From positions 1-33,798 of the IMG/VR virus record IMGVR_UViG_3300048839_000240: a stretch of DNA of 33,798 nt. One strand, 5' to 3'. The position numbers and the translations under genes were made by a program. The DNA is from a virus. Its lineage: Duplodnaviria; Caudoviricetes. Each line of letters begins with the position of its first letter. The first letter of the stretch is position 1. This document shows positions 1 through 33,798 of the stretch, piece by piece. Below the pieces are notes generated by a model. The model did not search any database. It had not been told where the DNA came from and was given only the letters and a program-made list of their open reading frames with translations.

Positions 1-69
1 GGCCCGCGCCCCCGAGACGGATATACCGAGGATCAAACCACCTACATCGTAGAGGGAGATGAAAAATGA
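1..69 (+). CDS. 3' end of a probable Gly-rich family paralogue (partial)
   Basis: Frame 1 reads GPRPRDGYTEDQTTYIVEGDEK*. It shares the YIVEG C-terminal motif with ORF 66-374, and its stop overlaps the next ATG (ATGA). Confidence 0.7.
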   Translation, partial: GPRPRDGYTEDQTTYIVEGDEK

Positions 70-402
70 TTGTTCAACTCCTACTCGAAGGGTACTCTAT
101 TCACCTGTTGGAAGACAAGAGTACATATGGACATGGATCTGGAGATGGGTCTAGGCGTGGGTCTGGGTATGGGTATGGGGGTGGGGACGGAGACGGGGGT
201 CGAGGGAGTGGGGATGGGTTTGGGCTTGGGGTTGGTTTTGGGGATTTGGTTGGGTGTGGAAATGGGTATGGGGGTCGGGGGCATGGAGATGGAAGTGGGA
301 CTGGGGAAGGGTCTAGGTTTGGAGATGGGGACGGAAAAGCCAAGGTTCAAACGATTTACATCGTAGAGGGATGAAAAAATGATTGTTCAACTCCTACTCG
401 AA
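43..402 (+). repeat. Direct repeat of the gene-junction block (43-89 and 357-402)
   Basis: TACATCGTAGAGGGA(GA)TGAAAAA(A)TGATTGTTCAACTCCTACTCGAA occurs twice, spanning the stop/start of consecutive paralogues. Confidence 0.9.
66..374 (+). CDS. Gly-rich (GX-repeat) hypothetical protein, paralogue 2
   Basis: MIVQLLLEGYS N-terminus, GYG/GDG/GSG/GFG core, YIVEG C-terminus; coupled to the upstream ORF. Confidence 0.85.
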   Translation: MIVQLLLEGYSIHLLEDKSTYGHGSGDGSRRGSGYGYGGGDGDGGRGSGDGFGLGVGFGDLVGCGNGYGGRGHGDGSGTGEGSRFGDGDGKAKVQTIYIVEG

Positions 403-669
403 AACTACTCCGTCCGCTTGTTGAAAGACAGGTGGACTCGTGGGTATGGATATGGAAATGGGAGTGGGCGTGGATGGGGGTATGAGGCTGGGTTTTCGAC
501 TGGGTATGGAAGTGGGATTGGGAGTGGGTATGGGAATGGGTGGGGGTTTGGGGAAGGTCATGGGTATGGTCGCGGGGACGGCGAATCTGAAGGGTTTGGA
601 GAAGGCCCTAAATTCAAGAACACACTCCGCTACGAACGGAATACTTTCACCTACATTGTGTCATATTGA
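379..669 (+). CDS. Gly-rich (GX-repeat) hypothetical protein, paralogue 3
   Basis: MIVQLLLENYS N-terminus is almost identical to ORF 66-374; GYG/GSG core; TYIVSY C-terminus. Confidence 0.85.
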   Translation: MIVQLLLENYSVRLLKDRWTRGYGYGNGSGRGWGYEAGFSTGYGSGIGSGYGNGWGFGEGHGYGRGDGESEGFGEGPKFKNTLRYERNTFTYIVSY

Positions 670-694
670 CGCCGGGTTTTTTCTATCCCCTCGG

Positions 695-723
695 TGTAAA
701 AAATGGTCTGGGGTGGTCGTTTA
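695..723 (+). promoter_or_regulatory. Class-1 repeated promoter-like element TGTAAAAA-N15-CGTTTA
   Basis: Same motif and spacing recur at 1026, 1318, 1972, 19757 (+) and 11081, 11684 (-). Confidence 0.75.
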
Positions 724-745
724 GGGTAGGAGGAAGAACAGAGTC

Positions 746-1003
746 ATGCGCAGAAACCACCAAACACCGATGACCCACGACCAAGACCGAATCAGGAACA
801 ACATCACGATTGCGGAGCATTACCTTGGCGCAACCAAGGTCGGACCTTGCTGGCACTACCATGACCACGAGAGCGGAGAGCTTCTTTATGCCAATCGCTC
901 CGAGATTGCTTGGCTTGGGGAAATGCTCGACAGGGTGCAACCTGATGCCTACTCCCGGTGGCGCTCTGAGACACCCTCACGAATCGTTCGCTTGCGACGT
1001 TGA
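746..1003 (+). CDS. Hypothetical protein (85 aa)
   Basis: ORF lies between two class-1 elements, with AGGAGG upstream. Confidence 0.7.
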   Translation: MRRNHQTPMTHDQDRIRNNITIAEHYLGATKVGPCWHYHDHESGELLYANRSEIAWLGEMLDRVQPDAYSRWRSETPSRIVRLRR

Positions 1004-1014
1004 CCTAACTTTTT

Positions 1015-1054
1015 ACCCCCTCCGGTGTAAAAAACCCTCGGGGGTGGTCGTTTA
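1015..1054 (+). promoter_or_regulatory. Class-1 element within an imperfect hairpin
   Basis: ACCCCC-tcc-GGT [GTAAAAA] ACC-ctc-GGGGGT, followed by CGTTTA at 1049. Confidence 0.75.
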
Positions 1055-1096
1055 GGGTGTAGAACCAACCTTCCTGAACACACAAGAACAAATATC

Positions 1097-1270
1097 ATGG
1101 ACGAAGAATTCCACATCGACCCCTCCCTCTTCAACGCGGATGCCCACGATTGGGACATCGATCCCATTCTGGACGAGGACGACATGTCGTTTTTCGATGA
1201 CGAAGACGACCGTGAACACGATTTCGAGCACGATGATCTCGAATCGTCCCTCTTCGACGACGATTTCTGA
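1097..1270 (+). CDS. Small, very acidic protein (57 aa), not in the ORF track
   Basis: Manual translation MDEEFHIDPSLFNADAHDWDIDPILDEDDMSFFDDEDDREHDFEHDDLESSLFDDDF*; it fills the gap between two class-1 elements. Confidence 0.8.
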   Translation: MDEEFHIDPSLFNADAHDWDIDPILDEDDMSFFDDEDDREHDFEHDDLESSLFDDDF

Positions 1271-1279
1271 TTTTACCTA

Positions 1280-1304
1280 GTATGCGCGGTTAGCGCATAC
1301 GTTT
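1280..1304 (+). terminator. Possible terminator hairpin after the acidic ORF
   Basis: GTATGCGC-ggtta-GCGCATAC, an 8-bp stem with only a short T tail. Confidence 0.4.
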
Positions 1305-1308
1305 CCAC

Positions 1309-1346
1309 AAGGGGGGGTGTAAAAACCGACCCCCTTCAGTCGTTTA
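1309..1346 (+). promoter_or_regulatory. Class-1 element within a hairpin (G-rich left arm)
   Basis: AAGGGGG-GGT [GTAAAA] ACC-ga-CCCCCTT, then CGTTTA at 1341; the ATG follows 9 nt later. Confidence 0.75.
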
Positions 1347-1355
1347 AGGGGTAAG

Positions 1356-1976
1356 ATGGACGCTATGACCAGCGATGTCACCTGCTTCGAGGATGACTTG
1401 GGAGACTTCACTCTGACCAGCGATGAAGTCTCTGCTATCGCGGCGCGGTACGCAAAGAACCAGTGCACCTATCACAACTTCGCTCATGTGGCGGACTTGT
1501 GTGCCGTCTGGAGACGGGTTTTTGGCCCCCTCTATGCCGATGTGCTACTCGCGATCCTGTTCCATGACGTGGTATATGACCCAATGGCAAAGGACAACGA
1601 GGAACGTAGCGTGGAGTTCATGCGAGAGTTTTTTGCTGGGAAGGCTCCCCCGGAGCTTCTTGACAGGGTGGCGGAAATGATCTTGGCCACGAAGTCCCAC
1701 GACCATGAGGATGAATACGTGCAGTGCTTCCTGGACGTGGATATGTCCGTTCTCGGTCGCCCCTGGGAAGGATTCCTGACCTACTGTGAGCAGATCCGCG
1801 CAGAGTATGCCAACGTACCTGATGATCTGTTCAGCGCGGGGCGAAGGAAGTTCTTCGAGAGTCTGTTGAGCCGACCCTCCATCTACCTGACGGACTTGTT
1901 CCGAGACGAGTTCGAAGAGCAAGCGCGGCATAACGTCAGTCGGTATCTCCGAGAATTTCTTCCAGCCCCGGTGTAA
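1356..1976 (+). CDS. HD-superfamily metal-dependent phosphohydrolase (COG4339-like)
   Basis: YHNFAH, LFHDVVYDP, DNEERS, FLDVDMSVLG, IRAEY and ARHN motifs. Confidence 0.85.
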   Translation: MDAMTSDVTCFEDDLGDFTLTSDEVSAIAARYAKNQCTYHNFAHVADLCAVWRRVFGPLYADVLLAILFHDVVYDPMAKDNEERSVEFMREFFAGKAPPELLDRVAEMILATKSHDHEDEYVQCFLDVDMSVLGRPWEGFLTYCEQIRAEYANVPDDLFSAGRRKFFESLLSRPSIYLTDLFRDEFEEQARHNVSRYLREFLPAPV

Positions 1977-1999
1977 AAAAACAGGGTTCCAGCCGTTTA
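1972..1999 (+). promoter_or_regulatory. Class-1 element TGTAAAAA-N14-CGTTTA
   Basis: Overlaps the stop of the HD gene; the ATG at 2009 follows 9 nt after CGTTTA. Confidence 0.7.
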
Positions 2000-2008
2000 A
2001 TAGATACC

Positions 2009-2542
2009 ATGAGCGAATTCCAAGAGCGTTTGTCCCGAGTTGCGCAAGCACAGAAGTTGGCCGGACTCGTGTGCCCCGATGATTATCGGATGGTGGATGG
2101 GAAGTATGTTCACGTTCCGAGTGAGCAAGGTGCGATCTGGAAGGTCGCCTATGAGACCCTTCACGATTTGATCGTCTCCTCTCGTCCGACCAAGGTCGTA
2201 CTCCTGATCGGTATCCCCGGATCGGGCAAGTCCACCTGGCTCTCCCAGAACGCCCAGGAAGGCGTTGTCTACTTCGATGCTACCATGACGGGGCGCAAGG
2301 ACCGAAAGCGTTTCCTGGAGGCCGTGCGGGCCTCTAGCAAGGTCGTCGGATACAACGTCCCCGTGGAAGCCGTGTGGTTGGATACGGCCTTCGGCATTTG
2401 TTCCTCGCGGAACGCTGCTCGCCCCGTCGATCGGCGCGTCCCTGACCATGTGATTGAGTCGATGGCGAGCCGCCTTGCGGAGACGCCCCCAGAGGCTCGT
2501 GAAGGCTTTTCCCAAGTCATCCGTGTCAAGACGCGAGACTGA
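2009..2542 (+). CDS. P-loop kinase, polynucleotide-kinase/AAA_33-like
   Basis: Walker A GIPGSGKST, FDAT motif, lid RNAAR...RRVP..VI..M, PPEAREGF C-terminus. Confidence 0.8.
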   Translation: MSEFQERLSRVAQAQKLAGLVCPDDYRMVDGKYVHVPSEQGAIWKVAYETLHDLIVSSRPTKVVLLIGIPGSGKSTWLSQNAQEGVVYFDATMTGRKDRKRFLEAVRASSKVVGYNVPVEAVWLDTAFGICSSRNAARPVDRRVPDHVIESMASRLAETPPEAREGFSQVIRVKTRD

Positions 2543-2576
2543 TCGAAAGATCGCTCTACAAGCCTCCTACGATTTT

Positions 2577-2610
2577 AGGGAGGGTGCTCAACCGGCACCC
2601 TCCCTTCTTC
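2577..2610 (+). terminator. Intrinsic terminator of the accessory-gene block
   Basis: Perfect 11-bp stem AGGGAGGGTGC/GCACCCTCCCT followed by a pyrimidine tail. Confidence 0.7.
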
Positions 2611-2616
2611 ATTGGT

Positions 2617-2786
2617 TCAACCCCCCTCTATCAACCCTTTCTGATCAAGCTGGTCTTATCAACCCCTTCGAGAGATCAAGACTTCCTACGTTTTTTCTCT
2701 CAACTCCCTTTGTTCTCAACCCAAGAGATCAAGTCTCTCTGTCTCGTTTTCTTTCAACCCTTTCTGTCTGATTTCTCTTCAATCCC
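2617..2786 (+). repeat. TCAACCC / GATCAAG short-repeat cluster
   Basis: TCAACCC at 2617, 2631, 2659, 2716, 2754 (variants at 2700, 2779); GATCAAG at 2643, 2674, 2727; TCAACCCTTTCTG exact at 2631 and 2754. Confidence 0.75.
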
Positions 2787-2838
2787 ATTCTCTCACACTG
2801 ACCTAATTAACTTCCCTATCCCTTGGGTATAGTTACTT

Positions 2839-3068
2839 GCTGCTTTGACTCAATTTCTTAATTGAGTTAGTTCTCTCAAGGAGACTCTAGGCAACTAGAA
2901 GAGAGACAAGATAGCACTATCGGAAATCTTGGATTGAATAATCAGGTTGACCTAAATCACTACTCCTAGTCTCTGGTCAACAACAATCAAGAATCACAAA
3001 GAAGTGTTATGCTGAGTAATCAGTGGTGTTAGTCGAAACAAACCCAAAGCAGCCTTGAAGGCTTTTTT
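2839..3068 (+). ncRNA. Candidate multibranched structured ncRNA (~230 nt)
   Basis: Closing helix GCTGCTTTG (2839-47)/CAAAGCAGC (3045-53); at least 6 nested internal stems; GCAA and GTAA tetraloops; upstream promoter-like motif; 3' hairpin with T-tract. Confidence 0.55.
3051..3068 (+). terminator. Short intrinsic terminator-like hairpin
   Basis: AGCCT-tga-AGGCT followed by TTTTT. Confidence 0.5.
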
Positions 3069-3225
3069 CATAAGACAAGTCAGTCCCACTCTTCCCAGAA
3101 GGATTTTCAAGATGATCAAGATGATTTTCAAATCTTTGGACTCCAAGTCTACTTGGTCACTATATACTCTAACCTTCTTTTCTCTTTCATCTTCCTACTT
3201 ACCTCTCAGTCTGATTACTGATGTC

Positions 3226-3505
3226 AAGTATCTAGATGGATCTAAGTATCTAACTCTGAATTAAGAGTTAAAGAGAATTAAGAACTAACTAGAGTAGTTG
3301 TCTTATTCACACCAACACAACAACCAATACTTATTCTACTACTTCTACAAATACTTCTCACTCTACTACTACTGATACTTATTCTACTACTCTGAATACT
3401 AATACTTATCATTCTACTACTGATACTTCTACTACTAGTACAGATACAACAGACAGACACACTCGACAGAATACTTAATTACCCAAATACCCCCGGAGGG
3501 GTATT
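3226..3505. repeat. ATACTT/CTACT iteron-like repeats; candidate replication origin
   Basis: ATACTT at 3327, 3351, 3375, 3402, 3423, 3471; inverted AAGTAT at 3226 and 3244; AT-rich and G-poor on +; AATACCCC/GGGGTATT hairpin at 3486-3505. Confidence 0.6.
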
Positions 3506-3514
3506 GAAACTCGA

Positions 3515-3543
3515 TAAATACACTATCAGTATGTCTTTAATAG
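3515..3543 (+). promoter_or_regulatory. Class-2 motif TAA-N6-TAT-N14-TAG
   Basis: Identical spacing at 10170, 29735 and 33074, each directly upstream of a start codon. Confidence 0.65.
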
Positions 3544-3547
3544 AGAC

Positions 3548-3958
3548 ATGCCTGGGATAGCTCAGAGAAGATTTGGTAGGGGGATGAATTTGACTCCTAC
3601 TGAAGCAAGAGATAAATTAGCAGTACCCGTCTTGTACATACTGCTTGGAATAGCTGTACCTATTTATCGAGGAACGAATAGAGGAAGTAGTTCTACGTTA
3701 GTAGACATACGTCCTACAGTTGGAGTACCGGAATATTTGACATCCGTTACTGTTCCAGGATTTCCTGTGACAGTAAATGGAGTTCAATGGGATAAGGCTG
3801 TCTATCCAGTCTTGATCGATCCAAGATGGAATCCAGCAAACAAACCGAACTTCCTTCTCTTGTTGAAGGGAAATGCTCCAGAGTTAGTGAAGATTATTGG
3901 GACAGAGTTAGCCTTGAAATTTCATCAAGCAGGTTATGGTCCTCTACCATTGGATTGA
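3548..3958 (+). CDS. Hypothetical protein (136 aa)
   Basis: ORF directly after a class-2 motif; no recognisable family. Confidence 0.7.
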   Translation: MPGIAQRRFGRGMNLTPTEARDKLAVPVLYILLGIAVPIYRGTNRGSSSTLVDIRPTVGVPEYLTSVTVPGFPVTVNGVQWDKAVYPVLIDPRWNPANKPNFLLLLKGNAPELVKIIGTELALKFHQAGYGPLPLD

Positions 3959-3960
3959 AA

Positions 3961-4170
3961 ATGCCAAGTAACAAAGAACCACCAAAAAAGAAGAACCCTC
4001 CAGGGTTTGAGTTCCCGGAGAATGAGACGGTATGGATGGCTTGTAGAGGAGGGAATTCTTGTCCCTCGAATAAATGCAAGGTTGAGTTCAAACAGAAACT
4101 CCCTACAGGGAGTACCTATATTCGGTACACTTGTCTCCTCTGTAAGAAAATGTTCGGAATCACAATCTGA
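3961..4170 (+). CDS. Small Zn-ribbon-like protein (69 aa)
   Basis: MPSNKEPP...CRGGNSC...CLLC; the ATG lies 2 nt after the upstream stop. Confidence 0.7.
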   Translation: MPSNKEPPKKKNPPGFEFPENETVWMACRGGNSCPSNKCKVEFKQKLPTGSTYIRYTCLLCKKMFGITI

Positions 4171-4190
4171 TTTGGAGTATAGAGAGGGTT

Positions 4191-4802
4191 GTGAGAGAAA
4201 AACCCTCGTATACGATGGCGATGTTATTTCATGGACCAATGGCTCGGGAGCGTGCGCTTCGGAAAGCGCGAGAGCTTGGAGCCTTGGTCCATGAACCCTT
4301 CGGTGAGGAGGGATTGAAAATTGATGATTCTAGAGAGATCGTGGAGTTGATGTCTACCGTCTCTGTTGGGGACAAGGTTGGAACCTTGGTGATCGGTCCC
4401 TTGGACCAAGCACGACAAGCCGCTACGGATGCGTTGCTAAAATCCTTGGAGGAGTTCAACCCGGAGATCATCTGTCCCGTTCTTTGGGCGAACGATGCAG
4501 GGGATGTGAGTCAGACGATTCGTTCCCGCTGTAGAGAGGTTTTCTGCCCTGGCAGCATCCAACTAGAGGACGAGGACTTGGAACGCGCTAGGGAGCTTGT
4601 AGAGGCTTCCATACGAAGGGACCGGGCGACGGTCATAGAGTTGTGGAAGGAGATGGGAGAACAGAAACTCATTCCGGCTCTGACCAAGGTATTGTCATCA
4701 TCCCTGGACAGCAAACGAACCCTTGCCTTGTGGGAGAAAATCCGTCCCGCTTTGCAACACCATGAACCAACCAAAAATGAGATTCTAGCGGCCCTCCTAT
4801 GA
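4191..4802 (+). CDS. holB: DNA Pol III delta-prime-like clamp-loader subunit
   Basis: LKIDDSREI, ATDALLKSLEE and TIRSRC (SRC motif); no intact Walker A; adjacent to a holA-like gene. The start may be 4191 or 4215. Confidence 0.75.
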   Translation: MREKPSYTMAMLFHGPMARERALRKARELGALVHEPFGEEGLKIDDSREIVELMSTVSVGDKVGTLVIGPLDQARQAATDALLKSLEEFNPEIICPVLWANDAGDVSQTIRSRCREVFCPGSIQLEDEDLERARELVEASIRRDRATVIELWKEMGEQKLIPALTKVLSSSLDSKRTLALWEKIRPALQHHEPTKNEILAALL

Positions 4803-5794
4803 GCAAGTGGAAGAACCCTCCCCCGGTTTGTATTCTCTCTGGAAGTGAGGAGTACTTACGGAAGCGAGAACAAAACGAAGCCGTATCTATGTGTATCCAA
4901 ACGGGACGCTTGGTTGAATACTTGAATGGCGATGATGATTCACTTTCGGACGTGTTGTCCAACACGGGCGTTTTGTTCGATGAGAAAACCCTTGTATTTC
5001 TCTCCAACCCAGAAAAGGCTAATCTCGATTTGTTAATCGAACATCATCAAGGTGGGGAGAATGATGTAGCGGTCGTGGTTTTAGTGGAGGGTGAGATTAA
5101 GAGCAAGAGTAAACTCGAAAAGCTGTCGAAGGCTTTGCCTGAAAAACTGACGGCGAAGTTTTCTTCACCGAAGCCTTGGGAGAGAGACGAGTGGGCGATG
5201 AAATTTGTGATGGATGATTTCCGTCGAAACGACAAAGCGATCTCCTCGGAGTTGGCGATGGCCATTGTGAACGTGATTGGGACTGACCTTGGGGTGTTAC
5301 ATTTTGAGGTCATGAAGGTGTGTTACTTATTGGATTCGAAGGGAGTTCGAGATGCAACACCCGAAGATCTACGGAGTATCTTGGCATCATTTTCAGAGGC
5401 GAGTGCCTTACCATTGATTGAGGCGATTGGTGAGAAAAGCATAGCAAGAGTATCGAAGCTATTGCTTCAGATTAAGAAAACCACGGGTGGGCCAAAGTCG
5501 TCAACAGTGCTAAAAACGATGGCCTTGTTGAACTCCAACTTGGTCAAGTGGATACTGATACGAGACCTCTTGGATCGTGGGATTGGAACGTCCGAAATAT
5601 CGGAGCGTAGCGGTTTGAATGAGTACGTCTTGAAAAAGAACGTGCTTCCTCTTGTGAGGAAATGGAGTCAGAACTCTCTCTTGAGCTTCTTCTCGAAGTT
5701 GGTAGAAATCGAACGTGGTGTGCGTTTAGGCTGGGTAGATACGTGGTCTGTGTTCGAGTCTGTAATCTTCGAGCAAGTAACAACGTTAGAGTAA
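4799..5794 (+). CDS. holA: DNA Pol III delta-like clamp-loader subunit
   Basis: ILSGSEEYLR N-terminus, LF..K.LV motif, IGTDLGVLHFEVMK (cf. G.DL..L..E..K), helical C-terminal domain. Confidence 0.8.
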   Translation: MSKWKNPPPVCILSGSEEYLRKREQNEAVSMCIQTGRLVEYLNGDDDSLSDVLSNTGVLFDEKTLVFLSNPEKANLDLLIEHHQGGENDVAVVVLVEGEIKSKSKLEKLSKALPEKLTAKFSSPKPWERDEWAMKFVMDDFRRNDKAISSELAMAIVNVIGTDLGVLHFEVMKVCYLLDSKGVRDATPEDLRSILASFSEASALPLIEAIGEKSIARVSKLLLQIKKTTGGPKSSTVLKTMALLNSNLVKWILIRDLLDRGIGTSEISERSGLNEYVLKKNVLPLVRKWSQNSLLSFFSKLVEIERGVRLGWVDTWSVFESVIFEQVTTLE

Positions 5795-5866
5795 TTAACC
5801 CTCTTATAGCTTGAGAGCTATACCGGCTCTCGTTGATGAGAGCTACTATTTTGGGATTTTTCAGAC

Positions 5867-8800
5867 ATGACGAAAACAGCGTTAGAGAAAGCTAATTATT
5901 CAACCTCCGTGTTGTACACCTATGACCAAGCCTACAAGGCGTCTCTTGAGTATTTCAGGGGGGATGCTTTGGCGGCGAATGTCTTTGTGACCAAGTATGC
6001 GTTGCAGGACGGTAACAATGGGTTTTTGGAACTAACTCCAGATGACATGCACCAGCGATTGGCGAGGGAATTTGCTCGGATTGAGCAGAAGTATCCTAAC
6101 CCGATGAGTTATGAGGAGATCTACAACCTGTTCAAGAACTACGATGAGGTAGTGGCACAGGGGTCTCCTCAATCCGCGATTGGGAACCCTTTCAAGGTGC
6201 AAAGCACCTCCAACTGTTTTTTAGTGGCCCCACCACACGACTCTTATTCTGGTATCTTGATGACAGACCAAGAACAGGTTCAAATCATGAAACGTCGTGG
6301 TGGCGTAGGATTTGACATCTCTACTCTTCGACCTAAAGGGATGGCTACGGCTAATGCAGCAGGCACGACGGATGGGATTGAGATCTTCATGGATCGGTTT
6401 TCCAATTCGTGTCGAGAGGTCGCACAATGTTTGGCAGAAGGGACTTTAGTTCTAACACGTAATGGATTGCAACCAATCGAAGATATTTCTCCAGGTTCAT
6501 TAGTGTGGACAGCCAATGGTTGGGTTCCTGTACAAAAAGTTCTCAAGAACAGGAAACTTGTCCATAAAATGGTTACCCATAATGGGTATGAGATTTATGC
6601 TTCTGAGGACCATGTTTTTCACACAATGGAAGGTGAGCTAGCTGTTGGAGAGCTAGGTCCGAACTCCCCTGTTTCCAACATTTTAGGAGAAGGTTGGGAA
6701 GGTTTTTCCATTGAAATGTCTTTACCTAACATGGAAAACAGTGGGAACAGATTAAAGTCCTACTCGCTGCCCACGAAGATGACAACAGAGTTGGCCTATT
6801 TTCTAGGCCAACTCTATGGGGATGGTTCTATTAGTGTTGTCCCTAGAGTAACTACATCCAATCATGAATTGTCGGTTGCGTTGTCTAACGATTGGCCAAC
6901 AGTAATTGACAAGATTAGAAATTGTGTGGAGACCACGTTTGTTGGCATTACTGCGAAAATTGAGCCGGGGGACGGTGATTGTCAGAGACTTCGAATCAGT
7001 TCCGAACAGATTGTTCAGTACTTGAAAGTCAATGGGTTCTTTAAGGTCAAGTCCCAGGACATCACATTCCCAACTCAGTTTTTGTCCGCCGATAAAGCAT
7101 TGTTAGCAGCATTTATTGGTGGGTATTTCGATGCGGACGGTTATGCGTCTGGTGCGAAGAAGGGTTACACATTTTCATCAACATCGAGGGATTTCCTTCA
7201 GACACTTAAAGTTGTTTTGGCGGCACACGGGATTACGTCTTCTTGGCATCGCGAAGATCGTAGTGCGAAAGGGTGGAGAGACCTCTACAGTCTTTCCGTT
7301 GTTGGGGCGTCTAGTCAAAGACGGTTCATTGAACTCTTGAATGGTGAAAGTGAGAAAGTAAAAGAGAAGAATTTTGTTGCGAAACGTGATTGCACTCTGT
7401 CTATTTTTAGAAGTGCAGACTTAGGGGTGTCTTACAACAAATTCTCTTTTTGCCCAGACAACTCTCATTTATTGTCACGCAACACAGTGGATAGACTACG
7501 TGTTGAGGGTGTTTTACTACCTGAAGACAGTTCACGACTTGTTTTTGATAGAGTCTCTTCGATTACGGTGGCACAAGAGGAAAACACCTATGATCTTGTA
7601 CTAGACGACGTTCACTTGTTTTTTGCTAATGGTCTGTATGCACATAACTGTGGTCGGCGTGGAGCTTTGATGTTGACGTTAAGTGTTCACCACCCGCAGG
7701 TTCGTGACTTCATCAACATCAAGAAGAACAGAACACGAGTCACCGGGGCGAACATTTCTCTACGCCTTTCAGACGAGTTCATGCGTGCAGTAGATGCCGG
7801 AGAAGACTATCGGCTTCGCTGGCCGGTTGACTCTAAGGAGCCTGTTGTTAGCGAGATGGTTTCTGCCAGAGAGATCTGGGACTTGATCAATCAGGCAGCA
7901 TGGGAGTCAGCGGAACCAGGGTTGCTTTTCTGGGATACCGCGAAAAACATGACTCCCTCGGACATCTACTCGGACTATGGTTTTGCATCTACATCAACCA
8001 ATCCGTGTATTGTAGGCGACACCCTGATTGCAGTAGCAGATGGTAGAAATGCTGTTTCTATTCGTCAGTTGGTGGAGGAGGGTAAAGACGTTCCTGTGTA
8101 CTCCACTAACATAGAAACAGGTAAAGTGGAGATTAAATGGGGACGTAACCCACGCCTCACTAAGAAAAACGCCGAAGTTTGGAAGTTGATTCTTGATGAT
8201 GGGAGCTATCTTATTGCCACCCCGGACCACAAGATTATGAAGTCAGACTGCTCCTATGTAGAGCTTAAGGATTTACAGTCTGGAGAGTCCGTGTTTCCGT
8301 TCTATACCTTTGACTCTAATGGGTATCGACAGGTGAGAAACACTGGTGAGAACTTCGTACATCAGGTGGTGAATAATCACAAGGTAGTAAGTGTAGAGAA
8401 ATATGGTGTAGAGGATGTCTATAACATCACAGTTGATGACAACCATAACTACCATGTAGTCACTTCTACTGAGGACGACAAATACATCACCTCTTCAGGT
8501 TTGTGCGTTAAAAACTGCGGGGAAATCGTTCTGTCAAATTACGACTCTTGTCGTCTTATGGTGCTCAATGTAACTACTTTTGTTGAGCACCCCTTCACCC
8601 CCAAGGCCAAGTTTAATTTCAAGCGATACGTAGATTCCGTCATCAAAGCACAAAGACTCATGGATGACATGATTGACCTTGAGCTAGAACAGGTGGACAA
8701 GATTCTAGCCAAGATCGAAGTAGACCCGGAGCCCGACTACGTAAAAGAAATCGAGCGGAGCCTGTGGTTGAAGATCCGACAGGCGGCGGTCAATGGTCGT

Positions 8801-10165
8801 CGTACAGGTTTGGGTATTACCGGGTTAGGTGATGCTGTAGCCATGATGAACTTGGTCTATGGTAAGGACGGGTCGTTTGAGTTCGTAGAGGATGCCTACA
8901 AGCACTTGGCAATTGGGTCTCACACAAGTTCCATCATCATGGCCAAGGAACGTGGTGCCTTCCCTGTGTTTAATTACGATTTGGAGAAGGACCATGTGTA
9001 CATGAAGCGCATTATTGATGCACTTCCAGAGGACATTCAGAAGCTCTACAAGAAGCATGGCCGTAGAAACATCGCCAACACGACAACAGCCCCCTGTGGT
9101 TCAATTTCCACACAGACTCAAACAACATCGGGCATTGAGCCCGCGTACTTGATTCACTACACGAGACGAAAGAAAATCAATCCCAGTGAGGCGGATGCCA
9201 AGGTGGATTTCGTGGATGAATTAGGAGACAAATGGCAGCATTTCCATGTTCTCCATCACGGTTTTGAGCAGTGGTGCGTAGCAACGGGTCGAGACCCCAA
9301 GGTTGTTGCTCAGGCGTTGTATGAGGGGGATACCTCAGCTTTGAAGGCAAGCCCCTACTATGAGGCGACCAGTAATGACATTTCCTGGGTCAATAAAGTT
9401 CGCATCCAGGGTCTTGCTCAAAAATGGATTGACCATGCGATCAGCAACACGACGAACTTGCCCAAGGATGTCACTGTGGATGTTGTGAAGCAGGTGTACA
9501 TGGAGGGGTGGAAGTCCGGTTGCAAGGGAGTCACGGTATATCGTGACGGATGCCGTGATGGTGTTCTAGTCAGCGACACGAGCACGCCCAAGGCTGAAGA
9601 TAAGGGGTTCGAGGAGCATGATGCTCCCCGTAGGCCCTTGGAGTTGGACTGTGAGGTTCACAGAACCCGAGTTCGTCATGGGGACGATTATGTAGACTGG
9701 ACGATTTTCGTCGGTCTATTGGACGGAAAACCCTACGAGATTTTCGGGGGGATGAGTGAGTTCATCGAGTTGTCCAACAAGATTGAATCTGGTTGGATCG
9801 TCAAGAGAACCCTCAAGTCAAGTGCCCGTTATGACTTCCACTACGGAGATAAGGATGAACCCTCCGTAATTCGGGACATCGTAAAGACCTTCGACAATCC
9901 TAACCACGGGGTTTTCACCCGGATGTTGAGTTTGAGTTTGCGGCATGGAGCGGCTGTGCATCATGTGATTGAGCAGCTTCAGAGGGACAAGGACAGCGAC
10001 CTTTTCAGCTTCAGTAAGGTCATGGCCCGTGTCTTGAAGAAATACGTCAAGGATGGCACCAAGTCCAGCATCCGTACCTGTCCCGATTGTGGTTCCGAGG
10101 GAACCTTGGTCTACCAGGAGGGTTGTGTGACCTGTACCGCTTGTGGTAGCTCCAAATGCGGGTGA
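5867..10165 (+). CDS. nrdJ: Class II (adenosylcobalamin-dependent) ribonucleotide reductase with two inteins (~855 aa after splicing)
   Basis: SNCF, RRGGVG, GRRGALM, TNP|CGE, GRRTGLG, TTAPCGS, SGIEP, KGVTVYRDG; C-terminal TSCPD-like domain and CPDC..CTAC Zn ribbon; no R2 gene in the window. Confidence 0.92.
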   Translation: MTKTALEKANYSTSVLYTYDQAYKASLEYFRGDALAANVFVTKYALQDGNNGFLELTPDDMHQRLAREFARIEQKYPNPMSYEEIYNLFKNYDEVVAQGSPQSAIGNPFKVQSTSNCFLVAPPHDSYSGILMTDQEQVQIMKRRGGVGFDISTLRPKGMATANAAGTTDGIEIFMDRFSNSCREVAQCLAEGTLVLTRNGLQPIEDISPGSLVWTANGWVPVQKVLKNRKLVHKMVTHNGYEIYASEDHVFHTMEGELAVGELGPNSPVSNILGEGWEGFSIEMSLPNMENSGNRLKSYSLPTKMTTELAYFLGQLYGDGSISVVPRVTTSNHELSVALSNDWPTVIDKIRNCVETTFVGITAKIEPGDGDCQRLRISSEQIVQYLKVNGFFKVKSQDITFPTQFLSADKALLAAFIGGYFDADGYASGAKKGYTFSSTSRDFLQTLKVVLAAHGITSSWHREDRSAKGWRDLYSLSVVGASSQRRFIELLNGESEKVKEKNFVAKRDCTLSIFRSADLGVSYNKFSFCPDNSHLLSRNTVDRLRVEGVLLPEDSSRLVFDRVSSITVAQEENTYDLVLDDVHLFFANGLYAHNCGRRGALMLTLSVHHPQVRDFINIKKNRTRVTGANISLRLSDEFMRAVDAGEDYRLRWPVDSKEPVVSEMVSAREIWDLINQAAWESAEPGLLFWDTAKNMTPSDIYSDYGFASTSTNPCIVGDTLIAVADGRNAVSIRQLVEEGKDVPVYSTNIETGKVEIKWGRNPRLTKKNAEVWKLILDDGSYLIATPDHKIMKSDCSYVELKDLQSGESVFPFYTFDSNGYRQVRNTGENFVHQVVNNHKVVSVEKYGVEDVYNITVDDNHNYHVVTSTEDDKYITSSGLCVKNCGEIVLSNYDSCRLMVLNVTTFVEHPFTPKAKFNFKRYVDSVIKAQRLMDDMIDLELEQVDKILAKIEVDPEPDYVKEIERSLWLKIRQAAVNGRRTGLGITGLGDAVAMMNLVYGKDGSFEFVEDAYKHLAIGSHTSSIIMAKERGAFPVFNYDLEKDHVYMKRIIDALPEDIQKLYKKHGRRNIANTTTAPCGSISTQTQTTSGIEPAYLIHYTRRKKINPSEADAKVDFVDELGDKWQHFHVLHHGFEQWCVATGRDPKVVAQALYEGDTSALKASPYYEATSNDISWVNKVRIQGLAQKWIDHAISNTTNLPKDVTVDVVKQVYMEGWKSGCKGVTVYRDGCRDGVLVSDTSTPKAEDKGFEEHDAPRRPLELDCEVHRTRVRHGDDYVDWTIFVGLLDGKPYEIFGGMSEFIELSNKIESGWIVKRTLKSSARYDFHYGDKDEPSVIRDIVKTFDNPNHGVFTRMLSLSLRHGAAVHHVIEQLQRDKDSDLFSFSKVMARVLKKYVKDGTKSSIRTCPDCGSEGTLVYQEGCVTCTACGSSKCG
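6428..7648 (+). mobile_element. Intein with LAGLIDADG homing endonuclease (407 aa)
   Basis: Starts CLAEGTLV and ends YAHN before Cys; LAGLIDADG blocks LAYFLGQLYGDGS and FIGGYFDADG; block F TYDLVL. Confidence 0.92.
8006..8515 (+). mobile_element. Mini-intein (170 aa) at the NP|CGE catalytic Cys
   Basis: Starts CIVGDTLI, block B ATPDHKI, block F VYNITVDDNHNY, ends CVKN before CGE; no endonuclease domain. Confidence 0.9.
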
Positions 10166-10169
10166 TGGA

Positions 10170-10198
10170 TAATCACTCTATACCTGCCTTTTAGGTAG
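10170..10198 (+). promoter_or_regulatory. Class-2 motif TAA-N6-TAT-N14-TAG
   Basis: TAA 10170, TAT 10179, TAG 10196, ATG 10200. Confidence 0.65.
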
Positions 10199-10199
10199 G

Positions 10200-10493
10200 A
10201 TGCAAAAAACAGCAAACGTCCAGAATAAAGTTCGCCTCGTAAGAGAAAAACTTCTTGACCTTGGAAAAGTTGGCCATGAGGACATCGTATTTGCGGATGC
10301 GTTGCACCTCATGGCTGATTTAGCTAAGGCCATGAGGTTGGACCTAAAATACCAGCACATGCTTTTTATGATCGCAGAGAAGATCATCGACGATCGTTAC
10401 GAAGACCCCCGTGGGGATGATTCTGGTATGTCCGAGAAGGACTTGCCACATCGAGTTGCGAGTCAATGGCTCACAGGTAGAAATCGACGTTGA
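10200..10493 (+). CDS. Hypothetical protein (97 aa) with KTA and RVASQWL motifs
   Basis: ORF after a class-2 motif; motif shared with ORFs at 30325 and 33113. Confidence 0.7.
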   Translation: MQKTANVQNKVRLVREKLLDLGKVGHEDIVFADALHLMADLAKAMRLDLKYQHMLFMIAEKIIDDRYEDPRGDDSGMSEKDLPHRVASQWLTGRNRR

Positions 10494-10614
10494 AGTCTAC
10501 GTCAGGTTTTTTCGGGGCGGGTTTTTTCTTTTCCTCTACGGGAGGCGGAGGCAACATCATAGGCAGGGAGATTTGATTCTCCTGGAGAGGTTGGGGTCTA
10601 TGAGGTTTCCTCAT
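10471..10614 (-). CDS. Small Pro/Lys-rich protein (47 aa), not in the ORF track
   Basis: MRKPHRPQPLQENQISLPMMLPPPPVEEKKKPAPKKPDVDFNVDFYL*; its TAGAGACATG start context is identical to that of ORF 3548. Confidence 0.5.
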   Translation of the reverse strand: MRKPHRPQPLQENQISLPMMLPPPPVEEKKKPAPKKPDVDFNVDFYL

Positions 10615-10674
10615 GTCTCTACCAATATAGGGATGGGTTATCAGGAAAACAATAGCTCGACCGAATTAAAAGCG

Positions 10675-10703
10675 AAAGGAGCCCGGTGACAGGCTCCTTT
10701 TTT
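10675..10703. terminator. Bidirectional intrinsic terminator
   Basis: AAAGGAGCC-cggtgaca-GGCTCCTTT-TTT, between convergent transcription units. Confidence 0.75.
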
Positions 10704-10790
10704 CATGCTTGCTCATTGAGCAGACCCACAAAGGACAGGATGGGGTGATTGTGGAGGTGAACTTTGTCGAAGATCTGCATTGTCTTATCC

Positions 10791-10817
10791 CACTCCCGAT
10801 TTTTTACACCGGGGGTG
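10791..10817 (-). promoter_or_regulatory. Class-1 hairpin copy lacking the CGTTTA half
   Basis: Minus strand: CACCCCCGGT [GTAAAAA] ATCGGGAGTG. Confidence 0.5.
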
Positions 10818-10833
10818 AATCAAGATGAGGCGT

Positions 10834-11037
10834 TTAGGCCAGCAAATATACCGTGGCAAGGGAGTCTTCAAGGGAGTGTCGCACAGCGACCTGCTTGTTG
10901 TCCTTGAAGATCAGGTACACGGCACCATTCCTCTTCTGTTCCAGATCGATGGTGAATCGCCCGCACACAGACGTTTGCACAAAATGTCCCTGGGTGAAGT
11001 CGGAGGGGTGAAAGTTGACTAGCTTTGGACGGTGCAT
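10834..11037 (-). CDS. Hypothetical protein (~67 aa)
   Basis: MHRPKLVNF..., with GGAG upstream and a class-1 element at 11054-11090. Confidence 0.65.
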   Translation of the reverse strand: MHRPKLVNFHPSDFTQGHFVQTSVCGRFTIDLEQKRNGAVYLIFKDNKQVAVRHSLEDSLATVYLLA

Positions 11038-11053
11038 GACGAATCTCTCCAAG

Positions 11054-11090
11054 AAAACGTCTTGACCCTCCAGTTTTTACACCGGAGGGT
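11054..11090 (-). promoter_or_regulatory. Class-1 element in a 10-bp hairpin
   Basis: Minus strand: ACCCTCCGGT [GTAAAA] ACTGGAGGGT caaga CGTTTT. Confidence 0.7.
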
Positions 11091-11101
11091 GAGGGTAAAG
11101 T

Positions 11102-11650
11102 TCAGACGGAGCCCTCGAAGGGGATGGTGGACTCCAGGTTGGAGGCGGTGACCCACACCACATCCGCCCAATTCTTGCCCTCCTTGCGGTCGGAGGTGCG
11201 GAGACCGACCCGACCATCACGGACCCAGAACACGATCCCCTTGGTGCCCTTGGCCACCTTGCGGCCCTTGGCTACCACCATCTCCTTACCGATGGTAGGG
11301 GCGTTGTGGGCGATCTTGGCCTCGATGAGACGGATCTGCTCTCGACGAGCCTTCTCGGCCTCCTCACGGATACGCTCCTCGGCCTCCAGCTTTGCCAGGT
11401 AACGATCCATGATCTCCGGGGTCGCGTCCACGGTCGCGCTTCCACGGTTCATATCACACTCGAACGAGGAAGAGTACTGGATGGTCTCCCACGTACCCTT
11501 GGACTCATCCCACGCAATCGCGTAGTACTCGTCGGCGTAGATATCCGACATGACGCGGTTGCATCGGACGAACTTCTCCACAACACAGCCCTCGTAGGAC
11601 TTGGTGATGACTCGGTTCGTGTCTCGGAGGTTGTAGGTCTCGATTGCCAT
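11102..11650 (-). CDS. Hypothetical protein with coiled coil and C-terminal SH3/KOW-like beta domain
   Basis: 182-aa ORF; E/R-rich helix followed by GKEMVVAKGRKVAKGTKGIVFW; class-1 element immediately upstream. Confidence 0.8.
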   Translation of the reverse strand: MAIETYNLRDTNRVITKSYEGCVVEKFVRCNRVMSDIYADEYYAIAWDESKGTWETIQYSSSFECDMNRGSATVDATPEIMDRYLAKLEAEERIREEAEKARREQIRLIEAKIAHNAPTIGKEMVVAKGRKVAKGTKGIVFWVRDGRVGLRTSDRKEGKNWADVVWVTASNLESTIPFEGSV

Positions 11651-11656
11651 ACCCTC

Positions 11657-11684
11657 TAAACGGAGAGACAGGGTTTTTTTTACA
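11657..11684 (-). promoter_or_regulatory. Class-1 element TGTAAAAA-N14-CGTTTA
   Basis: Minus strand; the ATG (11650) follows 6 nt after CGTTTA. Confidence 0.7.
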
Positions 11685-11745
11685 GGGTCGGGAGTATTTT
11701 TTCTCTGCGCGAATCCCGCACCCTCAAAAGGGCGTATAGGAGGAG

Positions 11746-12291
11746 ATGGAACGCTTACGTGTGCTAAATCTCACAGGTATTTTCTACCTCCAAGATTCGA
11801 ACACCCCCCATGTCGTAGATGAGACTACAGGTGCGACTCCAGTGGACATGTCTTACTATGTAGGCAAAAAAGTCCAAGTGGTTGCCCATCATTTTCCTCC
11901 AGAGCCTCCGAGTCGAGAACTATGGGGTGGGGGATGCTGTTACTACCAGACGAGCTACGAGGGAGCTACCTGTCCGTTCGGACATCACGCAAACCCCAAC
12001 TCTCTCTATGAGTTATCCGTCTCGGGCATCCTTCGGCATGAGGGGGATGACTACGTGGTAGAGACCGAGGACGGAATCAAGCATGAGATTAGGCTTGACT
12101 ATTTGGTAGGTCATCGATCTCGGTTGCTGATTATCAATCAGCCTGACTTTCAGAAAATGCAGGAGGAGATCAATTCGTTCAACCCAGATAACTTTCAGGA
12201 TGCGCCTCTTGACGTTCTACTCGACAAATTGCAAGGGTTGAAGGCGTATATCTCTGACCTACAAGGGCTTGCAAAGGATAGCGATGAGTGA
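11746..12291 (+). CDS. Hypothetical protein (181 aa), Cys/His cluster
   Basis: GGCGTATAG and GGAGGAG directly upstream; WGGGCCYY...CPFGHH; overlaps the recD2 start. Confidence 0.8.
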   Translation: MERLRVLNLTGIFYLQDSNTPHVVDETTGATPVDMSYYVGKKVQVVAHHFPPEPPSRELWGGGCCYYQTSYEGATCPFGHHANPNSLYELSVSGILRHEGDDYVVETEDGIKHEIRLDYLVGHRSRLLIINQPDFQKMQEEINSFNPDNFQDAPLDVLLDKLQGLKAYISDLQGLAKDSDE

Positions 12292-14614
12292 GTATTTTTC
12301 AGGCAGGGTTCATTCCGTTCTTTTTGAGAACACCGCTCAAAGTTTCTTCGTGCTTCGAGTCCTTCTCGATGGAAAAACCGAACCCGTCGTAGCTCGGGGG
12401 AACATCCCCGGTATCCGTATTAAAGTTGGAGTCTGGTTTGGGTTCGAAGCTGTTTGGGACATGCACCCACAGTATGGGAAGCAGCTAAAAATCGAAAAGG
12501 CTCCAATCGTCAAGGGTGAGTGGGACAACGACACTATCATCAACATTCTGTCAGGTCATGGTGTATCGGATGTTCTTCTACGGTTGATTGAGTCCAAGTT
12601 CAAGGATCAGTTTTCTCAAGCCTTGTCTTCCGTTGAAGACTTGCAAACGATCTCCGGGATCAATGAATTCACTGCCCTGCATATCAATGCCCGTTGGAAG
12701 AGTGCTCGGACGATGTTTCAGGCGCTCAACTTCTTGAGCAACTTCAATATTCCCAAGGTCAAGATTGACCAAATATGGAGAACCTTTGGGGATGAGTCAG
12801 AGACGATCCTTTCATCGAATCCTTGGGCCTTGGTTCAGATTGATGGGATTTCTTTCGACCAGGCGGATGAGATTGGGCGAAAACTCCAGTTGCCAATGGA
12901 CCAGGACAACAGAGTTCAGGGCGCCATTCTCTACACATTAAAGTCCCAGCGTAATCAGGGTCATCTTTACATCACCCCGGAGATTCTGACCAACTACATC
13001 ATGAATCTCATTCCAGGGGCTACCCCGATGCAGATCGCTACGGTCTTGAAGAAGAGCAAGGAGCAAAAGCTCCTTGTCCTTGACAATAAAACGAAATCGG
13101 GCACTATCGCGGTGTATGAACCTTGGTTCCATCATTTGGAGGAACAGTGCGCTAAGATTCTAGTCGAAAGGAAAAAGCAAGCTCACCTCGAAGGAGAGTC
13201 ATTGGAGAAGTACCTCGCTAGACTTGCCACGGTTGGTAAGAAAACCAGGGAACTTTTTGAAGCCGGGGATACACTGGAGAACATCGCCGGTTGTGCTTTG
13301 GACGAATGGGGTTCGACTAGCAAGTTGCTGCTCTCGGACATGCAGAGACAGGGGGCTGTCAATGCCCTGACCTCCGCCGTGTCTATTCTGACAGGGTTAC
13401 CCGGCTCCGGTAAGACAACGACTTTGAAGGTCGTTGTGAAGGTTCTTCAGGATGCTGGGATCCCGTTCTTGCTTGTTGCTCCCACGGGTATTGCCGCAAA
13501 AAGACTTCAATCAGTCACAGGTGCGGAGGCTTCTACGATCCATCGTGCCTTTGGAGCTAAAGGCATCGAGGGGGAGGATGACCGGGAGGTTACCTATGCT
13601 GGTGTAGTCGGTGAAAACTCCGTATCTGGAACGGATGGAGATGGCTCCACGGAATTTTGGGAATTCTCCGAGTCTAGTCCACACCCAGCCGAAGTGGTGA
13701 TTGTGGACGAAAGCAGCATGGTGGATCAACACCTTCTGTTTCGATTACTGTCCTGTACATCCCCTACTACCCGGTTGGTTTTCGTAGGAGATGCCGCTCA
13801 GTTGCCCTCCGTTGGTCCAGGGGATGTTCTCCACGATTTGATTTCATGCGGGAGATTCCCTGTGGTTTCACTGAAGGACATTTTCCGTCAACAAGACACA
13901 AGTGACATTGTAATTGCTGCTCACGCGATTCAGGATGGTCGTGTTCCTCACTTTGAGGTTCCCTCAAAGGACTTCTCCTTCATGGAGATTAAGGATGAGG
14001 GGAAAGTCCTAGACACGCTCATTGATATCGCTACCAAGCTCTACGAGAAGCGGGAGAACTTCCAAGTCCTGTCCCCCCGTCACAATGGAACCCTTGGGGT
14101 TACGAATCTCAACGTCAAGATTCGAGAACTTCTCAACCCCATGTCTCCTGGATTGAGGGAGCTACGCTTGGGATCGGATACCGTGAGAGAGGGGGACCGT
14201 ATCATGGTCTCCAAGAACAACTACAAGTACGAGATTTTCAACGGCGACGTGGGAAAAATCGTTCGCTTGGACCACAAGCTCAAGGAGGTGGAGATTAAGA
14301 TTCACGGGCCTCCGGTGTTGCATATCAAACTACCCTTCAAGGAGGCTGCAAACCATTTGAGGTTAGCCTACTGTGTGACTTGCCATAAGAGTCAGGGTCA
14401 GGAGTTCAATGTGATCCTCATGCCCATCGTAGGGTCTTTTAGGAATCAGCTTCAGAGAAACCTTGTCTACACGGCGATCACACGAGCGAAAAAGCGAGTG
14501 ATCCTCATCGGCCACTGGGATGCTTTTAAGTCCTCCGTGGACAACAATAAGGTGGACATGAGAAACACCTTGTTCCCACAGAGGATTCAAAAGTTCGCTG
14601 AAAACGAGGATTGA
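12284..14614 (+). CDS. recD2: RecD2-like SF1B helicase
   Basis: N-terminal OB-like region (HPQYGKQ), HhH segment NPWAL..IDGISF..AD, GLPGSGKTT, APTGIAAKRL, VDESSM, GDAAQLPSVG, FNGDVG, HKSQGQE, YTAITRAK. Confidence 0.92.
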   Translation: MSEYFSGRVHSVLFENTAQSFFVLRVLLDGKTEPVVARGNIPGIRIKVGVWFGFEAVWDMHPQYGKQLKIEKAPIVKGEWDNDTIINILSGHGVSDVLLRLIESKFKDQFSQALSSVEDLQTISGINEFTALHINARWKSARTMFQALNFLSNFNIPKVKIDQIWRTFGDESETILSSNPWALVQIDGISFDQADEIGRKLQLPMDQDNRVQGAILYTLKSQRNQGHLYITPEILTNYIMNLIPGATPMQIATVLKKSKEQKLLVLDNKTKSGTIAVYEPWFHHLEEQCAKILVERKKQAHLEGESLEKYLARLATVGKKTRELFEAGDTLENIAGCALDEWGSTSKLLLSDMQRQGAVNALTSAVSILTGLPGSGKTTTLKVVVKVLQDAGIPFLLVAPTGIAAKRLQSVTGAEASTIHRAFGAKGIEGEDDREVTYAGVVGENSVSGTDGDGSTEFWEFSESSPHPAEVVIVDESSMVDQHLLFRLLSCTSPTTRLVFVGDAAQLPSVGPGDVLHDLISCGRFPVVSLKDIFRQQDTSDIVIAAHAIQDGRVPHFEVPSKDFSFMEIKDEGKVLDTLIDIATKLYEKRENFQVLSPRHNGTLGVTNLNVKIRELLNPMSPGLRELRLGSDTVREGDRIMVSKNNYKYEIFNGDVGKIVRLDHKLKEVEIKIHGPPVLHIKLPFKEAANHLRLAYCVTCHKSQGQEFNVILMPIVGSFRNQLQRNLVYTAITRAKKRVILIGHWDAFKSSVDNNKVDMRNTLFPQRIQKFAENED

Positions 14615-14672
14615 AGATTGGCGTATAGCTCATTGAAAGGAACCCATAGCTTTTCGCATAGGGTAAAATCAA

Positions 14673-15068
14673 ATGTCACAAGAAAACAAAGGTAGTGAAG
14701 TTCTAGCTCGCATTGTCAAGAAAATCCGTATCACCAAGGTAGTTGCTACCAAGTCCGTCAAGGGCCGTGACGGTGATAGTTTCGCAGGTTTTTCTGCCGC
14801 TTGGGACAGTATTCAGGATGACTATGGTGGTCCCGGTGCTGATCTGATGAGCACTTCGACAGAGGACCAGGAACAGGCATCCCAGGGGATGACGTTGCAG
14901 GAGGCTTCGGTTGCCATGTATGTCGTGCAAATGAACGCTTCAATGGCGGCACTGGATGCTGCTCGTGCGAATGGTAGTATCACCAAAGACTATTATGCTG
15001 ACCAGAAGGAAGCCGTGAAGAAGAACTTCCAAGGACTCATTCAGGCGGCTCTAGAAAGAATCAAATGA
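14673..15068 (+). CDS. Hypothetical protein (131 aa)
   Basis: ORF downstream of TGAAAACG-N15-CGTATAG; coupled to the next gene. Confidence 0.75.
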   Translation: MSQENKGSEVLARIVKKIRITKVVATKSVKGRDGDSFAGFSAAWDSIQDDYGGPGADLMSTSTEDQEQASQGMTLQEASVAMYVVQMNASMAALDAARANGSITKDYYADQKEAVKKNFQGLIQAALERIK

Positions 15069-15898
15069 TGCAATCCCGTAAACTTCCAGTTGTAGATCCT
15101 CCTCGAATTGAGGAGATCTTCAACGAGCTAAAAAGCATGAGTGTCCAGTTGGACTCCGATCCGATTCAATTCGGACCCCGGAGATTTAACGAAAAAATCG
15201 CCAAGGTCCGATTCCACCTTGATCGGATTGAGTCAGTTTATTTGCAGGTGAGCCAAGACCTTCATGCCTACAAGCGGTATCTAACGGAGTTGACTGGTAT
15301 CTACGAGTTGGACAAACTGAATCTAATGGTCAATGACCTTGAGGTTCGTCAGGAACGCTCTCAAAAGGAGAGAGAGGCCAAGGCCGATGTTCGGCTAAGA
15401 CAGTCCAAGGATTTGATTCGAGAGATTGAACTCAAGGTCTATGACTTGGAACAGGTGATGATTGTCATCAAGGCCAAACGTACTGACTTGAAGGACATTC
15501 AGGGTCGTATGAGGGATCAAATGAAGCTCATCGACCATGACTTGAGCATGGGAGCCCGATGGGGCAAAGGTTCCGGTCAATCCACTTTTACCGCATCCAA
15601 TGATCTTGATGCCATGCTCAATGGCATTGATAAGCAGAATGAGTGGGGGGACGACGATGACGATCTCCCACCTCCAGAGGAGAACAAAAAGTCACTGGTT
15701 GAATTGGCCAAGGATTCCCCCAAGTCCAACACCTATGATGATTTGATCCCTGCCTCAAAAAAGAACCTAGTGTTAGGAGGTCAGTCTAGTGACGATATAG
15801 ACTCCTTCCTTTCACGTAAGGATGATACAAACAGCCCGAACATTGGGGCAAGCAAAGAAGTGTCTAATGCAGTGAGTTCTTTGCTTGAAGATCTGTGA
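15065..15898 (+). CDS. Coiled-coil protein with acidic tail; possible UvsY-like recombination mediator
   Basis: Long heptad helices and an acidic C-terminus. The function is inferred only from its position next to SSB/RecA. Confidence 0.55.
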   Translation: MMQSRKLPVVDPPRIEEIFNELKSMSVQLDSDPIQFGPRRFNEKIAKVRFHLDRIESVYLQVSQDLHAYKRYLTELTGIYELDKLNLMVNDLEVRQERSQKEREAKADVRLRQSKDLIREIELKVYDLEQVMIVIKAKRTDLKDIQGRMRDQMKLIDHDLSMGARWGKGSGQSTFTASNDLDAMLNGIDKQNEWGDDDDDLPPPEENKKSLVELAKDSPKSNTYDDLIPASKKNLVLGGQSSDDIDSFLSRKDDTNSPNIGASKEVSNAVSSLLEDL

Positions 15899-15967
15899 AA
15901 CATTCACTGTGTTTGGAGTATAGCAATTGGCGCGTCATTTCGACAAGCCTAAAAAGGAGAAACAACA

Positions 15968-16759
15968 ATGTCATTCGGTTTTGATAACGATTCCCACATT
16001 TCCACACGTATTCCCAAGTTCAAGGGTGAGAAGGACAAGGTTTACCGCCTTGGGCTTTCTTGGTTCCCCGGTATCGAAAAGGATACCTTCTCGAAGGACT
16101 CCCTTGACCCAGAGGCTCTGGGGTTTTCTGAAAACCCCTCAAAGCTGTCCCCACGTTTCGTAAGTGGGGAGGTAGTCTACATTGAGAAGTTGGGCTACCT
16201 CATCATTGATTCGGATGAAATCCGAAACATCGTGCAGCAAGTGGCCCCTGGTAAAAAGTCAAATCAGCGTGTTGCTACCGTCGTGGTATCATGGCCAACT
16301 GATTCAGAGGGCAATGTTACCAAGGCCCTACTTTTCTCGCAGAAGCCAAAGGTTCAACCTTGGGTGATTTCTGCCGGTAAGTATGAGCAACTGAAGAAGT
16401 TCCACATGCGGTCTTACCCACTGCATTCCTGGGACTTGCAGGCTGAGCTTGACCCCAAGAAGAATGTGGATTTCCAGGATTGGACTTTCATGCCACAACA
16501 GGACTCTCTGTTCCGTAAGATGCTTTCTGCATCTTCGCCAGAGGCCAAGGAGATTGCGGATTTCGTGATCTCTCGAACACGCCAGATCGTACCTAACTTG
16601 GAGGCTGAGTTGGGTAAGCGCATGAAGCCCCAGGAGCTTCGTGAGGCTCTTGGGTTGGTACCCAAATCATCGGCAACGCCCGATGAGTTCAACAGCGTAT
16701 CGTCTGATGGTGCTGCTGTGGGTAGCCTCATTTCAGGGATGCTAGACGACATCGCTTGA
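15968..16759 (+). CDS. Putative phage single-stranded DNA-binding protein
   Basis: Strong SD (AAGGAG); aromatic beta-rich core; acidic C-terminus (MLDDIA); next to RuvC/RecA. Confidence 0.55.
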   Translation: MSFGFDNDSHISTRIPKFKGEKDKVYRLGLSWFPGIEKDTFSKDSLDPEALGFSENPSKLSPRFVSGEVVYIEKLGYLIIDSDEIRNIVQQVAPGKKSNQRVATVVVSWPTDSEGNVTKALLFSQKPKVQPWVISAGKYEQLKKFHMRSYPLHSWDLQAELDPKKNVDFQDWTFMPQQDSLFRKMLSASSPEAKEIADFVISRTRQIVPNLEAELGKRMKPQELREALGLVPKSSATPDEFNSVSSDGAAVGSLISGMLDDIA

Positions 16760-16785
16760 TACTAGATAAGAGAGGGGTCTGACCC

Positions 16786-17463
16786 ATGATTATTCTCGGA
16801 TTGGACCCCTCCCTTACTAATTACGGCTGGGCTTTGCATGATACGGAAGCTACTGGAGTAGATAGATGTATCAAGCGAAGTCGATTCAAGACTGCTTCCA
16901 AGCAGTTTAAGTATGAGATTGACCGTTACGTTCATTTGCGTGAATCCCTGAAAGAACTCATTCTGACAGAAAACCCAGACCGTATGGGAATAGAGCATCC
17001 AGTGTTGGGGGAGTCTTACTCCGAAGGCATGTATGCTCTATTCTTATTTAGTCTCGATGCCATCAAACAGACCAAAAAGGATGTTGTGATGTATGCACCT
17101 CCACAGGTGAAAGCATTTGCCAGAGAACTTGTCACCCGACCCGATGGTTGGAAAATGATGAAATCTGACATGGTAGATGCTGCAAAGGAGGATACAGGAG
17201 GAAAGGGTAAATGGGATCACAATGAAGCTGATGCTTATCATGTTGCAAGAGCAGCCGGACGTTTTTGGATGCTCCACGATAACAAGATTCAAGAGAGTGA
17301 CTTGTCACCTTACGAATTGAAGGCGTTCACGCATATACACACGTACCAACGGGGTAAAAAGGCAGGTCAAACTGAGATGAAGGGAATTCTTCATCGTGAG
17401 AACGACCGTTTCTTTCTGTTTTCCAAAGAGGATGATGACAATGGCACTAACAAAAAAACCTAA
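16786..17463 (+). CDS. ruvC: RuvC-like Holliday junction resolvase
   Basis: ILGLDPSLTNYGW, GIE, PPQVK, HNEADAY (D/E/D catalytic pattern). Confidence 0.85.
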   Translation: MIILGLDPSLTNYGWALHDTEATGVDRCIKRSRFKTASKQFKYEIDRYVHLRESLKELILTENPDRMGIEHPVLGESYSEGMYALFLFSLDAIKQTKKDVVMYAPPQVKAFARELVTRPDGWKMMKSDMVDAAKEDTGGKGKWDHNEADAYHVARAAGRFWMLHDNKIQESDLSPYELKAFTHIHTYQRGKKAGQTEMKGILHRENDRFFLFSKEDDDNGTNKKT

Positions 17464-18673
17464 AAAGGCTGAATCACAGGGATCTTCTAGCAACCCACTT
17501 CTCCAGGCTAAGTCGGCTTTGAGCCAAGCCCTGAAGTCGGAGGACTGGCAGACCAAGCTAGATGTCAGTCAGCTATCACAATCACTACCACATCTTCCTA
17601 CGGGTTCGATGGTCATCGACTATCTAATCGGAGGTAAACCAAATAAGCATGGTGTGTCCCCATGTCCAGGTTTGCCCAAGGGGCGAATCATTAACCTGTA
17701 CGGACATGAATCGAGCGGGAAAAGCTCCTTAGCTTTGACTGCCGCTGCTACTACCATCAAGAACGGTGGAACGGTGTGCTATATTGACTGGGAAAACGAA
17801 ATTGTCCCTGAATACGCAGTAGCGTTAGGTGTCCCGGTACATGATGACACGAAGTTTCTGTTGTCCCAGCCGGAAACCCTTGAGGATGGTATGGCGGTGG
17901 CCTTTACAATGGCTTCAGCGGGTGTGTCCCTTATCGTGTTCGACTCGGTTGGTGCTGGTGTGTCGAGGGCGTACTTCGACAAGTCCATCAAGGAGACTGG
18001 AGACCGCGCTCAGGTAGGTGCTAATGCTTTGCTATGGTCGCAGTTCCTTCCCAAACTCCGATCCCGCACTCAAAAGACGGGAAGTACGATCATCGGCATT
18101 TCACAGATGCGTGATGCAATCAATACAATGGGCTATGGGGACACCTCCACGGTTCAGGGTGGTAAGGCGTGGAAATTCTACTCCGCGCTTCGTATGAAGC
18201 TCCAGAGAATCAAGACTGAGAAATCCTCGGATTATTCTTCACTCTCCAACTCAACGGAGGAACGTGTGATTGGAGCAGTCATCAAGGCGAAGCTCGACAA
18301 GTGCAAGGTGTCTCCACAACAGGGCAACGAGGAAACCTTCTACATCCGATGGGGTGAGGGAATTGATGATCTTCGTTCCATGATGGAAATCGGTATTGCT
18401 CACAATCTGATCAAGAAGTCCGCTTCTTGGCTGGAGTGGAACAAGCCCGATGGGGACTCCATTCGTCTACAGGGTGTGGAAAAGCTCCGCGCTATGATGA
18501 TGGCAAACCCCGAACTCATCAGTGTCCTGGAGGCACAGGTGAAGCCGTACATGGCCGGTGAGGGTGTTCTTGCCACCTCCACGTCGAAGGAAATCTTCGA
18601 TGATGGTGACGGGGATGAAGATGGGGATGACAACTCCCTTGATGCAGAGGTGCAAGCCCTCCTAAACGGGTAA
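17441..18673 (+). CDS. recA: RecA recombinase
   Basis: PTGS..ID, GLPKGRI..LYGHESSGKS, YIDWE, QPET.E, IVFDSV, SQMR, GGKAWKFYS.LR, KVSP. Confidence 0.93.
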   Translation: MALTKKPKKAESQGSSSNPLLQAKSALSQALKSEDWQTKLDVSQLSQSLPHLPTGSMVIDYLIGGKPNKHGVSPCPGLPKGRIINLYGHESSGKSSLALTAAATTIKNGGTVCYIDWENEIVPEYAVALGVPVHDDTKFLLSQPETLEDGMAVAFTMASAGVSLIVFDSVGAGVSRAYFDKSIKETGDRAQVGANALLWSQFLPKLRSRTQKTGSTIIGISQMRDAINTMGYGDTSTVQGGKAWKFYSALRMKLQRIKTEKSSDYSSLSNSTEERVIGAVIKAKLDKCKVSPQQGNEETFYIRWGEGIDDLRSMMEIGIAHNLIKKSASWLEWNKPDGDSIRLQGVEKLRAMMMANPELISVLEAQVKPYMAGEGVLATSTSKEIFDDGDGDEDGDDNSLDAEVQALLNG

Positions 18674-18685
18674 CGTGGTAGACCC

Positions 18686-19768
18686 ATGCCGATTAAAGTA
18701 CGTGTCCAGAACTTCCAGTCGTTGGAAGACGTGTCTCTGACCATTGACGGCTTTACGGTTGTCACTGGTACCAACAATGCCGGAAAATCGGCGTTGTTCA
18801 GAGCCATACAAGGTGTGTTTATGAACACACCGGGCACTAGCTTTGTTCGGCATGGGTCGAATCATTCTTCGGTTGAACTCCAATTCGACGAAAACCATAC
18901 GGTGGTATGGGAGAAGGGGAATAAAGTCAACCGATATGTGATCAATGGCAAGGTGTTCGATAATGTTGGGGCTGGGACACCTTTGGAGCTAACCGAGTTC
19001 GGTGTGAACCCTGTCACGCTTCAAGAACAGAAATACTGGCCCCAGATTGCCCCTCAGTTGAGGGGCGTCAATTTCCTGTTGGATAAACCCGGTTCCGTAC
19101 TAGCGGAAGCTATCGCTGACGTAGATAGGGTCAACCAACTAAATCGTGCTCTCAAGCTCTGTGACAGCGACCGAAAGAAAGCCAAGGGGGATCTTCGAGT
19201 TCGGCGTGAAGACGCCAAGGAACTACAACAGAAGCTCACTCATTACCACGGGTTGGATACTTGGGTAGAGAAAATCTCCCAAGTGGAGACTAGGAAAACC
19301 AAGCTCGAAAAAATGATGGCTTTGTGTGAGGAGCTAGCTACCCTGAAAGCTCGTCGAGATCGAGCGCGTCTTGAACTTGATGCTCTTGACGGTGTGGGCT
19401 CTCTGTCTGTACCCTCTGAAAATCAAGCACAGAAAATTCGAGAGGTCAAGCAAAGACTGATAGAGGTTCGGGAGTTGAGCAAGCGATTGTCTACGGCTCG
19501 ACAGGCGGTAGATGTCGCCAAGGATGTCCCCGAGATCTCTATCCCCGACATGGCGAAAGCACAGAAGGCGCAAAAAATCAAGCACCTTTTGGATGAGTGT
19601 GTTTCTCTCCGTACTAGACTACGAAACGCGCAAGTCGCGCAAAAAGACGCGGATACCCAGGCCGCAGCCTCACAAGGCAAGCTGGAGCAAGCCTTAGCAG
19701 AGATTGCTTCCATGTTTGACGGGGTGAATGAGTGTCCTACTTGCGGACAGATCCTCTGTAAAGAGTAG
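18686..19768 (+). CDS. sbcC: SbcC/Rad50-like ATPase, N-terminal half ending at the Zn hook
   Basis: VQNFQS, Walker A GTNNAGKS, Q-loop, coiled coil, terminal CPTCGQ; no Walker B. Confidence 0.85.
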   Translation: MPIKVRVQNFQSLEDVSLTIDGFTVVTGTNNAGKSALFRAIQGVFMNTPGTSFVRHGSNHSSVELQFDENHTVVWEKGNKVNRYVINGKVFDNVGAGTPLELTEFGVNPVTLQEQKYWPQIAPQLRGVNFLLDKPGSVLAEAIADVDRVNQLNRALKLCDSDRKKAKGDLRVRREDAKELQQKLTHYHGLDTWVEKISQVETRKTKLEKMMALCEELATLKARRDRARLELDALDGVGSLSVPSENQAQKIREVKQRLIEVRELSKRLSTARQAVDVAKDVPEISIPDMAKAQKAQKIKHLLDECVSLRTRLRNAQVAQKDADTQAAASQGKLEQALAEIASMFDGVNECPTCGQILCKE

Positions 19769-19786
19769 GTCTACGATGGCGTTTAG
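19757..19786 (+). promoter_or_regulatory. Class-1 element variant TGTAAAGA-N15-CGTTTAG
   Basis: Same spacing as the copies at 695, 1026 and 1318; the ATG follows 9 nt after CGTTTA. Confidence 0.65.
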
Positions 19787-19794
19787 ATCTTGTC

Positions 19795-20961
19795 ATGCAC
19801 TTCGACATTGACCAGCACACGATTTTCTTGGGGTTGTCCGGTTCCCATGCGTATGGGATGGCTCGACCTACGTCGGACGTGGACGTTCGAGGTGTGTGTG
19901 TCCCACCGGATACGGTGCGTCGGTCGTTTTGGAAGACTTTCGAGCAGTATCAAACCATGAACCAGGAAGGTTCATGGGGTCCACGCTCCACCGAGGCGAT
20001 GCACAAGATTTTCGTGCATCCTACGGCTGGCCCTTCCTACGAGGTTCACCGGAAGCTCGATCTGACGATTTTCGACATCACGAAGTATGTTCGTTTGGCT
20101 GCTGATGCCAACCCCAACGTGCTTGAGTTGATTTTCCTCGACCAGCGTGACGTTCTCCAGTCTACAGACGAATGGGATTTGCTCCGCGCAAACCGTGACC
20201 TTTTCTTGAGCAAGAAGGTCAAGTATACGTACACCGGGTACGCGCACTCGCAACTCCAGCGTATTGAGTCTCATCGTAAGTGGTTGCTCAATCCCCCCAA
20301 GCAAGAGCCCACTCGTGCGGACTTCGGACTACCAGAGTCGTCCCTAATCCCCTCGAATGTTCGGGACCAGATTGAGGAGACTGTCCAGTTGATGATTCGT
20401 CAATGGCTGTCCGAGGACAACTTGGAGTTGAGCGGGGCAGCACAGGACGTGCTACGGATGCGTATTCAGGATTTCTATGCCGCTTCGATGGGCGTCGATG
20501 TCAAGGATCTACAGGAGTCGATGTACCTTGTGGCGGCTACGACACTTGGAATTACGGATGACGTGCTCCATGTTGTCAAGCAGGAGAAGCGATACCGTAG
20601 CGCCCGTCAAAACTGGCAGAAATACCAGACGTGGAAGCGTGAACGAAACGAGGCTCGTAGTGAGCTAGAAGCCAAGCATGGATTCGACACTAAGCACGCT
20701 AGTCACCTAATTCGACTGATGCGCACGGGGTTGGAAATTTTGCAGGGGAAGGGGCTGCAAGTGAAGCGCCCTGATGCCGAGGAATTGATGTCTATTCGTG
20801 ACGGCGCTTGGTCCTATGAGCATCTAATGGAGCAGGCAAAAATGCTGGAGGATCAGATTTCCGAGGCGTACAAGACGAGCGTATTGCCTAATTCCCCAGA
20901 CCGTGAGAAAATCGATCAGGTGCTCATGAACGCCATCGAAATGGCGTATAAGCATGGATGA
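19795..20961 (+). CDS. Pol-beta-fold nucleotidyltransferase, RlaP/YcgL-like (PF10127-like)
   Basis: GSHAYG...SDVDVRGV, NPNVLE, GYAHSQL, DTKHASHLIRL, LPNSPD. Confidence 0.85.
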   Translation: MHFDIDQHTIFLGLSGSHAYGMARPTSDVDVRGVCVPPDTVRRSFWKTFEQYQTMNQEGSWGPRSTEAMHKIFVHPTAGPSYEVHRKLDLTIFDITKYVRLAADANPNVLELIFLDQRDVLQSTDEWDLLRANRDLFLSKKVKYTYTGYAHSQLQRIESHRKWLLNPPKQEPTRADFGLPESSLIPSNVRDQIEETVQLMIRQWLSEDNLELSGAAQDVLRMRIQDFYAASMGVDVKDLQESMYLVAATTLGITDDVLHVVKQEKRYRSARQNWQKYQTWKRERNEARSELEAKHGFDTKHASHLIRLMRTGLEILQGKGLQVKRPDAEELMSIRDGAWSYEHLMEQAKMLEDQISEAYKTSVLPNSPDREKIDQVLMNAIEMAYKHG

Positions 20962-21971
20962 TTAGGTTAGTCTGGCGCACGGACGTTCATTGCTCCGACC
21001 ATACTCCGTCCAGTCGCACTGACGATTGGATGACAGAGGTACTAGATAGTCTCCAACAGGTAGGTGATATCGCCCTACGTGTTGGAGCTAATGCTATTTT
21101 GGACGGGGGAGATTTTTTTGATCCCAAGGTGCCCATGCGCATTAGTCACAAGCTGATGCAACGGGTTATTTCTCTCCATTCGACATACCCTTGTCCGGTC
21201 TATGCAAATGTCGGTAATCACGATTGTCGTCAGAGTCAGCTATCGGCCCTTCCAGAAGGCCCCTTGGGCTCCCTCATGGAGTCAGGGGTGTTCAAGCGAT
21301 GCTACACGGTTCGAGATAAGGGACAGATCGTAGATCGACATTCGGTTGTGTTCGACGACTATGCCCGTAAGGTCAGGGTTGAAGGAATACCCTACCACGG
21401 ACCTAAATACGACATGTCCTACTTCAAGGACATCCAGAAGGGGGACGCTGATTATTTAGTGGTCATGGCCCACGTTCTAGCCTCACCCCAGGGCGGGTCT
21501 ATGTTTGCCGGAGAGGATATTGTTCGTTACTCCGACCTACTGGAGTTAAACCCGGAGGTGGATGTATGGATGTTCGGTCACTGGCATCAGGACCAGGGGG
21601 TTACTGAGATCGCTCCGAACAAGTGGGTCGTGAATATTGGTTCATTGACGCGAGGTTCCTTGACCCAAGATAACATCACTCGGATTCCAGGGGTCGCAGT
21701 CATCTCCTTTGGAGAAGTCGGTAGTGGTGGCAGGATTGATGTTCAAGTAGAGCGGCTGAATGTACGGCCCGCAGAGGAGGTGTTTGATCTCCAGAAGCGA
21801 GTCCGTGAGGAGGCCAAGGCGATGACAATTGATGCCTTCGTGAACGAGGTACAGGAGTCATTGACCAAACGTGAGAAGGGTGAACTCACGGAGAGTATTC
21901 AGGGAATGAACATCCCCAACGCAGTGAAAGAAAGGACTTTGGAGCTACTAGAGAGGGCTTCTAAGCGGTAA
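20958..21971 (+). CDS. sbcD: SbcD/Mre11-like metallophosphoesterase nuclease
   Basis: TDVH, GGDFFD, GNHD, AH, FGHWH and NIGSL.R motifs. Confidence 0.88.
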   Translation: MIRLVWRTDVHCSDHTPSSRTDDWMTEVLDSLQQVGDIALRVGANAILDGGDFFDPKVPMRISHKLMQRVISLHSTYPCPVYANVGNHDCRQSQLSALPEGPLGSLMESGVFKRCYTVRDKGQIVDRHSVVFDDYARKVRVEGIPYHGPKYDMSYFKDIQKGDADYLVVMAHVLASPQGGSMFAGEDIVRYSDLLELNPEVDVWMFGHWHQDQGVTEIAPNKWVVNIGSLTRGSLTQDNITRIPGVAVISFGEVGSGGRIDVQVERLNVRPAEEVFDLQKRVREEAKAMTIDAFVNEVQESLTKREKGELTESIQGMNIPNAVKERTLELLERASKR

Positions 21972-21979
21972 TATCAAGC

Positions 21980-22921
21980 ATGGCAAACATGAAGCCTTTG
22001 TTCTGGTCGCATTTGTACGACTACGAAAACTGCCCCCAGAAATTCCTGTGGACTTATGGGTGGGTTACTATTGACCTTGGAAATGGTTTGGGCAAGGGTA
22101 AGACCAAACCAGAGAGTTCTCGGCATCATGCCGTCATGGGAATTGTCATCCAGGGTGTGTTGGAAGACTTGTACAACAAGGAGCTATGGAAGGATACGTC
22201 CGCTCCCCTGGAAACCACGCTTCGTAAGCTCACCGCTGAAAAACTATCCAAGGAACTTCAGAGAAATTACGTCGATTGGGGGAAGATCTCCTTTGAGGAG
22301 ATTCATGACACTTGCGAGAACGGTGTCCTGGGGTATTTGAAGACCATGAAGGGTCAAAAGCTACTTGGACCTTATGCGAAGTCCGAGGTTGAGCTAAAAG
22401 CTCAGTTGACGGATGACCTAGTGATTTCTGGACGTGCGGACTTCATCATTCAGAGGGAGGACAGCGGGGTGATGATCTTGGACGGCAAGAACAGCAAGAC
22501 CAAGATGAAAAACGTGAACCCTGACCAGTTGCGCTACTACGCCCTGTGTTTCTCTCTGATTCACCAAGCCTTACCCGATCGTTTGGCCTTCGTGTGGTTT
22601 CGCTACCCCTATGACGAATCCATTGGGGAGTCCGGGGTGGATTGGATTGAGTACACAAGCAGGGACTTGAAGTCGCTTTCGGATAGAGCAGTTGTTGCTC
22701 GTCAGGGTATGATCAAGGAGGATTTTCCCGCAAATCCTCAACCCTCCTACTGTAAAAACTGTGACTTTGAGGACATGTGTCCAGAGCGACAGGCACAGAA
22801 GGAAAATAACCGGAGAAAACGGGGTAAGAAAGGTTCGTCACTCCCTATCGTGACGGACAACAACTATCTGAAAAATGGTCCGGTCGAGATTGGGTTTTCC
22901 ATAGACGACCTTTTGGAGTAA
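21980..22921 (+). CDS. PD-(D/E)XK nuclease, Cas4/AddB-like with Fe-S cysteines
   Basis: N-terminal CP, GRAD...ILDGK, QL.YY, C-terminal CKNCDFEDMC. Confidence 0.85.
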   Translation: MANMKPLFWSHLYDYENCPQKFLWTYGWVTIDLGNGLGKGKTKPESSRHHAVMGIVIQGVLEDLYNKELWKDTSAPLETTLRKLTAEKLSKELQRNYVDWGKISFEEIHDTCENGVLGYLKTMKGQKLLGPYAKSEVELKAQLTDDLVISGRADFIIQREDSGVMILDGKNSKTKMKNVNPDQLRYYALCFSLIHQALPDRLAFVWFRYPYDESIGESGVDWIEYTSRDLKSLSDRAVVARQGMIKEDFPANPQPSYCKNCDFEDMCPERQAQKENNRRKRGKKGSSLPIVTDNNYLKNGPVEIGFSIDDLLE

Positions 22922-22928
22922 TACGGAT

Positions 22929-23198
22929 ATGGATTTGGATGACAAACTGAGTTCGCTGATTAAGCGACGGAGTTCGCTTGAAACTGAAGTCCAGCGATTG
23001 CAGGGACGTAAGGAGCAAGCGGAGAAAAACCTGGCCCAGATTGAGGAGGAATGTCGGTCGAAAAAGATTGATCCCTCCAAGATTGATGAGGTCATTGCAG
23101 AGCTAGAGAGACTTTACGTGTCTCAAGTCGAAGAACTTGAGACTGACATCAAAAATGCTGAGCAGGCTTTGAGTGCATACACAGGAGATTCAAGATGA
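22929..23198 (+). CDS. Small coiled-coil protein (89 aa)
   Basis: Heptad-repeat helices; coupled to dnaN. Confidence 0.8.
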   Translation: MDLDDKLSSLIKRRSSLETEVQRLQGRKEQAEKNLAQIEEECRSKKIDPSKIDEVIAELERLYVSQVEELETDIKNAEQALSAYTGDSR

Positions 23199-24337
23199 AA
23201 ATTGAGGTTACTAAGAGAGATTTAGAGAGTGCCCTACAGGTAGTGACTATTGCGGCGGCTAGCACGGGTAGTGATTTGACCACCCACCTAGTTTTCCGTA
23301 CACAGAACGAGAGAACCGAGGTTCTAGCCAACAATGGTCGCATTGGTTTGGTTTCCCCCTTGATTTGTAAGTCCTCCGATGAGGGGTCTTTTACGGTTGA
23401 GGCGTGGCGACTGAAACAGTGGATTTCTGCCGTCGAGGATTCGGTACTTACCCTAGAGTACGAAAACCACAAGGTTACGGCGTCTAGTCCCAAGGGATCG
23501 GTCAAGTTCAGTTCCTTGGACCCCGAGCATTTCCCCTATTGGGATGAGACCTTCTCCGCGACGGAGAAGGGGTACACGATGAAGGCCCGTCAGCTACATG
23601 CCGCCCTAAATCACGTCAAGATGTTCATTTCGGACAAGGACGTGAAGCGCCCTGCCTTGGCCGTGACCGAGATTAAGGAAGTCAACGGCAAGCGGCTACT
23701 CATGGCAACGGATAAGGCTTCTCTGGGCGTTGTAGAGCTTCCCGTGTTCGCAACCGCAAATTTCCGAGTGCATGGGAAAGACATCCCCTCCCTCAATGCG
23801 TTTCTAGGCGCATCCGGTGAGGAAGACGTGGAGGTTCGTGAGCATTCGTCCCGTATGTTCATTATTCGTGGGGATGGGAGCATCCTCAATGTTGGACGCC
23901 CCGCTCATGCCTTCCCTGATATCAACGTCTCGGATGAGGAGGACCAGTATCTTGTGACTGTCAAGGTAGCAGACCTAAAATCCTCGCTTAGCGCGCTCGC
24001 TGCTGGTGCATCCAAGGAGGATACCCGAGTATCTTTCCGAGTCGGAAAGGGCGAGTTGTACGTCAGTATGGCTAGCGCATCGGGTTCCAAGGACACTCTC
24101 CACATGGAGATTCAGGAGTTGAAGATTAAGGAGGAGGCCCCCTCCCTTCCAGACACAGGGTTCGATCTTCCCAACACTTACGTCCTCAAGGCCCTGTCAC
24201 AGACCAAGAATGACACGATCACCCTTGGTGTGAACGCAAAACTCAATGACCAGGGCAAGGTCAAGAGTGGATACGTCCGCATTAAAGAATCGCGTGACAG
24301 TGGGGTATACACGACAGTCCTAGTCTGGTTGACATGA
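23195..24337 (+). CDS. dnaN: DNA polymerase III beta sliding clamp
   Basis: 380 aa; MKIEVTKRDL..AL start, DPEHFP, RPAL, MATD, AFPD motifs; three-domain spacing. Confidence 0.8.
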   Translation: MKIEVTKRDLESALQVVTIAAASTGSDLTTHLVFRTQNERTEVLANNGRIGLVSPLICKSSDEGSFTVEAWRLKQWISAVEDSVLTLEYENHKVTASSPKGSVKFSSLDPEHFPYWDETFSATEKGYTMKARQLHAALNHVKMFISDKDVKRPALAVTEIKEVNGKRLLMATDKASLGVVELPVFATANFRVHGKDIPSLNAFLGASGEEDVEVREHSSRMFIIRGDGSILNVGRPAHAFPDINVSDEEDQYLVTVKVADLKSSLSALAAGASKEDTRVSFRVGKGELYVSMASASGSKDTLHMEIQELKIKEEAPSLPDTGFDLPNTYVLKALSQTKNDTITLGVNAKLNDQGKVKSGYVRIKESRDSGVYTTVLVWLT

Positions 24338-24993
24338 GTTCGTTGACTCCCCCACCTTCCGTTTCCAAGGCTACCGCTCTTCTTCACCGGGCGGTAGCCT
24401 TGCGTGACGCTATCCAAAATCAGGTGGTGGAAAACGACTCTAAAATCAAGGCTCTGGAGAATGAGGAGCAGCTACTTGAATTGGTAGCTGCCCTCATCAA
24501 GCGTTTAATTGACGAGGAGGTAACGGATGGTGTATCAGCGATTGAGAAACTGCAAACCGAGGGCTTGCAGGAAATTTTCTATGACCAGAACCTCTCCGTG
24601 AAGACCGAACTCGACGAACAGCGTGGTAAAATATCCGTGACCATGTACACGGTAGAGAAACGGGAGGATGGGACCGAAATCCAAGGGATGAGCGATGACC
24701 TTTTCGGAGGTGCTGTTCTTACTATGGAAGAGGTTTTCATGCGTATCTCGGTTATCTACCGTCGAGGGTTACGTCCCTTCCTCATTATGGATGAGACTTT
24801 GGCAGCGGTGGCAGATAAGTATGTGGACAGGGCGGCTGGCTTTTTGTCTACTCTGTGTGAGCGTTTAGGTTTCGACATGCTCCTTATCAGTCACGATGAT
24901 GCGGTTGTGGGAGCGGCACAGACGGCGTATCATGTAGACAAGGTTGGGACAAAAGCGAAATTTAAACCTCTGGTCAGAAAGGCTAGCGAATGA
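24334..24993 (+). CDS. sbcC: SbcC/Rad50-like ATPase, C-terminal half
   Basis: Short coiled coil, degenerate signature LFGG, Walker B FLIMDE, D-loop, H-loop LISHD. Confidence 0.8.
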   Translation: MSSLTPPPSVSKATALLHRAVALRDAIQNQVVENDSKIKALENEEQLLELVAALIKRLIDEEVTDGVSAIEKLQTEGLQEIFYDQNLSVKTELDEQRGKISVTMYTVEKREDGTEIQGMSDDLFGGAVLTMEEVFMRISVIYRRGLRPFLIMDETLAAVADKYVDRAAGFLSTLCERLGFDMLLISHDDAVVGAAQTAYHVDKVGTKAKFKPLVRKASE

Positions 24994-25460
24994 AAACCGA
25001 GAGTCAAATTCGCCACAAGCTGAAGCAGGTTATTTTCCGTCACAAGAAGAAATTTCTTGAGGCGAGAATGAAGTGCTCTCCAGAAAACTGTGCTAGCAAT
25101 AAGCTAGTCAAGTTACGAACCCCTCATGGTCACCAGAATTTCCGAGTCTGCGCATTCAAAAATGACAGCGTGGATCAAACAGACATGATCTGCGACCCGA
25201 ACATGGGAGGGATGAAACAGGCGGAATCCTGCCCTTATTTCACCCTTCGCTATGAGGCAGAGATCTTGAAAGACATGTTTGCGTCAAGGCTTGGGCTGGA
25301 TGGGACCGAGGTTGAGTTCAGTTTTTTGGCCAAGGAGTACCCGGATGTAATCGCCCTCCTGTGGGTGTTAGGGGATTCGACCCCGGATAAGCAAGGGGTG
25401 TTTAGCCTCTCTCGTGTGTTCCAGAACATAGACTTGGAGAATGAAGATGACGGAACCTAA
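24990..25460 (+). CDS. Cys-containing hypothetical protein (156 aa)
   Basis: CSPENC...C...C...CPYF; coupled ATGA start. Confidence 0.75.
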   Translation: MKTESQIRHKLKQVIFRHKKKFLEARMKCSPENCASNKLVKLRTPHGHQNFRVCAFKNDSVDQTDMICDPNMGGMKQAESCPYFTLRYEAEILKDMFASRLGLDGTEVEFSFLAKEYPDVIALLWVLGDSTPDKQGVFSLSRVFQNIDLENEDDGT

Positions 25461-25983
25461 CAACTCGATTGCCGAATTGGTCAACCTGAACCACCTGATC
25501 AAAAACAAGCAGGTTCCTCTCCTCATGGAGTTTGAGGTAAACCCGGATTTAGCCCCCTTCTTGGTGAGTTCCCCCAAGGGCCTGATATGGATCGAGAAAG
25601 CCGGAGAAAACAGTCAAGTCCGGGCGGCTCCTACAAAAATGAGTTATCTTCAGAGGAACCTGCTATTGGACCTTCTGGAGAAGTCTATTGAGGAACGGTG
25701 GGGAAATGTGTTCCCTATGTCAGAGGAAGGCGTAAAAGCCTGCCTCGAACATCTCAATGAATTTGGGGAGATTGAGATTTTAGCTCATCCGAAACAGGAC
25801 ACTTTTGGACAAGAAGTTGTTCAGGTTTCTTGGGTTCCCAAGGGATGCCTTGTATTCGTTCCAAAGGAACGAGGGTACCTTGGAAGCATTGGGGTATTCA
25901 GAACGGGTGAGAAGGTTGTGTTGATCCACAATCCTAGACTTGGGGTTGCAATCGCCTATGACAATGCAACAGTGGTTGAGTGA
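25447..25983 (+). CDS. Hypothetical protein (~178 aa)
   Basis: GGAG upstream of ATG 25447; overlaps both neighbours. Confidence 0.75.
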   Translation: MTEPNNSIAELVNLNHLIKNKQVPLLMEFEVNPDLAPFLVSSPKGLIWIEKAGENSQVRAAPTKMSYLQRNLLLDLLEKSIEERWGNVFPMSEEGVKACLEHLNEFGEIEILAHPKQDTFGQEVVQVSWVPKGCLVFVPKERGYLGSIGVFRTGEKVVLIHNPRLGVAIAYDNATVVE

Positions 25984-26641
25984 AGCCTTTCGTGACTCTT
26001 ATTTGAGCGAGGAGGCTCGGGACTACCTTTTGGCTCGTGGGGCTTTGTCGAACACGATTGAGGAGATGGGGGTGGTAACTTTTGTCCCTCCTGTGTCAGA
26101 GTGTCCTAGCCCCGAGTTCGCTACTAAGTTCGGGAAGCACTTCGAGTTTTTTGAGGGAAAACTCATGTTTCCGATTTACAGTCCTCTGGGAGCCCTCATT
26201 GGTTTCGACTCCCGAAGCGTTGAGGCCAAGGATTTGATCCGTTTCCACTTGAAGGAAGCCTCCTGGAATCCCGTGTTTCATGGGATGCCCAAAGCGATGC
26301 ACCGGATCTGGAAGGGGGCGGACATTTGGATTGTCGAGGGGGTGTTCGATTTGTTCGCCCTGGAACATATCCTCCCTGACTGTGCTATTATCGGGGTTGG
26401 ACCAGCGCACTTGAACTTTAAACACTTGGAGTTCCTACGAAGGTGGAAAAACCATGTCAACCTTTGCTTGGACCAAGATGATGCGGGTCGGAGAGGGATG
26501 AAGAAAGCCTTCGAGGATCTACAAAGATGGAAGATCTCGTGTAGAATGGTCGCGTATGGTAAGACCGGGGATGATCCCGGTGCAATTTGGACTCGCGGAG
26601 GCGTAAAGAGCTTGCAAGAGTCATTCAAACTCTACTTGTGA
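25958..26641 (+). CDS. dnaG: DnaG-like primase core (Toprim), no Zn-binding domain
   Basis: YL..RG, LMFPI...G.LIGF..R, IVEGVFD, LCLDQDDAG, DDP. Confidence 0.82.
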   Translation: MTMQQWLSEAFRDSYLSEEARDYLLARGALSNTIEEMGVVTFVPPVSECPSPEFATKFGKHFEFFEGKLMFPIYSPLGALIGFDSRSVEAKDLIRFHLKEASWNPVFHGMPKAMHRIWKGADIWIVEGVFDLFALEHILPDCAIIGVGPAHLNFKHLEFLRRWKNHVNLCLDQDDAGRRGMKKAFEDLQRWKISCRMVAYGKTGDDPGAIWTRGGVKSLQESFKLYL

Positions 26642-26655
26642 AAGGAAACACTACT

Positions 26656-27186
26656 ATGGCAATGGATATGTGGAAAGCGGGTCCAGAGACCCAAAAGATG
26701 ATGATCGACCTTATCAATCAGTATCACCCAAGTCTCGTTCTGATCCAGGATGAGATCGTGATTATCTTCCGTGAGAAGGCAAGTGCCTCCAACGGGCAGG
26801 TGTGCTTGGGTAAGACGAAGAAAGCACCTCCGTCGTTGGCTCTCTTGACGGACAAGAACTATCAGTACCGTTTCGTCATCGAACTTGCTGGGGACCAGTG
26901 GAACACTCTGAACGACACGCAGCGAATGGCCCTTATCGACCATCACCTGTGCTCCATTGTCGTGGAGGAGGATGCTAACTCGGGTGAGATCAAGTGCTCG
27001 ATTCGTCAGCCGGACTTCACGGGATTCAAGGATGAGGTTGCTCGCTGGGGTATGTGGCGTCCGCTGGACGATGAAACCCTTACCGCCGTCGAGAAGATGT
27101 TCGAGGGTGCGGCTAAGGACGCTCCCAAGAAGCGTAGTCGCGCTGCGGGTGACGCTGCCGACATTATTGACAACGCGATGAACTGA
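26656..27186 (+). CDS. Phage metallopeptidase-like protein (PF18894-like), degenerate HExxH
   Basis: LGKTKK, FVIEL....W..L...QR.AL.DHHL, PDF..F..EV.RWG; AAGGA SD. Confidence 0.65.
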   Translation: MAMDMWKAGPETQKMMIDLINQYHPSLVLIQDEIVIIFREKASASNGQVCLGKTKKAPPSLALLTDKNYQYRFVIELAGDQWNTLNDTQRMALIDHHLCSIVVEEDANSGEIKCSIRQPDFTGFKDEVARWGMWRPLDDETLTAVEKMFEGAAKDAPKKRSRAAGDAADIIDNAMN

Positions 27187-27194
27187 GGTGTTGT

Positions 27195-28616
27195 TTGAGC
27201 CTTGACGACAAATACCGTCCTAGAGCGTACAGTGATGTACTAGGGCAGAAATCGACCATTTCTGTTCTAAAGGAGTTGGTCAAAAAGCGTCAAGGCTTTC
27301 GGCAAAGCTATGTCTTTGCTGGACAGTTTGGCTCTGGCAAAACTACCCAAGCACGTATTTTTGCCAGAGCCCTACTGTGCGAATCCCCTGTGGATGGGGA
27401 GGCATGTGACAAATGCCCCTCCTGTTTGACTATGCTTGATCCCATGAGAACCCACGAAGATTTCGTGGAGGTGGATGCGGCGAATCACTCCAAAAAGGAG
27501 GACATCGCCCAAATCGTGGAGGATATCAAGTACGGCTCCTTTTCTGGCAGACAACGGCTCTACCTTTTTGACGAGAGCCATGAGTTGTCCAAGTCAGCGA
27601 TGGATGCCCTTCTACTTCCCCTGGAGAATACTCGCCCTGGTACCGAGGATAAACAGCTAGTCTGTATTTTCTGTACTACGGAGCCCTCGAAAATGCGGGG
27701 TGCTATTCTTTCTCGTTGCGCTCCTGTGTTCAAGATTGAGGTGATGCCTCCAGACGCTATTGCAGACTATCTGGCGATGATTTGCGATAAAGAGGGGTTC
27801 GAGTATGAACCCCAGGCGTTGAAGATTATTGCCGAGTCTACCGAGTGTCACATTCGTGACTGTCTGAAAGCCCTAGAGGGGATCTCTACTGTTGGCAAGG
27901 TGGACGTGACCAATGTTACGACCTACCTCCAAATGGACGCTAATCCGTTGTTCCTCGACGTGTTAGATAACATCGGAGGCGACTTTGCGAAGGTTCTTGA
28001 TGCCTGTCAGCAATTGTCCATGAAGGTGTCTCCCGCAACGGCTTATGAGAGCCTGGCAGAGTTGTCCATGTTGGCGTACCGCACGGTCCATGCTCCAGGC
28101 GTGGCAATCCCATCTTTCTGGGATTCCGCTAGGATCAAGCAAGTGGGGACCAAGCACTCTGAATTCTTAATTCAGTTCGCACAGGTGTTTGGGTCACGCC
28201 CCGCACACTCGAACCACTCGATGCTTTTGTGCGACATTTCTTCGCTGCACCAAAAAAGAACGGGGTTGGTGGTTCAGGCGACTTCAACCCAAGTCGTAAA
28301 TCTACCCGTACAACAGGCACAAGGCCCTGAAATCGGGCATAGTCAACTTAAACAGATTGACTTGTCGAATTCTGCGCCGATCGCGGATCAAAAACCAAGT
28401 AACTATGGTAATATGGAACCAGTAGTCACAGCACTTGGGGTCTATGTAGACCCAAGAGCCCAAGGTTTAAACTCACATGTTCCAACGATCGGAAATTCGA
28501 AAGTACCTGCTTTGTCCTCGAACGAATTCGCTGATATTCTGCACCGTAGGGTTGTGGAGTTGACGGAGGAAAACCGTGGCGGATCGTCGAGACGGAATAA
28601 CGTGGGTAGCTCTTGA
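27195..28616 (+). CDS. dnaX: DNA polymerase III gamma/tau clamp-loader ATPase
   Basis: KYRP..YSDVLGQ, GQFGSGKTT.ARI, four-Cys Zn cluster, EVDAA, FDESH, ILSRC, IRD; TTG start. Confidence 0.9.
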   Translation: MSLDDKYRPRAYSDVLGQKSTISVLKELVKKRQGFRQSYVFAGQFGSGKTTQARIFARALLCESPVDGEACDKCPSCLTMLDPMRTHEDFVEVDAANHSKKEDIAQIVEDIKYGSFSGRQRLYLFDESHELSKSAMDALLLPLENTRPGTEDKQLVCIFCTTEPSKMRGAILSRCAPVFKIEVMPPDAIADYLAMICDKEGFEYEPQALKIIAESTECHIRDCLKALEGISTVGKVDVTNVTTYLQMDANPLFLDVLDNIGGDFAKVLDACQQLSMKVSPATAYESLAELSMLAYRTVHAPGVAIPSFWDSARIKQVGTKHSEFLIQFAQVFGSRPAHSNHSMLLCDISSLHQKRTGLVVQATSTQVVNLPVQQAQGPEIGHSQLKQIDLSNSAPIADQKPSNYGNMEPVVTALGVYVDPRAQGLNSHVPTIGNSKVPALSSNEFADILHRRVVELTEENRGGSSRRNNVGSS

Positions 28617-29136
28617 ACTCACTCGACCCGGTGAAAGACTGGTCGAGGAGGGTTTATTTGAAAGCGAAATAAGACGGGTTCTAGGTGTAGATGACACCTG
28701 GCCCGTCTTTGTCCCATCTAAAATCTACGAAAAGAGAGGCAAAAAAGTAGCCGTCCATCTCATGGAGGGGTATGCTTTTGTTGGAACGGGCTTGGATGAA
28801 GTCCGTTATTTTCGTTTAGAGGGGTCGAAGTACATTGAAAAGGTTATGGCTCAAGTAGGTGTAAGGAATATGCGGGTTCTGTCCGTTATTCCTGATGCCC
28901 ACATACGTGAGTTAAAAAAGCAATTGGCTCAGGAGGTGTCCACGGATATTGTGCCTGGGATGGTAGTCAAGGTGACCGAGGGGGTGTATGCGAAACTCGA
29001 AGGGGAGGTCAAGGATGTGGAGGGCGATCATGCGGTCGTCCATTTTGTGCTTCGTTCGTTAGAGGTATTGGCGAAGATACCCAAAGTGTTTTTAGATACG
29101 AATTGGAGCGAAGATGATGAAGTCGTCGTGGAGTGA
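28576..29136 (+). CDS. nusG: NusG/RfaH-family transcription factor (NGN + KOW)
   Basis: W.AL, VFVP, LMEGYAFV; KOW motif PGMVVKVTEGVYAKLEGEV; GGAGG SD before GTG. Confidence 0.85.
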   Translation: MADRRDGITWVALELTRPGERLVEEGLFESEIRRVLGVDDTWPVFVPSKIYEKRGKKVAVHLMEGYAFVGTGLDEVRYFRLEGSKYIEKVMAQVGVRNMRVLSVIPDAHIRELKKQLAQEVSTDIVPGMVVKVTEGVYAKLEGEVKDVEGDHAVVHFVLRSLEVLAKIPKVFLDTNWSEDDEVVVE

Positions 29137-29731
29137 TTGCAGAACTATTGATCCCTCCGAACTCGAAGCCCGGTATAGCACCGAGGATTCCTTCCTGTTC
29201 ATGGAGAACTTTTTATTCGAGCCCCAACAGTCGGAGGAGTCCAAGTTACGACTGGAGAGAGTCCAGAAACTCCTTGAGGGGTTGCCAAACCTAGAGGCCG
29301 ATTTCTTCGAATTGTATTTTTTCAAGCATCTGACTCAGACGAATATCGCCCAGATCTTCAAGGTGTCCCAGCCAACCGTCCACTATCGTTTACAGAGGGC
29401 TACGGATAGAATCAGGTTCGTTCTTTCTCTACCGGATATCTCCGTGGAAGAGGTCGAGGAAGCGATGCGGGGTTTTTTGAGCGACCCGGAGGACGTGAGG
29501 ATTATGACCCTGATGTTTGAGACAACCTGTCAATCGGATGTCGCCAAACAGTTGGGAGTTACCCAGGGCAAGGTACGTCATCGCTTCATGCGGTCAACAA
29601 AAAGAATGTCAGAAAACCCCAAGATGGAAAAATATGCCAAGGTATTTTCTTCCATCGCTGACAATCTGAACATTAAACGTGAGGTCCAGCGGCCCTCTTG
29701 GGACTCCAAGGTGTCCTTCGTCATCGACTGA
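29114..29731 (+). CDS. Sigma-70 region-4-like protein with two HTH domains
   Basis: LTQTNIAQIFKVSQPTVHYRL and CQSDVAKQLGVTQGKVRHRF. Confidence 0.75.
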   Translation: MMKSSWSDCRTIDPSELEARYSTEDSFLFMENFLFEPQQSEESKLRLERVQKLLEGLPNLEADFFELYFFKHLTQTNIAQIFKVSQPTVHYRLQRATDRIRFVLSLPDISVEEVEEAMRGFLSDPEDVRIMTLMFETTCQSDVAKQLGVTQGKVRHRFMRSTKRMSENPKMEKYAKVFSSIADNLNIKREVQRPSWDSKVSFVID

Positions 29732-29734
29732 CGA

Positions 29735-29763
29735 TAATTACGTTATGACTATCACACAGGTAG
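29735..29763 (+). promoter_or_regulatory. Class-2 motif TAA-N6-TAT-N14-TAG
   Basis: TAA 29735, TAT 29744, TAG 29761; heads the putative late operon. Confidence 0.65.
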
Positions 29764-29771
29764 AGGTAAAC

Positions 29772-30323
29772 ATGAAAAAACTCGGAACAATCCTTCTCTC
29801 GGTGTGCCTACTTGGGTCATTAGGGTGCAAGCCATCCCGTAAAACTGCAAACCCAGGTGACTATGAGCTAATCGTCGAGTCCGCCCTGGAGGCAGCCCAG
29901 ATCGCCGCGATGATCGGGCGAAATGAGGCAATCAAAAATGACGACTTCGCTGGATGTGTGGTCTCCGACGTGCTGGGTGCGGGTCTAGATTCGGTTCAGG
30001 ATGCCCTGAAAAAGAACTCGGATACGAGCATTTTCGTTCCGGGTTTCGAGGTAGACCTGTCGGAGTGCATGGCCATTCAGGACAAGCGACCCCTTGGGAA
30101 CGATAAAATCAAGTCTATCGTGGACAATGTGGCGGGACTTTCGTTGAGCATGGCGAAGTACTATGCTTCCCAGCTATTGTCGGCCAAATGTGAGAAGGGT
30201 GTCGCTATCGTAGGTGCCTTGGCTTACTTGGAGAATCTGGTTCCAGCGATTTCGGACGAGATTGCTAACCCGGATGGGAAGTTCAAAGTAGAGGGGCTAC
30301 GTATCGAAGTAGCTTGTCAGTGA
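29772..30323 (+). CDS. Predicted lipoprotein
   Basis: MKKLGTILLSVCLLGSLGC signal peptide with lipobox; GAGGT SD. Confidence 0.8.
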   Translation: MKKLGTILLSVCLLGSLGCKPSRKTANPGDYELIVESALEAAQIAAMIGRNEAIKNDDFAGCVVSDVLGAGLDSVQDALKKNSDTSIFVPGFEVDLSECMAIQDKRPLGNDKIKSIVDNVAGLSLSMAKYYASQLLSAKCEKGVAIVGALAYLENLVPAISDEIANPDGKFKVEGLRIEVACQ

Positions 30324-30324
30324 A

Positions 30325-30627
30325 ATGTCCAAGTTATCCCTCAAACGAGTCATCATGACCAAGGAGGTAGCCTCTAGTTGGCTGCTTAAACAGGCGCATC
30401 CTGAGTACAGGTTTCGAGTGTTTAACCCCAACCCAAAGGACTACCCTAACCTATTACGGGCCTTCCGTGATGGTAAAACCAAGATTGCTGGAGTGGGGGA
30501 CATTCCAGATCTAGGCGTCAAAGAGGAGTTTGGTGGATTCTACGTGTGGTCGTCGGATGTAGTTGCTTTGGAGCAGTTGAAGAACTTCTTTGAGAAGCGC
30601 GGTATGGAAACGTCCTGGATTTGGTGA
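30325..30627 (+). CDS. Hypothetical protein (100 aa) with EVASSWL motif
   Basis: ORF starts 1 nt after the previous stop. Confidence 0.75.
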   Translation: MSKLSLKRVIMTKEVASSWLLKQAHPEYRFRVFNPNPKDYPNLLRAFRDGKTKIAGVGDIPDLGVKEEFGGFYVWSSDVVALEQLKNFFEKRGMETSWIW

Positions 30628-30632
30628 TTCCG

Positions 30633-31073
30633 ATGGCAGTGCTGACTCTAAAAGAATCCTGCTTTACGTACCGCGTTGCTACGGGAGATCCCTGTTTAGG
30701 GTCTTGGTCGTTCACGGTTGTAGTGAATCAGAATGGTACGATTGGGGTTCGGAACATTACTAGTCCATACGGGCTTCTTTGCAATTCAATGGCCCAAATC
30801 CCCCAGGATGTCTTACAGTCCATCCAAACTGCACAGAATCAGGTTCAAAATCTCGTGGCACAGACAAGCGCAATCAATGGCACACTGAATTTCGTGAATC
30901 AAGTAAGTCAATCGGTAGTATTCTCCACACCCTTTGTGGATACGTCTTACCGAGTGTATGTCACACTCCAAGACTTCATTGATTACCGAATCACTAACAA
31001 AACCACTACTGGGTTCGATGTCGAATTGAACGTCACCTACACAGGTCCAGTGCAATACGACGTGTTCGTCTAA
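30633..31073 (+). CDS. Probable virion protein with C-terminal beta-sandwich (NKTTTGF-type) domain
   Basis: V.FSTPF.DTSY.V...ITNKTTTGF pattern typical of tail-associated domains. Confidence 0.6.
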   Translation: MAVLTLKESCFTYRVATGDPCLGSWSFTVVVNQNGTIGVRNITSPYGLLCNSMAQIPQDVLQSIQTAQNQVQNLVAQTSAINGTLNFVNQVSQSVVFSTPFVDTSYRVYVTLQDFIDYRITNKTTTGFDVELNVTYTGPVQYDVFV

Positions 31074-31083
31074 TAGGTGACTT

Positions 31084-32667
31084 ATGGCCGTTCAACCACC
31101 CTTCCGAAGTGATGCTATCCAGATTGAAAATGCCGACGCCCCGGTAGGACCACGGTTGGTTGAAGCCTCATTGCTTGATGGCTCCCTCCGATTTACGGAC
31201 CCTCGTGTACCTGGAGGGATCAATCTTGCCGAGCTTGCTGGATTGCAGCGAGCACAGAACACCATCGTAGTTTCTCAAACGGGAGAGGCTGCCAGCAAGG
31301 ACGAGGATGGTAATCCAATCACGACGATCCAAGGCGGATTAGATGCGGTCCCTGATGGTGCTGACGTGAACAATCCCTGGGTCATCTACGTTGCCCCCGG
31401 TCTGTATGCCGAAGATGTCATTTGGGTCAAGGATGGTGTCGAGCTAGTTGGTCTGTCAAGAGGAGTTCGTATCCGTAACCTGACTCCCCAGAGTTCTATC
31501 CGCGTTCGACGTGGGTTGTTCACCGTCCCACAAGTCCTCAAAATCCGAAACGTCGAGATCGAACAAATCGGCGCTAATGCCTGTGTAGATGTGTCAAGCG
31601 CAACGTTTGCGTCCGGGACAGTGACTTTTGCATCCGTGCCATTGGTGAACGACACGTTCCTCGTGAACGGTGTAGCTTTGACGGCGGTGGCGGCTGGAAC
31701 GGCTCCTGGAGCTTTCGAGTTCGAGCTTGGGGCTACGACTGCGGAGACGGCTGAAAACGCTGTCGAGGCGATTGAGAACCCCCTGAATGGTCTGGTCGGT
31801 GTGGTGATCCCTACCGTCGTAGGGAACGTAGTCACACTCCGTTCCGTCAACCCAGGACTTGTAGGCAACGCACTTACATTGAATACTACGGTACCCTTGG
31901 TCATTGTGATTTCTGGCGCGAACTTCACGGGTGGTCAGGATGGCGAGCCCAACAGTGCGGTAGCCTCGAACCGTATTTTACTGCAAGACTGTACATTGGT
32001 AGCTTCTGTGCCTGGTAGACAATTGTTAGCTTCCTCGGTAAACTTCCTTCAGATCAAAGACTGTGAGTTCCGAGGTTCCGGTGTAGGGTCTTCCGTAGAG
32101 GTAGTGGATTGTGCCGGATTGGACGTATCTGGAGTTCTTGACATGCAGAATCTTACGTTCTCGTATGACTCTGGAAATCCAAACCTTCCAGCGGTGCTTG
32201 GAACAACCTTGACATTGAATAATGTCCAAGGTGCTTCTGCTGCGGTACTTCTTCAGGGGGTAGGGAGCATGGTGGGATCGAGTTGTCAGTGGACTTCATT
32301 GGCATTCAACGGTGACCGTTCGGCGCAATTGTCCACTTCACGAATCACAAATGTTGTTCTTGGCGGCACCTTTGAGCTTGCCTTGGATCGTTGCTATCGA
32401 AACAGTGTAGTAGCTTTACCTACAGCTACATTGGAGGAGTCTTATGTGGAGGGAACTGCTAGTTTTTTGGTGTCTTCTGTGGTGCCAGTTGTGTTTGCGG
32501 CTCCTCAGCCTGATGTGAACTATACGGTGTCTTTGGAATCGACGGTTGTACCGGCTCTGATTACTGACATCCCTTTCGTGTCCAACAAAACCGTGAATGG
32601 GTTTGACATTCAATTCGGAGCAGCCCAGACAACGGATGTACGTTATATCGTGACTCGCAATGTCTGA
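31084..32667 (+). CDS. Probable virion/tail-associated protein with beta-helix-like region
   Basis: TIQGGLDA...IYVAPGLYAE (pectin-lyase-like entry motif); Val/Thr/Gly-rich; C-terminal NKTVNGF domain. Confidence 0.7.
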   Translation: MAVQPPFRSDAIQIENADAPVGPRLVEASLLDGSLRFTDPRVPGGINLAELAGLQRAQNTIVVSQTGEAASKDEDGNPITTIQGGLDAVPDGADVNNPWVIYVAPGLYAEDVIWVKDGVELVGLSRGVRIRNLTPQSSIRVRRGLFTVPQVLKIRNVEIEQIGANACVDVSSATFASGTVTFASVPLVNDTFLVNGVALTAVAAGTAPGAFEFELGATTAETAENAVEAIENPLNGLVGVVIPTVVGNVVTLRSVNPGLVGNALTLNTTVPLVIVISGANFTGGQDGEPNSAVASNRILLQDCTLVASVPGRQLLASSVNFLQIKDCEFRGSGVGSSVEVVDCAGLDVSGVLDMQNLTFSYDSGNPNLPAVLGTTLTLNNVQGASAAVLLQGVGSMVGSSCQWTSLAFNGDRSAQLSTSRITNVVLGGTFELALDRCYRNSVVALPTATLEESYVEGTASFLVSSVVPVVFAAPQPDVNYTVSLESTVVPALITDIPFVSNKTVNGFDIQFGAAQTTDVRYIVTRNV

Positions 32668-33076
32668 TTATGACCCTCGGATGAAAAAACCCCCTTCAAC
32701 AGTGGAGATTGATCCCTACGTGACCATATCCTCCCGATGTGAGGTTTTTGGCCACGTCAAGTTGTTTGACTCTTGCCGAATTATGGATGATGCAAGGGTG
32801 TTTGGGTTTTGTCAGATTCGTAATCAGGCACAGATCTATCGACGAGCTACGGTCTATGGGTACGCGGAGATCAGCGATTTCTCGCTGGTAGGTGGTATGG
32901 CGGAAGTCTACGGGAAAGCCAGAATCTTTGGTAACGCGAGTATTCGGGGTGCTGCCATTATTTGTGGTACGGCGAGGATTGGGGGAAATGCAGAGATTTT
33001 GGGGGGTGTATGGGACGGAACTGAGGGGGAGATACTTGGGGGAAGGTGGTTGTGTCCGGGGGTCTTTGCTGACTAA
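32660..33076 (+). CDS. Left-handed beta-helix hexapeptide-repeat protein
   Basis: Repeats such as ARVFG, ATVYG, AEVYG, ARIFG, ARIGG. Confidence 0.8.
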   Translation: MSDYDPRMKKPPSTVEIDPYVTISSRCEVFGHVKLFDSCRIMDDARVFGFCQIRNQAQIYRRATVYGYAEISDFSLVGGMAEVYGKARIFGNASIRGAAIICGTARIGGNAEILGGVWDGTEGEILGGRWLCPGVFAD

Positions 33077-33102
33077 ATATCCTATAATGTCACGTTCGGT
33101 AG
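33074..33102 (+). promoter_or_regulatory. Class-2 motif TAA-N6-TAT-N14-TAG
   Basis: TAA 33074 (also the upstream stop codon), TAT 33083, TAG 33100. Confidence 0.6.
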
Positions 33103-33112
33103 GAGAATACTG

Positions 33113-33798
33113 TTGAAACCTGATCCAAAAAGAGTTGCCTTGGCGCATTTAAAGTCCAAAGGCATCAAAAAAACAGCCGGTGAGGTTATTTTCCGAAAGG
33201 ATATGTCGAATGACGCATCCTCTTGGGCCTTTGGTGTTGGAGGTGCTTCAGAGCGAAAGCTAGTCCAGGATTTCAACTACTCCCCCAAGAACTTGAAGCC
33301 CCTTGCAGCGGTGCTTCGTTCGACTCTGGGAGCACTAGGGCACACTTTGTCTGCCTACCAGACGTTTGCTAAAATGAAGTCCGCTAGGATTTCCCCGGAC
33401 GGGAACTTGGGTGGTAAGGGCTACATCATGAAGATTTCGGACATGCGCCGCCAGTACATGAACTGTGTTGAGGCGTTGTCCGCATTATCAGATACCTTGT
33501 ACGATGAAACAAATGCCCCTCATTGGTCGGCTATTTCTCGTCAGGAAGACCCAGAGGATCGTTTAGAGGTCCAAGAGATGATTCAGGATGCGGAGCAGAT
33601 TCGTCAGGATCCTCAACAATGGGCTGAGGAGCAAATCGAAGAAGAATTCGACGATTCCCCCAAGGGTCGAGGGAAAACCGCTTCTCTCGTTAGAATCGTA
33701 GCTAAACAGTGGGTAGATCAAATCCCAGGTGGGTTGTCGGACAAAAAACAACCTTCCGATTTTGATGCCGAACAGTTGGCCAAAGGAATTAAAGTCGA
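33113..33798 (+). CDS. Hypothetical protein, 3'-truncated by the window edge; ends in a DUF5661-like start
   Basis: AGGAG SD with TTG start; open to the window end: MKPDPKRVALAHL...GKTASLVRIVAKQWVDQIPGGLSDKKQPSDFDAEQLAKGIKV. Confidence 0.75.
   Translation, partial: MKPDPKRVALAHLKSKGIKKTAGEVIFRKDMSNDASSWAFGVGGASERKLVQDFNYSPKNLKPLAAVLRSTLGALGHTLSAYQTFAKMKSARISPDGNLGGKGYIMKISDMRRQYMNCVEALSALSDTLYDETNAPHWSAISRQEDPEDRLEVQEMIQDAEQIRQDPQQWAEEQIEEEFDDSPKGRGKTASLVRIVAKQWVDQIPGGLSDKKQPSDFDAEQLAKGIKV

Follow-up and report, generated by a model that had tools for sequence, protein, structure and literature searches.

A family of structured RNAs, very probably real and apparently undescribed, was found at the head of the DNA-replication genes of giant phages, and the stretch at 2839-3068 of the window (the whole stretch of DNA that was analysed, 33,798 nucleotides) quite probably belongs to it. 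Judged from sequence, positions 2839-3053 likely correspond to the first domain of a ~470-base RNA, in a copy that has drifted towards AT. A preliminary description of this DNA had proposed an undescribed structured phage RNA here, and this central claim is supported by covariation among homologs, by the lack of any Rfam match and by strong conservation between close strains.

The window represents a 33.8-kb piece of a large phage, and its annotated replication and repair genes all lie on the plus strand. Rfam and ARAGORN searches of the whole window gave zero matches. The putative RNA lies in the gap between an AAA_33 kinase gene, which is also found upstream of the RNA in most close homologs, and a gene for a 136-aa protein (Table 1). 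At the end of the kinase gene, a strong G+C hairpin with a T-rich tail (2577-2613) would insulate the gap from upstream transcription. It is followed by pyrimidine-rich TCAACC/GATCAAG repeats (2615-2795), which show many substitutions and indels between close strains and have no counterpart upstream of the promoter in 15 homologs. The motif TTTAATAG occurs directly before the start codons of both gap-flanking genes (1996-2003 and 3536-3543) and nowhere else in the window, and is a possible phage promoter motif. The window also encodes an HD phosphohydrolase, a polynucleotide-kinase-like AAA_33 gene and an RlaP-type nucleotidyltransferase (1356-2542 and 19795-20961), which may constitute an RNA-repair set. 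Other features are a ribonucleotide reductase gene carrying an intein and a LAGLIDADG domain (5867-10165) and two paralogous small glycine-rich genes with an identical N-terminus (66-669).

Protein alignments of the two genes downstream of the gap yielded 43 viral and 25 metagenome loci on contigs of up to 619 kb. A common non-coding element was recognised in the syntenic gap of three viral loci (L004, L008 and L009), and a profile built from these matched 21 of the 25 metagenome loci, including two copies of training sequences; the four unmatched loci have at most 229 bases available upstream. The final alignment, from which seven identical or nearly identical copies and three partial sequences were dropped, comprised 15 sequences and excluded the window. 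In these homologs, the closing helix (P1) of the first domain (domain I) is followed, in this order, by two hairpins, the GAGCGGAACG linker, a long arm with bulges, a GNRA hairpin and a hairpin whose loop is invariant. It has 57 pairs in nine helices, and 95.3% of 852 cells are paired. Double changes were observed at 32 of the 57 pairs, compared with 17.1 in shuffles and 6-12 with slid partners, in controls that remove relatedness only partly and use a structure predicted from the same alignment. Covariation among homologs, named in the preliminary description as a test of the structure, was thus borne out. P1 is 97.8% paired with double changes at four of nine pairs, helices 4-6 have them at 17 of 24 pairs, and helix 8 (100% paired) at two of four. 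The 3′ helices show double changes at 15 of 23 pairs, a count that omits one RNAalifold helix and one isolated pair. The plus strand folded better in 11 of 13 homologs.

Novelty, also claimed earlier, agrees with the Rfam searches, in which neither the window nor the homologous elements matched any family at the gathering threshold or at a loose E-value. No description of the RNA was found in the accessible parts of the literature, including PMC10085705, PMC7162821 and PMC13282480, and motif searches of the available supplements of PMC10690425 (excluding its alignments) and PMC10085705 gave none. PMC10690425 has 10,000 unnamed candidates, and the RNA may be one of them. BLASTN of the gap and of one homolog (L076) against 50,697 phage records returned no match, and a search with the clamp-loader protein found a sole relative, the unannotated LR745208.1. 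Locus searches with single proteins recovered only the twin contig of the window, and DNA-pattern scans recovered known viral contigs and three bacterial-genome matches with little likeness outside the pattern. Among sequencing runs, no RNA run carrying the sequence was listed.

In the window itself, the stems previously listed are all present and compatible with each other, and both GNRA loops were confirmed (GCAA at 2891-94 and GTAA at 3016-19). The same gap contains three further perfect 9-nt inverted pairs and one perfect 10-nt pair. Folding z-scores for 2836-3070 were -2.25 on the plus strand (5 of 200 shuffles equally good) and -1.59 on the minus strand, and those for 2837-3055 were -3.13 and -2.68, respectively (50 shuffles). 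The folding evidence from the window taken alone is modest. Most of the listed stems stood, except for CAAGAT/ATCTTG (2907-31) and GATT/AATC (2932-43), which had pair probabilities of 0.01 and 0.06 and are probably wrong according to the folding model. A competing arm (2927-31/2988-92 and 2933-36/2984-87) matches the homologs and has mean pair probabilities of 0.82 and 0.74, followed by 1.0 and 0.89 for the other helices of the long arm. Its order of helices and bulges is that of homolog helices 4-6, as mapped by eye. The energies of the full structures are nearly equal (-54.8 for the earlier drawing and -52.9 to -54.9 for the family type). The last domain I hairpin offers no covariation because it is invariant in homologs. 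The CGGAA/GAGCGGAACG linker may resemble a T-loop.

Table 1. Features of the window and of the putative RNA. Pair probabilities refer to the window copy.
Feature	Position	Strand	Remark
Clamp-loader subunits, ribonucleotide reductase with intein, RecD2, RecA, SbcCD-like pair			Window gene content
Clamp, primase, NusG-like protein, sigma factor		+	Further gene content
AT-rich gap, ~1-1.1 kb	2543-3547		Between AAA_33 kinase gene and 136-aa gene
-10-like element GGGTATAGT	2825-2833	+	5 nt upstream of closing helix; putative function
Domain I, multiway junction closed by P1 (2839-47/3045-53)	2839-3053	+	Best model (R1) match at 2837-3055
Hairpin P2	2848-2867	+	Probability 0.98; double changes at 6 of 8 pairs in homologs
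Hairpin P3, GCAA loop	2872-2906	+	Probabilities 0.71 and 0.95; aligned by R1; counterpart is a variable arm in homologs
CGGAA	2921-2925	+	By-eye counterpart of near-invariant GAGCGGAACG linker
Long arm (2927-36/2984-92, 2946-52/2975-81, 2959-62/2967-70)	2927-2992	+	Replaces two earlier stems
GNRA hairpin	3011-3024	+	Probability 0.96; counterpart of homolog helix 8
Last domain I hairpin (TGTT/AACA stem), CGAA in loop	3025-3044	+	Weak in window copy, probability 0.33
Terminator-like hairpin and T-tract	3051-3068	+	Peculiar to window lineage
Domain II hairpin ending in TCAAGATGA	3075-3117	+	Helix covaries in 16 homologs
3′ part of conserved block	3118-3311	+	No close-strain difference to 3311
TCTAGATGG	3231-3239	+	Family match by eye
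AT-rich GAATTAAGAGTTAAAGAG	3258-3275	+	Family match by eye
CTACT array, G-poor, fast-changing	3320-3470	+	Five copies of a 27-nt unit
136-aa gene	3548-3958	+	Travels with the RNA
Primase gene	25940-26641	+	Phage's own
NusG-like antiterminator	28576-29136	+	Among ~30 kb of co-oriented genes

A covariance model (R1) built without the window was run unfiltered across the whole window. The top one of 63 matches was at 2837-3055 on the plus strand (15.2 bits, E-value 0.0047; next 9.5), and it aligned P1-P3 only, with 135 nt in the interior left out of the alignment. Taken by itself the score is marginal, because off-target scores elsewhere reach similar bits (13.6 unfiltered, 14.7-17.3 filtered). 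Membership is likely because of the place of the match, which is found within the syntenic gap, has the expected orientation and follows a -10-like hexamer by 5 nt. The arm, the GNRA hairpin and the 3′ motifs also map to the family in order, by eye. The window copy has 39% GC, compared with ~60-66% in the family. The stretch might instead be a decaying or unrelated look-alike of a family that is itself real, given that two training members score 184-215 bits, that AAGGTTGCAC and the -35 box are missing and that the sequence profiles miss its domain I and 3′ part. We consider this quite improbable, since the syntenic gap is exactly where the best model match lies, on the correct strand, the best window match of the domain II profile comes next (3075-3117, E-value 0.074), and the block varies less than its flanks with a sole stem change that preserves pairing.

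The variation was assessed on four contigs of close strains from four studies, each spanning 2706-3343 unbroken. They amount to about one comparison because they are nearly identical to one another. Three of 516 positions (2796-3311) differ from the window with no indel, whereas just upstream of 2796 seven of 90 positions differ and 14 nt are inserted; over 1994-4300, one strain differs at 77 letters and has gaps at 31 positions. The change at 2865 (A>G in P2) converts U-A to U.G, and those at 2983 and 3056 are unpaired and in the terminator loop, respectively. The conserved block reaches 3311, 240 nt beyond the end assigned earlier.

The promoter and terminator formerly attributed to the RNA fared differently in their parts. 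The -10-like element persists, as TATAGT (2828-33) is in register with the -10 of the homologs, and the class-2-like triplets upstream found no support. TTGACA-17/18-TANNNT directly precedes the closing helix in 14 of the 15 homologs; the window copy lacks the TTGACA (-35), as does the homolog L004, and a sigma-70 scan of the window returned three sites, none at the RNA start. A hairpin with a T-tract does exist at 3051-68, but a role as the RNA's own terminator is not supported, the T-tract being found in none of the 15 homologs. The supposed switch between terminator and closing helix also lacks support, the hairpin being unconserved and having a probability of 0.01 at equilibrium, versus 0.82-0.99 for P1. 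A riboswitch or attenuator is likewise not supported, since no conserved terminator competing with the closing helix was found. The size of ~230 nt had to be revised as well: all 16 family sequences covering the part beyond the closing helix continue into AAGGTTGCAC and covarying helices. From this conservation, the RNA likely extends to about 3311, twice the earlier length, for a full size of about 470 nt.

The window's 3′ part was not detected by the 3′ profile of the family. The conserved block ends in TTATTCACA (3303-3311), a 9-mer that is one of three DnaA-box-type matches in the window and is not kept in homologs. The array beyond it has a G content of 6% in the window and 6-13% in seven homologs, and shows indels between strains. 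A hidden protein in the array was rejected, as no frame was conserved in a six-frame check of 19 sequences. A perfect 8-bp hairpin (3486-3505) lies between the array and the 136-aa gene. The 136-aa protein belongs to no Pfam or PHROGs family; its own family comprises 335 clusters at 50% identity, which also include ~400-aa forms. Its confident structural model (pLDDT 85.8) had no match in a fold search (best Z 3.3, rmsd 3.3, 63 aligned), and this lack of matches demonstrates neither a new fold nor a function. One locus (L005, 3566-4750) encodes a fusion in which a member of the 136-aa family carries a long additional domain at its C-terminus (394 aa).

L005 also carries a diverged member of the RNA family (28.4 bits) with the promoter present. 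At farther loci, other conserved non-coding elements occupy the same slot; apart from one group of five sequences, their homology is suggested by position and by eye only. R1 detected none of the farther subfamilies; these blanks carry little weight because the default filters missed even L005 in whole-genome searches. The group of five has a similar fold order, with double changes at 43 of 139 predicted pairs in a count made with no control. A CCTACG..AAGAGG hairpin is common to it and the first group (8 of 8 and 7 of 16, respectively), and across five genomes totalling 2.17 Mb this pattern has three matches that lie outside the element. A GNRA hairpin occurs in 17 of 18 gaps, a count with no chance control that was not taken as evidence. 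The syntenic gap of LR745208.1 (L122, 1730-2300) is non-coding with a repeated stem segment and had no R1 match. In all 31 aligned sequences, the gene that follows the gap is a member of a single family. In five records the 136-aa gene was not next to the clamp-loader gene: three have it at a distance of 10-16 kb, and it is missing from the other two, which are short fragments. In all three rearranged genomes, the RNA-slot element and array remain directly upstream of the 136-aa gene. The RNA family spans giant phages of 36 to 66% GC.

Among the functions proposed for the RNA, that of an origin primer or R-loop RNA acting like ColE1 RNA II has the most, though mixed, support, and we favour it tentatively, as a possibility drawn by analogy. 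Early in infection, the RNA would be transcribed by host RNA polymerase, and its 5′ domains, once folded, would hold the 3′ part on the template as an R-loop. Strand opening would take place at the AT-rich motif and the array, and DNA synthesis would start from the RNA end and proceed the way the RNA is transcribed, with the 136-aa protein as a possible cofactor. Such a role is consistent with the position of the element, which is followed by the AT-rich motif, the strand-biased array and the 136-aa gene. The element is single copy in two genomes (G001 and G003), and its promoter is the sole perfect TTGACA-17-TANNNT in the 619-kb G001 and one of four in G003.

The support from GC-skew is mixed. 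In five genomes, two of which were assigned by synteny only, the distance between the locus and the detrended skew minimum was 0.4 (G004), 6.6, 14 and 20 kb for four, and 178 kb for G001. The G skew at four-fold sites of co-oriented genes rises across the locus in all five, but genes on the opposite strand show the expected shift in only three, and in G001-G004 the raw skew keeps its sign across the locus. The signal is also confounded because the locus heads a block of co-oriented genes. Three DnaA-type boxes are clustered at the head of one syntenic gap (L025, 3088-3139), the only gap with such a cluster. At 478-483 kb of G001, the lowest-GC stretch with repeated ACTACGCGG motifs lies near the sharpest GC-skew switch of that genome and is a candidate rival origin. 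Against an origin primer, the phage encodes its own primase, a G-poor RNA strand disfavours R-loops and the array is G-poor on the RNA strand. A junction this compact, whose loops are invariant, is more reminiscent of an RNA that binds or catalyses.

The RNA may be a trans-acting ornate RNA of the ROOL/GOLLD kind, abundant early and serving as a scaffold alone or with the 136-aa protein; its partners would be tRNAs, ribosomes or a host defence protein. This reading is only slightly less probable than the primer. It explains the compact junction and invariant loops better than a primer does, and it accords with a multiway junction bearing invariant unpaired motifs and a GNRA hairpin, with structure over ~470 nt and with retention of the element beside the protein gene after rearrangement. 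In addition, 36-69 tRNA/tmRNA genes were counted in relatives, the region ahead of the clamp-loader gene in L020 is filled with tRNA genes, and ROOL and GOLLD are often near tRNA islands according to the available part of PMC12286853. It leaves the AT-rich motif, the array and the skew shift unexplained, no conserved terminator was seen at the 3′ end, and ROOL, GOLLD and OLE had no Rfam match in the window or homolog loci at either the gathering threshold or a loose E-value. A broader version of the replication role, in which a clade-wide core RNA gene of 200-600 kb phages adopts a tertiary fold and acts with its dedicated protein, whose fold is unmatched, as an RNP replication initiator, appears rather unlikely.

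A cis-acting leader that modifies RNA polymerase, in the manner of put or EAR antitermination, or attenuates the downstream replication genes is unlikely. The RNA does begin at a promoter and shares its strand with ~30 kb of co-oriented genes including the NusG-like antiterminator, a terminator-like hairpin overlaps P1 in the window, and the C-rich, G-poor array resembles a Rho loading site. However, a leader is weakened because the terminator is not conserved, being missing from all 15 homologs; the arrays are purine-rich on the RNA strand in other subfamilies (L022, L024 and L025), and three genomes have 10-16 kb between the unit and the clamp-loader gene. That the structure works as single-stranded DNA, i.e. 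a folded priming or packaging signal, is highly improbable: both strands fold better than shuffles, but the promoter is conserved at a fixed distance, GNRA loops are present, and one strand shows many G-U exchanges along with three invariant G-U pairs.

Phages are known to encode only a few classes of large structured RNA. The present family is fixed at one place in a giant-phage clade and tied to one protein family, and it gives a defined RNA, promoter and partner as well as a candidate for the replication start of uncultured phages. As stated earlier, the window stretch bears no tRNA or tmRNA hallmarks (ARAGORN 0, Rfam none; G004 has a separate tmRNA) and none of RNase P, SRP or 6S RNA (no Rfam model match). 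Group I/II introns were rejected, with no Rfam match and the element lying between intact genes. Some of its motifs may resemble tetraloop receptors and motifs of RNase P and SRP. The HK022 put and Bacillus EAR antitermination RNAs are promoter-proximal structured RNAs ahead of a long operon. The element is far larger than these, has no Rfam match and is sometimes 10-16 kb from the replication genes. At the origins of phage T4, likewise a large phage with recombination genes, R-loops form where an unwinding region follows a promoter. Those origins have a middle promoter rather than the host-type promoter seen here, and no conserved multi-domain RNA is known among T4 origin transcripts.

A published Rfam scan of half-megabase phages gave tRNAs and tmRNA only, in the accessible part of PMC8172020. 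ROOL and GOLLD are phage-encoded RNAs of several hundred nucleotides with covarying multiway junctions in tRNA-rich genomes (PMC12286853, available part). The homologs of the present element share the large multi-junction structure with covariation, but the element is shorter (~470 nt), fixed at the head of replication genes, and accompanied by a single conserved protein gene as well as an array and an AT-rich motif. ColE1 RNA II is transcribed from a promoter 550 bp upstream of the origin (PMC5043065, available part), and the element resembles it, as described there, in size and layout, with a host-type promoter ~500 nt before a candidate origin and a putative structured non-coding transcript. 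An antisense RNA I gave no Rfam match, and no opposite-strand promoter of the TTGACR type, the only type scanned, was found inside the element. Unlike ColE1 RNA II, the candidate primer would act in 230-620 kb phages that encode their own primase, and it is built around a compact, covarying junction.
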